In this document: positions 1 through 44,883 of the stretch, piece after piece
Layout: each line of letters opens with the position of its first letter
Numbering within the stretch: position 1 is the first letter of the stretch
Sequence record: ON210144.1
Length of the DNA: 44,883 nt
Strand: one strand, 5' to 3'
Source: Escherichia phage EEc2
Made by a program: the position numbers and the translations under genes
The notes under the pieces: model-generated
Seen by the model: the letters and a program-made list of their open reading frames with translations, nothing else
Database searches by the model: none
Told to the model about the DNA's origin: nothing

Positions 1-610
1 TCTCGCCCTCGCCCTCGCCGGGTTGTCCCCATAGGGTGGCCTGAGGGAATCCGTCTTCGACGGGCAGGGCTGATGTACTCCTTGTCTAGTACAAGGGAGG
101 CGGAGGGAGCACCTAGGGAGGCCTAGGAATGGCTTAGTGGTGGACAAGGTGATTACCTTAGTGAAGCCTCTTAGTGCATTCCTGAGGCCATTCAGGGCGT
201 TTATGAGGTATTGACAGGGTGGATGGGCGTGGGCTATCTGTTCGTTTCGTTCACTCCGCTTGCGCTACGTTCACTCGCTCACGTGTACCTTAGTTTATTC
301 CTTGATGGATAGCTTAGGTTAGCCTTAGTGGATTACCTTAGTTAAAGCCTTAGTGCTTCACTTAGTATCAGCTTAGTAGTGTACCTTAGTAAGTCTTAGT
401 GTCTTCTCTTAGTGATTGCACATGCAAGCATGTAAGATGCCATTAGGTCGCGGTCGGTAGACCGCTGAGAGTAGGTAATAGTGATAAGATGCAGTAGGAG
501 GAACACCAGAAACCTAGCCAACCTAAGCTATCCTAGCTCTATATCTATTGCTTTTCCTTAGTCTAACACGTTAGACAACCTATCTTATTCTTAGTGATGG
601 TAACTTAGTG

Positions 611-639
611 TTGACAAGATAATCTTAGTGTAATACTAT
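611..639 (+). promoter_or_regulatory. Candidate host sigma70 promoter (TTGACA, 17 bp spacer, TACTAT)
   Basis: Perfect -35 hexamer at 611-616 and 4/6 -10 match at 634-639, upstream of the first early genes. Pattern match only. Confidence 0.3.
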
Positions 640-711
640 GCATCACGTAGGCGGTGCTGAGGCACCTAGTAGCCAGCTAGTAAGGCATACGAAGAGACTA
701 GCGCTTACATT

Positions 712-727
712 GCTCTTTAACAATTTG
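712..727 (+). repeat. Conserved early intergenic box GCTCTTTAACAATTTG, copy 1
   Basis: One of three near-identical 16-mers (712, 1246, 1444), each in an early intergenic gap. Confidence 0.6.
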
Positions 728-782
728 CTTAGTGTAACCTATGTATGCCGTGGTCAATTACTTATTGAATGAGGAATTAACT

Positions 783-965
783 ATGACATTAAACAACCGT
801 GAACTATCCGTTCTCTTCACTCTGTTATGCTATATGATTCGTAACAACGAATTACTTACAGATGACGAACTGGCCTTGTATCACCGCTTTATTAACGAAG
901 GTTGGACCGATACAGTTAACCAGAAACGTGACTTGATGGAGGAGTTAAGCAATGTATCAGCATGA
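783..965 (+). CDS. Hypothetical early protein (60 aa)
   Basis: ATG at 783 has GAGGA 7 nt upstream; the in-frame ATG at 741 used by the ORF track has no SD. No recognisable motif. Confidence 0.45.
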   Translation: MTLNNRELSVLFTLLCYMIRNNELLTDDELALYHRFINEGWTDTVNQKRDLMEELSNVSA

Positions 966-1176
966 GGTTTTCTTTGAGTCAGCTAGTGAAGCTATCCGCT
1001 TCCATGATGATATGATGCAAGCTGGCGTAGGTGTTGATGTGTATCACTATTTGATAGATTACGACACTGAATATCACCGAGTTACCTTAGTATCTGAGTA
1101 TGACAACCAAGTCATTACTGAGTATCTAGGTAGTGAAGATTATGATTACGATGAAGTAATCACGACAAATCTCTAA
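952..1176 (+). CDS. Hypothetical small acidic early protein (74 aa, D/E/Y-rich)
   Basis: ATG with GGAGG 9 nt upstream; 14-nt overlap with previous ORF. Strongly acidic composition. Confidence 0.5.
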   Translation: MYQHEVFFESASEAIRFHDDMMQAGVGVDVYHYLIDYDTEYHRVTLVSEYDNQVITEYLGSEDYDYDEVITTNL

Positions 1177-1184
1177 ATTAACTA

Positions 1185-1213
1185 TTGACAGCCACGGCAT
1201 ACAAGGTTACATT
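1185..1213 (+). promoter_or_regulatory. Candidate host sigma70 promoter (TTGACA, 17 bp spacer, TACATT)
   Basis: Perfect -35 at 1185-1190 and 4/6 -10 at 1208-1213 in an early intergenic region. Confidence 0.3.
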
Positions 1214-1245
1214 AAGCACATAGCCGATAGGCAACGCTCTTTAAC

Positions 1246-1261
1246 AATCTGGTTTGTGTCT
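1246..1261 (+). repeat. Conserved early intergenic box GCTCTTTAACAATCTG, copy 2
   Basis: 15/16 identical to copies 1 and 3; lies between two early ORFs. Confidence 0.6.
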
Positions 1262-1290
1262 TGATAGGCTAACTAACTAAGGTAATTATT

Positions 1291-1401
1291 ATGAAAGGTT
1301 TAATTTGTGTAGAACGTATGGTCAATGGTAAACTTGAAATTTTACCACTGGAAAACCAATCTAGCTTCAAAGAGTGGTATGGCTGTTTCTCACTGATTTA
1401 A
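1291..1401 (+). CDS. Hypothetical small early protein (36 aa)
   Basis: ATG with AAGG upstream; translates MKGLICVERMVNGKLEILPLENQSSFKEWYGCFSLI. Below the ORF-track size cut-off. Confidence 0.3.
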   Translation: MKGLICVERMVNGKLEILPLENQSSFKEWYGCFSLI

Positions 1402-1443
1402 TGTAAAGGCTGGCACTAGTCAGCCTATCAAGGCGCAAACCAA

Positions 1444-1459
1444 GCTCTTTAACAATTTG
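1444..1459 (+). repeat. Conserved early intergenic box GCTCTTTAACAATTTG, copy 3
   Basis: Identical to copy 1; flanked by inverted repeat CCTATC...GATAGG and lies upstream of ocr. Confidence 0.6.
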
Positions 1460-1552
1460 GGTGGTAGCTTCTTAGTCTGGATAGGTTAAACCTAGGAGAT
1501 TCTCTTGAGTCTCCTATAATGTAACCTAACTAACTAAATGAGGATTAATAAC

Positions 1553-1906
1553 ATGGCTATGTCTAATATGACTTACTCTCAGGTTTACAACACCGCTCAT
1601 GCTGCATTAGTTGAACGTATCTGGAATGATGATATTGATTGTATCGATAACGCACATGATGCAATCCATGAGGTAGCGGACAGTGCTGTACCAATCTATT
1701 ATGCTGACATCTTCTCAGTGATGGCGAGTGAAGGTATTGATCACTTCTTCGAAGACTCCGGCCTGATGCCAGATACTAAGGATGTAACGGTCGTACTACA
1801 AGCCCGTATTTATGAACAACTCACCATTGATTTATGGGAACGTGTTCAAGATATGATTGTTGCGTACACCACTTACGCTGAGTATTCAGAAGAAGAGGAA
1901 GAATAA
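1553..1906 (+). CDS. ocr: Ocr-like DNA-mimic anti-restriction protein (T7 gp0.3 homolog)
   Basis: Starts MAMSNMTY and carries HDAIH...[19 protein letters not shown]...[13 protein letters not shown]...[15 protein letters not shown] plus an acidic tail, matching T7 Ocr as I recall it; 117 aa. SD GAGGA upstream of ATG 1553. Confidence 0.9.
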
Positions 1907-1907
1907 G

Positions 1908-2021
1908 ATGGAAAAGCTATACAACTTCATCTTTTCAGACGGTGTAACCCTGAAGTGTTCCCTACGATTCGCACAAATTCGTGAGGAAGTACTAGGCACT
2001 ACATACAAACTATTTAGCTGA
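1908..2021 (+). CDS. Hypothetical small early protein (37 aa)
   Basis: ATG 2 nt after the ocr stop with GAGGAAG upstream; translates MEKLYNFIFSDGVTLKCSLRFAQIREEVLGTTYKLFS. Confidence 0.3.
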   Translation: MEKLYNFIFSDGVTLKCSLRFAQIREEVLGTTYKLFS

Positions 2022-2032
2022 CACTATAAGAG
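2012..2032 (+). promoter_or_regulatory. Phage-type promoter variant P0 (ATTTAGCTGACACTATAAGAG)
   Basis: 17/21 match to the window consensus; TATAAG replaces TATAGA at the start site. Lies in the early region upstream of the 2098 gene. Confidence 0.45.
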
Positions 2033-2097
2033 AAGGCTTAACAAGGCGTTACTAAGGTAGCGCCTGATTAAACTTTCACTTACTAGGAGTTAAGACT

Positions 2098-2325
2098 ATG
2101 GATTTAGATAGCATCATTATGGCATTTGCTCTTATTGGCTTAAGCTGGTGCTCCTATCACCTTTACCGTGAGTTCTTATTTGATAAAGCTAAACGCAAAC
2201 TAAGAAAGGAAGGCGGTAATTACCTTCGTTTGAGGGGTGGCTTAGTCGAATACATTGCACCTAACGGCAGGGAATGCGCCATTAACAAAGATGCATTTAT
2301 AGAGACGTGGCATTACATCAAGTAA
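2098..2325 (+). CDS. Hypothetical early protein with N-terminal hydrophobic segment (75 aa)
   Basis: ATG with TAGGAG upstream; N-terminus IIMAFALIGLSW is hydrophobic. Confidence 0.5.
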   Translation: MDLDSIIMAFALIGLSWCSYHLYREFLFDKAKRKLRKEGGNYLRLRGGLVEYIAPNGRECAINKDAFIETWHYIK

Positions 2326-2389
2326 CTAGCCTATAGCCTGCCTGCGTGGGCTATGTGATATTTACTTATCATTATATAAGGTGACTATT

Positions 2390-3274
2390 ATGACTACTGA
2401 AAACATCCTCCTGTCTGTCCGTGAAGCTGCAACTGCTGAGATTAAGCAGCATTTGGATAATATCGGCACTTCTTACATCAAAGTTGGCGCTTGTCTGAAT
2501 GAATTGCGCGGTGATTTCGAAGGCCAAAAAGACTTTTTAGCTTATGTAGAATCAGAGTTCGGCATCAAGAAAGCACAATGCTACAAGCTGATGAGTGTAG
2601 CCCGTGTCTTTGAAGGAGACGAACGCTTTAAAGGTGTGGCTATGCGTGTAATGCTGGCACTCGTTCCTTTCGCTGATGAGAATATAATCATGGAGAAGGC
2701 CGCAGAACTCGCCGCAGATGGCAAGCTGGACACTAATGCCGTAAATGCCCTGATTGATCCTAAGAAAGAGACAAAGGCCGAGACGGTACAATCTAAGGCT
2801 GAGGCGGTAAAACCGCAGGAGAACGCGACTGAGTCCGCAGAATTACAGGAAATGCAAGCGCCGCAGGTAGTGCCACCCGCGAGCGAGCAGGAGGCCGACG
2901 AATCAGCACCTTGGGAAGAGGAAAGCAAGCCGGAAGCGCCTAAGGTCGCGCCACTGGATAACACGGCTAACACCGAGAGTGCCGCTATTGCTGGCCTTCT
3001 GGCACAAATTAAAGCACTGACCGAGCAATTACAGGCAGCTAATGACCGCATTGCCTCCTTAAGCAGCGCACGCGAAAGCAAGAAAGCAGCCGCTCCTATG
3101 CTGCCGCAATTCAAATCTTCCTGCTTCTATGCTCGCTTAGGTTTAAGCGCTGAGGAGGCAACGAAGAAAACAGCAGTTAACAAGGCACGCCGCGAACTGG
3201 TTAAGCTAGGATACGGCGAAGGCCATGAAGCATGGCCCTTAATCTCTGAGGCAGTAGAAGAATTAACTAAGTAA
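2390..3274 (+). CDS. Hypothetical early protein (294 aa), at the position of T7 gene 0.7 but with no kinase motifs
   Basis: ATG 2390 with AAGG 8 nt upstream (track start 2381 is GTG). Central Ala/Glu/Pro-rich low-complexity region and a C-terminal coiled-coil-like segment. Confidence 0.6.
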   Translation: MTTENILLSVREAATAEIKQHLDNIGTSYIKVGACLNELRGDFEGQKDFLAYVESEFGIKKAQCYKLMSVARVFEGDERFKGVAMRVMLALVPFADENIIMEKAAELAADGKLDTNAVNALIDPKKETKAETVQSKAEAVKPQENATESAELQEMQAPQVVPPASEQEADESAPWEEESKPEAPKVAPLDNTANTESAAIAGLLAQIKALTEQLQAANDRIASLSSARESKKAAAPMLPQFKSSCFYARLGLSAEEATKKTAVNKARRELVKLGYGEGHEAWPLISEAVEELTK

Positions 3275-3337
3275 CCTTATCGGTGGCATCTTCTTAGGTG
3301 TCACCTATTAAGGTTTCTTTCACTAGGAGTAAACAAG

Positions 3338-5965
3338 ATGCAAGACCTACACGCTATTCAACTTCAACTTGAAGAAGAAATGTTTAACGGCGGTATCCGT
3401 CGCTTTGAAGCGGACCAACAACGCCAGATTGCATCCGGTAATGAATCAGACACGGCATGGAATCGCCGCTTATTGTCCGAGTTAATCGCGCCAATGGCTG
3501 AAGGTATTCAGGCATACAAGGAAGAGTATGAAGGTAAAAGAGGCCGTGCACCGCGTGCATTAGCTTTCATTAACTGCGTAGAAAACGAAGTGGCAGCATA
3601 TATCACGATGAAAATCGTTATGGATATGCTGAACACGGATGTAACCTTGCAGGCTATAGCCATGAATGTAGCTGACCGCATTGAGGACCAAGTACGTTTT
3701 AGCAAGCTGGAAGGTCACGCCGCCAAATACTTTGAGAAAGTTAAGAAGTCACTTAAGGCAAGTAAGACTAAATCATATCGCCATGCGCACAACGTAGCGG
3801 TCGTGGCTGAGAAGTCAGTAGCTGACCGTGACGCTGATTTCTCTCGCTGGGAGGCGTGGCCTAAAGATACCTTGCTACAAATTGGTATGACCTTGCTAGA
3901 AATACTGGAAAATAGTGTATTCTTCAATGGTCAGCCTGTCTTTCTTCGCACCTTGCGCACTAATGGTGGCAAGCATGGCGTTTACTACTTACAGACTAGC
4001 GAACACGTGGGTGAATGGATAACTGCATTTAAAGAGCACGTAGCTCAGCTGAGTCCAGCCTATGCACCTTGCGTTATTCCTCCGCGTCCGTGGGTTTCTC
4101 CGTTTAATGGTGGCTTTCACACCGAGAAGGTGGCAAGTCGCATCCGTCTAGTAAAAGGTAACCGTGAGCACGTCCGTAAGCTGACTAAAAAGCAAATGCC
4201 AGCGGTTTATAAGGCTGTTAATGCATTGCAAGCCACTAAGTGGCAGGTTAACAAGGAAGTATTGCAGGTAGTAGAAGATGTTATTCGTCTAGACCTCGGT
4301 TATGGTGTACCTTCCTTTAAGCCGCTCATTGACCGCGAGAACAAACCAGCTAACCCTGTTCCTCTTGAGTTCCAACACCTGCGAGGCCGTGAACTGAAAG
4401 AGATGCTAACACCGGAGCAATGGCAGGCCTTCATCAACTGGAAGGGTGAATGTACTAAACTGTATACCGCTGAGACTAAGCGCGGCAGCAAGTCGGCGGC
4501 GACCGTCCGCATGGTAGGACAGGCCCGTAAATACAGCCAGTTTGACGCTATTTATTTTGTATATGCACTGGATAGCCGTTCACGCGTTTATGCGCAATCT
4601 AGCACGCTCTCGCCGCAATCAAACGACTTAGGCAAGGCATTGCTCCGTTTTACCGAAGGGCAGCGTCTTGATAGCGCTGAGGCGCTTAAGTGGTTTTTGG
4701 TGAACGGGGCGAATAACTGGGGTTGGGATAAGAAAACTTTTGACGTGCGCACCTCTAACGTGCTGGATGGCGAATTTCAAGACATGTGCCGCGACATTGC
4801 AGCCGATCCGCTGACCTTCACTCAATGGGTAAATGCTGATTCCCCTTACGGCTTCCTTGCATGGTGCTTTGAATATGCGCGTTATCTGGATGCACTGGAT
4901 GAAGGCACGCAAGACCAATTCATGACGCACCTACCCGTCCATCAAGACGGTAGTTGCTCTGGTATCCAGCACTATAGCGCGATGTTACGCGATGAAGTAG
5001 GTGCGAAAGCAGTAAACCTTAAGCCTTCTGACTTCCCTCAAGATATTTATGGCGCGGTTGCGCAGGTTGTTATCCAGAAGAATTACGCCTACATGAATGC
5101 AGACGATGCAGAGACTTTCACATCTGGAAGCGTCACACTTACAGGTGCAGAACTGCGTAGCATGGCTAGTGCGTGGGATATGATAGGAATAACTCGCGGA
5201 TTGACCAAAAAGCCCGTAATGACACTACCTTATGGCAGCACACGTCTAACCTGCCGTGAATCAGTGATTGATTATATCGTTGATTTGGAAGAAAAAGAGG
5301 CCCAACGAGCTATTGCGGAAGGGCGTACCGCCAATCCTGTACACCCTTTTGATAATGACCGTAAGGACAGCCTGACACCTAGCGCAGCTTATAACTATAT
5401 GACAGCTTTAATCTGGCCTTCTATTTCGGAAGTGGTTAAAGCTCCTATAGTGGCAATGAAAATGATTCGTCAGCTTGCCCGTTTCGCAGCTAAAAGGAAT
5501 GAAGGCTTAGAGTATACCTTGCCTACTGGCTTCATCTTGCAACAAAAGATTATGGCTACTGATATGCTCCGCGTATCCACTTGCCTGATGGGAGAAATCA
5601 AGATGAGTCTCCAGATTGAAACGGACGTAGTGGATGAAACGGCTATGATGGGCGCTGCTGCTCCTAACTTTGTGCATGGTCATGATGCCAGTCACCTTAT
5701 CTTAACAGTCTGCGACCTTGTTGATAAAGGGATTACATCTATCGCAGTCATTCATGATTCTTTCGGTACTCACGCAGGCCGTACAGCCGATCTTCGTGAT
5801 AGCTTAAGGGCAGAAATGGTGAAGATGTATCAAGGCCGTAATGCCCTGCAAAGCCTGTTAGATGAGCATGAAGAACGCTGGTTAGTAGACACCGGAATCC
5901 AAGTGCCAGAGCAAGGAGAGTTTGACCTTAACGAAATCTTAGTATCTGACTATTGCTTCGCATAA
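3338..5965 (+). CDS. Single-subunit DNA-directed RNA polymerase (T7 gene 1 type), 875 aa
   Basis: Motifs [13 protein letters not shown] and HDSFGT and a C-terminal ...CFA match the T7/SP6 RNAP family. TAGGAG SD upstream. Confidence 0.97.
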
Positions 5966-5973
5966 TATTAATA

Positions 5974-6004
5974 GGCCATTCCTTCGGGAGTGGCCTTTTC
6001 TTTT
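5974..6004 (+). terminator. Rho-independent terminator after the RNAP gene (9-bp stem, UUCG tetraloop, U-run)
   Basis: GGCCATTCC-TTCG-GGAGTGGCC followed by TTTTCTTTT, 9 nt after the RNAP stop. Plausible early terminator for host RNAP. Confidence 0.7.
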
Positions 6005-6038
6005 ACCTACTACCGGTAACATTTCATTAACATAAAGT

Positions 6039-6054
6039 GTCTCACATGTGAGAC
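6039..6054 (+). repeat. Conserved palindrome GTCTCACATGTGAGAC, copy a
   Basis: Perfect 16-bp inverted repeat ending 2 nt upstream of promoter P1. Confidence 0.85.
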
Positions 6055-6056
6055 TT

Positions 6057-6077
6057 ATTTACCGGACACTATAGGAT
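6057..6077 (+). promoter_or_regulatory. Phage promoter P1 (ATTTACCGGACACTATAGGAT)
   Basis: SP6-like core GACACTATAG; predicted +1 G at 6074. First phage promoter after the RNAP gene. Confidence 0.75.
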
Positions 6078-6219
6078 AGCCGTCGGAGACGGGAAAGAAA
6101 GGGAAGATAAAGGATATAAAGGAAGTAATAGGTATTAAAGGTTATATAGGTTATCTAGGAATACCTATTACCTTCTTCCTTCCTCTTATTACCACTTAGA
6201 GGAAGGGCAGATCTAGGTT
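6078..6219 (+). other. Structured purine-rich/AT-rich tract between tandem promoters P1 and P2 (candidate primary replication origin)
   Basis: Purine run GGGAAAGAAAGGGAAGATAAAGGATATAAAGGAAG, imperfect inverted repeat GGAAGTAATAGGTATT / AATACCTATTACCTTCTTCC and small palindrome CCGTCGGAGACGG. Position parallels the T7 origin at phi1.1A/phi1.1B. Confidence 0.45.
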
Positions 6220-6235
6220 GTCTCACATGTGAGAC
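6220..6235 (+). repeat. Conserved palindrome GTCTCACATGTGAGAC, copy b
   Basis: Perfect 16-bp inverted repeat ending 5 nt upstream of promoter P2. Confidence 0.85.
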
Positions 6236-6240
6236 TTCGT

Positions 6241-6261
6241 ATTTACCGGACAGTATAGATA
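6241..6261 (+). promoter_or_regulatory. Phage promoter P2 (ATTTACCGGACAGTATAGATA)
   Basis: Variant core with GTATAG; predicted +1 G at 6258; 31 nt upstream of the gene 1.1-like ORF. Confidence 0.65.
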
Positions 6262-6288
6262 AGACTAACTTACTTTGGAGATTTAACC

Positions 6289-6417
6289 ATGCGTAACTTT
6301 GAGAAGATGACCCGTAAAGCTAACCGTTTTGACATGGAAGAAGGGCAGACGAAAGGCAAGAAGCTGAATAAACCTGTCCGTGACCGTGCATCTAAACGCG
6401 CAGCATGGGAGTTCTGA
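6289..6417 (+). CDS. Small basic protein resembling T7 gene 1.1 product (42 aa)
   Basis: Translates MRNFEKMTRKANRFDMEEGQTKGKKLNKPVRDRASKRAAWEF, matching my recollection of T7 gp1.1, and sits directly after the tandem promoters as in T7. GGAG 8 nt upstream. Confidence 0.55.
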   Translation: MRNFEKMTRKANRFDMEEGQTKGKKLNKPVRDRASKRAAWEF

Positions 6418-6420
6418 GTT

Positions 6421-6639
6421 ATGGCTAAATACAGAATCAAGACCTGTTTAAATAGTCACGGGCAAGAGTTCTACGTAGTGCAACGTAAAGTATTAGGCTT
6501 AATATGGGTCACTTGTATGATGCCTATTGGCTATACTGATACAGAGGCTATCTTCTGCACCGAAAGGGATGCAAAGAAGTTTATCTCTAAGCGTAGAAAA
6601 GCTGACTCTTACCAACCTAGAATTATTAAGGTGAACTAA
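6421..6639 (+). CDS. Hypothetical protein (72 aa)
   Basis: ATG with GGAG upstream; stop overlaps the primase-helicase start by 1 nt. Confidence 0.55.
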   Translation: MAKYRIKTCLNSHGQEFYVVQRKVLGLIWVTCMMPIGYTDTEAIFCTERDAKKFISKRRKADSYQPRIIKVN

Positions 6640-8627
6640 TGGCTATTATTAATAACATCCCGTGCCCTGCCTGCCAGAAGAATGGGCACGATAAATCAGG
6701 CAATCATCTCATGATATTTGATGATGGTGCTGGCTATTGTAACCGTGGTCACTTTCATGATAATGGTAGACCCTACTATCATAAGCCAGAGGGAGGCATC
6801 GAGATAACCGAGTTGCCTATTACTGGCAATATCAAATATACACCTTCTCAATTCAAAGAAATGGAGAAGGAAGGGAAGATAAGCGACCCTAAATTACGTG
6901 CCATCGCACTAGGTGGTATGCGTATGAAAGACCGTTGGGAGGTCATGAATGAGCAAGAAAGGGCAGACCAAGGAGCAGAGTGGAAACTTGATGTTGAATG
7001 GTTCCTCACGCTTAAGCGTAAGAACCTTGTTTCCCGACACATTCGCGGCGACATTTGCGCATTGTATGATGTACGTGTCGGACACGATGAAGAGGGTAGA
7101 GTCTCGCGGCATTACTATCCACGCTTCGAGAAAGGTGAGCTAGTAGGAGCTAAGTGTCGTACCTTACCTAAAGATTTCAAGTTTGGACACTTAGGTAAAC
7201 TCTTTGGTATGCAAGATCTTTTCGGTATGAATACTTTGTCTCACGTGTTAGACAAGGGGAGACGAAAGGATTGCTTGCTTATTGTAGGCGGTGAACTTGA
7301 TGCACTAGCAGCGCAGCAGATGCTCCTTGATTCTGCCAAAGGTACTAAGTGGGAAGGTCAGCCATACCATGTATGGTCTGTCAATAAAGGTGAGTCTTGC
7401 CTTGAAGAGATAGTGCAAAACCGTGAGCACATAGCCCAATTCAAGAAGATTATATGGGGCTTTGATGGCGACGAGGTGGGGCAGAAGCAGAACCAACAAG
7501 CTGCTCGCCTGTTTCCTGGCAAATCCTACATCCTCGAATATCCATCTGGTTGCAAAGATGCTAACAAGGCATTGATGGCTGGCAAGGCTAAAGAGTTTGT
7601 AGATGCATGGTTTAATGCCAAGTCATCTGATGAAGTCTTTGGTAGCCAGATTAAATCTATCGCATCTCAAAGGGATAAGCTCAAGGCTGCACGTCCAGAG
7701 CAAGGACTATCATGGCCTTGGCCTAAGCTGAACAAGGTAACGCTAGGTATTCGTAAGAACCAACTTATCATTGTAGGCGCAGGCTCTGGTGTAGGTAAGA
7801 CTGAGTTCCTTCGTGAAGTAGTTAAGCACCTCATTGAAGAACACGGTGAATCTGTAGGCATCATTTCTACAGAAGACCCGATGGTCAAGGTGTCCCGTGC
7901 TTTTATCGGCAAGTGGATTGATAAGCGTATTGAGTTACCGCCAACCAACGACCCGAAAGAAGATGGATACCGTGAGGTGTTCGACTACACCGAGGAAGAG
8001 GCTAACGCCGCCATTGATTATGTAGCTGATACAGGTAAGCTGTTTGTAGCTGACCTAGAGGGTGACTATTCGATGGAAAAGGTAGAGCAAACTTGCCTAG
8101 AGTTTGAGGCTATGGGCATTTCTAATATCATCATTGATAACTTAACGGGGATTAAATTAGATGAGCGTGCTTTTGGTGGGAAGGTTGGTGCACTTGATGA
8201 ATGCGTCAAGCGGATTGGTACTATCAAAGACCGACACCCGGTTACTATATTCCTTGTATCACACCTTACACGTCCTCCGGCAAACCGTACCCAACACGAA
8301 GAAGGTGGCGAGGTTATCCTTTCTGACTTCCGAGGTTCAGGCGCTATCGGATTCTGGGCATCTTACGCCTTGGGGATTGAGCGTAATACAAGAGCTGAAA
8401 CGCTTGATGAACGGACTACCACGTACATCTCATGTGTCAAAGACCGCGACCAAGGTATCTACACTGGAACCAAGGTCATGCTTAAGGGTGACATTCAAAC
8501 CGGACGTTTAATGGAACCACAAGCCCGTACTAAGTCATTTGATACAGGTGAAGCAAGGCAACAAGAAGTGCCGGATTTACCGGACACTATAGAAGAGACA
8601 ACTTTTGACGATGAACAGGAGTTTTAA
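6639..8627 (+). CDS. DNA primase/helicase (T7 gp4-like), 662 aa
   Basis: N-terminal Cys4 zinc ribbon CPACQ...CNRGH, Walker A GAGSGVGKTEF, acidic C-terminus ending DDEQEF. Confidence 0.95.
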   Translation: MAIINNIPCPACQKNGHDKSGNHLMIFDDGAGYCNRGHFHDNGRPYYHKPEGGIEITELPITGNIKYTPSQFKEMEKEGKISDPKLRAIALGGMRMKDRWEVMNEQERADQGAEWKLDVEWFLTLKRKNLVSRHIRGDICALYDVRVGHDEEGRVSRHYYPRFEKGELVGAKCRTLPKDFKFGHLGKLFGMQDLFGMNTLSHVLDKGRRKDCLLIVGGELDALAAQQMLLDSAKGTKWEGQPYHVWSVNKGESCLEEIVQNREHIAQFKKIIWGFDGDEVGQKQNQQAARLFPGKSYILEYPSGCKDANKALMAGKAKEFVDAWFNAKSSDEVFGSQIKSIASQRDKLKAARPEQGLSWPWPKLNKVTLGIRKNQLIIVGAGSGVGKTEFLREVVKHLIEEHGESVGIISTEDPMVKVSRAFIGKWIDKRIELPPTNDPKEDGYREVFDYTEEEANAAIDYVADTGKLFVADLEGDYSMEKVEQTCLEFEAMGISNIIIDNLTGIKLDERAFGGKVGALDECVKRIGTIKDRHPVTIFLVSHLTRPPANRTQHEEGGEVILSDFRGSGAIGFWASYALGIERNTRAETLDERTTTYISCVKDRDQGIYTGTKVMLKGDIQTGRLMEPQARTKSFDTGEARQQEVPDLPDTIEETTFDDEQEF

Positions 8628-8788
8628 TGGAAATTATTAAACCAGTATTGAATATCGGTATTGAGATCCTATTCATGCTTGTGATCGCAGATTATGCTGC
8701 ACGATATGGCTTCAAGAAAGCAGTGAAACTTATCGTTGCATCTGGTTTTATGATGTCAATGTTCTTTATTGTAACACGCCTTATCTAG
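8627..8788 (+). CDS. Hypothetical small membrane protein (53 aa, two hydrophobic segments)
   Basis: ATG overlaps the primase stop (TAATG); translates MEIIKPVLNIGIEILFMLVIADYAARYGFKKAVKLIVASGFMMSMFFIVTRLI. Confidence 0.35.
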   Translation: MEIIKPVLNIGIEILFMLVIADYAARYGFKKAVKLIVASGFMMSMFFIVTRLI

Positions 8789-8805
8789 TGTATTTATCAG
8801 GGCTT

Positions 8806-8821
8806 GTCTTACATGTGAGAC
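8806..8821 (+). repeat. Conserved palindrome variant GTCTTACATGTGAGAC, copy c
   Basis: 15/16 match to the perfect palindrome, 18 nt after a stop codon, followed by T-rich sequence; no promoter downstream. Confidence 0.75.
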
Positions 8822-8860
8822 AGGCTCTTATTAAGTACATTAAATAACTGGAGATTGATT

Positions 8861-9544
8861 ATGTATAAATTAGTATTGAATGTAGGTGATTATGTTCGTA
8901 ACATCAATGAAGCCTCACGTCGTTATCGTTGCCGTGGTGTAGTGGCTCGTGTAAGTGAGAACATGTATCATGTAGAATATGATGATGGTATTAAGGCTTC
9001 TTATCACAAGAAAACCGCACATAAATACCTTGAAAAGGTTGTAGAGGTAAACAATCAATGTAAGTGCATACATGATGAGGTTTGCGATAAATGTGCTCGC
9101 CAGATGCTTAAGAATTTCCTAGCCCCTCTTTATTATGGTGCTGGTCCTCAAACACTAGCAGAGTACATGGCAGAAAAGAAAACCACACTCAAGAAAGAGC
9201 GTCGCAATGTAATCACTGGTAAGACTCAAAGTGAGATGATTAAGCAATGTGGCACTGCATTAGGTGTTACACAGTTCAATACTCGTGCATTGGGTAAATC
9301 CACAGGGCAAGCTATGGTGAAAATTGGTGAAGCTATGATGCACCCAAATGTGCCTGTGCGAATCTTGGATGTTGACCATGCAATCACAGAGCATGGCACA
9401 CCACGGCGTGTAGCTAATAATCATTTCGCCGACACTATAGAAGGTATTATTCGTAAGCAAGGGTTGAAGGGTCTTCACATCTTAAATGGTGAAGAATTAC
9501 TGTACCTACCTATCGTTACTGAAGAAACATACGTGAATATCTAA
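8861..9544 (+). CDS. Hypothetical protein (227 aa)
   Basis: ATG 8861 with GGAG 7 nt upstream (track start 8855 is TTG). Several Cys pairs (CKCIHDEVCDKC); no confident family. Confidence 0.6.
   Translation: MYKLVLNVGDYVRNINEASRRYRCRGVVARVSENMYHVEYDDGIKASYHKKTAHKYLEKVVEVNNQCKCIHDEVCDKCARQMLKNFLAPLYYGAGPQTLAEYMAEKKTTLKKERRNVITGKTQSEMIKQCGTALGVTQFNTRALGKSTGQAMVKIGEAMMHPNVPVRILDVDHAITEHGTPRRVANNHFADTIEGIIRKQGLKGLHILNGEELLYLPIVTEETYVNI
9433..9453 (+). promoter_or_regulatory. Internal phage-promoter-like sequence P3 (ATTTCGCCGACACTATAGAAG) inside the 8861..9544 CDS
   Basis: Positions -11 to +4 identical to consensus (GACACTATAGAAG); upstream half diverges. Predicted +1 G at 9450. Confidence 0.4.
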
Positions 9545-9554
9545 GGAGTTAATC

Positions 9555-9773
9555 ATGACTAAGGTATTAATTTATATGCGTGGACCTCATAAATGCTATG
9601 CAGTTGTAGCACCAAATGGCGTTAAGCCTTATCGTACTTCAAAAAGATTGGCATTAATAGGTGCTAGTAGTAGTGCAAGTTTCCAAATGGAACTTTTTGG
9701 TCATTGGACTGAAAGGCAATTCCGTGAGGATTTTAAAGTCATTGGCAGTTTCATGGTGAAATATGCAGAATAA
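9555..9773 (+). CDS. Hypothetical protein (72 aa)
   Basis: ATG with TAAGGAG upstream. Confidence 0.5.
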   Translation: MTKVLIYMRGPHKCYAVVAPNGVKPYRTSKRLALIGASSSASFQMELFGHWTERQFREDFKVIGSFMVKYAE

Positions 9774-9786
9774 ACATAGTCTTAGA

Positions 9787-9939
9787 ATGTTCGATGGTCA
9801 TGAAGACCTGCAAGCCAAGATTACTAACCAAGCCTTCCTGTTCGCACAGTTAACTATGGCTGAGGCCAAGAAGAATAGTCTCACTCGTGAACAGGTTATC
9901 AAGGAAAGTGAAGTGAAACGTAAGATTCGCAGTCGATAA
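9787..9939 (+). CDS. Possible small protein (50 aa)
   Basis: Fills the gap between 9773 and palindrome d, but the SD is poor. Confidence 0.2.
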   Translation: MFDGHEDLQAKITNQAFLFAQLTMAEAKKNSLTREQVIKESEVKRKIRSR

Positions 9940-9949
9940 GTCAAGGGTT

Positions 9950-9965
9950 GTCTCACGTGTGAGAC
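9950..9965 (+). repeat. Conserved palindrome GTCTCACGTGTGAGAC, copy d
   Basis: Perfect 16-bp inverted repeat (extendable to GGTTGTCTCACGTGTGAGACAGCC) followed by TTTTAT. Confidence 0.85.
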
Positions 9966-9996
9966 AGCCTTTTATCATGTTGATTGGAGGTGCATT

Positions 9997-10104
9997 ATGC
10001 CACGTGATTATGATTCTGATTGGGACTACTATGACTCAATGAATCCAAAACCAGAACGTTCAGATGATTACTACGAAACAGAGGCAATGTATGAAAACTA
10101 TTAA
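9997..10104 (+). CDS. Possible tiny acidic Tyr/Asp-rich protein (35 aa)
   Basis: ATG with GGAGG 7 nt upstream; translates MPRDYDSDWDYYDSMNPKPERSDDYYETEAMYENY. Confidence 0.3.
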   Translation: MPRDYDSDWDYYDSMNPKPERSDDYYETEAMYENY

Positions 10105-10309
10105 AGTCAGTAAGGTTTGCTCTTGCGGTAAAGGTTATCGCAGTCGTATTGATGGTAAGTGTGGACATTGTAGGTCTAAGAAAGAGGCTGCTTTGTTTGA
10201 CAAGTACCACAATGAATTAGCCTATAACTACCCACATCTAACACCTAATTCTTTATTAGGGCTTGGTTATAGGGCTAAATACTTTGGAGCAATCTATGAA
10301 ATCAATTGA
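10091..10309 (+). CDS. Small zinc-ribbon protein (72 aa)
   Basis: ATG 10091 with GAGG upstream (track start 10064 lacks RBS); CxC...CxxC motif CSCGKGYRSRIDGKCGHC; 14-nt overlap with the DNAP start. Confidence 0.5.
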   Translation: MKTIKVSKVCSCGKGYRSRIDGKCGHCRSKKEAALFDKYHNELAYNYPHLTPNSLLGLGYRAKYFGAIYEIN

Positions 10310-12842
10310 TTGGAAGAAGGAGGCAGAAGGTCGTATCCTCGTGATGGATGCGGAAGCTAAAGGACTCCTTGACGCTATCCGATATGGACACCGTGAAGAT
10401 GTGCATATCATTTGCTGCATGGATTTGCTTACTACCGAGGAGTTTCTCTTCTTTGACCCGTATGAGATGCGTGACCCTGAAGCAAGAGAACGCCTGAAGG
10501 AATGGGAAGGTCATCAAGATGGAACCTTGGTTGACGGTGTTAACTTCCTGAAGCACTGTGAGGCTATTGTGTCGCAGAACTTCCTAGGGTATGACGGTCT
10601 TCTCTTTGAGAAAGCATTCCCTGATATTTGGAAAGGCTTTAACTATACCGAGAAGCGCGGTAAGGGCAGACTCCGTGCTGACCTGTGTCCGGTGCGAGTC
10701 ATGGATACGCTGGTGATGAGTCGCCTGTTAAACCCCGATAGACGCCTTCCTCCGCAAGCATATGCCAAAGGTATGGGTAACGTCGCCCCTCACTCAATTG
10801 AGGCGCACGGCATCCGTATAGGTCGCTATAAACCGGAGAACGAGGACTGGTCTAAACTAACTGACCACATGGTTCACCGTGTACGTGAGGACGTGGCGAT
10901 TGGTCGTGACTTGTTCCTCTGGCTCTTTAACGGGGAATGGATGGAGCACAAACGCCGTGGCGTGAATAAACGCACGGGCCTAGGCATTGAGACAGCCTTC
11001 CACATGGAGTCCATTGTGGCGCTGGAGATGAGCCGTCAGGCCGAGCGCGGGTTCCGTCTGGACATCGACAAGGCTTTGGCCCGATGCGAAGAATTGGACG
11101 CTAAGATTGATGAGACAGTCGCAGCGTTCCGCCCTCACATGCCTATGCGTATCAAGTCTAAACCTTTTAAACCGGAAGAAAAGAATGAAGTATGCCAACG
11201 CGCAAATGAGTATGGAGCTGGCAACAATATACCTACTGTCCTTGACCCCTCACACTTTCTTCATGCCGAGAGACGAGGAGATCGCAAGACAGTATGGAGT
11301 GTCACTACTAAGTCTGGTGATTGGTCGGCTAGTGTCAAGAAAGACTTTCCTCACCTTAGAGGAAACCGTAATGACACGCCAAGTATCAAGTGGATTGGTG
11401 CTTACTCGCCTGTTACTTTCGAAGAGATTCCCTTGGGTAACAGGGATACAGTTAAGCAAGTGCTCTATGATTATGGATGGAAAGGTGTTGAATTTAACGA
11501 TACCGAGCAAGCGCATCTCGATGAGTATGGCGTATTACCAAAACCTTGGAGTGGAAAGATAAATGAAAAGTCTCTTACTTTATGGCAAGAGAGAGCCGCA
11601 CGTGAAGGTAAAACAGTACCCGATTGGTGCTTGGGTATCGCTGCATGGTACATACTCGTATCCCGTCGTGGTCAGATACTCAACCGTGGTGACGTTGAAG
11701 CCTTCAACGAGAAGGGAACGTGGCCCTCGCAGGCTGGTGTACGAAAGTGTCGCGGCCTTGTACCTGTAGCATTCAACAAGGAGCTAGGGATCAATGCGCA
11801 GCAATACTACGAAAGGTACGGATGCTGGCCTACGTCAGACAAGGATGACGGGGAGTGGCGTGTTCCAGCTGTTGCTATTAGCATTGGCACTTCTACGTTC
11901 CGTATGCGTCATCGTAACGTGGTTAATATTCCTGCCCGTGGCTTGTATCCTTTACGTGATTTATTCATAGCAGGTAAAGGCAAGCTAATCCTTGGTTGTG
12001 ACGGTGCAGGTCTTGAACTGCGCGTCCTGTCTCACTTCATGAATGACCCTGAGTACCAAGAGATTGTATTGCATGGTGATATCCATACACATAACCAGAT
12101 GAAGGCTGGTCTTCCTAAGCGTGACATGGCGAAGACGTTTATATACGCTTTCCTCTATGGCTCTGGTATAGCTAACCTTGCAGCAGTCTGCGGTGTTACT
12201 GAGGAAGAAATGAAGGAAGTTGTGGCAAGATTCGAGATTGAACTACCGTCTCTTGCACGTCTTCGTGAGAATGTTATCGCACAAGGTAACAAGTTTGGCT
12301 ACCTGCAAGCACCTGATGGGCATTGGGGTCGCATCCGCATGTCTGGTGGTGAACTTAAAGAGCACACGATGCTTAACGTATTACTCCAGATGACTGGCTC
12401 TTTGTGTATGAAATATGCATTAGTCAAGGCATTTGCAGTAATGCGCAAGGAAGGTGTAGCTTTGGATGCTATGGGAAATCCTTGTGGTGTGGCTAACGTG
12501 CATGATGAAATCCAGATGGAAGTTCCTGAAGAGGAGGTCTTGTATCTTAACTACGACCTACCTTTCACCTTAGATGGGTTCGAAACAGAGAAGGCTGCTG
12601 TGAAAGCAGTTTTCGATGCAGAGGAGAAACGTGTTCATGTGGATTCTGAAGGACGTATGTGGTCTGCTGCAAACCTCGTTAGCGTTGATGCTGATGCTGG
12701 TGTGTTGCATTGCCAGCGCCGTTATCACCGTGCAGGTCATATCATTGCCGACGCCATGACTTGGGCAGGGCAGTATCTGAAGATGCGTTGCCCGATGGCA
12801 GGAGAATATAAGATTGGCGCAAGCTGGAAGGAAACACACTGA
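10296..12842 (+). CDS. Family-A DNA polymerase (T7 gp5-like), 848 aa
   Basis: Pol I motif B RDMAKTFIYAFLYGSG and motif C HDEIQMEV; ATG 10296 with GGAG upstream (track start 10263 is non-ATG). Confidence 0.95.
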   Translation: MKSIDWKKEAEGRILVMDAEAKGLLDAIRYGHREDVHIICCMDLLTTEEFLFFDPYEMRDPEARERLKEWEGHQDGTLVDGVNFLKHCEAIVSQNFLGYDGLLFEKAFPDIWKGFNYTEKRGKGRLRADLCPVRVMDTLVMSRLLNPDRRLPPQAYAKGMGNVAPHSIEAHGIRIGRYKPENEDWSKLTDHMVHRVREDVAIGRDLFLWLFNGEWMEHKRRGVNKRTGLGIETAFHMESIVALEMSRQAERGFRLDIDKALARCEELDAKIDETVAAFRPHMPMRIKSKPFKPEEKNEVCQRANEYGAGNNIPTVLDPSHFLHAERRGDRKTVWSVTTKSGDWSASVKKDFPHLRGNRNDTPSIKWIGAYSPVTFEEIPLGNRDTVKQVLYDYGWKGVEFNDTEQAHLDEYGVLPKPWSGKINEKSLTLWQERAAREGKTVPDWCLGIAAWYILVSRRGQILNRGDVEAFNEKGTWPSQAGVRKCRGLVPVAFNKELGINAQQYYERYGCWPTSDKDDGEWRVPAVAISIGTSTFRMRHRNVVNIPARGLYPLRDLFIAGKGKLILGCDGAGLELRVLSHFMNDPEYQEIVLHGDIHTHNQMKAGLPKRDMAKTFIYAFLYGSGIANLAAVCGVTEEEMKEVVARFEIELPSLARLRENVIAQGNKFGYLQAPDGHWGRIRMSGGELKEHTMLNVLLQMTGSLCMKYALVKAFAVMRKEGVALDAMGNPCGVANVHDEIQMEVPEEEVLYLNYDLPFTLDGFETEKAAVKAVFDAEEKRVHVDSEGRMWSAANLVSVDADAGVLHCQRRYHRAGHIIADAMTWAGQYLKMRCPMAGEYKIGASWKETH

Positions 12843-12958
12843 TGGATAGGCTTGACATTATTTGCCTATTCTTCACTCTCTTTCTTACACTCCTTATGCT
12901 TGCTTGTTATGGGAGTATGAGACTAGATATACCTGATGAAGAAGAGGGTTACGACTAA
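12842..12958 (+). CDS. Small single-pass membrane protein (38 aa), paralog 1
   Basis: ATG overlaps the DNAP stop; translates MDRLDIICLFFTLFLTLLMLACYGSMRLDIPDEEEGYD. Confidence 0.4.
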   Translation: MDRLDIICLFFTLFLTLLMLACYGSMRLDIPDEEEGYD

Positions 12959-13056
12959 TGCAAACTGCTTTTATTATTCTTGGCATCATATTATTTATGG
13001 TAGTACTCTGGGCCTTCTCTGGCATTGACCCGGATTGTGATGGTAACTACGACTGA
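12958..13056 (+). CDS. Small single-pass membrane protein (32 aa), paralog 2
   Basis: ATG overlaps the previous stop; translates MQTAFIILGIILFMVVLWAFSGIDPDCDGNYD, sharing the hydrophobic core and (D)xPDxxxGxYD tail with paralog 1. Confidence 0.4.
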   Translation: MQTAFIILGIILFMVVLWAFSGIDPDCDGNYD

Positions 13057-13124
13057 GTTATACTCAAGGTCACTTACGAGTGGCCTTTATGGATAACTTA
13101 TCCCTACTTATTTTGTCTAACATG

Positions 13125-13145
13125 ATTTACTGGACACTATAGAAG
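13125..13145 (+). promoter_or_regulatory. Phage promoter P4 (ATTTACTGGACACTATAGAAG)
   Basis: Exact consensus; predicted +1 G at 13142. Confidence 0.85.
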
Positions 13146-13211
13146 GAAAGCCTAGACAATCTAGGTTTATAAGGTAGTATAGGTAATTAAGTAAATATAG
13201 GAGATATAAAC

Positions 13212-13589
13212 ATGTCTATGGTAACTACTCTGGTATTTGTAGCTCAATACTTTCGTGGTCTGGCTAATAAGTTCAAGTCCAAGGCTATCAAAGCTATTGA
13301 GTCTCGCATCGAGGCAGTACAGGCAGAGCAAGTTAAAGTTGAAGAACATCGTAGTTCTCAAATGATTGACTGCCATAACCGCTACTATGCATCTCGTGAT
13401 GACCTTAATGCACGCCAAGTCAAAGAGGTTGAAGAGATGCTGGCACGTCACCAGCAAGAGCGCGACAGTCTGAAAGCTGAATTTGAAGAGAACAAGGCAT
13501 CCATCGCCCTTGTACATCAAGCCGCATCTGACAGCCTGAAGAAAGAGATTGTTATGCTGGAAATTGAGTTAGATAACCTGACCAAATAA
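13212..13589 (+). CDS. Hypothetical membrane-anchored coiled-coil protein (125 aa)
   Basis: TAGGAG SD; N-terminal hydrophobic segment VTTLVFVAQYF, remainder charged and heptad-like. Confidence 0.6.
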   Translation: MSMVTTLVFVAQYFRGLANKFKSKAIKAIESRIEAVQAEQVKVEEHRSSQMIDCHNRYYASRDDLNARQVKEVEEMLARHQQERDSLKAEFEENKASIALVHQAASDSLKKEIVMLEIELDNLTK

Positions 13590-13608
13590 TTACTGGACAC
13601 TATAGAAC
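13588..13608 (+). promoter_or_regulatory. Phage promoter P5 (AATTACTGGACACTATAGAAC)
   Basis: 19/21 consensus match; +1 G at 13605; followed at 13611-13635 by an 8-bp-stem hairpin with CTTAGT in its loop. Confidence 0.75.
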
Positions 13609-13751
13609 AATAGGTCGGCTTAGTTCGGCCTATGATTGTAAAGTGTTGAACCTTATTGTGCATCTTGCACAACCCGATGCTATATCGGGCTTTCTAGTGA
13701 GTACATGCTTGTGCTCAGTACAAAGCTAACTGACAATAGGAGACTAAATAA

Positions 13752-14558
13752 ATGGCACGTGGTGATTTTGATTTTGGTGCTCAGGTTACTAAGGCTGAAG
13801 GTAAAGTATTTAAGAACCCTGAAGTTGGTGATCATGAAGCAGTAATCTCTGGCATCATTCATGTTGGTTCCTTCCAAGATATTTTTAAGAAAGGTAATAC
13901 CACTGAGGTTAAGAAGCCAGCAAACTTTGTTCTTGTTAAGATTATCCTGATGGGTGACGACGACAAGAATGAAGATGATTCTCGCATGGAACAGTGGATG
14001 GCTGTGCCTCTGAAGTCTGGTGACAAGGCAACCTTGACTAAGTTCCTGAATGCAGTTGACCCTAAAGAGCTGCTTGGTGGTTTCGATGACTTCATCGGTG
14101 AATGCCTGACTGCAACTATGGTTGGCTCTGGCGACAAGAATGATGATGGTACTTTCAAGTATGTTAACTGGAAAGGCTTTGGCGGTATGCCTGATAAGTT
14201 GAAGAAGCTTGTACTGGCTCAGGTAGAAGAGGAAGGTCTGTCTATGACAGGTCATATCACCTTCGACAAGCTGACCAAAGAAATCCTTGATGACATCCCA
14301 GCTAACTTGGTGCGTCAATACTTCCTTAATGAAACACCTCGTGGTAAGAACCTGTCTGTTGCTGGTTCTCACGTAGAAGCAATCATTAAAGCTGCTCGTG
14401 AAGAAGACCCAGAGTGGAAGAAAGCCAAGAAGAAAGATGACGAGGATGCTACTCCAGCTAATCGTAAATCTCTGGATACTGGTGAGTCTGTTCCACAGGA
14501 AGTACCTGAAGCAGAAGATACTCCTGCACCGGAGATGGATGAGGACGCGGAATATTAA
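13752..14558 (+). CDS. Putative single-stranded DNA-binding protein (T7 gp2.5-like), 268 aa
   Basis: AGGAG SD; beta-rich core with DKNDDGTFKYVNWK resembling the T7 gp2.5 NGDGTTTFKFK segment as I recall it; acidic tail ending EMDEDAEY. Confidence 0.5.
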   Translation: MARGDFDFGAQVTKAEGKVFKNPEVGDHEAVISGIIHVGSFQDIFKKGNTTEVKKPANFVLVKIILMGDDDKNEDDSRMEQWMAVPLKSGDKATLTKFLNAVDPKELLGGFDDFIGECLTATMVGSGDKNDDGTFKYVNWKGFGGMPDKLKKLVLAQVEEEGLSMTGHITFDKLTKEILDDIPANLVRQYFLNETPRGKNLSVAGSHVEAIIKAAREEDPEWKKAKKKDDEDATPANRKSLDTGESVPQEVPEAEDTPAPEMDEDAEY

Positions 14559-14567
14559 GGAGAAAGG

Positions 14568-14786
14568 ATGAAAGTACAAATCGTAACCCTGCACTGCAAG
14601 AAAGGTATCACAACGCTCGGAGGTAGCACTTTCCACTCTTTCTCCGAAGGGGAGATTTATGCTGACCTGCACTACGTCTGGCGCGACGGACAGCACGTGG
14701 TGAACTACAGCGACCCAGCTACGGGGAAACGCCACGGCGTATCGCTTCCGGCGCATGACATTGCTCAGGTGAACACAGTTTTATAA
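14568..14786 (+). CDS. Hypothetical protein (72 aa)
   Basis: AAGGAG SD. Confidence 0.5.
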   Translation: MKVQIVTLHCKKGITTLGGSTFHSFSEGEIYADLHYVWRDGQHVVNYSDPATGKRHGVSLPAHDIAQVNTVL

Positions 14787-14787
14787 A

Positions 14788-14803
14788 GTCTCACGTGTGA
14801 GAC
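14788..14803 (+). repeat. Conserved palindrome GTCTCACGTGTGAGAC, copy e
   Basis: Perfect 16-bp inverted repeat 2 nt after the 14568..14786 stop and 15 nt upstream of promoter P6. Confidence 0.85.
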
Positions 14804-14818
14804 AAATAGGTGTCCGGT

Positions 14819-14839
14819 ATTTACTGGACACTATAGAAG
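14819..14839 (+). promoter_or_regulatory. Phage promoter P6 (ATTTACTGGACACTATAGAAG)
   Basis: Exact consensus; +1 G at 14836. Confidence 0.85.
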
Positions 14840-14891
14840 AGAAGAATTTTAATCGGCGATAATGCCATAACCAACAAAAGGAGAATTTAAT

Positions 14892-15263
14892 ATGTTCAAG
14901 ATTGAAACTATCGTAAACCGTGTTGTTAAAGGTGCTGCTCTGGTATCCGTTGAGTCTTTCATTATCGTCGATGAAGCTGATCAACTGGTAGCTGGTACTA
15001 AGGCTTACGATACCCGTGAAGAAGCTCAGGCTAAGATTGACAGCATGGGTAACTTCGCTGCTGGTCTGGAGTTCGCTCGTGCTTGCTTCCCTGAGCAGGC
15101 TGACAAAGCTCAGATTGGTAAGGCTAATATCGTAGCTGAATATCTGGATTGGGTTGCTGCTGGTAAACCAGTGAAAGAAGTTAAGGCTGCTGAAGAAGCT
15201 GAAGCTCCAGCAGAAGAAGTAGCTGCACCGGAAACTCCGGTAAGCGAAGAGGAAGAATTTTGA
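14892..15263 (+). CDS. Hypothetical acidic protein (123 aa) with C-terminal SEEEEF tail
   Basis: Strong SD AAAGGAGAA; bracketed by promoter P6 and terminator T1; Ala/Glu/Lys-rich with an acidic C-terminus ending in Phe. Confidence 0.65.
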   Translation: MFKIETIVNRVVKGAALVSVESFIIVDEADQLVAGTKAYDTREEAQAKIDSMGNFAAGLEFARACFPEQADKAQIGKANIVAEYLDWVAAGKPVKEVKAAEEAEAPAEEVAAPETPVSEEEEF

Positions 15264-15322
15264 TAATAGCAGGTGTTGCCTCTGTTAGTCCTGGTTGACT
15301 ATCACGCTCACCTCATCTAATG

Positions 15323-15354
15323 CCCTGTCTGCCTTAGTGTAGGCAGGGTCTTTT
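15323..15354 (+). terminator. Hairpin plus U-run terminator T1
   Basis: Stem CCCTGTCTGC / GTAGGCAGGG (about 10 bp with G-U pairs), CTTAGT in the loop, then TCTTTTG; near-identical in design to T2. Confidence 0.65.
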
Positions 15355-15380
15355 GCGTAATAGTTATTGGAGAATGAATT

Positions 15381-15677
15381 ATGCCGACTATTGAATCTCG
15401 TTTACGCGCTGACTATAATAGATACTTTAGCCGCTTACATAGGGATTATATGACACACGTTACAGTATGGTTAGATGGTGAGATATTCTTAGTGTATGAG
15501 TATTTACATGATACGGATGACCGCTATGACCCTAGTTCCCTCCAAGTAGCAAAGTCTATTGTAGAGCACATCTTGAAGGAGTGGCCTACATGCGACCAAA
15601 CTTCGACTTCGGAGCTACAGTATCGGAAGACAATAACCTGTTGCTGTGGCCAACTGAAGGTAATAGAATCGCTTTAA
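15381..15677 (+). CDS. Hypothetical protein (98 aa)
   Basis: GGAG SD; C-terminal 29 codons overlap the exonuclease gene in another frame, so the true 3' end is uncertain. Confidence 0.4.
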   Translation: MPTIESRLRADYNRYFSRLHRDYMTHVTVWLDGEIFLVYEYLHDTDDRYDPSSLQVAKSIVEHILKEWPTCDQTSTSELQYRKTITCCCGQLKVIESL

Positions 15678-16618
15678 TAGATGCTGACATGTTACCCTAC
15701 ATCGTAGGTTATACAATCAGTGACATGACTTATGTACGAGCCACAACTCGTGTTAAGTCAGGACAAGTCCCATCAATCAAAGATACACCTGAGTGTAAGC
15801 AAGCGTGTGACCGTGTGAACTCCTTGCTCAACTCTTGGGTGTATGCAGCAGAGTGTGATGCAGCTAAGTTATTCATGACGAAATCAGAAGCTAACTTCCG
15901 TGTTCGCCTAGCCTTCACCAAGCCTTATAAGGGTCAACGTAAGACCGAGAAGCCTCCGTTCTTCTATGAATTGCGGGAGCATCTCTTAGAGGTTCATGGT
16001 GCAATCTTGGCAGATGGAGAAGAGGCTGATGACCTCATGAGCATTGCACAATGGGATAGCCACCGCCGCTTCCAGCAAGATACAGGTAACGAGTTCCCTA
16101 TCGGTAGTCCAGAGCATAAAGCATTCTCTGACACTTGCATCGTTTCCTTGGATAAGGATTTGATGATTGTTCCCGGTTGGCATCTTCAGCCGGGTCAAGA
16201 GAAGAAATGGGTAGAGCCTATGGGTTGGCTTGAGCTACGCCGTAAGGCTAATGGTCAGGTTAAAGACCTTAAAGGTGCTGGCCTCATGTTTCATTATGCA
16301 CAGATGATTATCGGTGATGATATTGATAACTATGCTGGCATACCTGGACGTGGTGCTAAATACGCCTATGATCTTCTCAAAGATTGTAAGACTGAGAAAG
16401 AGTTGTACATGGCAGTGCTTGGTGCTTACAAGGCTAAGTTCGGACATGGACAAGTTAAGATTAAGAATTACCGAGGTGGTTATCGTATCGGCAAGGCTTT
16501 TGACCTGATGCTCGAATGTGGTCGCCTAGCTCACATGGCAAGATTCAAAGGTGATATATGGCGAGCCGATAAGAACCCAATCTTGTGGGGAGATGATGCG
16601 GAATGGTTAGCAAATTAA
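15590..16618 (+). CDS. 5'-3' exonuclease (T7 gp6-like, FEN family)
   Basis: LIDADMLPYIVGY, IVSLDKDLMIVPG and IIGDDIDNYAGIPGRGAK parallel the T7 gp6 acidic clusters. ATG 15590 with AAGGAG 8 nt upstream (track start 15581 is GTG). Confidence 0.85.
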   Translation: MRPNFDFGATVSEDNNLLLWPTEGNRIALIDADMLPYIVGYTISDMTYVRATTRVKSGQVPSIKDTPECKQACDRVNSLLNSWVYAAECDAAKLFMTKSEANFRVRLAFTKPYKGQRKTEKPPFFYELREHLLEVHGAILADGEEADDLMSIAQWDSHRRFQQDTGNEFPIGSPEHKAFSDTCIVSLDKDLMIVPGWHLQPGQEKKWVEPMGWLELRRKANGQVKDLKGAGLMFHYAQMIIGDDIDNYAGIPGRGAKYAYDLLKDCKTEKELYMAVLGAYKAKFGHGQVKIKNYRGGYRIGKAFDLMLECGRLAHMARFKGDIWRADKNPILWGDDAEWLAN

Positions 16619-17013
16619 AATCATCGGAGGTAGCAGCTTATAAGAGGGAATTGCTAGAGAAGCAAGGGTGGAAGTGCCCACTATGTGGCGGCAGTCTCAA
16701 GGCTGTTACTCCTATAAACCGTGTACTTGACCATGACCATGAGACAGGATTCTGCCGTGCTGTTGTATGCCGAGGCTGCAATGGTGCAGAAGGAAAGATT
16801 AAGGGTGTTATCTCTGGTTACGGTAAGGCTGGTAACAACCGTTACTTCCAGCTTCAATGGTTAGAGCGACTATATGAATACTGGAAGTTACATAGTACGC
16901 CTCAGACAGATAAGTTATATCACAAACATCAAACGGAGGCAGAGAAGCGCGAGGCTAAGAACCGTAAGGCACGCCTTGCTTATGCAAGAAAGAAGGAGGT
17001 TAAAGTTGGGTAA
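16603..17013 (+). CDS. Endonuclease VII-type Holliday-junction resolvase (136 aa)
   Basis: CPLCG...LDHDHETG...CRGCN motif typical of the T4 endonuclease VII family; ATG overlaps the exonuclease 3' end with GGGAGA upstream. Confidence 0.8.
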   Translation: MVSKLKSSEVAAYKRELLEKQGWKCPLCGGSLKAVTPINRVLDHDHETGFCRAVVCRGCNGAEGKIKGVISGYGKAGNNRYFQLQWLERLYEYWKLHSTPQTDKLYHKHQTEAEKREAKNRKARLAYARKKEVKVG

Positions 17014-18013
17014 GCTTCGCAGCTTGTACAAAGACTCCGAGGTACTTGATGCAATCGAGCAAGCTACCGACGAGAAAGGTAATGTTAATTACAATGAGAT
17101 GGCACGTGTATTATCGTGTCACCCTGTGGGTAAGAAGATTACCCGCCAGTTGGCTCGATACTGGCATGGTCAATTCAAGAAGACCAAGAAGAATGGTGAT
17201 TATTACCAGACCCTTCTGCAAGAAGATAAGCGTATCAAAGAAGAGCGTAAGCTCAGGACTCCTGACCGCTACGAGGATTTGGCTATTGTACCATTGCCTG
17301 ACTCGCCTCATCGAAGTGTATTGGTAATCCCTGATACTCATGCACCTTATGAGCATCCAGATACCTTAGAGTTCCTTGCAGCAGTCGCGGCACGTTACCG
17401 TCCAGATACAGTGGTTCACTTAGGAGATGAGGCAGATAAACACGCCCTCTCCTTCCATGACTCTGACCCGAATCTGGATAGTGCTGGCATGGAGCTAGAG
17501 AAGGCTCGTGTCTTCATGCACAAGTTGCACAAGATGTTCCCTGTGATGCGCCTGTGTCATTCTAATCACGGCTCTATGCACTTCCGTAAGGCAAGCGCCA
17601 AGGGTATTCCAGTGCAATATCTTCGCACCTACCGTGAAGTCTTCTTCCCAAATGGAGGTGGCGACCAGTGGGATTGGCAGCATACACATGTTCTTGAGTT
17701 GCCGAATGGCGAACAGGTGGCATTCAAGCATCAACCTGCTGGCTCTGTCCTAGCAGATGCAGCGCATGAGCGTATGAACCTTGTGTGTGGTCACTTGCAC
17801 GGTAAGATGTCTGTGGAGTACGCACGCAATACACATGAACAGTATTGGGCTGTGCAAGGTGGCTGCTTAATTGATGAGTCATCCCGTGCATTTGCCTATG
17901 GTCGTGAGTCTAAATACAAGCCAGCATTAGGTTGTGTGGTCATTCTGGAGGGTGTGCCTCACATTGTCCCGATGCAAACCAATAGCGACAACCGTTGGAT
18001 TGGCAAGATTTAG
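17006..18013 (+). CDS. Calcineurin-like metallophosphoesterase
   Basis: Motifs VIPDTHAPYEHP, HLGDEAD, CHSNHGS and CGHLHG. Start is a TTG at 17006 with AAGGAGG 6 nt upstream; first in-frame ATG is near 17097 with weak SD. Confidence 0.75.
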   Translation: MGKLRSLYKDSEVLDAIEQATDEKGNVNYNEMARVLSCHPVGKKITRQLARYWHGQFKKTKKNGDYYQTLLQEDKRIKEERKLRTPDRYEDLAIVPLPDSPHRSVLVIPDTHAPYEHPDTLEFLAAVAARYRPDTVVHLGDEADKHALSFHDSDPNLDSAGMELEKARVFMHKLHKMFPVMRLCHSNHGSMHFRKASAKGIPVQYLRTYREVFFPNGGGDQWDWQHTHVLELPNGEQVAFKHQPAGSVLADAAHERMNLVCGHLHGKMSVEYARNTHEQYWAVQGGCLIDESSRAFAYGRESKYKPALGCVVILEGVPHIVPMQTNSDNRWIGKI

Positions 18014-18028
18014 TTGACACTATAGAAC
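18008..18028 (+). promoter_or_regulatory. Phage promoter P7 (ATTTAGTTGACACTATAGAAC)
   Basis: Closest of all copies to the canonical SP6 promoter ATTTAGGTGACACTATAGAAG; overlaps the phosphoesterase stop; +1 G at 18025. Confidence 0.75.
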
Positions 18029-18113
18029 AAAGGGCTAGGTAAGACTTTATCGGCTGGCGTATCCAAATGATATTGCACTAGCCCTTGATTGTATAGTGAA
18101 TGGAGGATTCAAT

Positions 18114-18617
18114 ATGTCACACTATGAATGTAAGAAGTGTCATAAGCGTTATGATTACTGTACTTGTGGTCAAGAGAAAACATCTTTTAAAGTTGGAGAC
18201 AAGGTATTTCGTAATGAAAAAGATTCGATTCCTTGGAATCAATTCTGCAAAGAAGCTGGTATTGACCCTGATAGCCCTGTAACCATAGATGATATTGATG
18301 GCATTAACTTGTGCTTTCGTGAGGTGAGGGGTACAGGTTGGGATTCCAAAAAATTCAAACTTGCATCTGATAAGTTAGACAACAATATGGTTACTAAGCC
18401 TAAGCACTACGAGTTCTTCGATGGGGTAGAGGCAATCACTATCATTGCTCGTAGTATGACCGAGAAGCAATTCGCTGGCTATTGCATGGGTAATGCTTTG
18501 AAATATCGTCTGCGCGCAGGTAAGAAGTTCAACACTGAAGAAGACCTGAAGAAAGCAGACTACTACAAAGAGCTATTCCAGAAGCATCGTCACGAATGTA
18601 TTGATGAGGATATTTGA
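18114..18617 (+). CDS. Hypothetical protein with N-terminal Cys-rich zinc-ribbon-like motif (167 aa)
   Basis: ATG 18114 with GGAGGA upstream; YECKKCHKRYDYCTCG; conserved-looking block MTEKQFAGYCMGNALKYRLRAGKK. Confidence 0.6.
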   Translation: MSHYECKKCHKRYDYCTCGQEKTSFKVGDKVFRNEKDSIPWNQFCKEAGIDPDSPVTIDDIDGINLCFREVRGTGWDSKKFKLASDKLDNNMVTKPKHYEFFDGVEAITIIARSMTEKQFAGYCMGNALKYRLRAGKKFNTEEDLKKADYYKELFQKHRHECIDEDI

Positions 18618-18618
18618 T

Positions 18619-19566
18619 ATGAATATCTTTGAGTTCCTAGGTCTTCCAGAAGATCACCGCAATCACCCATTCATGCTGGTGAAGCATCGCGGTGAAGTCC
18701 CTGAGAAGAAATTAACTTTTCCATGTTATGCACAGGTGAAACGAGATGGAATATTCAGTGCTGTTGTGGTGCGCAATGATGGTGCTGTTGCCATCTTTGG
18801 TCGTACTGGTAAGAAGCTCGCAAATGTTGAATCCTTGGAAAAGACATTTAGTGTATTTCCTGTCGGGTTGTATCTTGGTGAGTTGCAATCTATGGCTGTT
18901 GATGTTTATCTTGAAGCTCTGTCAGGAGTGGTAAACCCTAATCGTACAGAGCCACTTGACTTCATAGGCCAGCAGATTAAAGACAACCTGTATATCGACT
19001 TCTTCGATATGTTAACTATTAAGGCATTCCATGATGGATTCACTGATGTTTCTTATCTCAAACGTTACGATGCTTTACATCGTCGTATCGGCGCTCATCT
19101 TAGCGGGTGCAACGCTATCCTTCCTATCACTCCTTGCCATAATGAGCGAGAAGTTGAAGCGTTTGCGCAAGAGCAAATAGATGCAGGCCGAGAAGGTGCG
19201 GTATTTAAACTTGACGTGGAGTACGAAAGTGGGCACAAGGGCTATCGTCAAACGAAGATCGTTCGTATGGTATCTTATGACCTCACCTGCATTGGGTGGG
19301 AGGAAGGAAAAGGTAAGTATAAAGGTAAAGTAGCTAATTTAATCTTTAAATGGAAAGGTGGTAAGTCCGTTAAGGCTATGCTGGGGCGTGGCTGGTCACA
19401 TGAGGATGCAGCACAGATGTATCACGATATTAAACACGGTGGCGAACTAAACGTCATTGGGAAAATCTTCGCTGTTAAGGCGTTACAGGAATCTAGTAAG
19501 GGAGTCCTGAGACTTCCCAAGGTTTCTGAACTTAGGTTTGATAAGGAAGCCCCTGATGTCTTCTAA
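18619..19566 (+). CDS. ATP-dependent DNA ligase (T7 gp1.3-like)
   Basis: Adenylation motif I (KxDG) as QVKRDGIF and motif IV as EGAVFK; ATG 18619 with GAGGA upstream. Confidence 0.85.
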   Translation: MNIFEFLGLPEDHRNHPFMLVKHRGEVPEKKLTFPCYAQVKRDGIFSAVVVRNDGAVAIFGRTGKKLANVESLEKTFSVFPVGLYLGELQSMAVDVYLEALSGVVNPNRTEPLDFIGQQIKDNLYIDFFDMLTIKAFHDGFTDVSYLKRYDALHRRIGAHLSGCNAILPITPCHNEREVEAFAQEQIDAGREGAVFKLDVEYESGHKGYRQTKIVRMVSYDLTCIGWEEGKGKYKGKVANLIFKWKGGKSVKAMLGRGWSHEDAAQMYHDIKHGGELNVIGKIFAVKALQESSKGVLRLPKVSELRFDKEAPDVF

Positions 19567-20053
19567 TCCAAATTATCGAAAACCACCTCGTACACCGCCA
19601 AGACCACTTGCCTACTGTCCTTTTACTGGAAAGCTTTTCCGTAAGTTCAAAGATGGCTGGAGAGAAACAGGACTTAGCAGAAAGAGTGATGGATATTTAC
19701 AGTGTAAAGTCGATGGTAAGACTGTAAGTGTTCATGTTTTAGCAATGAATATGATGGGTTATGACACTACCGGTTTTACAGTAGATCACATAAATCATAT
19801 ACGCTGGGATAATAGGTTTATTAATCTACGTCTATTATCTCATAAAGATAATTGTTTAAATAGAGAGGCGATACATATAAGTAAGCTGCCGAGTGGTAAC
19901 TACAGAGCGCGATGTGGAAATGTTCATCTTGGCGTATTTGAGGATAAGTTACTTGCTCGTGGTGCTATCCTATGGTATCGCCATAGGAGATTTAATAATG
20001 TTAAATTCAATGAAGGCAACGCGTGCCGTAGAAGTAGCCGAAGCTATATTTGA
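19556..20053 (+). CDS. HNH homing-type endonuclease (165 aa)
   Basis: VDHINHIRWDNRFINLRLLSHKDNCLN is a classic HNH motif; AAGGAAG SD; overlaps the ligase by 11 nt and the next gene by 56 nt. Confidence 0.8.
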   Translation: MSSNPNYRKPPRTPPRPLAYCPFTGKLFRKFKDGWRETGLSRKSDGYLQCKVDGKTVSVHVLAMNMMGYDTTGFTVDHINHIRWDNRFINLRLLSHKDNCLNREAIHISKLPSGNYRARCGNVHLGVFEDKLLARGAILWYRHRRFNNVKFNEGNACRRSSRSYI

Positions 20054-20192
20054 AACTCTATCCTGTGGCATGGAAGTGCCATATACTTTACTGGCTGATG
20101 CAGAAGAACTTGGTCTTTCTGTAGAAGCTATCCAAGAGAAGGTTGACGAATTATATGGTACAGACGAAGAAGAAACCGACGATTTCATTTGA
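19998..20192 (+). CDS. Hypothetical small acidic protein (64 aa)
   Basis: ATG 19998 with AGGAG 8 nt upstream; acidic C-terminus ...GTDEEETDDFI. Confidence 0.4.
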   Translation: MLNSMKATRAVEVAEAIFETLSCGMEVPYTLLADAEELGLSVEAIQEKVDELYGTDEEETDDFI

Positions 20193-20202
20193 AGGAATGG
20201 AG

Positions 20203-20325
20203 ATGCTTGAGATGATTCTCAAGCCTTCTTCTCCTAAGGTGACTAAGACTCATGAAGAGTTAATCGTTGATGAAGTTAAGCGTTACATCATGGATTGTGT
20301 CAGAGCACAACTGGTGGTCCAATGA
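20203..20325 (+). CDS. Hypothetical small protein (40 aa), translationally coupled to the GNAT gene
   Basis: ATG with AAGGA 6 nt upstream; stop overlaps the GNAT start as ATGA. Start ambiguous between 20197, 20203 and 20212. Confidence 0.3.
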   Translation: MLEMILKPSSPKVTKTHEELIVDEVKRYIMDCVRAQLVVQ

Positions 20326-20783
20326 TACGTCCAGCTTCCTTCCTAGATATTCCTGAGATTATAAACCTTGGGAATAAATATGTGGAAGAGGAAGTCAAGG
20401 TTGTAGCCCACCACTCAGCCTCATGGAATGCAGAACAAAGTGCACATAACCTTTGTGCATCTCTTAGTAGAGAAGATTTATTCCTATGGGTTGCTGTAGA
20501 TGAAGGGCAGATTGTAGGGTTCCTGTGGGCTGGCTATCACGAGTTGGCCCCTTGGACACCTGTAAGAGTTGCCTCTGACATTCTCTTTTATATTATACCA
20601 GAGAGGCGAGGAACACTTCTTGGTATGCGTCTCATCAAAGCCCTAAAGCAATGGGCTAGTGATAATGAATGCTCTGAGGTTCGCCTGTCTCTCGCCTCTG
20701 GTATTAATGAAGAACGTGTCGGACGTATGTATAAGCGACTTGGCTTTGAACCGTTTGGCACTGTGTATAACATGAAGTTCTAA
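20322..20783 (+). CDS. GNAT-family N-acetyltransferase (153 aa)
   Basis: Motif A region PERRGTLLGMRLIKALKQWA and C-terminal YKRLGFEPFG match the GNAT acetyl-CoA-binding fold pattern. Confidence 0.7.
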   Translation: MIRPASFLDIPEIINLGNKYVEEEVKVVAHHSASWNAEQSAHNLCASLSREDLFLWVAVDEGQIVGFLWAGYHELAPWTPVRVASDILFYIIPERRGTLLGMRLIKALKQWASDNECSEVRLSLASGINEERVGRMYKRLGFEPFGTVYNMKF

Positions 20784-20792
20784 GGAGATAAC

Positions 20793-21002
20793 ATGGGTGT
20801 TGTAAAGAAAGCATTTAAGGCTATCGGTCTTGCTCAAGATGCACCACGTATTGAAGCCAAAGTACCAGCACAGCAGCTTGAGCGTAAGCCTGAGACTGAA
20901 GCTGAAGATATTCAAATTGGTGCAGGTGGTGATGATGCGACTGCATCTGCAAAAGGTAAGCGCGGCCTTGTCCGTCCGGTAGCTTCTAGCTTGAAGGTGT
21001 GA
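20793..21002 (+). CDS. Hypothetical small protein upstream of portal (69 aa)
   Basis: TAAGGAG SD; positional analog of the small T7 6.7/7.3 proteins but no sequence claim made. Confidence 0.5.
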   Translation: MGVVKKAFKAIGLAQDAPRIEAKVPAQQLERKPETEAEDIQIGAGGDDATASAKGKRGLVRPVASSLKV

Positions 21003-21003
21003 T

Positions 21004-22554
21004 ATGAAACAGAGCACAGATTTGGAGTATGGAGGTAAGCGGTCTAAGATACCTAAGCTATGGGAGAAATTCTCCACTAAACGTAGCTCTTTCCTTGATA
21101 GGGCGAAGCATTACTCCAAATTAACCTTGCCCTATCTGATGAATGACAAAGGTGATAACGAGACTTCGCAGAATGGATGGCAAGGTGTAGGTGCTCAGGC
21201 AACCAACCATCTAGCCAATAAGCTAGCGCAAGTACTATTCCCTGCACAGCGTTCCTTCTTCCGTGTAGACTTAACTGCACAAGGTGAGAAGGTTCTTAAT
21301 CAGCGTGGCCTGAAGAAGACAGAGCTAGCTACCATCTTCGCTCAAGTGGAAACACGGGCAATGAAAGAGTTAGAGCAACGTCAATTCCGGCCTGCTGTAG
21401 TAGAAGCATTTAAGCATCTTATTGTTGCTGGCAGCTGTATGCTATACAAGCCGAGCAAAGGTGCAATCAGTGCTATCCCGATGCATCACTACGTAGTTAA
21501 CCGTGATACCAATGGCGACCTGTTAGACATTATCTTGCTACAAGAGAAAGCCTTACGTACCTTTGACCCAGCTACACGTGCTGTAGTAGAGGTTGGCCTG
21601 AAAGGTAAGAAGTGCAAAGAAGATGACAGCGTTAAGCTGTACACACATGCTAAGTATCTTGGTGATGGATTTTGGGAACTCAAGCAATCTGCTGATGATA
21701 TCCCTGTGGGTAAGGTGAGTAAAATCAAATCAGAAAAGCTACCTTTCATCCCATTAACTTGGAAGCGAAGCTATGGTGAGGATTGGGGTCGCCCTCTTGC
21801 AGAGGATTACTCCGGTGATTTATTCGTTATCCAATTCTTATCTGAAGCGGTTGCCCGTGGTGCTGCGCTGATGGCAGATATCAAGTACCTGATTCGTCCG
21901 GGTGCTCAAACTGATGTTGACCACTTTGTTAACTCTGGCACTGGTGAGGTTATCACTGGTGTAGAAGAAGACATCCATATTGTACAGTTAGGTAAGTATG
22001 CAGACCTCACACCTATTAGCGCGGTTCTAGAGGTATACACTCGCCGTATCGGTGTTGTCTTCATGATGGAGACAATGACACGCCGTGACGCCGAACGTGT
22101 TACTGCTGTAGAAATCCAGCGAGATGCGTTAGAGATTGAGCAGAACATGGGTGGTGTATACTCCCTCTTTGCTACTACTATGCAATCGCCAGTAGCGATG
22201 TGGGGTCTGCTGGAGGCAGGGGAGTCCTTCACTAGTGACCTAGTGGACCCTGTGATTATCACAGGTATTGAAGCTTTAGGACGCATGGCTGAGTTGGATA
22301 AACTGGCTAACTTTGCTCAGTATATGTCACTGCCATTACAATGGCCTGAGCCTGTCCTAGCTGCTGTGAAATGGCCTGACTATATGGATTGGGTGCGTGG
22401 TCAAATCTCTGCTGAACTGCCGTTCCTTAAATCAGCTGAAGAGATGGCACAAGAACAGGAAGCACAGATGCAAGCACAGCAAGCACAGATGCTTGAAGAA
22501 GGTGTGGCTAAGGCCGTGCCGGGTGTAATTCAACAAGAACTTAAGGAGGCGTAA
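21004..22554 (+). CDS. Portal (head-to-tail connector) protein, T7 gp8-like
   Basis: WQGVGAQATNHLANKLAQVLFPAQRSFFRVDL parallels the T7 gp8 N-terminal block as I recall it; 516 aa, correct synteny. Confidence 0.9.
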   Translation: MKQSTDLEYGGKRSKIPKLWEKFSTKRSSFLDRAKHYSKLTLPYLMNDKGDNETSQNGWQGVGAQATNHLANKLAQVLFPAQRSFFRVDLTAQGEKVLNQRGLKKTELATIFAQVETRAMKELEQRQFRPAVVEAFKHLIVAGSCMLYKPSKGAISAIPMHHYVVNRDTNGDLLDIILLQEKALRTFDPATRAVVEVGLKGKKCKEDDSVKLYTHAKYLGDGFWELKQSADDIPVGKVSKIKSEKLPFIPLTWKRSYGEDWGRPLAEDYSGDLFVIQFLSEAVARGAALMADIKYLIRPGAQTDVDHFVNSGTGEVITGVEEDIHIVQLGKYADLTPISAVLEVYTRRIGVVFMMETMTRRDAERVTAVEIQRDALEIEQNMGGVYSLFATTMQSPVAMWGLLEAGESFTSDLVDPVIITGIEALGRMAELDKLANFAQYMSLPLQWPEPVLAAVKWPDYMDWVRGQISAELPFLKSAEEMAQEQEAQMQAQQAQMLEEGVAKAVPGVIQQELKEA

Positions 22555-23474
22555 TGTCTTTCTCATTTACTGAACCGTCAACCACTCACCCTACTACTGA
22601 AGAGGGTCCGGTAGAAACCAAGGAGGTAACAACTGATGCTGCTACTACTGATGCTACTGCTGACGCTGGCACTGCTGTACAAGATGACAATGCTGGTGCA
22701 CAACCTACTGAAGACACCGGAGGAGAAGCTTCTGGACAGCCTTCAGAAAAAGGAGACAATGGCGGAGAGAATGGTGAATCTAAGCCAGATGATACCGCGA
22801 CCGACACTGAGGAAGTGCAATACTTCTTCGGAGAACATGAAGTAACAATAGACATCCCACAGGATGTAACTGACAGCCTTAAAGAGAAAGGCATTGATGC
22901 CAAGCAGGTTGCCAAGGAACTATATTCCAAAGGTGGCAAGTTTGAACTGTCAGATGCAACCAAGCAGAAATTGTATGATGCTTTTGGCAAGTTTGCGGTA
23001 GATGCTTACCTGTCAGGTCTTAAGGCTCAAAATGAAGCCTTCTTCCTGAAAGAAGCCAACGCAGCTAAAGAGTTGGAAGCAGCTAACACCCAACGCTTCT
23101 CTGATGTTTCTAAGGAAATTGGTGGCGAAGAAGGTTGGTCCCGTCTTGAGGAGTGGGCGCTTGAAACGCTATCCGATGACGAACTCACGGCATTCAATGC
23201 TGTGATGGAGTCTGGCAACCAGTACCTCCAGCAGTACGCTGTGCGTGAACTGGAGAGCCGCCGTAAGGCTGCACAGGGTGATGATAGGCCATCCCTGATT
23301 GAGCCATCAGCACCTGCTAAGGCTAATGAAGAGAATGGCCCACTGACGCGAGATCAGTACGTTCAAGCAATCGCAACTCTTAGCCAGAAGTACGGCAATG
23401 ACCGTAAAGCTATGGCAGAAGCTCAGGCTAAACTGGACGCCCGTCGCCGTGCTGGCATGGCTCGCGGTATCTAA
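22554..23474 (+). CDS. Capsid scaffolding protein (gp9-like)
   Basis: Acidic, low-complexity, helical 306-aa protein between portal and capsid; start overlaps the portal stop. Confidence 0.6.
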   Translation: MSFSFTEPSTTHPTTEEGPVETKEVTTDAATTDATADAGTAVQDDNAGAQPTEDTGGEASGQPSEKGDNGGENGESKPDDTATDTEEVQYFFGEHEVTIDIPQDVTDSLKEKGIDAKQVAKELYSKGGKFELSDATKQKLYDAFGKFAVDAYLSGLKAQNEAFFLKEANAAKELEAANTQRFSDVSKEIGGEEGWSRLEEWALETLSDDELTAFNAVMESGNQYLQQYAVRELESRRKAAQGDDRPSLIEPSAPAKANEENGPLTRDQYVQAIATLSQKYGNDRKAMAEAQAKLDARRRAGMARGI

Positions 23475-23480
23475 TTCAGT

Positions 23481-23501
23481 ATTTACTGGACACTATAGAA
23501 G
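23481..23501 (+). promoter_or_regulatory. Phage promoter P8 (ATTTACTGGACACTATAGAAG), capsid promoter
   Basis: Exact consensus; +1 G at 23498; 56 nt upstream of the capsid ATG. Confidence 0.85.
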
Positions 23502-23553
23502 GGAGAAAAGTTCTCCCTAGTTATCAATTTGATTTATAAGGAGATTATAATAC

Positions 23554-24762
23554 ATGTCTACACCGAATACTCTGACTAACGTTGCTGTATCTGCATCCGG
23601 TGAGGTTGACAGCCTTCTCATTGAGAAGTTTAATGGTAAGGTCAATGAGCAGTACCTGAAAGGTGAGAACATTCTGTCCTACTTTGATGTACAAACTGTT
23701 ACTGGCACTAACACAGTGAGCAACAAATATTTGGGCGAAACTGAGTTGCAGGTGCTAGCACCGGGTCAGTCTCCTAATGCCACCCCTACTCAGGCGGATA
23801 AAAACCAGTTGGTAATTGATACCACTGTCATTGCTCGTAACACTGTGGCTCACATCCACGATGTACAAGGTGACATCGATAGCCTGAAACCAAAATTGGC
23901 TATGAACCAAGCCAAGCAACTGAAACGTCTGGAAGACCAGATGGCAATTCAGCAGATGCTGTTAGGCGGTATTGCTAACACCAAGGCCAAACGTAACAAG
24001 CCGCGTGTTAAAGGGCATGGCTTCTCTATCAACGTTAACGTAACTGAGAGTGAAGCACTGGCTAACCCTCAGTATGTTATGGCTGCGGTAGAGTATGCTC
24101 TGGAGCAACAGCTTGAGCAGGAAGTGGACATCTCTGATGTAGCTATCATGATGCCGTGGAAGTTCTTCAATGCTCTGCGTGATGCAGACCGAATTGTAGA
24201 TAAGACTTACACTATCAGCCAGTCTGGTGCAACCATTAATGGCTTCGTTCTCTCTTCTTATAACTGCCCTGTGATCCCGTCTAACCGATTCCCTACCTTC
24301 GCTCAGAATCAGGCTCACCACCTGTTGTCTAATGAAGATAACGGCTATCGTTATGACCCTATCGCAGAGATGAATGGTGCAGTTGCTGTTCTGTTCACTG
24401 CCGACGCACTGCTGGTGGGTCGTACCATTGAAGTGACTGGTGACATCTTCTATGAGAAGAAAGAGAAGACTTATTACATTGACACCTTCATGGCTGAGGG
24501 TGCAATCCCTGACCGTTGGGAAGCAGTGTCTGTAGTTACCACTAAACGTAATGCAACTTCTGGTGCTGCTGAAGGTTCTGGTGATGATCACGCAACCGTA
24601 CTGGCTCGTGCACAGCGTAAGGCTGTATATGTCAAAACCGAAGGTGCTGCGGCTGCATTCTCTGCTGCCCCAGCAGGTATCCAAGCGGAAGACCTTGTAG
24701 CGGCGGTACGTGCTGTAATGGCAAATGACATTAAGCCGACTGCAATGAAACCTACTGAGTAA
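23554..24762 (+). CDS. Major capsid protein (gp10-like), 402 aa
   Basis: Bracketed by promoter P8 and terminator T2 and lying after the scaffold gene; call is by synteny and size, not by recognised sequence. Confidence 0.75.
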   Translation: MSTPNTLTNVAVSASGEVDSLLIEKFNGKVNEQYLKGENILSYFDVQTVTGTNTVSNKYLGETELQVLAPGQSPNATPTQADKNQLVIDTTVIARNTVAHIHDVQGDIDSLKPKLAMNQAKQLKRLEDQMAIQQMLLGGIANTKAKRNKPRVKGHGFSINVNVTESEALANPQYVMAAVEYALEQQLEQEVDISDVAIMMPWKFFNALRDADRIVDKTYTISQSGATINGFVLSSYNCPVIPSNRFPTFAQNQAHHLLSNEDNGYRYDPIAEMNGAVAVLFTADALLVGRTIEVTGDIFYEKKEKTYYIDTFMAEGAIPDRWEAVSVVTTKRNATSGAAEGSGDDHATVLARAQRKAVYVKTEGAAAAFSAAPAGIQAEDLVAAVRAVMANDIKPTAMKPTE

Positions 24763-24770
24763 CACCTATG

Positions 24771-24804
24771 CCCTATCTACCTTGCGTAGGTAGGGTTCTT
24801 TTTG
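24771..24804 (+). terminator. Hairpin plus U-run terminator T2 after the capsid gene
   Basis: 10-bp stem CCCTATCTAC / GTAGGTAGGG (one G-U), loop CTTGC, then TTCTTTTTG; 9 nt after the capsid stop, analogous to T7 T-phi. Confidence 0.7.
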
Positions 24805-24816
24805 TTAGGAGGATTC

Positions 24817-25554
24817 ATGCCTGTAATTAGACAAACCAGTAAATTAGGACATATGATGGAAGATGTGGCCTTCCAGATTATTGATAGTAAGCTGGAAGCG
24901 GTAAACTTGTGTATGCGAGCTATTGGTCGTGAGGGTGTGGATTCCCTCGACTCAGGGGACTTGGACGCAGAAGATGCAAGCAAAATGATCGACATCGTAT
25001 CCCAGCGGTTCCAGTACAACAAAGGAGGTGGCTGGTGGTTCAATCGTGAACCAAACTGGCAACTTGCACCAGACACTAACGGTGAAGTTAATTTACCTAA
25101 CAACTGCCTAGCAGTATTGCAGTGTTATGCTTTAGGTGAAAAGAAAGTACCTATGACTATGCGAGCAGGTAAGCTCTACTCTACTTGGAGTCACACCTTT
25201 GATATGCGTAAGCATGTTAATGCTAATGGTATGATTCGTCTTACCTTACTCACCTTACTACCCTACGAGCATCTACCTACAAGTGTAATGCAGGCTATTG
25301 CCTATCAAGCTGCTGTAGAGTTTATTGTGTCTAAGGATGCAGATCAGACTAAGCTAGCCACTGCGCAGCAGATAGCCACTCAGCTTCTTATGGATGTACA
25401 ATCTGAGCAAATGTCACAGAAGCGATTAAACATGCTGGTACATAACCCTACTCAGCGTCAGTTTGGTGTCATGGCTGGTGGCTCTCAGAATGTACCTGCT
25501 TACTCTCATTCACCTTATGAGAGTTGGGCGCTCCGTCCGTGGGAGGATCGTTAA
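24817..25554 (+). CDS. Tail tubular protein A (gp11-like)
   Basis: ATG 24817 with AGGAGG upstream (track start 24802 is TTG); N-terminal block resembles T7 gp11 as I recall it. Confidence 0.7.
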   Translation: MPVIRQTSKLGHMMEDVAFQIIDSKLEAVNLCMRAIGREGVDSLDSGDLDAEDASKMIDIVSQRFQYNKGGGWWFNREPNWQLAPDTNGEVNLPNNCLAVLQCYALGEKKVPMTMRAGKLYSTWSHTFDMRKHVNANGMIRLTLLTLLPYEHLPTSVMQAIAYQAAVEFIVSKDADQTKLATAQQIATQLLMDVQSEQMSQKRLNMLVHNPTQRQFGVMAGGSQNVPAYSHSPYESWALRPWEDR

Positions 25555-27956
25555 TGGAAGTACAAGGTTCATTAGGTAGACAAATCCAAGGGATTAGCCA
25601 GCAGCCGCCAGCGGTACGCTTGGATGGTCAGTGCACAGCTATGGTTAATATGATACCTGATGTAGTGAATGGTACTCAATCACGCATGGGTACAACTCAT
25701 ATTGCAAAGATACTTGATGCGGGGACTGATGACATGGCTACCCATCATTATCGCAGAGGTGATGGTGATGAAGAGTATTTCTTCACGTTGAAGAAAGGAC
25801 AAGTTCCTGAGATATTTGATAAGTATGGGCGCAAATGTAATGTGACTTCACAAGATGCACCTATGACCTACCTCTCTGAGGTTGTTAATCCAAGGGAAGA
25901 TGTGCAATTCATGACGATAGCTGATGTTACTTTCATGCTTAATCGTAGGAAAGTAGTTAAAGCTAGTAGCAGGAAGTCACCTAAAGTTGGAAACAAAGCC
26001 ATTGTGTTTTGTGCGTATGGTCAATATGGTACATCTTATTCCATTGTAATTAATGGGGCCAACGCTGCTAGTTTTAAAACACCGGATGGTGGAAGTGCAG
26101 ACCATGTTGAACAAATTCGAACTGAACGTATCACTTCTGAATTGTACTCTAAGTTGCAGCAATGGAGCGGTGTGAGTGACTATGAAATACAAAGAGACGG
26201 TACTAGTATATTTATCGAGAGACGGGATGGTGCTAGCTTTACAATAACAACCACCGATGGTGCAAAAGGTAAGGACTTAGTGGCTATCAAGAATAAAGTT
26301 AGCTCTACTGACCTACTCCCTTCTCGTGCGCCTGCTGGTTATAAAGTACAAGTGTGGCCTACTGGCAGCAAACCTGAGTCTCGTTACTGGCTGCAAGCTG
26401 AGCCTAAAGAGGGAAACCTTGTGTCTTGGAAAGAAACAATAGCTGCTGATGTATTACTTGGGTTTGATAAAGGCACAATGCCTTACATTATTGAACGTAC
26501 AGATATCATCAACGGCATAGCTCAATTCAAGATAAGACAAGGTGATTGGGAAGATCGTAAAGTAGGGGATGACTTGACTAACCCTATGCCCTCTTTTATT
26601 GATGAGGAAGTACCCCAGACAATAGGTGGAATGTTCATGGTGCAGAACCGCCTATGCTTTACAGCAGGTGAAGCGGTTATTGCTTCTCGTACATCATACT
26701 TCTTCGATTTCTTTCGTTATACGGTTATCTCTGCATTGGCAACTGACCCCTTTGATATTTTCTCAGATGCTAGTGAAGTCTACCAGCTAAAACATGCAGT
26801 GACCTTAGATGGCGCTACCGTGTTGTTCTCTGATAAGTCACAATTCATACTGCCAGGCGATAAGCCTTTAGAGAAGTCAAATGCACTGCTTAAGCCTGTT
26901 ACAACATTTGAAGTGAACAATAAAGTGAAGCCAGTAGTAACTGGTGAATCGGTAATGTTTGCCACTAATGATGGTTCTTACTCTGGTGTACGAGAGTTCT
27001 ATACAGACTCTTATAGTGACACTAAGAAGGCACAAGCAATCACAAGTCATGTGAATAAACTCATCGAAGGTAACATTACCAACATGGCAGCAAGCACCAA
27101 TGTCAACAGGTTACTTGTCACTACCGATAAGTATCGTAACATAATCTACTGCTACGATTGGTTATGGCAAGGAACAGACCGTGTACAATCAGCATGGCAT
27201 GTATGGAAGTGGCCTATAGGTACAAAGGTGCGAGGTATGTTTTATTCTGGTGAATTACTTTACCTGCTCCTTGAGCGAGGAGATGGCGTGTATCTGGAGA
27301 AGATGGACATGGGTGATGCACTAACCTATGGTTTGAATGACCGCATCAGAATGGATAGGCAAGCAGAGTTAGTCTTCAAGCATTTCAAAGCAGAAGATGA
27401 ATGGGTATCTGAGCCGCTCCCTTGGGTTCCTACTAACCCAGAACTTTTAGATTGCATCTTAATCGAGGGTTGGGATTCATATATTGGCGGCTCTTTCTTA
27501 TTCAAGTACAACCCTAGTGACAATACTTTGTCTACAACCTTTGATATGTATGATGACAGCCATGTAAAAGCGAAGGTTATTGTTGGTCAGATTTACCCTC
27601 AAGAGTTTGAACCTACGCCTGTGGTTATCAGAGACAATCAAGACCGTGTATCCTACATTGATGTACCAGTTGTAGGATTGGTTCACCTTAATCTTGACAT
27701 GTACCCCGATTTCTCCGTAGAAGTTAAGAATGTGAAGAGTGGTAAAGTACGTAGAGTATTAGCGTCAAACCGTATAGGTGGTGCTCTCAATAATACAGTA
27801 GGCTATGTTGAACCGAGAGAAGGTGTCTTCAGATTTCCACTGAGAGCTAAGAGCACGGATGTTGTTTATCGTATTATTGTAGAGTCACCTCACACATTCC
27901 AGCTTCGTGATATTGAGTGGGAAGGGAGCTACAATCCAACCAAAAGGAGGGTCTAA
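25554..27956 (+). CDS. Tail tubular protein B (gp12-like), 800 aa
   Basis: ATG overlapping the previous stop with GGGAGG upstream; size and position match T7 gp12. Confidence 0.7.
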   Translation: MEVQGSLGRQIQGISQQPPAVRLDGQCTAMVNMIPDVVNGTQSRMGTTHIAKILDAGTDDMATHHYRRGDGDEEYFFTLKKGQVPEIFDKYGRKCNVTSQDAPMTYLSEVVNPREDVQFMTIADVTFMLNRRKVVKASSRKSPKVGNKAIVFCAYGQYGTSYSIVINGANAASFKTPDGGSADHVEQIRTERITSELYSKLQQWSGVSDYEIQRDGTSIFIERRDGASFTITTTDGAKGKDLVAIKNKVSSTDLLPSRAPAGYKVQVWPTGSKPESRYWLQAEPKEGNLVSWKETIAADVLLGFDKGTMPYIIERTDIINGIAQFKIRQGDWEDRKVGDDLTNPMPSFIDEEVPQTIGGMFMVQNRLCFTAGEAVIASRTSYFFDFFRYTVISALATDPFDIFSDASEVYQLKHAVTLDGATVLFSDKSQFILPGDKPLEKSNALLKPVTTFEVNNKVKPVVTGESVMFATNDGSYSGVREFYTDSYSDTKKAQAITSHVNKLIEGNITNMAASTNVNRLLVTTDKYRNIIYCYDWLWQGTDRVQSAWHVWKWPIGTKVRGMFYSGELLYLLLERGDGVYLEKMDMGDALTYGLNDRIRMDRQAELVFKHFKAEDEWVSEPLPWVPTNPELLDCILIEGWDSYIGGSFLFKYNPSDNTLSTTFDMYDDSHVKAKVIVGQIYPQEFEPTPVVIRDNQDRVSYIDVPVVGLVHLNLDMYPDFSVEVKNVKSGKVRRVLASNRIGGALNNTVGYVEPREGVFRFPLRAKSTDVVYRIIVESPHTFQLRDIEWEGSYNPTKRRV

Positions 27957-28678
27957 TGGCTATAGGTTCAGCCGTTATGGCTGGTATGTCTTCTATTGGT
28001 AGCATGTTTGCAGGCAGTGGTGCAGCAGCCGCTGCTGGAGGTGCTGCCGCAGGTGGCGGAGGTTTGCTAGGTTCACTAGGTGGATTCCTAAGTGGCTCTA
28101 CTGCTGGTTTCTCTAATGCTGGCCTTCTTGGTGCTGGCCTTCAAGGGTTAGGCTTGATTGGTGATCTATTTGGTGGAAGTGATGAAGCCAAGGCGATGAA
28201 GAAAGCACAAGAAGAGCAATGGCGGCAGCAGCTTATTGCTACACAAGAGGCGTACAAGACAGTGGCAGACGCAGAACGTTCTGCTGCTAAACAATATCAT
28301 GCAGATGCAATCAGTAATCAGGCTTCACTGCTACAGCAGCGAGCACAGGTTGCATTACTTGCTGGGGCTACTGGTACTGGTGGTAATTCTGTGTCCTCTA
28401 TGCTTAATGACTTAGCAGCAGATGGCGGCAGGAACCAGAGTACTATCATTGATAACTATGAGAATCAGAAGATTAATTTCACCAACCAGCTTAAGTCTAT
28501 CCAACGTGGTGGTCAGATGCAGATGCGTGAGTTTAAGAAGCCTTCTGCTATGAATACCTTGGTTAAAGGTATTCCAAGTCTGGCATCTGCCTATGTAACT
28601 GGTAGTAAGTCTGGCAAGGCATTGGGTAAAGCCTTAACTGATTCTCGCACATATTCATCTGGAACAAGAGGTATTTAA
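27956..28678 (+). CDS. Internal virion protein, Gly/Ala-rich N-terminus (240 aa)
   Basis: ATG 27956 with AAAGGAGGG upstream; Gly/Ala-rich N-terminal 70 residues; positional analog of T7 gp13/14. Confidence 0.6.
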   Translation: MAIGSAVMAGMSSIGSMFAGSGAAAAAGGAAAGGGGLLGSLGGFLSGSTAGFSNAGLLGAGLQGLGLIGDLFGGSDEAKAMKKAQEEQWRQQLIATQEAYKTVADAERSAAKQYHADAISNQASLLQQRAQVALLAGATGTGGNSVSSMLNDLAADGGRNQSTIIDNYENQKINFTNQLKSIQRGGQMQMREFKKPSAMNTLVKGIPSLASAYVTGSKSGKALGKALTDSRTYSSGTRGI

Positions 28679-31626
28679 TGGCAATTGAGCGACAAGCAGT
28701 ACAAGGTCTGCCACAAGTGCAGGCCACTTCTCCTAATGTCATGACCTTTGCACCTCAACAAGTGGGAGGTGTAGAGGCTGGCGTGGCTTCTACCTCCGGT
28801 AGTAGGTTTATCGAAGACCTTATTCGTGCAGCAAGCAGCGTGGCTGATGTTACCACTGGTATCCTTAATCAGAAGATTGAGGAAGATAAGGTTGTTCAAA
28901 TGGAACGGGCATATAACGGATTAATGCCTTCTGAGGATGCAACTCGTGGTGGCGCTCGTGCTAACATGCTTGTCAAAGCTCAACTGCTAGCTAATGATGA
29001 AGCAGCACGAATGAAAGACATGGCTACTCGTTTCCAAGGAACGGATGACGAATGGACACAACTTATGGTTGACTCTCGTAATGAGATGCAGAATAAGCTG
29101 TTCCAGCAATACCCTGAGTTGCAAGGTGACAAAGATACTATGCGTATGGTCACTAATGTCTTCCAAGAACAGCAGCCTCAGATTTGGGCTACACGAACCC
29201 AGCATAAACTTGACCGTGAACAAGCAGACCGTGAGGATACCTTTGACGGGCGAGTGGCTTCTACTTGGGATTCTAATATTGACCCTGAAGCCTCTGGCTA
29301 TGCTTTACAGGAACGAATCCGCGAAGGTCTTACTCAAGGATTACTACCTGAACAGATGCACAAGAAGTTAGTCCAGCGAGCAATTTCACTTGCACAAGGC
29401 GGTGATGTTAGCATGGCTGAAGCCCTGAAGTATGTGAAGGACGATAAGGGTGTTTCTGTTTATGCTAAGAATCCACAGCTTATCACAGCCATCACTAGTG
29501 GTAATGCAGTTTGGGCTAGGAATAATGTAGCTGATGTAACTCGTATGTCTTTCGAAGTTAAAGAATCCTACCTTGCAGGTGATTTAACTGATGAAGAACT
29601 GTTGGAACGAGCACAGCACATTAATAATCTGACAGGTAACTCTGTCTTCTCTAATCCAGAGCTAGAGGCACTGATGCGCCAACGGGCTAAGCAGAATGCA
29701 GAGCTAGGTGCAATGCAGGATATGCGACGTGAGCTTTACTCTGACCGCCTGACTGGCTTCCAAGGTAAGACTGATAAAGAGAAGAAGGCTTACATTGATG
29801 TTATCAAACAGGATAGCCAACTTTATGCAGACCAGCAAATCAAACAACGTGGCTTGGACCCTTACAGTCAAGAGGCTGAAGCTATTCGTGGTGCAGTGGA
29901 AGTGCAGCGCCTGCAATTCATGAACTCCAAAGGCTTAGTGGATGATACCTTTGAGTCTCGTATCAAAGCCATGGAATCTATGCTATCGCCTGAGCACTTT
30001 GCCAAGGGCGAACCACAGGAGTTGATGACTATTCGCCAGTTGTGGGAACAGTTGCCAGAAGAGAGCCGAGGTGTCTTTGGTGACACGGTGAATGGCTACA
30101 TGGATAACTACAACACTGCACTACAAATGGGAGAGACACCTTTGCAGGCTGCAAGGTTTGCGCGTGAAGCACAGCAGAAATTCTCTCGTACTGAGAAGGA
30201 AACCAAGAAGTTCAACTCAGCTATTGGAGATGCACTGGATGAGGTATCTGGTGCTGGCTGGTTTGATGGTAAAACCGAAGTGTCAGACTTAGGTAAAGCT
30301 ATTGCGGAAGAAGAGTTACGAGCTAAGGCCAATATGTTGTGGTCTAGTGGTATGCGTAACATGGATTCCATCAAGAAGGCTTTAATTACTTGGGGCAATA
30401 AACGCTACACTCAATCAGAGGATGCAAAGACTTCCGGTGGCTATTTCATTAAAGGTGATTACACTTCTGCATCTGATATGCTTATGTCAGTTGGGAAAGG
30501 CGTAAACCCTACCGATGTACCTCTGGCGCTTGGTAGGTATGTAGAAACACAGATGCCAGAATTGAAGAAGGAGCTTCAAGAGTGGGAAACTAAAGATGAT
30601 ATATACATTGATTACAATGAACAGAAAGGTACTTTCGTGATTCGTGCTGGTGCAGCAGGTCGCCCTCTTTCTGGAGTAATCCCTGTAACCTCTTTAGATA
30701 CCACTTCACTACTAGATTCTGCCTATCAGAAGAAAGTAGAGGAACGAGATAAAGGCGAGTATGTTCACCCTTATCGTACAGATATTGGTGCACAAGAGCC
30801 TATGCCAGCTAAACCAACTGCCAAAGATATTGGTAAATTTGGACTAGCTAACTTCCTCATGTCTTCTGCTTTTGCTTCTGGTGAGAATCTGCCTTCTAAC
30901 TTCGAGATTAACTATCGAGGTAATATGCAACAATTCTATGACAAGCTAGCTATGGATGAGAATAAAGATAAAGTTGGCTTTAATAAGGCAACTGGAACCT
31001 TTACTCCATATAAAGATGCTCACGGTGAGTCTATCGGTTACGGTCATTTCTTAACGGAAGAAGAGAAGCGAAACGGGTATATTAAGATTGGTGATGAACT
31101 AGTTCCCTATCGAGGGTCTATGTCTCAGCTTACAGAGAGCAAGGCTCGCGCTCTTATGGAGCAAGATGCCAAGAAGCATGTGCCTCCTACTCGTGACTGG
31201 AAGATTCCGTTTGACCAGATGCATCCTGCACAGCAACGTGGCTTGATGGATTTAACCTACAATTTAGGTAAAGGTGGAATCCAGAACTCACCGCGTGCTC
31301 TTGCTGCATTCAAAGCGGGTAAGCTTACGGAAGGCTTTATCGAAATGCTGGGCACTGCATCAAGTGAAGGTAAGCGTATCCCTGGTTTACTGAAGCGACG
31401 CGCTGAGGCATACAATATGGCATCTGCTGGTGGTGTGCCTAAGATTACCGAAGTGGAGACTCGTGAAGATGGCTCCATGTGGGTTAGGTTTGGTGGACCT
31501 ATGCCAGCAGGTTCTGTCTCGGCATGGACTCATAAACGTATTGGCGCGGATGGTTGGTATCAGGTTTATGAGGCTGCACCTACCAAGTTAGCTAAAGGTT
31601 CTAAGGTAGGTAAATTTAAGTTGTAG
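28678..31626 (+). CDS. Internal virion (ejection) protein with C-terminal lysozyme-like muramidase domain, 982 aa
   Basis: Near the C-terminus YKDAHGESIGYGHFLT parallels T4 lysozyme KIYKDTEGYYTIGIGHLLT, with further matching segments downstream. Confidence 0.75.
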   Translation: MAIERQAVQGLPQVQATSPNVMTFAPQQVGGVEAGVASTSGSRFIEDLIRAASSVADVTTGILNQKIEEDKVVQMERAYNGLMPSEDATRGGARANMLVKAQLLANDEAARMKDMATRFQGTDDEWTQLMVDSRNEMQNKLFQQYPELQGDKDTMRMVTNVFQEQQPQIWATRTQHKLDREQADREDTFDGRVASTWDSNIDPEASGYALQERIREGLTQGLLPEQMHKKLVQRAISLAQGGDVSMAEALKYVKDDKGVSVYAKNPQLITAITSGNAVWARNNVADVTRMSFEVKESYLAGDLTDEELLERAQHINNLTGNSVFSNPELEALMRQRAKQNAELGAMQDMRRELYSDRLTGFQGKTDKEKKAYIDVIKQDSQLYADQQIKQRGLDPYSQEAEAIRGAVEVQRLQFMNSKGLVDDTFESRIKAMESMLSPEHFAKGEPQELMTIRQLWEQLPEESRGVFGDTVNGYMDNYNTALQMGETPLQAARFAREAQQKFSRTEKETKKFNSAIGDALDEVSGAGWFDGKTEVSDLGKAIAEEELRAKANMLWSSGMRNMDSIKKALITWGNKRYTQSEDAKTSGGYFIKGDYTSASDMLMSVGKGVNPTDVPLALGRYVETQMPELKKELQEWETKDDIYIDYNEQKGTFVIRAGAAGRPLSGVIPVTSLDTTSLLDSAYQKKVEERDKGEYVHPYRTDIGAQEPMPAKPTAKDIGKFGLANFLMSSAFASGENLPSNFEINYRGNMQQFYDKLAMDENKDKVGFNKATGTFTPYKDAHGESIGYGHFLTEEEKRNGYIKIGDELVPYRGSMSQLTESKARALMEQDAKKHVPPTRDWKIPFDQMHPAQQRGLMDLTYNLGKGGIQNSPRALAAFKAGKLTEGFIEMLGTASSEGKRIPGLLKRRAEAYNMASAGGVPKITEVETREDGSMWVRFGGPMPAGSVSAWTHKRIGADGWYQVYEAAPTKLAKGSKVGKFKL

Positions 31627-31643
31627 TATCTAACTCAAGGCTT

Positions 31644-31659
31644 GTCTCACATGTGAGAC
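31644..31659 (+). repeat. Conserved palindrome GTCTCACATGTGAGAC, copy f
   Basis: Perfect 16-bp inverted repeat (extended CTTGTCTCACATGTGAGACAGG) 18 nt after a stop, followed by TCTTTAT. Confidence 0.85.
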
Positions 31660-31690
31660 AGGTCTTTATGATAGGCACTATGGAGGAATT

Positions 31691-34600
31691 ATGGAACAAG
31701 ACATTAAGACTAATTGGGCTGGATATGTCCAGTCTACTCCTGAGCCGTTTTCTATTGAGGCGGCTCCGGTATCGGCTCTTACGATACGCCAGCGTAATGA
31801 GTTACAAGAGCAAGTTCTTGAAGCTAAAGCTGATGCTGATATCTTAGGTGCTGTAGGTGCTGCCTTCCAGAATGAGTGGTTGGCATTCGGAGGCAAGCGG
31901 TGGTATGACCGTGCCACTGCTGATTTCACACCTCAACCAGACTTCGAGATACAACCTGCGCAACGTGAAGCACTACGTTTCAAATATGGTACAGATATGA
32001 TGCAGACAATCACTGAGGGTGTTCGTTCTGAGGATGAATTGAACTTCCGTATTCAGAATGCTGATGAAGACCTTGAGCGCAATAAGCGCATTGCTCAGGC
32101 TGGCTGGGTTGGCTCTGTGGCGACGATTGGCGCTGCTGTGCTTGACCCTGTGGGATGGGTTGCCTCTATTCCAACCGGTGGTGCCGCTAAAGTTGGACTC
32201 GTAGGCCGTGCTGTGCGTGGCGCTATCGCCGCTGGCGTAAGTAATGCCGCTATTGAATCCGTATTGGTCCAAGGTGACATGACTCGTGATTTAGATGACA
32301 TTATGGTAGCACTAGGCTCCGGTATGGCTATGGGTGGCGTTATTGGAGCTGTAGCGCGTGGTAGGGCCACTAAGCTCAGTGAGCAAGGAGATGACAGGGC
32401 TGCGAGCATTGTGCGCAGTGCAGACGCAGGGGACCGCTATGTGCGTGCTGTTGCTGATGATAGTATCGGTGCGATGCGTGTTAAGGGTGAAGAGGTACTC
32501 ACTGAGGGTGCATTTGATATCTCTAGCAAAGGTGAAGATTTGCTGAAAACCCTACAGCGGGAAGGTAATGCAATTGATATGACCCCTCGCCGCTGGGCCG
32601 GAACTCTGTCTGCCCTTGGTACTGTCGTACATTCCTCTCAGGATGCAAGTGTACGCGGCCTTGGTGCTCGCCTGTTTGAGTCCCCCCAAGGCTTAGGTAT
32701 GCAGAAGGCATCTGCTAGTCTCATGCAGAATACTAACTTGAACCGTCTGAAATCTGCTGATATGAATCGTTTCAACGATGGGTTCGATTTATGGCTCAAA
32801 GAGAATAATATCAATCCGGTTGCAGGTCATACTAACTCTCACTATGTGCAGCAATATAATGAGAAGGTATGGGAAGCTGTACGCATCGGTATGGATGAGT
32901 CTACGCCTAAGTCTATCCGTATGGCAGCAGAGGGGCAGCAAGCTATGTATCGTGAAGCATTAGCATTACGTCAACGCTCTGGTGAATCTGGGTTTGAAAA
33001 GGTTAAAGCAGATGATAAGTACATGCCTGATATTTTTGACAGTATGAAGGCTCGTCGTCAATTCAGTATGCACGATAAAGAGGACATCATTGAGTTATTC
33101 TCTCGTGCATACCAGAATGGTTCTCGTAAGGTTCCAAAGGAAGTGGCTGATGATATTGCACGAGCACAAGTAAACCGCGTTGCTGATGCCACCTTGACCG
33201 GACAGCTTAGCTTTGAAAAGGCTATGTCTGGTCAAACCAAAGCAGAATATGAAGCACTAATGCGCAAAGCAGGCTTTAGTGATGAAGAGATTGAAAAGAT
33301 GGTAGAAGCTCTGGATAATAAAGAAACCAGAGATAATATCTCTAACCGAGCTAAGATGAGTTTAGGCTTAGATGTTACTCAAGAGTACAATGGCATTCGT
33401 ATGCGTGACTTTATGAACACTAACGTGGAAGAGTTAACAGATAACTACATGAAGGAAGCGGCAGGTGGTGCTGCCTTGGCTCGTCAAGGTTTCTCTACCT
33501 ATCAGGCTGCACTTAATGCAATTGATCTTGTAGAGCGAAATGCACGAAATGCAGCTAAAGATACAAAAGCACACGCACAATTTGAAGCGGAGTCGGCTAA
33601 GATCCGTCAATCAGAGCCTGATTACAAGAAGGCACAAGAGAAGATTGAAGAGTTAAAGAAGCGACTTAAATTGAAAGAGAAAGATGAAGCAGCTGGTCTG
33701 GCTATTGATGAAGAAATCCGTCAGATGCGAGAAGGGCTTCGCTTGATTATGGGTAAATCTATCGATTCAAACCCACAAGATTTGTCTACTAAAATGCTGC
33801 GTCGTGGGCGTGACATTACAGGTGTACTTCGCTTAGGTCAGATGGGCTTCGCACAGCTAGGTGAACTTGCTAACTTCATGGGTGAGTTTGGTATTGCTGC
33901 CACCACTATGGCTTTAGGTAAGCAATTCCGCTTCACCTCTAAGGCGTTGCGTAATGGCGATGGCTTCTTTCGAGATAAGAATTTAGCTGAGGTTGAGCGA
34001 ATGGTAGGTTACATTGGTGAAGACAACTGGCTGACAACTAAGGGTGCGCGTCCCGATGAGTTTGGTGATGTAACCACAGTGCGAGGTATGATGGCCCATT
34101 TTGACCAGTCCATGAACTCTATACGACGTGCTCAGACAAACCTATCCCTCTTCCGCATGGCACAGGGTTCTCTGGAGCGAATGACCAATAGGCAAATAGC
34201 TTTGTCTTTCATTGACCACCTTGAAGGCAAGAAGATTATTCCTCAGAAGAAACTGGAGGAACTTGGTCTTACTCAGGAGTTCATGACTAACCTACAGAAG
34301 CACTATGATGCTAACTCTAAAGGTTCTGGCTTGCTTGGCTTTGATACAATGCCTTATGCCATGGGTGAAACTTTAGCTAATGCTATTCGTCGTAAGTCAG
34401 GTCTAATTATCCAACGTAACTTCATTGGTGATGAAGGTATCTGGATGAACAAAGCACTAGGTAAGACATTTGCACAGCTTAAGTCATTCTCTCTTGTATC
34501 TGGTGAGAAGCAATTTGGTCGAGGGATTCGCCACGATAAAATTGGTCTTGCTAAGAAGACAGCTTATGGTTTTGCTTTGGGTTCAATAGTGTATGCGGCA

Positions 34601-34999
34601 AAAGCCTATGTGAACTCTATTGGTCGAGAAGACCAAGATGAATATTTGGAAGAGAAGTTATCGCCTAAAGGGTTGGCCTTTGGTGCAATGGGTATGATGA
34701 GTACAACTGCTGTATTTAGTCTAGGTGGAGACTTCTTAGGTGGCCTAGGTGTTCTACCTTCTGAGTTAGTACAATCCCGTTATGAGGCTGGCTTTCAGAC
34801 TAAGGGTTTGATAGACCAAATACCACTAGTAGGTGTTGGTCAAGATGCATATCGTTTAGCAGATTCTATAACTAAATACGCAGAGGGCGATACAGAAGGT
34901 GTAGATGTGGCACGTAGGGCTTTACGCTTAGTGCCTCTAGCTAATGTAATAGGAATCCAGAACGCATTGCGTTATGGCTTAGATGAACTGGAGGATTAA
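31691..34999 (+). CDS. Large internal virion (core/ejection) protein, gp16-like, 1102 aa
   Basis: GGAGG SD; largest structural ORF, immediately before the tail-fibre adaptor. Confidence 0.7.
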   Translation: MEQDIKTNWAGYVQSTPEPFSIEAAPVSALTIRQRNELQEQVLEAKADADILGAVGAAFQNEWLAFGGKRWYDRATADFTPQPDFEIQPAQREALRFKYGTDMMQTITEGVRSEDELNFRIQNADEDLERNKRIAQAGWVGSVATIGAAVLDPVGWVASIPTGGAAKVGLVGRAVRGAIAAGVSNAAIESVLVQGDMTRDLDDIMVALGSGMAMGGVIGAVARGRATKLSEQGDDRAASIVRSADAGDRYVRAVADDSIGAMRVKGEEVLTEGAFDISSKGEDLLKTLQREGNAIDMTPRRWAGTLSALGTVVHSSQDASVRGLGARLFESPQGLGMQKASASLMQNTNLNRLKSADMNRFNDGFDLWLKENNINPVAGHTNSHYVQQYNEKVWEAVRIGMDESTPKSIRMAAEGQQAMYREALALRQRSGESGFEKVKADDKYMPDIFDSMKARRQFSMHDKEDIIELFSRAYQNGSRKVPKEVADDIARAQVNRVADATLTGQLSFEKAMSGQTKAEYEALMRKAGFSDEEIEKMVEALDNKETRDNISNRAKMSLGLDVTQEYNGIRMRDFMNTNVEELTDNYMKEAAGGAALARQGFSTYQAALNAIDLVERNARNAAKDTKAHAQFEAESAKIRQSEPDYKKAQEKIEELKKRLKLKEKDEAAGLAIDEEIRQMREGLRLIMGKSIDSNPQDLSTKMLRRGRDITGVLRLGQMGFAQLGELANFMGEFGIAATTMALGKQFRFTSKALRNGDGFFRDKNLAEVERMVGYIGEDNWLTTKGARPDEFGDVTTVRGMMAHFDQSMNSIRRAQTNLSLFRMAQGSLERMTNRQIALSFIDHLEGKKIIPQKKLEELGLTQEFMTNLQKHYDANSKGSGLLGFDTMPYAMGETLANAIRRKSGLIIQRNFIGDEGIWMNKALGKTFAQLKSFSLVSGEKQFGRGIRHDKIGLAKKTAYGFALGSIVYAAKAYVNSIGREDQDEYLEEKLSPKGLAFGAMGMMSTTAVFSLGGDFLGGLGVLPSELVQSRYEAGFQTKGLIDQIPLVGVGQDAYRLADSITKYAEGDTEGVDVARRALRLVPLANVIGIQNALRYGLDELED

Positions 35000-35961
35000 T
35001 GAGTTATACTTTCACAGAACATATAGCCAACGGTACGCAAGTAACCTATCCCTTTAGCTTTGCTGGTAGGGATAAAGGTTATCTTCGTGCCTCAGATGTG
35101 ATAGTGGAGTCTCTTCAAGGTAACACTTGGATTGAGGTTACATCTGGCTGGCAACTAACTGGCACGCACCAGATTACTTTTGATGTAGCACCAGTTGCAG
35201 GTTTGAAGTTCCGTATTAGAAGGGAAGTACAAAAGGAGTATCCATACGCTGAGTTTGACCGTGGTGTTACCTTGGATATGAAGTCTTTAAATGGTTCTTT
35301 CATTCATATACTGGAGATTACACAGGAGTTACTTGACGGGTTTTATCCAGAAGGATACTTCATTAAACAGAATGTAAGCTGGGGCGGCAATAAGATTACT
35401 GATTTGGCTGATGGCACAAATCCGGGAGATGCAGTAAATAAAGGGCAGCTTGATGCCATCGACAAGAAGCATACAGATTGGAACGCCAAACAGGACATTG
35501 AGATTGCTGGCCTTAAGGCTGGTATGACTTCTGGTATTGCGCACAGAACTGTTCCTTGGTACACGATAGCCCAAGGTGGTGAGATTTCCGTAAAACCACC
35601 TTATGAATTTCAAGATGCACTAGTTTTCCTTAATGGGGTGTTGCAGCACCAAATTGTAGGCGCATACTCTATAAGCAACAACACTATCACTTTCGCAGAG
35701 CCGCTTGTGGCTGGTACAGAGGTGTATGTGCTGATTGGTAGTCGTGTGGCTACATCTGAACCTAATATTCAGTTAGAGTTGAACTTTGACTTAGTAGAAG
35801 GCCAACAAGTAGTACAGATTGGCTCTGCATTTAAGTACATTGAGGTCTACCTTGATGGATTATTACAACCTAAACTTGCTTATCAGGTAGACGGTGACAT
35901 TGTTACTTTCTCAGAGGGAGTGCCAGAATGCCGGATGACTGCTAAGATTATCACAGCATAA
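34999..35961 (+). CDS. Tail-fibre adaptor protein (homolog of the T7 gp17 N-terminal domain), 320 aa
   Basis: Segment NKITDLADGTNPGDAVNKGQLDAI resembles the T7 gp17 N-terminal RRIVNLANAVDDRDAVPFGQLK motif; no receptor-binding C-terminal domain. Confidence 0.7.
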   Translation: MSYTFTEHIANGTQVTYPFSFAGRDKGYLRASDVIVESLQGNTWIEVTSGWQLTGTHQITFDVAPVAGLKFRIRREVQKEYPYAEFDRGVTLDMKSLNGSFIHILEITQELLDGFYPEGYFIKQNVSWGGNKITDLADGTNPGDAVNKGQLDAIDKKHTDWNAKQDIEIAGLKAGMTSGIAHRTVPWYTIAQGGEISVKPPYEFQDALVFLNGVLQHQIVGAYSISNNTITFAEPLVAGTEVYVLIGSRVATSEPNIQLELNFDLVEGQQVVQIGSAFKYIEVYLDGLLQPKLAYQVDGDIVTFSEGVPECRMTAKIITA

Positions 35962-35970
35962 GGAGGTAGG

Positions 35971-36165
35971 ATGATTAACTCCGAACTGGTAGATAGTGGT
36001 GTGAAGCTTGCGCCACCTGCACTCGTATCAGGTGGGTACTTCCTCGGTATCAGTTGGGATAATTGGGTGTTAATAGCAACATTCATTTATACCGTGTTGC
36101 AAATTGGGGACTGGTTTTATAATAAGTTCAAGATTTGGAGGGAGAAGCGTGAGCGTACACAATAA
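35971..36165 (+). CDS. Holin (T7 gp17.5-like), 64 aa
   Basis: AGGAGG SD; one transmembrane segment then ...IYTVLQIGDWFYNKFKIWREKRERTQ, resembling the T7 holin C-terminal half; syntenic with T7 17.5. Confidence 0.7.
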   Translation: MINSELVDSGVKLAPPALVSGGYFLGISWDNWVLIATFIYTVLQIGDWFYNKFKIWREKRERTQ

Positions 36166-36448
36166 ACATGCAGCTACAGAGGATGAGGTTGGCATTCTGC
36201 ATGGTGCTATTACCAAAATCTTCAATAAGAAAGCACAGGCAATACTGGACACTATAGAAGAAGACCCTGATGCAGCATTACATTTAGTGTCTGGTAAGGA
36301 TATTGGTGCGATGTGTAAGTGGGTTCTTGATAACGGCATTACCGCCACACCTGCTGCACAGCAGGAAGAGTCCAAGTTATCTAAGCGCCTCAAGGCTATC
36401 CGAGAGGCATCCAGTGGTAAGATAATTCAATTCACTAAGGAGGATTGA
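36149..36448 (+). CDS. Terminase small subunit (gp18-like), about 99 aa
   Basis: GTG 36149 with GGAGGG 7 nt upstream, overlapping the holin 3' end; stop overlaps the large-terminase ATG. Assigned by synteny; start uncertain. Confidence 0.55.
   Translation: MSVHNKHAATEDEVGILHGAITKIFNKKAQAILDTIEEDPDAALHLVSGKDIGAMCKWVLDNGITATPAAQQEESKLSKRLKAIREASSGKIIQFTKED
36240..36260 (+). promoter_or_regulatory. Internal phage-promoter-like sequence P9 (CAATACTGGACACTATAGAAG) inside the small terminase gene
   Basis: 18 of 21 positions match consensus, including the full TACTGGACACTATAGAAG; lacks the upstream ATTT. Predicted +1 G at 36257. Confidence 0.45.
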
Positions 36449-38343
36449 TGGCTAAGGCAAGAGAATCACAAGCGGAGGCTCTTGCCAGATGGGAGATGCT
36501 ACAGGAGTTACAGCAGACCTTTCCTTACACAGCGGAAGGTTTGCTTCTCTTTGCAGATACAGTTATTCATAACTTAATTGCAGGCAACCCTCATCTGATT
36601 CGTATGCAGGCTGATATCTTGAAGTTCCTATTTTACGGACACAAGTACCGCCTCATCGAAGCGCCTCGTGGTATCGCTAAGACAACACTATCAGCAATCT
36701 ATACGGTATTCCGTATTATTCATGAACCGCATAAGCGTATCATGGTTGTGTCCCAAAACGCCAAGCGAGCAGAGGAAATCGCAGGTTGGGTAGTTAAAAT
36801 CTTCCGTGGCTTAGACTTTCTTGAGTTTATGCTGCCGGATATCTACGCTGGGGACCGTGCATCCGTTAAGGCGTTTGAGATTCATTACACCCTACGTGGT
36901 AGTGATAAGTCTCCTTCTGTATCCTGTTACTCAATCGAAGCAGGTATGCAGGGTGCTCGTGCTGATATTATTCTAGCGGATGACGTAGAGTCGATGCAGA
37001 ACGCTCGTACGGCAGCGGGCCGTGCCTTGCTTGAGGAACTGACTAAGGAGTTTGAATCTATCAACCAGTTTGGGGATATCATTTACCTTGGTACACCTCA
37101 GAACGTAAACTCTATCTACAACAACCTACCTGCTCGTGGTTACTCTGTTCGTATCTGGACTGCGCGTTACCCTTCAGTAGAGCAAGAGCAATGTTATGGC
37201 GACTTCCTTGCACCTATGATTGTTCAAGATATGAAGGACAACCCAGCACTTCGCTCAGGGTACGGGTTGGATGGTAATAGTGGTGCACCTTGTGCCCCTG
37301 AAATGTATGATGATGAAGTCCTGATTGAGAAGGAAATCTCTCAGGGTGCTGCTAAGTTCCAGCTTCAGTTCATGCTTAACACTCGCATGATGGATGCTGA
37401 CAGATACCCATTACGCCTGAACAATCTAATCTTCACCTCGTTTGGTACAGAGGAAGTCCCTGTGATGCCTACGTGGAGTAATGATTCCATAAACATCATT
37501 GGTGATGCACCTAAGTATGGTAACAAGCCTACGGATTTCATGTACAGACCTGTAGCTCGCCCATACGAATGGGGTGCTGTCTCCCGCAAGATTATGTATA
37601 TTGACCCTGCGGGTGGTGGTAAGAACGGAGATGAGACGGGTGTAGCCATCGTATTCCTGCACGGCACATTCATTTATGTGTATCAGTGCTTTGGTGTACC
37701 TGGCGGATACCGAGAATCGTCCCTGAATCGCATTGTGCAGGCCGCAAAGCAAGCGGGTGTTAAAGAGGTATTCATTGAGAAAAACTTTGGTCATGGCGCG
37801 TTTGAGGCTGTTATAAAGCCATACTTTGAGCGAGAATGGCCTGTGACTATTGAAGAGGATTACGCCACTGGTCAAAAAGAACTCCGTATCATAGAGACAT
37901 TGGAGCCGCTGATGACCGCGCATAGGCTTATCTTCAATGCAGAGATGGTCAAGTCGGATTTCGCTTCAGTACAGAACTACCCGCTTGAACTGCGGATGTC
38001 TTATAGTCTGTTCCATCAAATGTCGAACATCACTATTGAGAAGAACAGCCTCAGGCACGATGACCGCTTAGACGCTCTGTATGGCGCTGTGCGTCAATTA
38101 ACTTCTCAGATAGACTATGACGAGGTTACTCGAATTAATCGCCTCAGAGCGCAGGAGATGCGTGATTATATACAGGCGATGAATACACCTAGGCTTCGTA
38201 GGGCCATGCTGTACGGTGATTATGGTGATGAGCGAAGAACAACTAACACCTCTCTAGCGATGCAGCAGAGGGTTTACGGGCAGAATTGGAGGCACCGCTC
38301 TGGGTCTAGAAATACACTTTCCTCAAGGATTTCAAGGATTTAG
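36448..38343 (+). CDS. Terminase large subunit (T7 gp19-like)
   Basis: ATG 36448 with TAAGGAGG upstream (track start 36445 is TTG); ATPase and nuclease motif regions typical of T7-type large terminase. Confidence 0.9.
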   Translation: MAKARESQAEALARWEMLQELQQTFPYTAEGLLLFADTVIHNLIAGNPHLIRMQADILKFLFYGHKYRLIEAPRGIAKTTLSAIYTVFRIIHEPHKRIMVVSQNAKRAEEIAGWVVKIFRGLDFLEFMLPDIYAGDRASVKAFEIHYTLRGSDKSPSVSCYSIEAGMQGARADIILADDVESMQNARTAAGRALLEELTKEFESINQFGDIIYLGTPQNVNSIYNNLPARGYSVRIWTARYPSVEQEQCYGDFLAPMIVQDMKDNPALRSGYGLDGNSGAPCAPEMYDDEVLIEKEISQGAAKFQLQFMLNTRMMDADRYPLRLNNLIFTSFGTEEVPVMPTWSNDSINIIGDAPKYGNKPTDFMYRPVARPYEWGAVSRKIMYIDPAGGGKNGDETGVAIVFLHGTFIYVYQCFGVPGGYRESSLNRIVQAAKQAGVKEVFIEKNFGHGAFEAVIKPYFEREWPVTIEEDYATGQKELRIIETLEPLMTAHRLIFNAEMVKSDFASVQNYPLELRMSYSLFHQMSNITIEKNSLRHDDRLDALYGAVRQLTSQIDYDEVTRINRLRAQEMRDYIQAMNTPRLRRAMLYGDYGDERRTTNTSLAMQQRVYGQNWRHRSGSRNTLSSRISRI

Positions 38344-38344
38344 T

Positions 38345-38365
38345 ATTTACTGGACACTATAGGAG
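38345..38365 (+). promoter_or_regulatory. Phage promoter P10 (ATTTACTGGACACTATAGGAG)
   Basis: 20/21 consensus; +1 G at 38362; 2 nt after the terminase stop, upstream of the paralog cluster. Confidence 0.8.
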
Positions 38366-38490
38366 GGATACCAAGAGAATAAAAGGATAATATAGGATTA
38401 CCTAGGCTATATAGGTACACCTTATTATGAGGGTACCCCTGTACCCTCTTCTTACCTACTTCATTATTTACTATAAACAAGGAGTATAGA

Positions 38491-38772
38491 ATGGCTAATA
38501 ATTATAGTGATCAACCACTAACAGGACGATATGATCGAAAGCAGGAGACGCCTGTAAGTGAAGCGTTAATGCTCCCTGTTGTTACAGAGGAGTCTATTAC
38601 GAAGAAATCCAATGTTATCAATGATGCAACCAAATCTGGCAAACAGAAAGCAGCAATGGTGTGTCGCCCTGTAGGTGGCACTCTTGAGATTGCCATTGCT
38701 ACTGGCAGCAAAGAGGATGCAGATTGGTTGTCTGTTAAAATGGATGGCGTTGGTCTTATTACACCGGCTTAA
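38491..38772 (+). CDS. Small protein, paralog A of a tandem family (93 aa)
   Basis: AAGGAG SD; shares ...INxxxxSGKQKxAMVxxxxxGxxxxIAIAxGSxxxDxW... with paralogs B and C. Confidence 0.6.
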   Translation: MANNYSDQPLTGRYDRKQETPVSEALMLPVVTEESITKKSNVINDATKSGKQKAAMVCRPVGGTLEIAIATGSKEDADWLSVKMDGVGLITPA

Positions 38773-38789
38773 TAAAAGGAGAAGATAAT

Positions 38790-39077
38790 ATGTCTAAGTA
38801 TGGCGATGCAGGTACTACTACTGGTCAGGCTTTTCGTGTAAAAGCAGTACAAACTATTGCAACTGCAATCCCTATGCCTATCGTAGCAGAAGCTGACCTT
38901 AAAAAGAAAGATCATCCTATTAATATTGAACACCTATCTGGTAAGCAGAAAGGTGCTATGGTGGTTGTAGATAAGGGAGATAATAGCCTTTATATTGCTA
39001 TTGCACGTGGTTCTGCACCAACTGACCAGTGGGATGTAACTACTATGGAAGCTGTACCTGTAACACCAGGAGCTTAA
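38790..39077 (+). CDS. Small protein, paralog B of a tandem family (95 aa)
   Basis: AAAAGGAGAAG SD; aligns with A and C across HLSGKQKGAMVVVDKGDNSLYIAIARGSAPTDQWD. Confidence 0.6.
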   Translation: MSKYGDAGTTTGQAFRVKAVQTIATAIPMPIVAEADLKKKDHPINIEHLSGKQKGAMVVVDKGDNSLYIAIARGSAPTDQWDVTTMEAVPVTPGA

Positions 39078-39078
39078 T

Positions 39079-39291
39079 ATGCTGGGAGTAACAGGACAAC
39101 GCAATAAGAATGTAGCCACCAAAGTAGTGGCTGATTTAGCTACTGCTGCTACTGTAGAGGAATTACAAGATCAACATAGCTCTATTAACCGTGCTGACCT
39201 TTCTGGTAAACAAGAAGGTTCCGCTGTTATTGTTAAGAAAGAAGATGGGAATTATTCTATCTTTTGTAGCAACAGGAAGCAAGCCGACTGA
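39079..39291 (+). CDS. Paralog C, N-terminal portion (70 aa), terminated by a frame change relative to A and B
   Basis: AGGAG SD; ...DLSGKQEGSAVIVKKEDGNYSIF then stop after 8 non-homologous codons; the homologous continuation is in the +1 frame. Confidence 0.5.
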   Translation: MLGVTGQRNKNVATKVVADLATAATVEELQDQHSSINRADLSGKQEGSAVIVKKEDGNYSIFCSNRKQAD

Positions 39292-39769
39292 TGTGTGGAA
39301 AGAGTTGTCTCCAACAATACCAGAGCAAGAGATGCCTGCTGAATACATTGATATGATTGATGTTCAAATTCATCAAGATTCTGCAAGCAACTTACGCATA
39401 GACTCTTCTCGCACTAGTTTAATACAAACACCAATGTGGGATACTGAAGGTGAGTTGTTATTCCGTAATACACTAAGTGCAACATGTTCTTGTACTATTC
39501 TTGTTGATGGTGCGTCTGGTGTTCGTCAGGATTTTACTTTTAAGATTAATGGACTTTTAGAGCAGGAAGAGCAGTATTATGATATTGACACACTTATGTG
39601 CTCTATTCACTCTGCAACAACAACTAATGGCCTTACCTTGTGTATGCCAGATGCTAAAAGTGCAAAGACTAATAAAGTGGTAGTTAAGATCGACACTATG
39701 CAGTCATTAGCTATGAGCTTTGATCTTAACTTCCTTGTAGAATGGACGTCACCAACGAGGTTACTATAA
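39245..39769 (+). CDS. Paralog C, C-terminal portion in the +1 frame (about 174 aa from the first ATG)
   Basis: +1-frame ORF whose beginning (...SFVATGSKPTDVWKEL) continues the paralog alignment; internal ATG at 39245 has only a weak purine-rich SD. Confidence 0.4.
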   Translation: MGIILSFVATGSKPTDVWKELSPTIPEQEMPAEYIDMIDVQIHQDSASNLRIDSSRTSLIQTPMWDTEGELLFRNTLSATCSCTILVDGASGVRQDFTFKINGLLEQEEQYYDIDTLMCSIHSATTTNGLTLCMPDAKSAKTNKVVVKIDTMQSLAMSFDLNFLVEWTSPTRLL

Positions 39770-40113
39770 TGCTAAATCAATACTTCAAGCGTAAAGAATT
39801 TGCTTGCCGTTGTGGGTGCGGTACATCCACTGTTGATGCTGAGTTACTACAGGCAGTAACAGATGTGCGTGAGCACTTTGGTGCTCCTGTGGTTATTACT
39901 TCTGGTCATCGTTGCCCCAAGCACAACGCTGATGTAGGTGGAGCTAAGAACTCCATGCATCTTACTGGTAAGGCTGCTGACATTAAGGTACGAGGCATCT
40001 TACCTTCTGATGTACATAAGTATCTTACTGATAAGTACCAAGGCAAGTATGGTATTGGTAAGTATACCTCCTTTACTCATATTGATGTACGTAACGGGTG
40101 TGCACGATGGTAG
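39769..40113 (+). CDS. Endolysin, peptidase M15-type (114 aa)
   Basis: HRCPKHN and NSMHLTGKAADI (SxHxxGxAxD) and THIDVR match the zinc peptidase M15 endolysin pattern; ATG 39769 (track start 39742 lacks RBS). Confidence 0.75.
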   Translation: MLNQYFKRKEFACRCGCGTSTVDAELLQAVTDVREHFGAPVVITSGHRCPKHNADVGGAKNSMHLTGKAADIKVRGILPSDVHKYLTDKYQGKYGIGKYTSFTHIDVRNGCARW

Positions 40114-40221
40114 GTTGTGTTGCATGGTGTGAACGCATGGTTGCTAAGGCTTCAGAGGAAGGCAACTATGAAGATTGGCAGAACTACTCAACTTTATTAG
40201 CTCAATGGAAAGGGAGATGCA

Positions 40222-40371
40222 ATGAAAAAGCTGTTTAAGTCTAAGAAGGTTGTAGGTGCACTGGTTGCACTTGTTATTGCTCTTGTTTCTGTAGGTCTTG
40301 GTGTAGACCTTGGCTCTGGCACGGAATCCTCTGTGACAGATGTGGTCTGCCAAGTGATCACCTGTGAATAA
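40222..40371 (+). CDS. Small single-pass membrane protein next to the lysis genes (49 aa)
   Basis: AGGGAG SD; translates MKKLFKSKKVVGALVALVIALVSVGLGVDLGSGTESSVTDVVCQVITCE. Below the ORF-track cut-off. Confidence 0.4.
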   Translation: MKKLFKSKKVVGALVALVIALVSVGLGVDLGSGTESSVTDVVCQVITCE

Positions 40372-40585
40372 GTTTCTAGAAGTTCTGGCAGGTCTTATTG
40401 GCCTGCTTGTCTCTGCTAAGAAGAAACAAGAAGAGAAGGAGGCACAAAGTGAAGCGAATCATGTTAGTGACAACCCTTCTGATTGGTTCGCTGACCACTT
40501 CCGGGTGTCAGCAGGCGTTACCAGAGAAAGCAATGGTGAAACCTCTGAGGCCGACGCTGACGGAAGTTTACGAGGTAGACGATAA
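40364..40585 (+). CDS. Putative i-spanin (Rz-like), 73 aa
   Basis: N-terminal TM segment FLEVLAGLIGLLVSA then a charged periplasmic part; overlaps an out-of-frame lipoprotein ORF. GTG start, weak SD, short for an Rz. Confidence 0.5.
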   Translation: MNKFLEVLAGLIGLLVSAKKKQEEKEAQSEANHVSDNPSDWFADHFRVSAGVTRESNGETSEADADGSLRGRR

Positions 40586-40658
40586 GGTCTGCTTTAGTAA
40601 TCCTGACGCTACAAAACTTGGTTTGTACATTCTCTCGCTAGAACGCGGATACAATTAA
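40449..40658 (+). CDS. Putative o-spanin (Rz1-like lipoprotein), about 69 aa
   Basis: Starts inside the Rz-like ORF in another frame and extends past it; signal-like LVTTLLIGSLTTSGC with lipobox-like Cys. GTG 40449 has AAGGAGG 6 nt upstream; alternative ATG at 40461. Confidence 0.5.
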   Translation: MKRIMLVTTLLIGSLTTSGCQQALPEKAMVKPLRPTLTEVYEVDDKVCFSNPDATKLGLYILSLERGYN

Positions 40659-40687
40659 TACATAGCTTTATGTATCAGTGTCTTACG

Positions 40688-40708
40688 ATTTACTGGACAC
40701 TATAGAAG
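40688..40708 (+). promoter_or_regulatory. Phage promoter P11 (ATTTACTGGACACTATAGAAG), tailspike promoter
   Basis: Exact consensus; +1 G at 40705; 82 nt upstream of the tailspike 1 ATG. Confidence 0.85.
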
Positions 40709-40789
40709 AGGTAAGATAGCGCCGTTCTTTTGAGCGGCCTATTACTAGCCAATCTTCATAGGGAGGGTTGGAAAGTAATAGGAGATAGC

Positions 40790-42688
40790 ATGGCTAAATT
40801 AACCAAACCTAATACTGAAGGAATCTTGCATAAAGGGCAATCTTTGTATGAGTACCTTGATGCGAGAGTTTTAACATCAAAGCCGTTTGGTGCTGTAGGT
40901 GACGCCACTACTGATGATACTGAGGTTATAGCTGCTTCATTAAACTCTCAGAAAGCTGTCACAGTCTCAGACGGTGTATTCTCTAGCTCTGGTATTAATA
41001 GTAATTACTGTAACTTAGACGGCAGGGGTAGTGGCGTGCTAAGTCACCGTTCAAGTACAGGTAACTACTTAGTATTTAACAATCTACGTGCAGGTCGCTT
41101 AAGTAATATTACGGTAGAAAGTAATAAGGCGACTGATACAACTCAGGGACAGCAGGTATCCCTTGCTGGTGGAAGTGATGTTACTGTAAGTGACGTTAAC
41201 TTCTCAAACGTTAAAGGTACTGGTTTCAGTTTAATCGCATACCCTAATGATGCGCCACCGGATGGACTTATGATTAAAGGCATTCGAGGTAGCTATTCCG
41301 GCTATGCTACTAATAAGGCAGCCGGATGCGTACTTGCTGACTCCTCAGTTAACTCCCTCATAGATAACGTCATTGCTAAGAACTACCCTCAGTTCGGAGC
41401 AGTAGAGTTGAAAGGTACAGCCAGTTACAACATAGTCAGTAATGTTATAGGGGCAGATTGCCAGCATGTAACTTACAACGGCACTGAAGGGCCAATAGCT
41501 CCCTCTAATAACCTTATCAATGGGGTAGTGGCTAATAATCCTAAGTATGCAGCGGTTGTTGCAGGCAAAGGTAGTACGAACTTAATATCAGATGTGCTCG
41601 TAGATTACTCAACCTCTGATGCTAGGCAGGCTCATGGTGTTACAGTAGAGGGTTCTGATAACGTCATAAATAATGTGCTTATGTCAGGATGTGATGGTAC
41701 TAACTCTTTAGGACAAAGTCAGACTGCTACAATTGCGCGCTTTAGAGGTACAGCTAATAACAACTATGCGTCTGTATTTCCTAGCTACAGTGCTACAGGT
41801 GTTATTACTTTCGAATCAGGCTCTACCCGTAACTTCGTAGAGGTAAAGCACCCTGGCAGGAGAAACGACCTTCTCAGTTCTGCTAGTACTATTGACGGTG
41901 CAGCTACTATTGACGGCACTAGTAATAGTAACGTAGTGCACGCACCTGCCTTAGGGCAGTACATAGGTAGTATGTCAGGCAGGTTCGAATGGCGGATTAA
42001 GTCCATGTCACTCCCTTCAGGCGTTCTTACTTCTGCCGATAAGTACAGAATGCTTGGAGATGGTGCTGTGTCATTAGCTGTAGGTGGGGGCACTTCTTCT
42101 CAAATTCGCCTATTTACTTCTGATGGTACTTCTCGTACAGTGTCCCTCACCAACGGTAACGTGCGTCTTTCTACCAGTAGCACAGGCTTTTTGCAGTTAG
42201 GTGCTGATGCAATGACCCCAGACAGTACTGGTACATACGCATTAGGTTCCGCCAGCCGAGCATGGTCTGGCGGTTTTACTCAAGCAGCATTCACTGTTAC
42301 CTCAGATGCTCGGTGTAAAACAGAACCTCTTACTATCTCAGATGCCTTACTGGATGCTTGGTCTGAAGTTGACTTTGTGCAGTTTCAGTATTTGGATCGT
42401 GTTGAGGAGAAGGGTGCAGACTCAGCTAGATGGCACTTCGGTATCATCGCTCAGCGAGCTAAGGAGGCTTTCGAACGTCACGGTATAGATGCACATCGCT
42501 ATGGCTTCTTGTGCTTCGACAGTTGGGATGATGTATACGAGGAAGATGCCAATGGCTCTCGTAAACTGATTACACCAGCAGGTTCCCGCTACGGTATTCG
42601 TTACGAGGAAGTACTGATATTAGAGGCTGCGTTGATGCGGAGGACTATTAAGCGTATGCAGGAAGCACTAGCTTCCCTGCCTAAGTAA
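40790..42688 (+). CDS. Tailspike 1: beta-helix polysaccharide depolymerase with C-terminal intramolecular-chaperone autoprotease domain, 632 aa
   Basis: ATG 40790 with GGAG upstream (track start 40730 is TTG). N-terminal FGAVGDATTDDTEVI pectate-lyase-like motif; C-terminal 128 aa starting SDARCK match the self-cleaving chaperone domain of endosialidases and T5 L-shaped fibre. Confidence 0.85.
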   Translation: MAKLTKPNTEGILHKGQSLYEYLDARVLTSKPFGAVGDATTDDTEVIAASLNSQKAVTVSDGVFSSSGINSNYCNLDGRGSGVLSHRSSTGNYLVFNNLRAGRLSNITVESNKATDTTQGQQVSLAGGSDVTVSDVNFSNVKGTGFSLIAYPNDAPPDGLMIKGIRGSYSGYATNKAAGCVLADSSVNSLIDNVIAKNYPQFGAVELKGTASYNIVSNVIGADCQHVTYNGTEGPIAPSNNLINGVVANNPKYAAVVAGKGSTNLISDVLVDYSTSDARQAHGVTVEGSDNVINNVLMSGCDGTNSLGQSQTATIARFRGTANNNYASVFPSYSATGVITFESGSTRNFVEVKHPGRRNDLLSSASTIDGAATIDGTSNSNVVHAPALGQYIGSMSGRFEWRIKSMSLPSGVLTSADKYRMLGDGAVSLAVGGGTSSQIRLFTSDGTSRTVSLTNGNVRLSTSSTGFLQLGADAMTPDSTGTYALGSASRAWSGGFTQAAFTVTSDARCKTEPLTISDALLDAWSEVDFVQFQYLDRVEEKGADSARWHFGIIAQRAKEAFERHGIDAHRYGFLCFDSWDDVYEEDANGSRKLITPAGSRYGIRYEEVLILEAALMRRTIKRMQEALASLPK

Positions 42689-42695
42689 GCAACAG

Positions 42696-42717
42696 GCAGT
42701 GCGTAAGCACTGCTTTT
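42696..42717 (+). terminator. Short hairpin plus T-run between the two tailspike genes (weak terminator or attenuator)
   Basis: Perfect 7-bp stem GCAGTGC-GTAA-GCACTGC followed by TTTT, 8 nt after the tailspike 1 stop. Confidence 0.5.
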
Positions 42718-42773
42718 CACGCAACTTTTCTTAAAGGTTATCATGGTGGTAGCCTTTCAGAAGAGGAGGTTAC

Positions 42774-44486
42774 ATGCTTCAAAGATTAAGTGCTTACTTG
42801 GTGAAGTACAAGAGTAAACTAACAGGTACTATTGAGCGCCTGCTATCTGATAAACTATCGGATACAATAGATGTTGCGGATTTTGGAGTTACTCCATCTT
42901 CCAATGACAACAGGCAAGCACTTCAAGCTGCGTTCAATGCAGTCAGAGTGTTAGGCGGTGGCACTGTATTAGTCACTAAAGCTGGAAAATACAAACTCAG
43001 TGGTACTGTTGAGATATTTGCTAATACACACTTCAAGGTGGCTAAAGGTGTAACATTTGTACGTGACTACGAAACAGGAGATACGCTATTCAGATTATCA
43101 CAAGGGCAAGCTAGTAATGTAACAGTCAGTGGAGGTATCTATGAAGGCAATGGTCACACTAAGGGAGATACACCTTTTGTAGTATTTGCATCTACTAGTA
43201 ATAATGATTTGAAGTTTGAAGGCATAACAGTTAACAATGTAGTGGACTACCACGCCATAGATTTAGCAGATTGGAACAACGTAGTTATTCGTGATTGTAA
43301 ATTCCTAGGTTTTAAGAATACAGGCAGTCGTAACTTCTCAGAGGCTATACAGTTAGACCCAGGTCTTATTACAGTTGGTCACTATGTACAGTCAAGTGGT
43401 ATGCTGGTGGAGAATTGCTATGCTGGTCCAAACACAGAATCAGGGTTTGGAGGTTATGGTGCACTAATTGGAAATCACGCCTCAGCTTACGGTGTACAGG
43501 ACAACAATATCCGTATCTTGAATTGCACTACAGATGGTGCTCTCTTTGCAGGTGTACGTGTATTTAACTGGAAAAACTGGACAGTGCGTGGTTGCACATT
43601 TAGGAACTCTAATGCAAGAGGTGTCCATGTTACACCTGTCTCATCTCAGACTAAACCGCAGGGTACTCGACAAGGTAGTATTGTAGATTGCACTTTTGAT
43701 GGCGTAAGGACACCAGTGCTAATTGCTGCACCATCTTGGCCTTTTACCGATATTAGTGACATTTGGCATGACCATATTGAAATTTCTAATAATACTATGA
43801 TCCTCACAGAGGATGTATCCTATGGTGTAGATGCAAGGTGGTGTAAGAATTTAATTGTAAAAGGTAATACAGGCTCTGGTGGCTTAGGGTTAATCGGTTT
43901 ACGCTTTGGGACAAAATACCACATCGAAGGTAATACTTGGGAAAACGGAAGAGGTAGTGGGATTTGGTTAGGTGAGTCTGATGCTACTACATTCATTGGT
44001 ACTGGTTTATCAGGAGAAGGTATACTTAGTCGTAATATCTTCTCTAAATTAGGGCAATATGGTATTCATGTAAACTGCAAGGCTAGCTGTCTAGTGATTA
44101 AAGCCAATAATATGAAGGAAGTATCTACAGCTGAAGCAGGTAGGCACTTCATTAGTATAGACACAGGGGCTAACAACATCCTAGTAGAAGGTAATATTGG
44201 AGTAGACGGAGAAAGCCCTAACAAGCCAAGCCTTGGTATTCGTGTTACTTCTTCTTGTTCCAATATTAAACTCATTGGCAATGATTGCTATGGCACACAG
44301 GCGCCTCAGAATAACCAAGGAGTTGGTTCTAGTACGGTGATTGTTTATGGGCTAAATGGCAACCCTACAACTTTAGGCGTAGGTGCACCTGTAGGCTCTT
44401 TAGCAACTGATATCAATGGTTCTGGTGGTAGTACATTGTACGTTAAAGAATCTGGTACATCTGCTCAAGGTTGGGTTGCAAAGTAG
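42774..44486 (+). CDS. Tailspike 2: second beta-helix depolymerase-like protein, 570 aa
   Basis: Strong SD GAGGAGG; N-terminal DTIDVADFGVTPSSNDNRQALQAAFNA...GGGTVLV motif; Gly/Asn/Thr-rich repeats consistent with parallel beta-helix; no T7 gp17 N-terminal domain. Confidence 0.8.
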   Translation: MLQRLSAYLVKYKSKLTGTIERLLSDKLSDTIDVADFGVTPSSNDNRQALQAAFNAVRVLGGGTVLVTKAGKYKLSGTVEIFANTHFKVAKGVTFVRDYETGDTLFRLSQGQASNVTVSGGIYEGNGHTKGDTPFVVFASTSNNDLKFEGITVNNVVDYHAIDLADWNNVVIRDCKFLGFKNTGSRNFSEAIQLDPGLITVGHYVQSSGMLVENCYAGPNTESGFGGYGALIGNHASAYGVQDNNIRILNCTTDGALFAGVRVFNWKNWTVRGCTFRNSNARGVHVTPVSSQTKPQGTRQGSIVDCTFDGVRTPVLIAAPSWPFTDISDIWHDHIEISNNTMILTEDVSYGVDARWCKNLIVKGNTGSGGLGLIGLRFGTKYHIEGNTWENGRGSGIWLGESDATTFIGTGLSGEGILSRNIFSKLGQYGIHVNCKASCLVIKANNMKEVSTAEAGRHFISIDTGANNILVEGNIGVDGESPNKPSLGIRVTSSCSNIKLIGNDCYGTQAPQNNQGVGSSTVIVYGLNGNPTTLGVGAPVGSLATDINGSGGSTLYVKESGTSAQGWVAK

Positions 44487-44497
44487 TAGGAAGTTGA

Positions 44498-44647
44498 ATG
44501 CCATTAATCAAATCAGTTAAGCAAAGTGCTGTACGCCAGAACACAGAAGAACTTATTCAATCAGGACGTGACCCTAAGCGAGCCTATGCGATTGCCAAGG
44601 ATGTACAACGTCGTGCTATGAAGAAACCTTCTGCATCTTCTGCGTAA
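44498..44647 (+). CDS. Hypothetical small basic protein near right end (49 aa)
   Basis: AGGAAG SD; translates MPLIKSVKQSAVRQNTEELIQSGRDPKRAYAIAKDVQRRAMKKPSASSA. Confidence 0.35.
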   Translation: MPLIKSVKQSAVRQNTEELIQSGRDPKRAYAIAKDVQRRAMKKPSASSA

Positions 44648-44717
44648 GCAGGTTAATATCTTAGTGTACACAAGGGCAGACCTAGGTTTGCTCTTAGTGT
44701 AATCCAAAGGAGGTAAC

Positions 44718-44846
44718 ATGCTGAAAGATGGTTGGGTTTCATATGACCCTACAGACCCTACGAATTGGCTACAGGTTATCGCTATAGCTTGTGCAGGTAG
44801 CCTATTGGCTGCCATGATGTATTCATTATGGATGTACACAAAGTAA
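44718..44846 (+). CDS. Hypothetical small membrane protein near right end (42 aa)
   Basis: Strong SD AAAGGAGG; translates MLKDGWVSYDPTDPTNWLQVIAIACAGSLLAAMMYSLWMYTK with one hydrophobic segment. Confidence 0.4.
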   Translation: MLKDGWVSYDPTDPTNWLQVIAIACAGSLLAAMMYSLWMYTK

Positions 44847-44883
44847 CCAAAATCAAAATTTTGATATAGGCGTGTGTCAGCTC

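Follow-up and report, generated by a model that had tools for sequence, protein, structure and literature searches.

Why should a phage keep a gene for an acetyltransferase at the threshold of the genes with which it builds its virion, and what might such an enzyme act on? The question is raised by a locus in the DNA of Escherichia phage EEc2 (sequence record ON210144.1; the whole stretch analysed, 44,883 nucleotides, is referred to as the window), where a GNAT acetyltransferase gene stands a short distance upstream of the portal gene. The features on which the argument turns are these:

18008..18028, plus strand: SP6-type promoter-like site, the nearest upstream of the GNAT gene, with 3 mismatches to the K1-5-type consensus
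20010..20192, plus strand: CDS for an acidic 60-aa protein, first of the conserved block (homologue of K1-5 gene 25; phrog_5860, E 1.6e-35)
20155..20325, plus strand: small CDS ahead of the GNAT gene, most likely of 56 aa (homologue of K1-5 gene 26; phrog_6507), placed by profile, selection and comparative starts
20313..20317, plus strand: GGTGG, Shine-Dalgarno-like, 4 nt 5' of the GNAT ATG and within the last V-V codons of the small CDS
20322..20325, plus strand: ATGA start/stop overlap of the small CDS and the GNAT CDS (ATG 20322-20324, TGA 20323-20325)
20322..20783, plus strand: GNAT acetyltransferase CDS, 153 aa, ATG to TAA (ORF, Pfam, PHROG, AF2, Foldseek and homologues, some of them 97-99% identical in Vectrevirus records), homologue of K1-5 gene 27, K1E gene 27 and SP6 gene 28
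20793..21002, plus strand: CDS for a 69-aa gp7.3-like small virion/tail-assembly protein (by PHROG), directly 3' of the GNAT gene
21004..22554, plus strand: portal (head-tail connector) CDS, last of the conserved block, annotated at the homologous position in K1-5 and 6949

That the 153-aa product belongs to the GNATs and bears their acetyl-CoA-binding signature had been proposed from a sequence-only reading of this DNA, and profile search and structure prediction both uphold it. Three Pfam models pass: Acetyltransf_1 (PF00583; 40.7 bits, gathering cutoff 20.7, E 3.4e-10), Acetyltransf_7 (PF13508; 38.6 bits, cutoff 27) and Acetyltransf_10 (PF13673; 24.9 bits, cutoff 23.6). The phrog_1249 "acetyltransferase" profile matches the protein over its full length (residues 1-152, E 1.6e-53), and this match and the conserved position of the gene together place it in the family of SP6 gene 28 and K1-5 gene 27. 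The AF2 model (pLDDT 90.4, pTM 0.86) has the canonical GNAT topology, with its elements in the order beta1-alpha1-alpha2-beta2-beta3-beta4-alpha3-beta5-alpha4-beta6. Submitted to Foldseek, it retrieves 793 PDB chains at E<=1e-3, of which the best 50 are all GNATs or GNAT-type acetyltransferase entries; the probability is 1.00 for many GNAT structures, with TM-scores up to 0.78.

In the 2-kb region round the gene, identity reaches 99.3% with Escherichia phage 6949 and 95-98% with K1-5, VEc3 and a large number of Vectrevirus records, and since the region matches these, the phage of the window is assigned by its sequence to Vectrevirus: it belongs to the K1-5/K1E type within the SP6 supergroup (Autographiviridae, Molineuxvirinae) and is no T7-type phage. 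At the protein level the GNAT is 95-99% identical to the other Vectrevirus copies and 74% identical to that of SP6. The K1-5 reference copy carries 66 additional nt (22 aa), an imperfect tandem duplication that is absent from the window and from other relatives, and otherwise differs in nothing material. The open reading frame is, on this evidence, a genuine acetyltransferase gene, the Vectrevirus copy of SP6 gene 28/K1-5 gene 27. The novelty implied at first reading disappears with that identification: "acetyltransferase" is already the label of the same gene in K1-5, K1E and SP6, and nothing about it is categorically new in SP6-type phages. A literature search for functional or proteomic studies of SP6/K1-5 gp27/28 found none, and no member of phrog_1249 with an experimental study was found, which must be counted against the morphogenetic reading developed below. 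The family extends much further than the SP6 group: tblastn finds matches in 248 phage records, the most distant named one being gp26.2 of Roseobacter phage SIO1, and the family profile finds 1231 protein-cluster representatives at E<=1e-10. (Six long distant homologues were checked for fusions; they consist of GNAT domains only, two in some of them, and offer no functional hint.)

Is the protein likely to work as an enzyme? Motif A, which in its textbook form is Q/R-x-x-G-x-G/A in the beta4-alpha3 loop, is present as the variant R96-G97-T-L-L-G101, in which the central Gly is replaced; the backbone contacts could tolerate the replacement. Across 144 family members the remaining positions of the variant are kept in 89-98% (R96 in 141, G97 in 128, A or G at 101 in 131). 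In the HMMER alignment with diamine acetyltransferase 2 (SSAT2) this loop falls on that enzyme's R-G-Q-G-I-G loop, and Y137 on the Tyr within its LYKALG motif; Y137 is found in 74% of the 144 relatives (Phe takes its place in some, and Y or F together account for 85%). In the same alignment position 86 is D or E in 92%, G141 is kept in 97%, and three family-specific residues, R3, D9 and W111, in 94-97%. D86 and E119 are candidate bases. Despite the missing central Gly of motif A, this has the look of the conservation pattern of a working enzyme, and the window's GNAT is probably catalytically competent.

The small gene that precedes it had been read as a 40-aa ORF. Its frame is open from 20143 and offers in-frame ATGs at 20155, 20197, 20203 and 20212, of which the one at 20203 (the 40-aa version) is preceded by a good GAAGGA Shine-Dalgarno sequence. 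The start is nonetheless probably 20155 (56 aa), not 20203, because 1) the public gene calls, including K1-5 gene 26 and that of phage 6949, are all for 56-58 aa; 2) the N-terminal segment M-x-x-x-K-K-K-P-T-I-x-x-E-G is kept in the SP6, Klebsiella and Proteus relatives, and in these a GGAGG/GAGGA Shine-Dalgarno sequence stands ahead of the ATG equivalent to 20155; 3) in the Proteus relative L030 and in gp32 of Erwinia phage Era103, no Met stands where those of 20197 and 20203 would fall. The phrog_6507 profile spans the longer version from end to end (residues 1-56, E 2.1e-37). In the window's own clade the Shine-Dalgarno sequence of ATG 20155 has decayed, so both starts may be in use. The small gene is real: where it does not overlap the gene before it, it is under purifying selection (pN 0.14-0.43, pS 0.51-0.81). 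AF2 models the 56-aa protein with confidence (pLDDT 90) as a strand followed by a two-helix hairpin, for which the PDB holds no significant fold match (best E 0.7); nor does the protein match any Pfam family. An identity as an RHH antitoxin, to which a KKKPTISFEG-MEMLEMIL pattern and a marginal match to HP0222 had drawn attention, was considered and rejected: there is no Pfam match and no PDB fold to go with it.

The ATGA overlap between the two genes, also noted at first reading, is exactly as described and recurs in 27 of 28 evaluable SP6-like loci, the genes overlapping by 1 nt in the exception. GGTG occurs 4-8 nt upstream of the GNAT ATG in all the SP6-like loci (at 4 nt in the window), and the GGTGG at 20313-20317 presumably functions as the Shine-Dalgarno sequence of the GNAT gene. 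The coupling of the two genes is genuine but routine for this genome: about ten gene junctions of the window show a stop/start overlap of the kind. As to transcription, consensus searches find no further phage promoter between the site at 18008 and a perfect SP6-type match at 23481, and the one strong terminator-like hairpin (24770-24796) comes after the capsid gene. Because the stretch 18008-23481 is promoter-free and the terminator lies only beyond the capsid gene, the GNAT gene is predicted to share one message with DUF3310, ligase and HNH genes upstream and with the gp7.3-like, portal and scaffold genes downstream. (Adjacency and co-transcription are no proof of a functional link in a compact genome in which overlaps are routine.)

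Nor does the gene lie, as had been supposed, in a DNA-metabolism block: it is the third of a conserved block of five genes that ends at the portal and is collinear with T7 genes 6.5-8. The block opens with the acidic protein, the last 38 nt of whose CDS are overlapped by the 56-aa CDS, and whose homologues, with an acidic/aromatic C-terminal tail, stand at the same place in SP6, Era103, VEN and Njord. Directly after the GNAT gene comes the 69-aa protein, which matches phrog_1320 (E 1.9e-11), the PHROG of T7 gp7.3 (E 9.7e-30), and phrog_9033 (E 1.1e-12), and which has in common with Era103 gp34, VEN gp32 and Njord gp26 the motif EDIQIG...GKRxLVRP. The portal protein, which closes the block, is 87% identical to that of SP6. 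The K1-5 RefSeq order is the same (gene 25, gene 26, the acetyltransferase gene 27, gene 28, head-tail adaptor), and the succession acidic/56-aa/GNAT/~60-70-aa/portal/scaffold is shared by SP6, Klebsiella and Proteus relatives, Erwinia phage Era103 and, among the Colwellvirinae, VEN and Njord. In the Studiervirinae, T7 included, the corresponding order is 6.5-6.7-7-7.3-(7.7 HNH)-8; in T7, genes 6.5-8 lie after the phi6.5 promoter, and in AP10 and phiEap-1 genes 6.7 and 7 overlap by 4 nt. No significant match came out when the small proteins of the window were compared by BLAST with T7 gp6.5 and gp6.7, and the equivalence of these small genes is one of position only. Two other arrangements belong in the comparison: LUZ19 has gp27 (83 aa), gp28 (Rac, a GNAT), gp29 (a virion protein) and the gp30 portal, in that order, and JG068 has phage RNA polymerase, GNAT and portal. 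By these gene orders, the window's GNAT stands where the virion-assembly genes begin and fills the same slot as T7 gene 7 and Rac in their own genomes.

That slot is one of two. The GNAT lineage appears, again from gene order, almost exclusively inside or at the head of virion-morphogenesis genes, either before the gp7.3-like and portal genes, as in the window, the Colwellvirinae and the phiKMV-like phages (Rac), or between the genes for tail tubular protein B and internal virion protein B. This second place is the IVP-A slot, the one that gp13 has in T7. SIO1 gp26.2 is listed among the acetyltransferases that occupy it (Hardies et al. 2016, PMC4819975); like the window's GNAT, these are small non-structural GNATs amid morphogenesis genes, and SIO1 gp26.2 is a clear homologue. 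So are the GNATs of three metagenomic loci (L033, L051 and L055), which belong to the same PHROG (phrog_1249, E ~1e-27), directly follow the tail tubular protein B gene (phrog_376), which they overlap by ATGA, and precede the internal virion proteins; in another locus, L037, the GNAT gene follows the portal gene directly. The IVP-A-slot arrangement recurs in Alteromonas phage ZP6. A phage RNA polymerase is missing from the annotation table published for ZP6, and Skadi-1 is stated to be without one. In the window the gene occupies the place upstream of the portal, and the junction after tail tubular protein B is a direct TAATG at 27954 with no gene between. A scan of the whole window found no gp13 homologue (by gp13 profile) and no second GNAT; the SP6-like phages have no separate IVP-A.

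What, then, of T7, which the sequence-only reading had said to have no acetyltransferase? By annotation the statement holds, but two T7 proteins blur it: gp7, through its place and a faint similarity to the GNAT lineage, and gp13 (IVP-A), which is reported to match acetyltransferases by HHpred and to be needed for morphogenesis while being absent from virions (PMC4819975). T7 gene 7 ("host range", phrog_2746) is in an exactly equivalent slot, after a small protein and before gp7.3 and the portal. The motif-A region of its product (128-136 aa) aligns collinearly with the GNAT family, but the R-G...G loop is lacking and the similarity is statistically insecure (E 0.01-0.05): hhalign of the GNAT family against the gp7 family yields a weak match over 66 columns (E 0.011, Prob 4%). 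Weak, reciprocal PHROG cross-hits (E 0.002-0.025) join gp7, Rac and a member of phrog_1249; hhalign of gp7 against the Rac family gives no support, and these cross-hits are the only connection between the two. The case of gp13 is similar. Its family, PF11090 (Phage_T7_Gp13), is absent among the Pfam matches of the window's GNAT at E<=1; a HMMER profile of gp13 run against PDB and Pfam finds PF11090 only and no link to GNATs; and hhalign of the 144-sequence GNAT family profile against the gp13 family profile gives a weak match of 103 collinear columns (E 0.004, Prob 8%). Gp13, too, is without the acetyl-CoA loop R-G...G that the window's GNAT has, and its similarity is marginal. Because the loop is absent from both T7 proteins, they need not act catalytically, if they are related to the GNAT at all.

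One explanation seems to account best for this combination of a credible enzyme with a fixed place among assembly genes: that the GNAT is a protein acetyltransferase with a role in morphogenesis or in the infectivity of the particle. It is put forward tentatively, with a probability of about 0.4. The sequence of events would be as follows. Phage RNA polymerase would transcribe the gene on one long message running into portal and scaffold, and the GNAT would be translated in tandem with the 56-aa protein by way of the ATGA overlap and the internal GGTGG Shine-Dalgarno sequence. The protein would bind acetyl-CoA through its beta4-alpha3 loop (R96-G97...G101) and, late in infection, acetylate protein amino groups; it would, in short, be an active enzyme whose substrate is protein and whose target is a component of the phage virion. 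Its favoured targets would be small Lys-rich proteins of the phage itself, encoded on the same message and serving tail assembly or ejection, or else the partners with which these assemble, and the outcome would be an effect on particle infectivity, that is, a morphogenetic role of the IVP-A or gene-7 type. The reasons for favouring such a role are four: 1) secure homologues occupy the IVP-A slot, and do so also in podoviruses without a phage RNA polymerase; 2) the SP6-like phages lack a separate IVP-A; 3) the annotation of T7 gene 7, which shares the slot, is "host range", here read as a particle-infectivity phenotype; 4) the gene is, by prediction, co-transcribed with the gp7.3-like and portal genes. 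The links to T7 gp13 and gp7, weak by hhalign and invisible to HMMER, have to be set against it.

The most serious competitor takes its cue from Rac, and holds that the GNAT acetylates host proteins (proteostasis or transcription factors, for example) at the middle-to-late transition and so aids in shutting off host RNA polymerase or some other host process. Rac of LUZ19 is a GNAT of ~155 aa, likewise of the Autographiviridae, with a small ORF in stop/start overlap before it and a small virion protein and the portal after it, which is the layout of the window as well; JG068, with its GNAT between RNA polymerase and portal, shows a related one. Rac is the only positional equivalent that has been studied experimentally: it needs its acetyl-CoA pocket, raises the acetylation of host proteins and causes cleavage of RpoA (PMC7552054), and that the sole characterised occupant of the slot acts on host proteins speaks against a morphogenetic role. 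The kinship of the two proteins is detectable but distant. The window's GNAT has no match to phrog_3986, the different PHROG to which Rac belongs, BLASTP between them gives E 4.9, and a narrow profile (Neff 2.1) finds nothing by hhalign against either Rac or T7 gp13; the broader 144-sequence profile is needed to detect Rac (hhalign Prob 68%, E 4.8e-5, 93 columns; hmmsearch E 2.5e-5). From the other side, the second PHROG that Rac matches, after its own, is phrog_1249 (E 4.9e-4). The C-terminal half of Rac diverges after motif A, and its gene follows the phage RNA polymerase gene in LUZ19, whereas the window's GNAT gene follows ligase. Three further considerations weaken the proposal. RpoA cleavage is genus-specific within the Krylovirinae: LKA1 has a GNAT at the corresponding position and yet leaves RpoA uncleaved (PMC7552054). 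The phage RNA polymerase gene of the window is early (3338-5965), so that a switch acting on host RNA polymerase from beside the portal would come late. And clear homologues lie in the late structural operons of podoviruses without a phage RNA polymerase (as stated for Skadi-1; ZP6, none in the table). Takeover of the host in the manner of Rac comes close behind the morphogenetic role: it is possible, but on balance doubtful.

The remaining proposals differ in what they would have the enzyme acetylate. The first is a small molecule, a polyamine or a toxic amino-acid analogue, acetylated for conditioning of the cell or for detoxification. It draws on the company that the protein keeps in databases: its best PDB matches by sequence are the polyamine acetyltransferase DpA (E 1.2e-4), diamine acetyltransferase 2 (E 2.2e-4) and enzymes of the PA4866/PAT type; its highest TM-scores (0.77-0.78) are to phosphinothricin/BAR/ArsN enzymes; and its top NCBIfam matches are ArsN1 and AAC(6'). 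That the nearest solved structures by sequence are of small-molecule acetyltransferases is also a point against the morphogenetic role. The resemblance to the DpA/SSAT and PAT/BAR/ArsN enzymes is one of fold (TM 0.70-0.78, with the motif A and motif B regions aligned), but identity in all these matches is limited to 14-23%, and R3, D9 and W111, invariant or nearly so in the phage family, do not figure in the signatures of those enzymes. The NCBIfam equivalog cutoffs are all missed, and widely (ArsN1a, the best, reaches 26.7 bits of the required 170, and RimI 21.9 of 86.4), while N-terminal protein acetyltransferases (Naa60) score equally well. A fixed place among morphogenesis genes across several subfamilies would, moreover, be unusual for an auxiliary metabolic gene. 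A small-molecule substrate is, in sum, decidedly unlikely. The sequence-only reading was right to say that the substrate could not be inferred from the sequence: the best characterised relatives, none closer than the identities just given, span polyamine, phosphinothricin and N-terminal acetyltransferases.

A second proposal would have the GNAT acetylate and inactivate an effector of host immunity. AcrVA5, which inactivates Cas12a by acetylation, serves here as a precedent only; it stands for a general precedent of phage GNATs in counter-defence, and the very wide spread of the family in lytic podoviruses (the 248 records and 1231 representatives at E<=1e-10 cited above) could be turned to the same account. 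Counter-defence genes are, however, usually early, variable and patchy, whereas this one is fixed, late-proximal and conserved from phages of Enterobacteria to those of Roseobacter; and a PADLOC scan for relatives of defence systems gave nothing. Anti-defence must be rated very unlikely. Finally, a toxin-antitoxin-like pair, with the GNAT as a tRNA-acetylating toxin of the TacT/AtaT type and the small protein as its RHH-type antidote, is hardly credible: a small gene overlapping a GNAT of ~150 aa does mimic the GNAT-RHH type II modules, and the N-terminus of the small protein, KKKPTISFEGMEMLEMIL, is superficially like an RHH strand-helix (the RHH protein HP0222 comes up at E 1.3), but that protein matches neither a Pfam RHH family nor DUF1778 and its AF2 model resembles no PDB fold significantly, none of the best 50 PDB matches of the GNAT by Foldseek is described as a toxin, and the pair is collinear with T7 genes 6.7-7 in the operon of a strictly lytic phage.

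If the morphogenetic reading is preferred to these, it invites a bolder extension: that the window's GNAT, the IVP-A-slot acetyltransferases, Rac of the phiKMV-like phages, T7 gp7 and T7 gp13 all descend from one ancestral morphogenesis acetyltransferase; that those still active acetylate Lys-rich ejection and tail-assembly proteins of the gp7.3 and gp6.7 types; and that the 56-aa partner is a specificity or regulatory subunit. As a whole this is unlikely. Collinearity does join three strands of literature that have had no connection with one another: that on SP6 gene 28/K1-5 gene 27, that on Rac, and that on T7 gene 7 or IVP-A. The gene with which this analysis began is among the most widely conserved non-structural genes of the non-T7 Autographiviridae and related podoviruses that have no assigned substrate, and if the single-ancestor reading were true, it would point to an undescribed post-translational step in the assembly and infectivity of podoviruses.

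The gene for the 153-aa GNAT acetyltransferase (window 20322-20783) and the features to be considered with it, all on the + strand, are:

18008-18028, +, promoter-like site heading the GNAT-containing transcription unit, sequence ATTTAGTTGACACTATAGAAC
19538-20053, +, HNH_3 homing-endonuclease ORF, 171 aa (Pfam E 8.4e-9)
20010-20192, +, gene for an acidic 60-aa protein (phrog_5860)
20199-20231, +, stable RNA hairpin within the small ORF preceding the GNAT gene, about -17 to -21 kcal/mol
27954-27958, +, TAATG junction of tail tubular protein B and the next internal-virion-protein gene
38491-38772 and 38790-39077, +, two adjoining ORFs of about 95 aa

The perfect K1-5-type promoter consensus is found at 13125, 14819, 23481 and 40688; the site heading the GNAT unit departs from it by 3 mismatches and may act as a promoter that is weaker or differs in timing. 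Downstream, the HNH_3 ORF lies between ligase and the acidic 60-aa gene. Of 81 related phage records, just three cover the stretch that contains it, one from phage 6949 and two from LI10P3; because K1-5 and most other relatives are without it, it looks like a mobile insertion. The acidic gene corresponds in position to T7 gp6.5, and both proteins end in an acidic tail: that of the 60-aa protein is acidic/aromatic (...DEEETDDFI) and is kept in SP6, Era103, VEN and Njord. Its final 38 nt are overlapped, in a different frame, by the 56-aa small ORF.

In the window, the gene for tail tubular protein B (810 aa) meets the next internal-virion-protein gene at the shared TAATG, so that the T7 gp13 (IVP-A) slot is empty; a gp13-profile search across the whole window returned zero matches.

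Are there other acetyltransferases in the window? Homologues of the 95-aa one of the two adjoining ORFs, which occur as pairs in several relatives, bear the label "acetyl-CoA acetyltransferase" (SP6 gene 43, for example). At 95 aa these proteins are much shorter than a thiolase requires, and they show no match to the GNAT family profile; the label is probably an error spread by propagation.

The GNAT itself is 153 aa long in the window and in all relatives other than the K1-5 reference, whose gene 27 (2813-3340 of locus L001, from NC_008152) reaches 175 aa through an imperfect tandem duplication of 66 nt (22 aa, HHSASWNAEQSA...) within the alpha1-alpha2 region: either a genuine, strain-specific change or an assembly artefact. 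Some distant family members (P0068, P0072, P0076 and P0092; 318-385 aa) contain two stretches each that fit the family profile, and apparently carry tandem GNAT domains; no further fused domain that might hint at substrate was found in the six long homologues looked at.

The hairpin reads GGAGA, GCTTGAGA-TGAT-TCTCAAGC, TCTCC, and it sequesters two ATGs internal to the small ORF, at 20203 and at 20212. SP6, Klebsiella and Proteus relatives lack the hairpin; two sub-clades (locus L013; loci L020-L025) retain it, with compensatory changes. It could disfavour internal initiation or be a regulatory element.

Follow-up and report, generated by a model that had tools for sequence, protein, structure and literature searches.

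Organization of the locus

The DNA window analysed here, i.e. the whole stretch of 44,883 bp, is the complete genome of Escherichia phage EEc2, a K1-5-like podophage of the genus Vectrevirus that is 98% identical to Escherichia phage EEc4 across most of its 44.9 kb. All features described below are on the + strand. A tandem triplet of small genes, designated A, B and C, had been predicted to lie downstream of the terminase, and the gene that precedes it (36445..38343) is indeed that of the large terminase subunit, a 632-aa ORF whose orthologues are annotated as such and carry PF22530. Immediately after it comes an SP6/K1-5-type phage-RNA-polymerase promoter (38346..38368; TTTACTGGACACTATAGGAGGGA) at the head of the A-B-C-lysis transcription unit. 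The genome contains six such promoters, where shuffled sequences predict zero. Between this promoter and gene A lies a perfect 8-bp G+C-rich hairpin, GAGGGTAC-CCCT-GTACCCTC (38429..38448), followed by TTCTT, which may be either a terminator or an RNA-processing site. Its counterpart in phage R4596 is annotated as a putative terminator, and a simple terminator scan missed the EEc2 hairpin.

Gene A (38491..38772) codes for 93 residues and gene B (38790..39077) for 95 residues. Both are short forms consisting of the shared domain only, and they match phrog_2725 (4e-37 and 7e-45, respectively) and our profile of the shared domain (137 and 147 bits). A is the orthologue of K1-5 gp41 and Kp7 gp45, and B that of K1-5 gp42 and Kp7 gp46. 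The third gene is in two pieces. Its 5' fragment (39079..39291) is a 70-aa ORF ending in ...NYSIFCSNRKQAD, of which residues 1-62 are authentic and the final eight codons are out-of-frame read-through to a TGA. The frame changes at a T-run (39262..39265), and the remainder of the gene (39266..39769) continues in the +1 frame from VATGSKPTDVW to the stop codon, coding for 167 residues that comprise the end of the shared domain and a predicted C-terminal beta-sandwich of ~154 residues. In GenBank, a 174-aa ORF starting at ATG 39245 is placed over this 3' part (39245-39769; URP75096.1, hypothetical protein EEc2_0049).

The triplet is followed by the gene for an endolysin of the peptidase M15_3 type (39769..40113; PF08291, 1.3e-32); the annotated orthologues are endolysins of 114 residues. 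The start codon overlaps the stop codon of C (TAATG), but the endolysin gene has its own GAGG upstream, so a frameshift in C should have no strong polar effect on it. Genes A, B and C lie directly 3' of the phage promoter and 5' of the lysis cassette and the tailspikes, which places them among the late genes.

Three paralogs with a common domain

The original prediction held that the three ORFs share a domain and that, in C, the homology moves to the +1 frame at the T-run. Judged from their sequences, A, B and C are significant paralogs of one another, with BLASTP E-values of 2e-11 between A and B, 8e-12 between B and intact C, and 2e-6 between A and intact C. The shuffling test that had been suggested for the paralogy was run with Smith-Waterman alignments and gave z scores of 16.2 for A-B and 17.4 for B-repaired C, with none of 2,000 shuffles reaching the observed score. 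In the 44.9-kb genome, the profile of the shared domain matches in three places only, A, B and C, and in C the match is itself split, with profile positions 9-69 covered by frame 0 and 57-82 by frame +1. Once the frame is repaired, the Smith-Waterman scores rise from 69 to 109 for B-C and from 49 to 76 for A-C, indicating that the homology truly continues in the +1 frame. The Cys-containing extension proposed for C is also present: of the 167 residues after the frame change, ~154 lie beyond the shared domain, and these include four Cys residues.

Identity of the family

These proteins belong to the family of the K1-5 gp41/gp42, SP6 gp42/43 and Kp7 gp45-47 virion proteins. Profile searches yielded 260 clusters of homologues of 91-101 residues, mostly on podophage contigs of ~44 kb, and the position between the large terminase gene and the lysis cassette is common to EEc2, K1-5, SP6, Kp7, R4596, CrRp3 and metagenome contigs. 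The K1-5 and K1E gp41 and gp42 proteins and SP6 gp42 and gp43 share both family and position with A and B, their orthologues. The gene complements differ, as K1-5 and K1E have just two short genes, to which SP6 adds the decayed remnant of a third, whereas EEc2 has three paralogs.

Members of phrog_2725 are labelled 'acetyl-CoA acetyltransferase' in many RefSeq records. We found no support for this thiolase label, with no match in Pfam at E-values up to 1 or in NCBIfam up to 0.1, and with proteins of 93-95 residues as compared with ~390 for the enzyme. Searches of Pfam, NCBIfam and the PDB sequences with A, B, C, the three-repeat proteins described below and the profiles returned no informative match, and neither sequence nor profile searches of the PDB found the shared domain in a solved structure.

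The most informative comparison is with Klebsiella phage Kp7 (ON148527), in which the annotation of both gp45 and gp46 reads 'minor capsid protein' and that of gp47 'minor capsid protein with Ig-domain'. The Kp7 gene order is identical to that of EEc2, namely the large terminase, two genes for ~90-aa proteins, a longer paralog and an M15 endolysin, and the N-terminal domains of gp45, gp46 and gp47 share with A, B and C the motifs TGQ, PVV, IN, SGKQ-GA, A-G and W-TPA. With type-specific profiles, gp45 scored best on the A-type (73 bits), gp46 on the B-type (64 bits) and gp47 on the C-type (44 bits), indicating orthology position by position; A is 44% identical to gp45. SDS-PAGE and mass spectrometry of purified virions are reported to have revealed all three Kp7 proteins (bioRxiv 10.1101/2024.05.19.594906).

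Homology with the Kp7 proteins makes a role as minor capsid (decoration) proteins the most likely one for A, B and C, which presumably sit on the capsid, a location that comes from one preprint and one GenBank annotation for Kp7 homologues that are 30-44% identical to the EEc2 proteins. The deposited Kp7 capsid structure (7y3t) contains, by sequence, the major capsid protein alone, and none of its chains matches the family profile. Our literature searches on gp41/gp42 function, on Vectrevirus proteomics and on EEc2 and EEc4 yielded nothing beyond a genome table and the Kp7 preprint. The family thus mislabelled in RefSeq is found in hundreds of SP6/K1-5-like phages that are candidates for therapy, and its members are most likely virion (minor capsid) proteins.

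The split of gene C is a one-base insertion private to EEc2

Comparison with relatives was decisive for the nature of the split. In every relative examined, i.e. 11 phage records at 89-98% identity and three metagenome contigs, C is intact as one ORF of about 229-232 codons, with TTT at the site of the frame change. Thus, the suggested alignment of the orthologous locus showed the long ORF to be uninterrupted throughout. In DNA alignments of five and nine sequences, SHAK7163, 101117UKE2, R4596, CrRp3, EEc4 and the three metagenome contigs have TTT where EEc2 has TTTT, and the whole-genome comparison with EEc4 shows the same difference. One ORF of 690-714 nt is annotated at the position of C in SHAK7163, 101117UKE2, R4596, CrRp3, EEc4, Koku and Ro_P3a.

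A tblastn search with intact C found 30 phage records in which at least 80% of the protein is covered, and a single reading frame in the 11 closest. All 11 of these contain the full 230-aa C, in a single tblastn piece for nine of them; in SHAK7163 and SHAK7704 the match to C was joined to that of paralog B just upstream, and an intact ORF is annotated in SHAK7163. The PHROG profile phrog_32357, of 234 positions, gave a concordant picture. The 70-aa ORF of EEc2 matches its positions 1-64 (2e-28) and the downstream ORF its positions 51-231 (2.5e-88); as the two fragments match complementary parts of one profile, they derive from a single ancestral gene. Once repaired, the EEc2 protein is 97-98% identical to its intact relatives and shows no further defect.

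As judged from these alignments, the split of C in EEc2 is a strain-specific insertion of one base, TTT to TTTT, at 39262-39265. The TTTT allele appears to be confined to this genome: a search of IMG/VR returned CrRp3 alone, with TTT, no TTTT allele was found in JGI metagenomes, and a look-up of the exact protein coded by the 3' ORF (39245-39769) returned the EEc2 record alone. Three readings of the frame change had been offered at the outset, a homopolymer miscall, a genuine split gene and a programmed slip. The orthologue comparison leaves the one-base insertion, whether real or miscalled, and speaks against the other two in the forms considered below.

Recoding and two independent genes

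A programmed +1 ribosomal frameshift on UUU_U would yield isoforms of 70 and 229 residues from one mRNA, and the site has some of the required properties. The tRNA-Phe on UUU could re-pair perfectly with the overlapping UUU one base downstream, the product would equal the wild-type protein exactly (...SIF-VATGSK), the 0-frame stop codon is just eight codons past the T-run, and a +1 shift is likewise required in the corresponding part of the domain in the SP6 remnant. However, the two-frame layout is absent from all relatives, even from genomes that are 95-98% identical, and the split of C therefore cannot be regarded as evolved. With UGU in the A site, there is neither a stop nor a hungry codon; inspection of the sequence showed no Shine-Dalgarno-like element at a prfB-type spacing, 3-6 nt upstream of the T-run; and the 85 nt of RNA downstream fold no better than shuffled sequences (z +0.83). 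As for the SP6 copy, the further loss of ~100 codons identifies it as a pseudogene.

The T7 gene 10A/10B and lambda G/GT -1 shifts and the prfB +1 shift resemble the EEc2 site on the surface, in that a slippery homopolymer is combined with an overlapping ORF in a late gene, but those sites are conserved in relatives and have defined stimulators, unlike the EEc2 site, which is private to one genome. The proposed slip with its short and long isoforms was thus not borne out, the site being non-conserved among 11 close phage records and three metagenome contigs and devoid of a stimulatory context, and we consider programmed recoding very improbable. Unselected background slippage is expected to occur at around 1% or less. 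At most, any rescue of C in EEc2 would come from such slippage and amount to a trace of full-length product. As a question of recoding, then, the frame change of EEc2 matters little, since it is a private one-base insertion in the deposited genome with no recoding signal.

The gene might also have been split into two functional ones, with the 70-aa N-terminal fragment and a C-terminal fragment of 174 residues, independently started at ATG 39245, acting separately or by fragment complementation. GenBank annotates the 174-aa ORF (EEc2_0049), its in-frame ATG is preceded by a purine-rich stretch, and the putative knob domain described below would stay complete. On the other hand, this purine-rich stretch abuts ATG 39245, which makes for a poor Shine-Dalgarno spacing, and the arrangement is found in no relative. 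Moreover, the conserved domain is incomplete in both fragments, the first lacking the A.GS...W strands and the second the TGQ, PVV, IN and SGKQ motifs, so the presumed anchoring module is kept by neither. With one intact ORF in all relatives and the conserved domain cut in both fragments, two ordinary, independently evolved genes do not account for the locus, and we regard a functional pair as unlikely, although slightly less so than recoding. Both fragments are presumably non-functional.

Selection on C, and mutation versus miscall

An insertion in the deposited sequence may be a mutation of the phage or an error of the record, and the selection pressure on C bears on both. Its dN/dS ratio is 0.07-0.15 (0.08-0.15 in comparisons with R4596 and CrRp3), and downstream of the frameshift 0/2 differences are non-synonymous relative to EEc4 and 101117UKE2. 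For A the ratio is 0.06-0.30, and for B it is about 0.1. As C is under purifying selection, the lesion must be either very recent or a miscall. An old pseudogene was rejected for EEc2 on the basis of this ratio and of the presence of a single lesion.

A sequencing or assembly artefact would imply TTT and an intact C of 229 codons in the phage itself, the extra T of the EEc2 record being a homopolymer miscall. Several observations fit this explanation: a single base is concerned, in a homopolymer, its removal gives an otherwise sound protein 97-98% identical to its relatives, and the strong purifying selection makes an intact gene the default expectation. In addition, a tailspike gene, intact in EEc2, is frameshifted by a lone homopolymer change (C3 to C2) in EEc4, from the same study and submitters, and this could be a platform or pipeline artefact reflecting occasional consensus errors in the project. 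Nevertheless, runs of three or four bases are rarely miscalled at the consensus level. Base-by-base comparison of EEc2 with EEc4 identified 39262 as the sole uncompensated single-base indel inside a conserved gene of EEc2, and this genome-wide audit led us to reject a generally low sequence quality; the absence of any other uncompensated coding indel relative to a 98% identical genome is unlike the output of an error-prone platform.

The third argument against a miscall comes from other genomes, as at least five other assemblies from unrelated samples harbour different frameshifts in C with intact neighbouring genes. A search of repaired C against 5.8 billion proteins revealed truncated relatives on full-length contigs of 44-45 kb. 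In one of these (L012), C is frameshifted by an A4 to A3 change near EEc2 position 39656; in a second (L013), by a T4 to T3 change near position 39532; and in a third (L014), by a -1 change near 39169 together with a -2 change near 39343. All three contigs have intact genes for the terminase, A, B and the endolysin. Both ends are truncated in one more allele (P0293), and two others (P0001 and P0004) are intact with compensated homopolymer pairs relative to EEc2 (QDLLFK versus QDFTFK; DAKVQK versus DAKSAK). In SP6, gp44 and gp45 together constitute a frameshifted and internally deleted C-type remnant (hhalign probability 98.7%, E-value 4e-16) that fits the features of an old pseudogene, and in K1-5 and EC120 gene C is absent.

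Sequence comparisons thus portray C as a gene kept by long-term selection yet often freshly broken or lost, which makes a genuine mutation in EEc2 more plausible a priori. We conclude that the frameshift is probably a genuine and very recent loss-of-function mutation, and the extra T would then be present in the phage itself, beyond the deposited record. We give a miscall a distinctly lower, if still appreciable, likelihood. That a conserved gene is so often found freshly broken also means that surface properties may differ among stocks of these phages, of which their users should be aware.

The C-terminal module of C

The AlphaFold2 model of an intact orthologue, 98% identical to repaired EEc2 C, has a mean pLDDT of 75. 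In this model, the extension is predicted to be a beta-sandwich resembling the receptor-binding knob of fibres, i.e. a fibre-knob-like fold. Foldseek searches against viral models returned members of the family in Klebsiella, Proteus, Vibrio, Erwinia, Aeromonas and Pseudomonas phages and, more weakly, proteins named tail fibre or RBP sandwich domain. Relative to known fibre heads (the R1/R2 pyocin fibre, AP22 gp53, lactococcal RBP heads, reovirus sigma1 and the adenovirus knob), the module of C shows 4-11% sequence identity and no Pfam match, in a model of pLDDT 75, and unlike receptor-binding fibres EEc2 C has no fibre shaft.

The module differs between phages. In Kp7, the long paralog gp47 is intact and its C-terminal module is Ig-like (178 aa), whereas that of EEc2 C is predicted to be an unrelated, knob-like beta-sandwich of ~154 residues. 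The Ig domain of gp47 is related in sequence to the exposed C-terminal domain of the T5 decoration protein pb10 (5lxk, 2.8e-16). T5 pb10, T4 Hoc and N4 gp17 follow the same model as that envisaged for A, B and C, with a capsid-binding part and an outward Ig-like or adhesin domain, and they are dispensable in the laboratory. The anchoring domain of A, B and C is unrelated to theirs by sequence, and it is present either in two or three paralogous proteins or in three repeats of a single chain.

Another likeness is found in the T7-like podophage PhiM1, whose alpha-claw and alpha-paw are paralogous decoration proteins with a common capsid-binding motif, one of them with a protruding arm (PMC11440229). 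This is the same short-plus-long logic as in A and B versus C, but the PhiM1 proteins are helical dimers at the 2-fold axes, their fold is unrelated to that of the EEc2 family and their genes are elsewhere in the genome.

From these comparisons we propose that A, B and C are small late structural proteins of SP6/K1-5-like podophages, which would be expressed from the promoter just past the terminase gene. Through the shared domain they would be attached to the particle, with the capsid as the most likely site given the Kp7 precedent, and the extension of C would form an exposed, exchangeable adhesin-like module (a putative knob in EEc2, Ig-like in Kp7) comparable to those of Hoc, pb10 and PhiM1 alpha-paw. 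Replication slippage on a short homopolymer may have introduced the extra T into this gene, which would be dispensable in the short term. Translation would then stop after 70 codons, with the remaining 167 in the +1 frame, and the exposed module would not be made, while A and B would remain intact. The joint explanation that we judge best, and towards which we lean modestly, is that of a family of late structural, likely minor capsid, proteins in which C has been freshly broken by a real extra T, the gene being dispensable in the short term.

Fused and extended forms in uncultured relatives

An exhaustive profile search of 1.84 billion representative proteins identified 192 relatives of the shared domain. 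Next to single-copy proteins of 90 residues, these include many proteins of 255-300 residues with three tandem copies of the domain and some with two copies. Others are single-domain proteins with unrelated C-terminal extensions of 236-438 residues. Phages with two paralogs also exist. The shared domain may thus work as an oligomer, and these sequences suggest that one and the same assembly can be encoded either by separate paralogs or by fused repeats. The modular long form and the three-repeat fused form together suggest an oligomeric decoration complex. Type-specific profiles revealed no clean correspondence of repeats 1-3 of the fused proteins to A, B and C.

Carried further, this line of thought would make A, B and C one hetero-oligomeric capsid-decoration complex, with the fused three-repeat protein as its equivalent. 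The exchangeable module of the long subunit (a putative knob in EEc2, Ig in Kp7 and other domains of 340-440 residues elsewhere) would be selected in nature and repeatedly switched off by frameshifts. We advance this reading as a conjecture, more doubtful than probable as a whole; if it were true, the split of C in EEc2 would be a snapshot of the ongoing gain and loss of a capsid-borne adhesin rather than noise.

The genetic environment of two of these relatives indicates that the position of the locus is conserved. One gene for a three-repeat protein (P0151) lies directly 3' of that of a T7-type large terminase, and the gene for a 438-aa long form comes after that of a short paralog of 89 residues and is separated from an M15 endolysin by a 214-aa ORF.

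Disruption of gene C in related genomes

Independent frameshifts and compensated homopolymer pairs were found in gene C, the long paralog, in several unrelated assemblies, including three relatives' contigs (L012, L013 and L014) and those coding for three C alleles (P0001, P0004 and P0293), and the genes flanking the disrupted copies are intact. Gene C thus seems unusually liable to disruption for a gene with a dN/dS ratio of about 0.1.

The SP6 genome (L020, NC_004831) encodes gp44 (81 aa) and gp45 (55 aa) at positions 2545-2980. These two ORFs do not represent separate genes. Together, gp44 and gp45 are what is left of a C-type long paralog after a frameshift and an internal deletion. The VYISTGGPDK motif runs on in the +1 frame, and at the C-terminal end ...FEWTSDFDLLE in SP6 matches ...VEWTSPTRLL in C.

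In the window, the tailspike gene (40730-42688) is intact and codes for a 652-residue protein. Its counterpart in the sister phage EEc4, the first tailspike gene of that phage, is annotated as two ORFs of 350 and 228 residues, because a CC at approximately 41533 replaces the CCC found at 41826 in the window, as evidenced by comparison of the two sequences. In the study that also reported EEc2, this is a second case of a surface protein affected by a lone homopolymer frameshift.

Homologues and annotation of the short paralogs

Homologues of A and B (38491-39077) in K1-5, K1E, SP6, CrRp3 and other phages, proteins of 90 residues, are called 'acetyl-CoA acetyltransferase' in RefSeq. We found no sequence support for this name, which has been propagated and appears to originate from a 'putative' label on K1E gp42. 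Proteins of 255-300 residues from uncultured podophages (P0145-P0178) contain the gp41/gp42 domain three times in tandem, and every copy starts with a GDxxxK motif and ends with an ITP[AT] motif. One such gene (3287-4117 in contig L015) is located directly 3' of the large terminase gene.

Boundaries of the gene cluster

A perfect 8-bp G+C hairpin (38429-38448) is present 60 nt 3' of a phage promoter and 40 nt 5' of gene A. In phage R4596, the corresponding position carries a terminator annotation. Alternatively, given the order promoter, hairpin, genes, the hairpin could be a site where RNase III processes the transcript, as it does in T7.

At the other end, the endolysin ORF was mechanically listed with an ATG at 39742 (123 aa); the annotations of relatives place the start at 39769 (114 aa), where the ATG overlaps the stop codon of gene C as TAATG (39742-39771 region).

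Follow-up and report, generated by a model that had tools for sequence, protein, structure and literature searches.

Two tailspike genes of dissimilar sequence lie side by side at the right end of the genome of Escherichia phage EEc2 (ON210144.1), which raises the question of what surface polysaccharides they would act on, and of what can be said about the second. The stretch analysed here (the window; 44,883 nucleotides) is a complete K1-5-like podovirus genome of the genus Vectrevirus, the genus of K1-5, and its receptor-binding module occupies the genus-typical position. A first-pass annotation had described two different β-helix spikes in tandem; this holds, and both genes are intact:

40790..42688, + strand: tailspike 1, the K5 (heparosan) lyase KflA by its matches to K1-5 gp46, PDB 2x3h and PHROG 14895, 632 aa
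42774..44486, + strand: tailspike 2, a PfbA-like right-handed β-helix, 570 aa, predicted to be a probable K2-capsule depolymerase

As stated in that annotation, the products are otherwise unrelated (the best E-value in a BLASTP comparison between them is 0.37) and rich in Gly, Asn, Ser and Thr, which together account for 35.8% and 37.4% of the residues versus 24.1% in the other large + strand ORFs. The xFGAxGDxxxDDTxxI motif attributed to both is present to the letter in spike 1 (PFGAVGDATTDDTEVI, residue 32), but is degenerate in spike 2, where it occupies the homologous place (DFGVTPSSNDNRQAL, residue 36). Overall, we read the locus as a K1-5-type dual-spike module that probably combines a K5 lyase with a predicted K2 depolymerase.

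The first gene is readily assigned, and the following features belong to it or precede it:

40688..40710, + strand: SP6/K1-5-type phage RNA polymerase promoter upstream of spike 1 (ATTTACTGGACACTATAGAAGAG), predicted by consensus
40790..40810, + strand: docking heptapeptide MAKLTKP of the first-position spike, identical to that of K1-5 over residues 1-7
42302..42685, + strand: C-terminal intramolecular chaperone domain (Peptidase_S74) of spike 1, Pfam PF13884

Its sequence identifies spike 1 as KflA, the K5 heparosan lyase: 625 of its 632 residues (99%) are identical to those of K1-5 gp46, it matches PHROG 14895 over its full length, and profile and structure searches align residues 1-505, including the β-helix body, with the 'K5 lyase' of PDB 2x3h (E=0), which is KflA of coliphage K5A and differs by few substitutions. 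The heparosan β-eliminase activity is assumed from the 99% identity to gp46. The start at ATG 40790 is preferred over the earlier TTG 40730, which is also listed, because a ribosome-binding site (AGGAG) is present and the position agrees with the start of K1-5 gp46. The crystallized KflA chain stops at spike 1 residue 505, just where the S74 domain begins (residues 505-565; PF13884, 1.5e-14), and the C-terminus matches 3gw6 and 3gud, the chaperone domains of endosialidase and phi29 gp12; by analogy with these homologues, the chaperone is presumably released after trimerization by cleavage between ...TVTS and DARCKTEP. Upstream, the promoter core GGACACTATAGAAG lies at 40695-40708; allowing up to two mismatches, this core is matched 11 times in the window, always on the + strand, versus 0.33 expected, and it is the consensus that points to promoter function at 40688..40710. 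A sigma-70 promoter scan of the spike region gave fewer sites than shuffled sequences, and a comparison of the first 600 with the last 600 bases of the window showed no terminal repeat.

According to the first-pass annotation, neither spike carries the T7 gp17 N-terminal domain, which it places in a separate gene. Indeed, neither has a PF03906 match at E<=0.01, and the domain is found in the adaptor:

34999..35961, + strand: adaptor protein (K1-5 gp37-like), 320 aa, by Pfam Phage_T7_tail, PHROG 2710 and homologues

The N-terminal domain of the adaptor is of the T7 gp17 type (Phage_T7_tail, PF03906; 3.5e-6, residues 3-153), and the protein also matches PHROG 2710 'tail fiber' (1.8e-148). It is 99-100% identical in EC120 and T147P1 and 87.5% identical in LL11, is conserved across Vectrevirus, and has homologues in related podoviruses under the name 'tail spike attachment adapter'; that it supplies the two spikes with their docking sites is adopted from Latka 2019 (PMC6872550). 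The claim that the spikes have no N-terminal anchor stands for the gp17-type domain, but not for docking peptides, of which each spike has one: MAKLTKP (7 residues), known as the adaptor-binding peptide of K1-5 gp46 (PMC6872550), and MLQRLSAYLVK (11 residues). The first spike of the T147 phages, which is unrelated, begins MARLTRP. In the arrangement that we envisage, the trimeric adaptor would fit the tail via its T7-gp17-like N-domain and offer two docking sites, so that two different tailspikes would be presented at each of the six tail vertices. Spike 1 would dock via its N-terminal MAKLTKP, shed its C-terminal S74 chaperone once folded, and cut the heparosan (K5) capsule by β-elimination; spike 2 would dock via MLQRLSAYLVK.

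This is the SP6/K1-5-type modular arrangement that the first-pass annotation had recognized; it is already known from K1-5, and in EEc2 it is no discovery. The K1-5 module consists of adaptor gp37, K5 lyase gp46 and endosialidase gp47, and EEc2 belongs to the same genus and has the same gene order; common to both are the gp17-type N-domain of the adaptor, the near-identical spike 1 with an identical MAKLTKP, a homologous undecapeptide, and conservation of the promoter, the intergenic spacer and the small genes downstream. The spacer from spike 1 to spike 2, which is conserved with K1-5, measures 85 nt and contains one further feature:

42696..42713, + strand: GC-rich hairpin followed by TTTTCACGC in the inter-spike spacer, from a hairpin scan (sequence GCAGTGCGTAAGCACTGC TTTT)

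The annotation of LL11 has a terminator at the same place, and the hairpin is possibly a partial terminator or an RNA-processing site. Salmonella phage SP6, with dual tailspikes on a gp37-type adaptor and conserved docking peptides (PMC6872550), is likened to EEc2 from the literature: the adaptor-plus-two-spikes logic is the same, whereas genus and host are different. Both spikes have been shown together on the virion in K1-5, K1E and SP6 (PMC6872550), whereas the EEc2 module is known here from its genes.

The pair itself is widespread. Across 40300-44883, EEc2 shares 96-99% DNA identity with phages 6948, 6949, EEc4, LI10_P3/P5 and LL11, and the same spike 1 and spike 2 genes occur together in at least 17 GenBank phages; a protein identical to spike 2 has been deposited as EEc2_0055. 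LL11 (gp52/gp53), vKMB47, 6948/6949, EEc4, Sem1-4 and LI10_P3-P5 carry both EEc2 genes at 96-100%, and nothing substantive differs, except that LL11 has an extra HNH endonuclease downstream. For LL11, vKMB47 and the Sem phages, the pair has been deposited and discussed as two tail fibres or depolymerases, one of them the K5 lyase; in all, it is treated as two depolymerases in three papers. What is new is the target that we infer for spike 2.

The second gene differs from its K1-5 counterpart in almost its entire length, as delimited by these features:

42774..42806, + strand: docking undecapeptide MLQRLSAYLVK of the second-position spike, resembling the K1-5 gp47 peptide
42828..44480, + strand: exchanged cassette with no DNA similarity to K1-5, from blastn against the K1-5 locus
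43251..43478, + strand: predicted active or binding centre of spike 2 (H160, E190, Q193, D195 and H235), from the family alignment and PfbA

In the blastn comparison with the K1-5 locus, similarity runs from 40300 to 42827 and resumes from 44481, and the DNA flanking these breakpoints is 98% and 93% identical. By this comparison, spike 2 stands in for the K1-5 endosialidase over precisely the interval from the docking peptide at the N-terminus to the stop codon; it would have been swapped in as a cassette, from codon 18 to the stop codon, into the endosialidase slot of K1-5. The second spike of K1-5 is the 811-aa endosialidase gp47, whereas that of EEc2 is a 570-aa PfbA-like β-helix (body 42828-44480) with neither a Pfam match to Peptidase_S74 nor a C-terminal chaperone domain. 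The K1-5 gp47 endosialidase is described as a β-propeller enzyme. We considered and rejected spike 2 as a distant endosialidase: the LL11 note 'distantly related to K1 endosialidase' is explained by the docking peptide only, since the N-terminal ~38 residues of spike 2 align with gp47 (with 7 of 11 identities between MLQRLSAYLVK and MIQRLGSSLVK) and the remainder, which should hold the endosialidase body and S74, does not.

Profile and structure searches place spike 2 among right-handed β-helices of the PfbA-like family (CAZy 'non-classified'), its helix being homologous to the PfbA core. Fold and family can be taken as shown, and the AF2 model of the β-helix is confident, with a pLDDT of 88.1 when built with a 30-sequence alignment. 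In a 30-sequence family alignment, H160, G233 and H235 do not vary, and conservation is 90% or more at E190, Q193 and D195, within the motifs YHAIDLA, SEAIQLD and GNH. Moreover, H160, Q193, D195 and H235 align with H293, Q331, E333 and H377, which form the 'putative active centre' in the crystal structure of PfbA; this centre sits in an electropositive groove that would suit a polyanion; PfbA Q296 and K338 are not kept (D163 and T200 in spike 2). Streptococcus pneumoniae PfbA (PDB 3ZPP/4MR0), the nearest solved protein at about 23% identity, is a monomeric adhesin that is anchored by sortase and has no known activity; spike 2 differs from it in its phage docking peptide and in extending about 230 residues further at the C-terminus. 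PfbA-related appendages also occur in Gram-positive phages, namely SPO1 gp18.3, the tailspikes of B. pumilus phages and Andhra gp14. Homologues at 45-51% identity have P22 head-binding or CBA120-TSP1-type N-domains and are, therefore, bona fide virion tailspikes; judging from these, spike 2 is likely both present on the virion and enzymatically active.

Spike 2 might instead bind a surface polyanion without cleaving it, as a PfbA-like adhesin for reversible attachment, or be a decaying passenger gene with no role in host range. PfbA, assayed on a set of glycosaminoglycans and pectins, showed no activity as a lyase and is regarded as an adhesin; most scores on K2 strains in the available part of the host-range matrix are weak, and the deposited spike 2 gene of vKMB47 has a 55-bp tandem duplication that breaks the frame. 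Nevertheless, about 20 independent isolates conserve the gene, which is intact, at 96-100%, the residues of the putative centre are invariant or nearly so in a family whose members are otherwise only 21-26% identical to spike 2, halos are formed by the Sem phages and by vKMB47, which was propagated on a K2 host, and host range, as far as the matrix is available, segregates with the second spike. We regard either alternative as unlikely, and continue with spike 2 as a probable depolymerase.

The substrate is suggested by published host ranges. The LI10 phages, with the K5 lyase and spike 2, were isolated on LI10 (ST131, O25:H4, K2-typed). vKMB47, with the same pair, scores 4 on CFT073 (O6:K2) and forms halos, whereas vKMB14, with the K5 lyase and a different second spike, scores 0; if the duplication in vKMB47 is real, its growth on CFT073 is not attributable to spike 2. 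The capsule of CFT073 is a K2/K62-like glycerol-phosphate polymer. Further evidence comes from the host-range study of Gaborieau, in which K types are genomic rather than serological; our counts cover the T147 and T205 phages in the available parts of its matrix, the columns of the LI10 phages, the true equivalents of EEc2, being left out. The T147 phages combine their unrelated first spike with a spike 2 at 97% identity, and T147_P10/T147_P9 are positive on nine of ten K2-typed strains there, a correlation in which many scores are of the weakest grade (1). T205_P4/P5, which have the K5 lyase and another second spike, are positive in the same source on none of the ten K2 strains and on 10 of the 12 K5 strains covered. 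Within two parts of the matrix, six of seven K2 strains are positive versus 12 of about 179 others (Fisher p about 2e-6). The agreement is incomplete: in the available columns, five K2 strains give a score of 0 with T147_P1 and T147_P7, the K2 strain NILS75 is negative, and the T147 phages are also positive on non-K2 strains (O6 strains, some K5 strains and capsule cluster '5'). Most of the 12 non-K2 positives in these parts are O6 or K5 strains, for which the other spike can account.

Since carriers of spike 2 with either of two first spikes lyse nine of the ten K2 strains, and K5-lyase phages without it lyse none, K2 is the indicated target. From these host ranges and the homologues, spike 2 is somewhat more probably than otherwise a K2 (glycerol-phosphate) capsule depolymerase, its most likely substrate being the galactose/glycerol-phosphate, teichoic-acid-like polyanion of the E. 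coli K2 capsule. EEc2 could then remove the capsules of ExPEC strains of type K5 as well as K2 and infect them. Regarding the 'dual polysaccharide specificity' attached to this arrangement in the first-pass annotation, the K5 half has been shown elsewhere, through K1-5 gp46; for the second spike we infer it, with K2 as the likely type.

Two other substrates were weighed against K2. An O-antigen-specific tailspike of the P22 or HK620 kind, with no action on capsules, would be in keeping with the closest homologues (45-48%), which are tailspikes with P22 head-binding domains on E. coli and Rahnella prophage-bearing contigs, and with the presence of the HK620 and CBA120 O-antigen spikes among the fold matches. 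It is rejected as very improbable because the O types of the susceptible K2 strains are diverse: the ten K2-typed strains in the available matrix comprise O1, O4, O6, O25, O75, O107 and Oneg, so that, once the O6 of the T147 host is set aside, O1, O4, O25, O75, O107 and O-negative hosts remain, and only K2 is common to all. Moreover, the other characterized spikes at the second slot in Vectrevirus are all capsule-specific. Alternatively, EEc2 could be essentially classical coliphage K5, acting on K5 and K95 strains, with spike 2 as the K95-capsule depolymerase; according to a review citing Nimmich 1994, phiK5 disrupts E. coli K5 or K95 capsules, and spike 2 adjoins a K5 lyase, as expected for phiK5. 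All hosts of known type attributable to spike 2 in the available sources (CFT073, LI10, ECOR-66 and others) are K2, the types called in the host-range study not including K95, and K95 is an improbable target. We retain the K2 capsule as the favoured substrate.

No substrate for the second spike is published in the LL11, KMB, Sem or Gaborieau papers or in reviews, and we found no description of a K2-specific phage enzyme in the literature; a paper on K2-capsule phages of CFT073 concerns unrelated siphoviruses and BASEL phages. It is conceivable, albeit doubtful, that spike 2 is the first identifiable E. coli K2/K62 depolymerase and the first PfbA-like member with an assignable substrate, a glycerol-phosphate, teichoic-acid-like polyanion. 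In that case, its His/Gln/Asp/His centre would cleave such polymers, possibly at the phosphodiester, and PfbA and the SPO1-, Andromeda- and Andhra-type appendages of Gram-positive phages would act on teichoic acids.

Two spikes sharing a gp37-type adaptor have been the textbook account of host-range expansion in K1-5 and SP6 phages since 2001-2007; the arrangement itself adds nothing to this, and what is of practical use is the second spike. Among extraintestinal pathogenic E. coli, K2 is a main capsule type, found in CFT073/ST73 and in part of ST131. If the K2 assignment is true, spike 2 could serve directly as a reagent with which to type K2 strains and strip capsules. Because the limits of the exchange are known to the codon, it would also be a building block for giving therapeutic phages of the K1-5 type a new target, and it would provide a biochemical handle on the orphan PfbA-like β-helix family.

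The sequence closes with two tandem large ORFs on the + strand, both found exactly as the first-pass annotation had described them:

40695-40708, + strand, SP6/K1-5-type promoter core immediately upstream of spike 1
40790-42688, + strand, spike 1, ATG start, 632 aa
42774-44486, + strand, spike 2, 570 aa

For spike 1, the ATG at 40790 is the preferred start because it is preceded by AGGAG, agrees with the annotation of K1-5 gp46 and yields the N-terminus MAKLTKP; a TTG at 40730 merely opens the longest mechanical ORF and is less well supported. As had been claimed, the two proteins are otherwise unrelated (best BLASTP E 0.37 for spike 1 against spike 2) and rich in Gly, Asn, Ser and Thr (35.8% and 37.4%, versus 24.1% in the other large ORFs). 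The motif xFGAxGDxxxDDTxxI, attributed to both, is literal in spike 1 (residue 32), but spike 2 has only a degenerate homologue, DFGVTPSSNDNRQAL. Neither spike matches Pfam Phage_T7_tail, consistent with the reported lack of a T7 gp17 N-domain; this domain resides, as proposed, in a separate 320-aa ORF, the adaptor (34999-35961; Phage_T7_tail, 3.5e-6). All of the sequence-testable features that define the K1-5/SP6 dual-RBP system are present, which bears out the suggested modular arrangement.

The region 40300-44883 shares 99.0% identity with Escherichia phage 6948 and 96-98% with 6949, EEc4, LI10_P3/P5, EC120, 101101UKE1, LL11 and others, all members of Vectrevirus, the genus to which K1-5 belongs. 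SP6-type promoter cores (GGACACTATAGAAG, at most two mismatches) occur 11 times in the window, all on the + strand, versus 0.33 expected, and one lies within the ORF 36104-36448, upstream of the terminase gene:

Core starts, + strand: 6064, 8582, 9430, 13132, 13595, 14826, 18015, 23488, 36247, 38352, 40695

After spike 2 come two small ORFs, 44498-44647 (49 aa) and 44718-44846 (42 aa), whose lengths and locations match those of K1-5 genes 48 and 49; in LL11, an HNH endonuclease, absent from the window, is inserted after the first. Upstream of the spikes lie three tandem small paralogues (38491-38772, 38790-39077 and 39079-39291) with the common core '...SGKQ(K/E)(A/G)(A/S)(M/V)V...IA(T/R)GS...', of which K1-5 and LL11 have two copies only. 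Their RefSeq name, 'acetyl-CoA acetyltransferase', is unsupported by Pfam (no match). The third has an additional C-terminal domain of ~160 aa, and its gene (39079-39769) is split into two overlapping ORFs of 70 and 192 aa by an extra T at ~39262 (TTTT, versus TTT in EEc4), reflecting either a sequencing error in the homopolymer or a true pseudogene; EEc4 and SHAK7163 have an intact single 229-aa ORF.

Spike 1 is a known, characterized enzyme of the KflA family. It is identical to K1-5 gp46 at 625 of 632 positions, and its residues 1-505 match the solved K5 lyase KflA (PDB 2x3h; E=0). Residues 505-565 form a Peptidase_S74 intramolecular chaperone domain (1.5e-14), a region that also matches 3gw6 and 3gud; since this domain begins where the crystallized chain stops, we infer that it would be released between ...TVTS and DARCKTEP, by analogy with endosialidase and phi29 gp12. 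A solved 843-aa 'tail spike protein' (PDB 9vvr_A) has a nearly identical K5-lyase body and S74 domain from residue 242, behind an N-terminal region of ~240 residues; thus, the enzyme also exists in an anchor-fused architecture.

In K1-5, gp46 attaches to the adaptor via the heptapeptide MAKLTKP, and gp47 via the undecapeptide MIQRLGSSLVK (PMC6872550). Spike 1 carries the heptapeptide exactly, and the undecapeptide of spike 2, MLQRLSAYLVK, is identical to that of K1-5 at 7/11 positions. DNA similarity with K1-5 covers the K5 lyase, the 85-nt inter-spike spacer and spike 2 codons 1-18, ends at 42827 and restarts at 44481, 6 nt ahead of the stop codon of spike 2, so that what has been exchanged is exactly the spike body. 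Within the spacer lie a GC hairpin and a T-run, annotated as a terminator in LL11, and this putative terminator may lower the spike 2 transcript dose. Residues 3-38 of spike 2 (42780-42890), the docking peptide and the next ~27 residues, align with a neck segment, 'L.S..G.GD.LV.VKQP..GA...TQHDKN....D..DFG', of homologues whose N-domains are of P22 or CBA120 type. What is now the docking peptide of the second slot may thus be left over from a shared linker, and this would account for the site at which recombination joins modules.

Spike 2, whose exact database match is entered as 'hypothetical protein EEc2_0055 [Escherichia phage EEc2]', belongs to the PfbA-like beta-helix family, and we reject its assignment as an endosialidase. 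Homologues of 45-51% identity bear different N-terminal virion-attachment modules, namely PF09008, the head-binding domain of P22, in the case of E. coli and Rahnella contigs, or a CBA120 TSP1-type domain (PF18668), indicating that the spike 2 body is a mobile tailspike module. In a set of 50,697 phage records, bodies of at least 93% identity occur in ~20 Vectreviruses only; the next matches, after a gap, are below 30% identity and are tailspikes of Gram-positive phages (SPO1 gp18.3, and those of B. pumilus, Streptomyces and Staphylococcus phages). Partial copies of at least 90% identity are entered for Yersinia pseudotuberculosis (WP_048901948 and WP_048901938), and full copies, on contigs of ~44 kb, as 'E. 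coli' proteins; rather than prophages, such entries most likely represent phage genomes or reads contaminating bacterial assemblies.

Across the family, the alignment shows no variation at H160, G233 and H235 and at least 90% conservation at E190, Q193 and D195. Pairwise alignment places the conserved residues on PfbA H293, Q331, E333 and H377, which the PfbA crystallographers located at the bottom of an electropositive groove and named a 'putative active centre'; glycosaminoglycans and pectins were tested by them, with no activity seen. We consider it unlikely that spike 2 is a non-catalytic adhesin or a passenger gene.

No assignment of a substrate to the second spike was found in the literature describing the carrier phages, and its target was approached through their published host ranges. 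LI10_P3/P4/P5, which carry the K5 lyase and spike 2, were isolated on strain LI10 (ST131, O25:H4, ABC-capsule type K2), and a phage-by-strain matrix is available from the same study (Gaborieau et al., bioRxiv 10.1101/2023.11.22.567924), in which capsule types are genomic calls and many of the K2 scores are of the weakest grade, 1. T147_P1/P7/P9/P10 also have spike 2 (97% identity), in their case together with a first spike of unrelated sequence that starts MARLTRP, so that the effects of spike 2 and of the K5 lyase can be told apart. Nine of the ten K2-typed strains score positive with T147_P10 and T147_P9 (ECOR-46, ECOR-66, IAI67, NILS42, NILS58, NILS65, NILS73, NILS74 and LI10, the exception being NILS75), and T147_P1/P7 are negative on five K2 strains. 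T205_P4/P5, with the K5 lyase and a different second spike, are positive on 0/10 K2 strains and on 10/12 K5 strains examined. These counts rest on the matrix columns of the T147 and T205 phages. Across two complete matrix parts, 6/7 K2 strains are positive versus 12/~179 others (Fisher p ~2e-6; at most 4e-6 at any plausible row count).

The 12 non-K2 positives are mostly O6, the rest being a small number of K5 strains and capsule cluster '5' (unnamed); the O6 strains are also infected by a T147 Kayfunavirus, and these positives probably reflect the T147 first spike. The K2 strains themselves span O1, O4, O6, O25, O75, O107 and O-negative types, and we regard an O-antigen as a very improbable target of spike 2. 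The T147 first spike (630 aa; positions 1523-3415 in L004/L005, the T147_P9/T147_P1 sequences) begins with a variant of the docking heptapeptide; that the extra hosts of these phages are almost all O6 (ECOR-56, NILS29, NILS59, NILS74, NILS79, 536 and IAI82) suggests an O6-antigen-specific spike in a 'capsule' slot.

A second, independent comparison comes from Markuskova et al.: on CFT073 (O6:K2:H1), vKMB47 (K5 lyase and spike 2) forms haloed plaques and scores 4, vKMB14 (K5 lyase and another second spike) scores 0, and both reach 4 on three strains that they share. CFT073 has a K2/K62-like capsule polymer with glycerol phosphate (PMC10156666), a polyanion that would suit an electropositive PfbA-type groove. 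The deposited vKMB47 gene has a frame-breaking 55-bp tandem duplication (nt 104-158), and is consequently annotated as two fragments:

L003 (vKMB47, OR424385) 3275-5045, spike 2 gene; duplication equivalent to window 42877-42931

The duplication is probably an assembly artefact; if it is real, the support from vKMB47 and CFT073 for K2 falls. vKMB47 plates on CFT073 at full efficiency despite the deposited frame-broken spike 2. A K95-specific spike 2, for which a review offers the precedent that classical phiK5 acts on K95 too, seems to us a slim prospect beside these K2 host ranges. We therefore lean, on correlational grounds, towards the K2 capsule as the specificity of spike 2.

By analogy with K1-5, both spikes would be carried together on the virion, the adaptor joining the tail via its gp17-type N-domain and docking spike 1 through MAKLTKP and spike 2 through MLQRLSAYLVK. 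Where the cell has a K5 capsule, the KflA trimer would break down heparosan by beta-elimination; where the capsule is K2, the spike 2 groove would bind the glycerol-phosphate/galactose chain, which would be cut at the predicted centre H160/E190/Q193/D195/H235. Either activity would let the virion reach the outer membrane. The arrangement itself is already known, as a cassette identical to that of the window has been deposited ~20 times and the literature already describes two depolymerases; the sole increment here is the K2 hypothesis, together with the mapped candidate catalytic centre of spike 2.

Follow-up and report, generated by a model that had tools for sequence, protein, structure and literature searches.

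The gene at positions 40,790 to 42,688 very probably codes for a tailspike, the K5-capsule lyase of a K1-5-like podophage (Vectrevirus), and the last 128 residues of the gene product form a C-terminal intramolecular chaperone domain (CIMCD) of the peptidase S74 type that is predicted to cleave itself off. The window, to which all positions given here refer, is the whole stretch of DNA that was analysed, 44,883 nucleotides from Escherichia phage EEc2 (sequence record ON210144.1). Within the analysis this reading is carried by the sequence, the membership of the domain in the S74 family, the conserved catalytic dyad, the identity to phage K1-5 gp46, and calculated masses that agree with published values. 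The dependence of folding on trimer formation, the autocatalysis, the exact bond that would be cut and the lack of the domain in EEc2 virions are predicted from homologues and from the literature. The features of the tailspike region are shown in Table 1.

Table 1. Positions of tailspike 1, its predicted processing site and associated features in the EEc2 window
Feature	Position	Strand	Evidence
Tail adaptor protein (K1-5 gp37-like, 320 aa)	34999..35961	+	PHROG 2710 'tail fiber protein', E = 2e-148
Presumed promoter of SP6/K1-5 type for a phage RNA polymerase, just 5' of tailspike 1	40688..40710	+	Exact consensus copy ATTTACTGGACACTATAGAAGAG
Tailspike 1 gene, K5 capsule lyase by sequence (K1-5 gp46 / KflA orthologue), 632 aa + stop	40790..42688	+	Ribosome-binding site, gp46 identity, PHROG 14895, PDB 2x3h
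N-terminal heptapeptide MAKLTKP, reported tail-adaptor docking peptide	40790..40810	+	Sequence read directly; role from literature
Last 20 residues of the predicted mature spike (LGSASRAWSGGFTQAAFTVT), stalk motif before the cleavage site, ending in Thr504	42242..42301	+	Aligns with the LGxxSxR...TS motif of 12 other phage proteins
Predicted scissile bond Thr504-Ser505; Ser505 codon TCA 42302-42304	42299..42304	+	Ser505 invariance, PF13884 position 1, 3gud/3gw6 alignment
C-terminal intramolecular chaperone domain (CIMCD, peptidase S74), residues 505-632, 14.7 kDa	42302..42685	+	PF13884, PDB matches, K1-5 identity
Lys510 codon AAA, predicted general base of the Ser-Lys dyad	42317..42319	+	Same residue in all 13 aligned sequences; counterpart of endoNF K916 and T5 K1269
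Hairpin then U-run separating the spike genes, 6 nt past the tailspike 1 stop	42694..42717	+	9-bp stem, -15.4 kcal/mol, z = -3.2
Second spike, 570 aa, right-handed beta-helix protein	42774..44486		

Tailspike 1 gene

The mechanical list of open reading frames gives the gene as 40730..42688, with a TTG start and a product of 652 aa. The true start is almost certainly the ATG at 40790, which gives 632 aa and makes the chaperone serine Ser505, because an AGGAGA ribosome-binding site lies at 40779-40784 (5 nt 5' of the ATG), a copy of the promoter stands upstream, the N-terminus reads MAKLTKP, and the gene is annotated at 1899 nt in the records of phages K1-5 and LL11, equal in length to the tailspike 1 gene. 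The TTG start was ruled out by the same ribosome-binding site, by the position of the promoter upstream of the TTG codon, and by the N-terminal heptapeptide, which is exactly that of K1-5 gp46 and KflA. A 60-aa open reading frame in another frame within the domain (42306..42488) was also rejected, being a purely mechanical call without support, and the conservation of this region is explained by the K5 lyase frame.

Tailspike 1 is identical to phage K1-5 gp46 ("K5 lyase", AAG59821) at 625 of 632 residues (98.9%). The seven differences (V36A, A222T, N244K, V247M, S310G, R319I and I439V, given as window to K1-5) lie between residues 36 and 439 and are all located in the part corresponding to the mature protein, and residues 505-632 are 100% identical to the gp46 C-terminus, with one synonymous nucleotide difference in 384 nt. 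PHROG 14895 matches tailspike 1 over its full length (positions 1-632 of 632), and the crystallised K5 lyase KflA (PDB 2x3h) aligns to residues 1-505 with a score of 1062 bits, its chain ending at Ser505. Judged from these matches, tailspike 1 is the K5 lyase itself, beyond mere resemblance, and the 98.9% identity, taken by itself, predicts heparosan (K5 polysaccharide) lyase activity.

C-terminal chaperone domain

Translation of 42302-42685 on the plus strand gives 128 codons, SDARCKTEPLTISDALLDAW...RMQEALASLPK, followed by TAA at 42686-42688, and the domain runs to this stop codon at the extreme C-terminus of tailspike 1. The first-pass annotation had named these 128 residues, with the codon of a conserved serine at 42302, as the chaperone domain known from endosialidases, K5 lyase and the T5 L-shaped fibre. 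Both the extent of the translation and the serine codon are exactly as it gave them, and the assignment to the chaperone-of-endosialidase family is borne out by alignment with the solved domains of endosialidase NF (endoNF), the GA-1 neck appendage and the T5 L-shaped fibre. Its comparison with K5 lyase holds in a stronger form, since the protein, at 98.9% identity to K1-5 gp46 and with an identical chaperone domain, is on this evidence the K5 lyase and not only a relative of it.

The Pfam profile PF13884 (Peptidase_S74, "Chaperone of endosialidase"), which has a curated gathering score (cut-off) of 22 bits, matched the 128-aa stretch with E = 9e-16 and 58.3 bits and the whole protein with 54.4 bits. 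Residues 505-565 are covered by positions 1-57 of the 58 in the profile, so that the match starts exactly at the serine named by the first-pass annotation, position 1 being Ser505. Matches in the PDB were the released chaperone domain of the Bacillus phage GA-1 neck appendage (3gud, E = 9e-24), a phage tail fibre (7y5s, E = 3e-20), the stalk and chaperone of endosialidase NF as an S911A mutant (3gw6, E = 4e-20), a tail spike protein (6eu4, E = 2e-15) and the T5 L-shaped fibre (4uw8, E = 3e-10). By tblastn, 607 records of the phage collection contain a homologue of the domain, on features whose annotations read tail spike, tail fibre, endosialidase, lyase or neck appendage. The part of tailspike 1 between about residues 386 and 630 is shared with other PHROGs of spikes and fibres. 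The same module also occurs in eukaryotic MyRF transcription factors. No second copy of the domain was found within the window by tblastn and Pfam, the second spike (tailspike 2) included. The fold typical of the family consists of an N-terminal helical/beta part, a long hairpin 'tentacle' and a C-terminal helix that builds a trimeric coiled coil. When residues 475-632 were modelled with AlphaFold2 from the single sequence, the mean pLDDT was 49.7, too poor to bear out this fold or to support a fold search, and this same low-confidence model places a long helix at fragment positions 131-154 (protein residues 605-628), where the coiled coil is expected. Leaving aside the fold and the sensor arginine of the stalk, every defining feature of the S74 chaperone domain that can be tested on the sequence was found.

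Conservation was assessed by aligning tailspike 1 with the C-terminal regions of proteins from 12 other phages (13 sequences), namely a Kagunavirus, GA-1, two Schitoviridae endosialidases, a Przondovirus, K1E gp47, a K1F-like Kayfunavirus, the K64-1 S2-3 lyase, a Vibrio phage, a T5-like Tequintavirus, a Webervirus and a cyanopodovirus. Together the 13 proteins span the Autographiviridae, Schitoviridae, Drexlerviridae, Demerecviridae and Salasmaviridae, a jumbo Klebsiella phage, a Vibrio phage and a cyanophage. Eight columns are invariant across this diverse set (Gly486, Ser505, Lys510, His549, Gly551, Gln555, Gly565 and Arg604), and they include both the serine that had been claimed to be conserved and its partner Lys510, which sits five residues past it within SDARCK. 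Ser505 aligns with residue 1 of 3gud, the released GA-1 domain, and with the S911A position of endoNF in 3gw6, and is preceded by Thr504 as the corresponding serines are by T910 in endoNF and T1263 in T5. Ser505 and Lys510 are the counterparts of the Ser-Lys dyad described in endoNF (S911/K916), in T5 (S1264/K1269) and in the eukaryotic proteins MyRF and MrfA, in which mutation of either residue blocks cleavage (PMC4690869; PMC8326128; PMC3828593).

The stalk immediately upstream reads LGSASRAW in K5-lyase-type spikes and LGxxSxR in most others. Correct folding is sensed in endoNF (R897) and in T5 (R1250) by an arginine in the stalk of the neighbouring subunit, and in the ungapped alignment Arg490 of tailspike 1 stands one column before this consensus arginine. 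Compared with a 94.5%-identical copy of the domain from a Kayfunavirus, 11 codon changes are synonymous and 7 non-synonymous, a small sample that is consistent with purifying selection; none of these changes falls at an invariant residue and three are in the last four residues.

Predicted self-cleavage and the mature spike

The precursor has a calculated mass of 66.79 kDa; residues 1-504 come to 52.06 kDa (52,061 Da) and residues 505-632 to 14.74 kDa. K1-5 ORF46 is entered in a review table as "67 / mature form 52 / trimer" (PMC5380687), and a recombinant K5 depolymerase made in E. coli ran at 52 kDa "after proteolysis" (PMC5696595). The calculated 66.8 and 52.1 kDa agree with these published values, and the predicted shortening of the mature spike by about 128 aa, already put forward in the first-pass annotation, therefore reproduces the experimental sizes of a protein with an identical chaperone domain. 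For phage EEc2 itself, cleavage would follow by transfer from the identical K1-5 domain and from the homologues.

The mechanism by homology comprises nucleation by the chaperone, Ser-Lys autocleavage and a kinetically trapped mature trimer (PMC6872550; PMC8326128; PMC3828593). In tailspike 1, the chaperone domains of the three subunits in a nascent trimer would associate and template the triple-beta-helix stalk just upstream, and the correctly folded stalk would position the catalytic residues. Lys510 would then deprotonate Ser505, which would attack the adjacent Thr504-Ser505 peptide bond. The 14.7 kDa chaperone would leave, and a kinetically stable 52.1 kDa subunit (residues 1-504) would stay in the trimer. 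The mature trimer would dock on the tail adaptor via the N-terminal MAKLTKP, a peptide that serves as the docking peptide for the tail adaptor protein in K1-5 according to the part of PMC6872550 that cites Leiman et al. 2007.

In the homologues the cut lies N-terminal to the serine: a passage in PMC3828593 places it immediately N-terminal to S911 in endoNF, and in the T5 fibre the Thr1263-Ser1264 bond is cut and the mature fibre has no density for the serine (PMC4690869). From these precedents, the serine is expected to leave with the chaperone, so that the mature spike is predicted to consist of residues 1-504 and the released domain of the 128 residues 505-632. The position of the cut carries an uncertainty of one residue, because Ser505 is part of the 2x3h chain and the model of the phi29 appendage keeps the serine.

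With the same domain and the same autocatalysis, a cut C-terminal of Ser505 would give a mature spike of residues 1-505 (52,148 Da) and a freed fragment of 127 aa, as might be read from Ser505 being the last residue of the K5 lyase chain in 2x3h. The abstract of Schwarzer 2007 is said to describe the domain as cleaved off 'after' the conserved serine. We nevertheless regard this placement as unlikely, given the sites described above for endoNF and T5 and the serine that forms the first residue of the released GA-1 domain in 3gud, and where the 2x3h chain ends may be a matter of construct design alone. The Thr504-Ser505 bond is retained here as the predicted site. It is very improbable that the freed 14.7 kDa fragment has a second role in the infected cell after cleavage and that the one-residue shift of Arg490 signals a coupling of folding to cleavage different from that of endoNF.

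A tailspike that kept the domain, with the full-length 67 kDa protein in the virion and the C-terminus serving as a distal receptor-binding or stabilising knob, would fit PDB entry 9vvr, which lists an 843-aa K5-lyase-type spike including the domain, but the deposited sequence is silent on which residues are in the particle, and the 100% identical domain of K1-5 gp46, a protein with a reported 52 kDa mature form, together with the intact catalytic and invariant residues of the 13-sequence alignment, leaves retention only a slight chance. Least probable of all is removal of the C-terminal piece in trans by a host or phage protease, for although recombinant processing was seen in E. coli, a protease-containing host (PMC5696595), Ser-to-Ala or Lys-to-Ala changes in the domain abolish cleavage of homologues (T5 S1264A, PMC4690869; MyRF S587A/K592A, PMC8326128; MrfA S767A/K772A, PMC3828593), and the fact that Bacillus phages and eukaryotic MyRF proteins show the same processing argues against a dedicated trans protease.

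With self-cleavage of the domain as the preferred reading, the feature is already characterised, a textbook self-cleaving chaperone present as a copy identical to that of K1-5, and involves no new biology. For annotation, the functional virion protein is predicted to be of about 504 aa (52 kDa) and not the 632-aa product of the open reading frame, and a recombinant K5 depolymerase made from EEc2 would have to keep the C-terminal 128 residues in order to fold.

Genomic setting and comparison with known systems

The motif ATTTACTGGACACTATAGAAGAG, which we take to be an SP6-type phage promoter, occurs eight times at three or fewer mismatches, always on the plus strand, against 0 occurrences expected by chance. 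The hairpin between the two spike genes was called by a simple consensus scan only on the minus strand, and the record of phage LL11 has a terminator annotated at the equivalent position; the hairpin is likely to be a transcription terminator or attenuator between the spike genes. The PHROG match of the tail adaptor covers only the N-terminal 322 of the 781 profile positions. Both tailspikes are expected to dock on this adaptor, its role being taken from PMC6872550. The spike region is 99% identical to that of Escherichia phage 6948, and by its sequence the window belongs to a K1-5-like Vectrevirus (Autographiviridae, Molineuxvirinae), grouped with K1-5, K1E and LL11.

Among known systems, K1-5 gp46 (AAG59821) and coliphage K5A KflA (2x3h) share with tailspike 1 the length of 632 aa, the MAKLTKP peptide, the position after the lysis genes and the 67 to 52 kDa relationship. 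The neighbouring second spike of K1-5 is the K1 endosialidase gp47, whereas EEc2 has the 570-aa beta-helix protein in this place. Both gp46 and gp47 of K1-5 carry a self-cleaving domain (on the basis of K1E gp47), whereas the EEc2 window has only one self-cleaving spike. The Kayfunavirus K5-lyase-type tailspike of 843 aa (9vvr; MZ234022 CDS 3368..5899) aligns through its residues 242-842 with residues 31-631 of tailspike 1 at very high identity, and its chaperone domain is the 94.5%-identical copy described above, but a T7 gp17-type N-terminal anchor of about 240 aa replaces the short adaptor-docking peptide, and the lyase and chaperone module has thus moved between two attachment architectures.

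Endosialidase NF of phage K1F (3gw6), the type example of peptidase family S74, has S911, K916 and T910 aligned with Ser505, Lys510 and Thr504, and likewise carries the domain C-terminal to a triple-beta-helix stalk. It differs in having only about 35% identity, an insertion of about 30 residues in the hairpin region of its domain, a sialidase and not a lyase as the upstream enzyme, and a sensor arginine offset by one residue in the alignment. K5 lyases apart, the GA-1 gp12 neck appendage (3gud) gave the best match in the structural database, with 43% identity over 119 residues, and its crystallised released fragment starts at the serine aligned with Ser505; however, GA-1 is a phi29-like phage of a Gram-positive host, and the mature gp12 is a neck appendage and not a capsule depolymerase. 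The T5 L-shaped fibre pb1 (4uw8) has the Ser1264/Lys1269 dyad and a Thr-Ser bond that is cut once the trimer has folded, but it is distant (about 28-30% identity), and the part that its domain chaperones is a receptor-binding 'bullet' domain without enzymatic function, in the fibre of a siphovirus.

Putative promoters and small tandem ORFs

The consensus ATTTACTGGACACTATAGAAGAG, which we take to be a phage promoter of the SP6/K1-5 type, occurs eight times in the window at up to three mismatches (23 nt each), where none is expected by chance. Three paralogous small ORFs lie in tandem, comprising proteins of 93 aa and 95 aa and the N-terminus of a 229-aa gene, and share the motif SGKQ(K/E)G.A(M)V...IA.GS...D.W. 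The related phages K1-5 and LL11 carry only two such paralogues, gp41 and gp42, and the third, longer copy in the window corresponds to an insertion of ~650 bp relative to K1-5. These small paralogues are labelled ‘acetyl-CoA acetyltransferase’ in public records, which on proteins of ~95 aa looks like a propagated misannotation. The 229-aa ORF is unbroken in MZ234019 (CDS 38554..39243) and MK373771 (CDS 40860..41549), whereas in the window it is broken into two pieces by one additional T in a T-run (TCTTTTG, compared with TCTTTG in relatives). The additional T is either a true frameshift mutation or an error made in sequencing the homopolymer.

Window coordinates of the features discussed
Feature	Position	Strand	Basis or remark
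Putative phage promoter copies, ATTTACTGGACACTATAGAAGAG (all eight)	6057, 8575, 13125, 13588, 14819, 23481, 38345, 40688	+	Consensus scan
Tandem paralogous ORFs	38491-39291
Split-ORF locus	39079-39769
70-aa piece of split ORF	39079..39291		One frame
192-aa piece of split ORF	39191..39769		Different frame from 70-aa piece
Extra T in T-run	about 39262-39265
Stalk Arg490 codon, tailspike 1	42257-42259		Alignment
Hairpin between tailspike genes	42694-42717		9-bp stem, short U-run; z = -3.2
Tailspike 2, right-handed beta-helix protein, 570 aa	42774-44486		Pfam Beta_helix, NosD; PHROG 2234

The second tailspike

The position held in K1-5 by the K1 endosialidase gp47 is occupied in the window by the beta-helix protein tailspike 2, of which the sole PDB relative is a weak one (3zpp, E = 2e-9). 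Its N-terminus, MLQRLSAYLVK, is similar to MIQRLGSSLVK, the adaptor-docking undecapeptide of K1-5 (PMC6872550), and no S74 chaperone domain was found in it by Pfam profile search. The hairpin that precedes it was reported by the consensus scan on the minus strand only, and may attenuate read-through into the tailspike 2 gene.

The lyase and chaperone module in other phages

In tailspike 1, the K5 capsule lyase, the stalk Arg of the LGxxSxR motif is Arg490. Alignment with endosialidases, the GA-1 appendage and T5-like fibres shows it shifted by one residue towards the N-terminus, and the K5-lyase-type spike of Kagunavirus fFiEco02 has the same shift. T7-like Kayfunavirus phages also carry the lyase and chaperone module (residues 31-631 of tailspike 1), within a spike of 843 aa (MZ234022, locus L017 456-2987; PDB 9vvr) in which it is fused to an N-terminal anchor of ~240 aa of the T7 gp17 type. 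The enzyme and chaperone cassette has thus been swapped between adaptor-docking and direct-anchor architectures.
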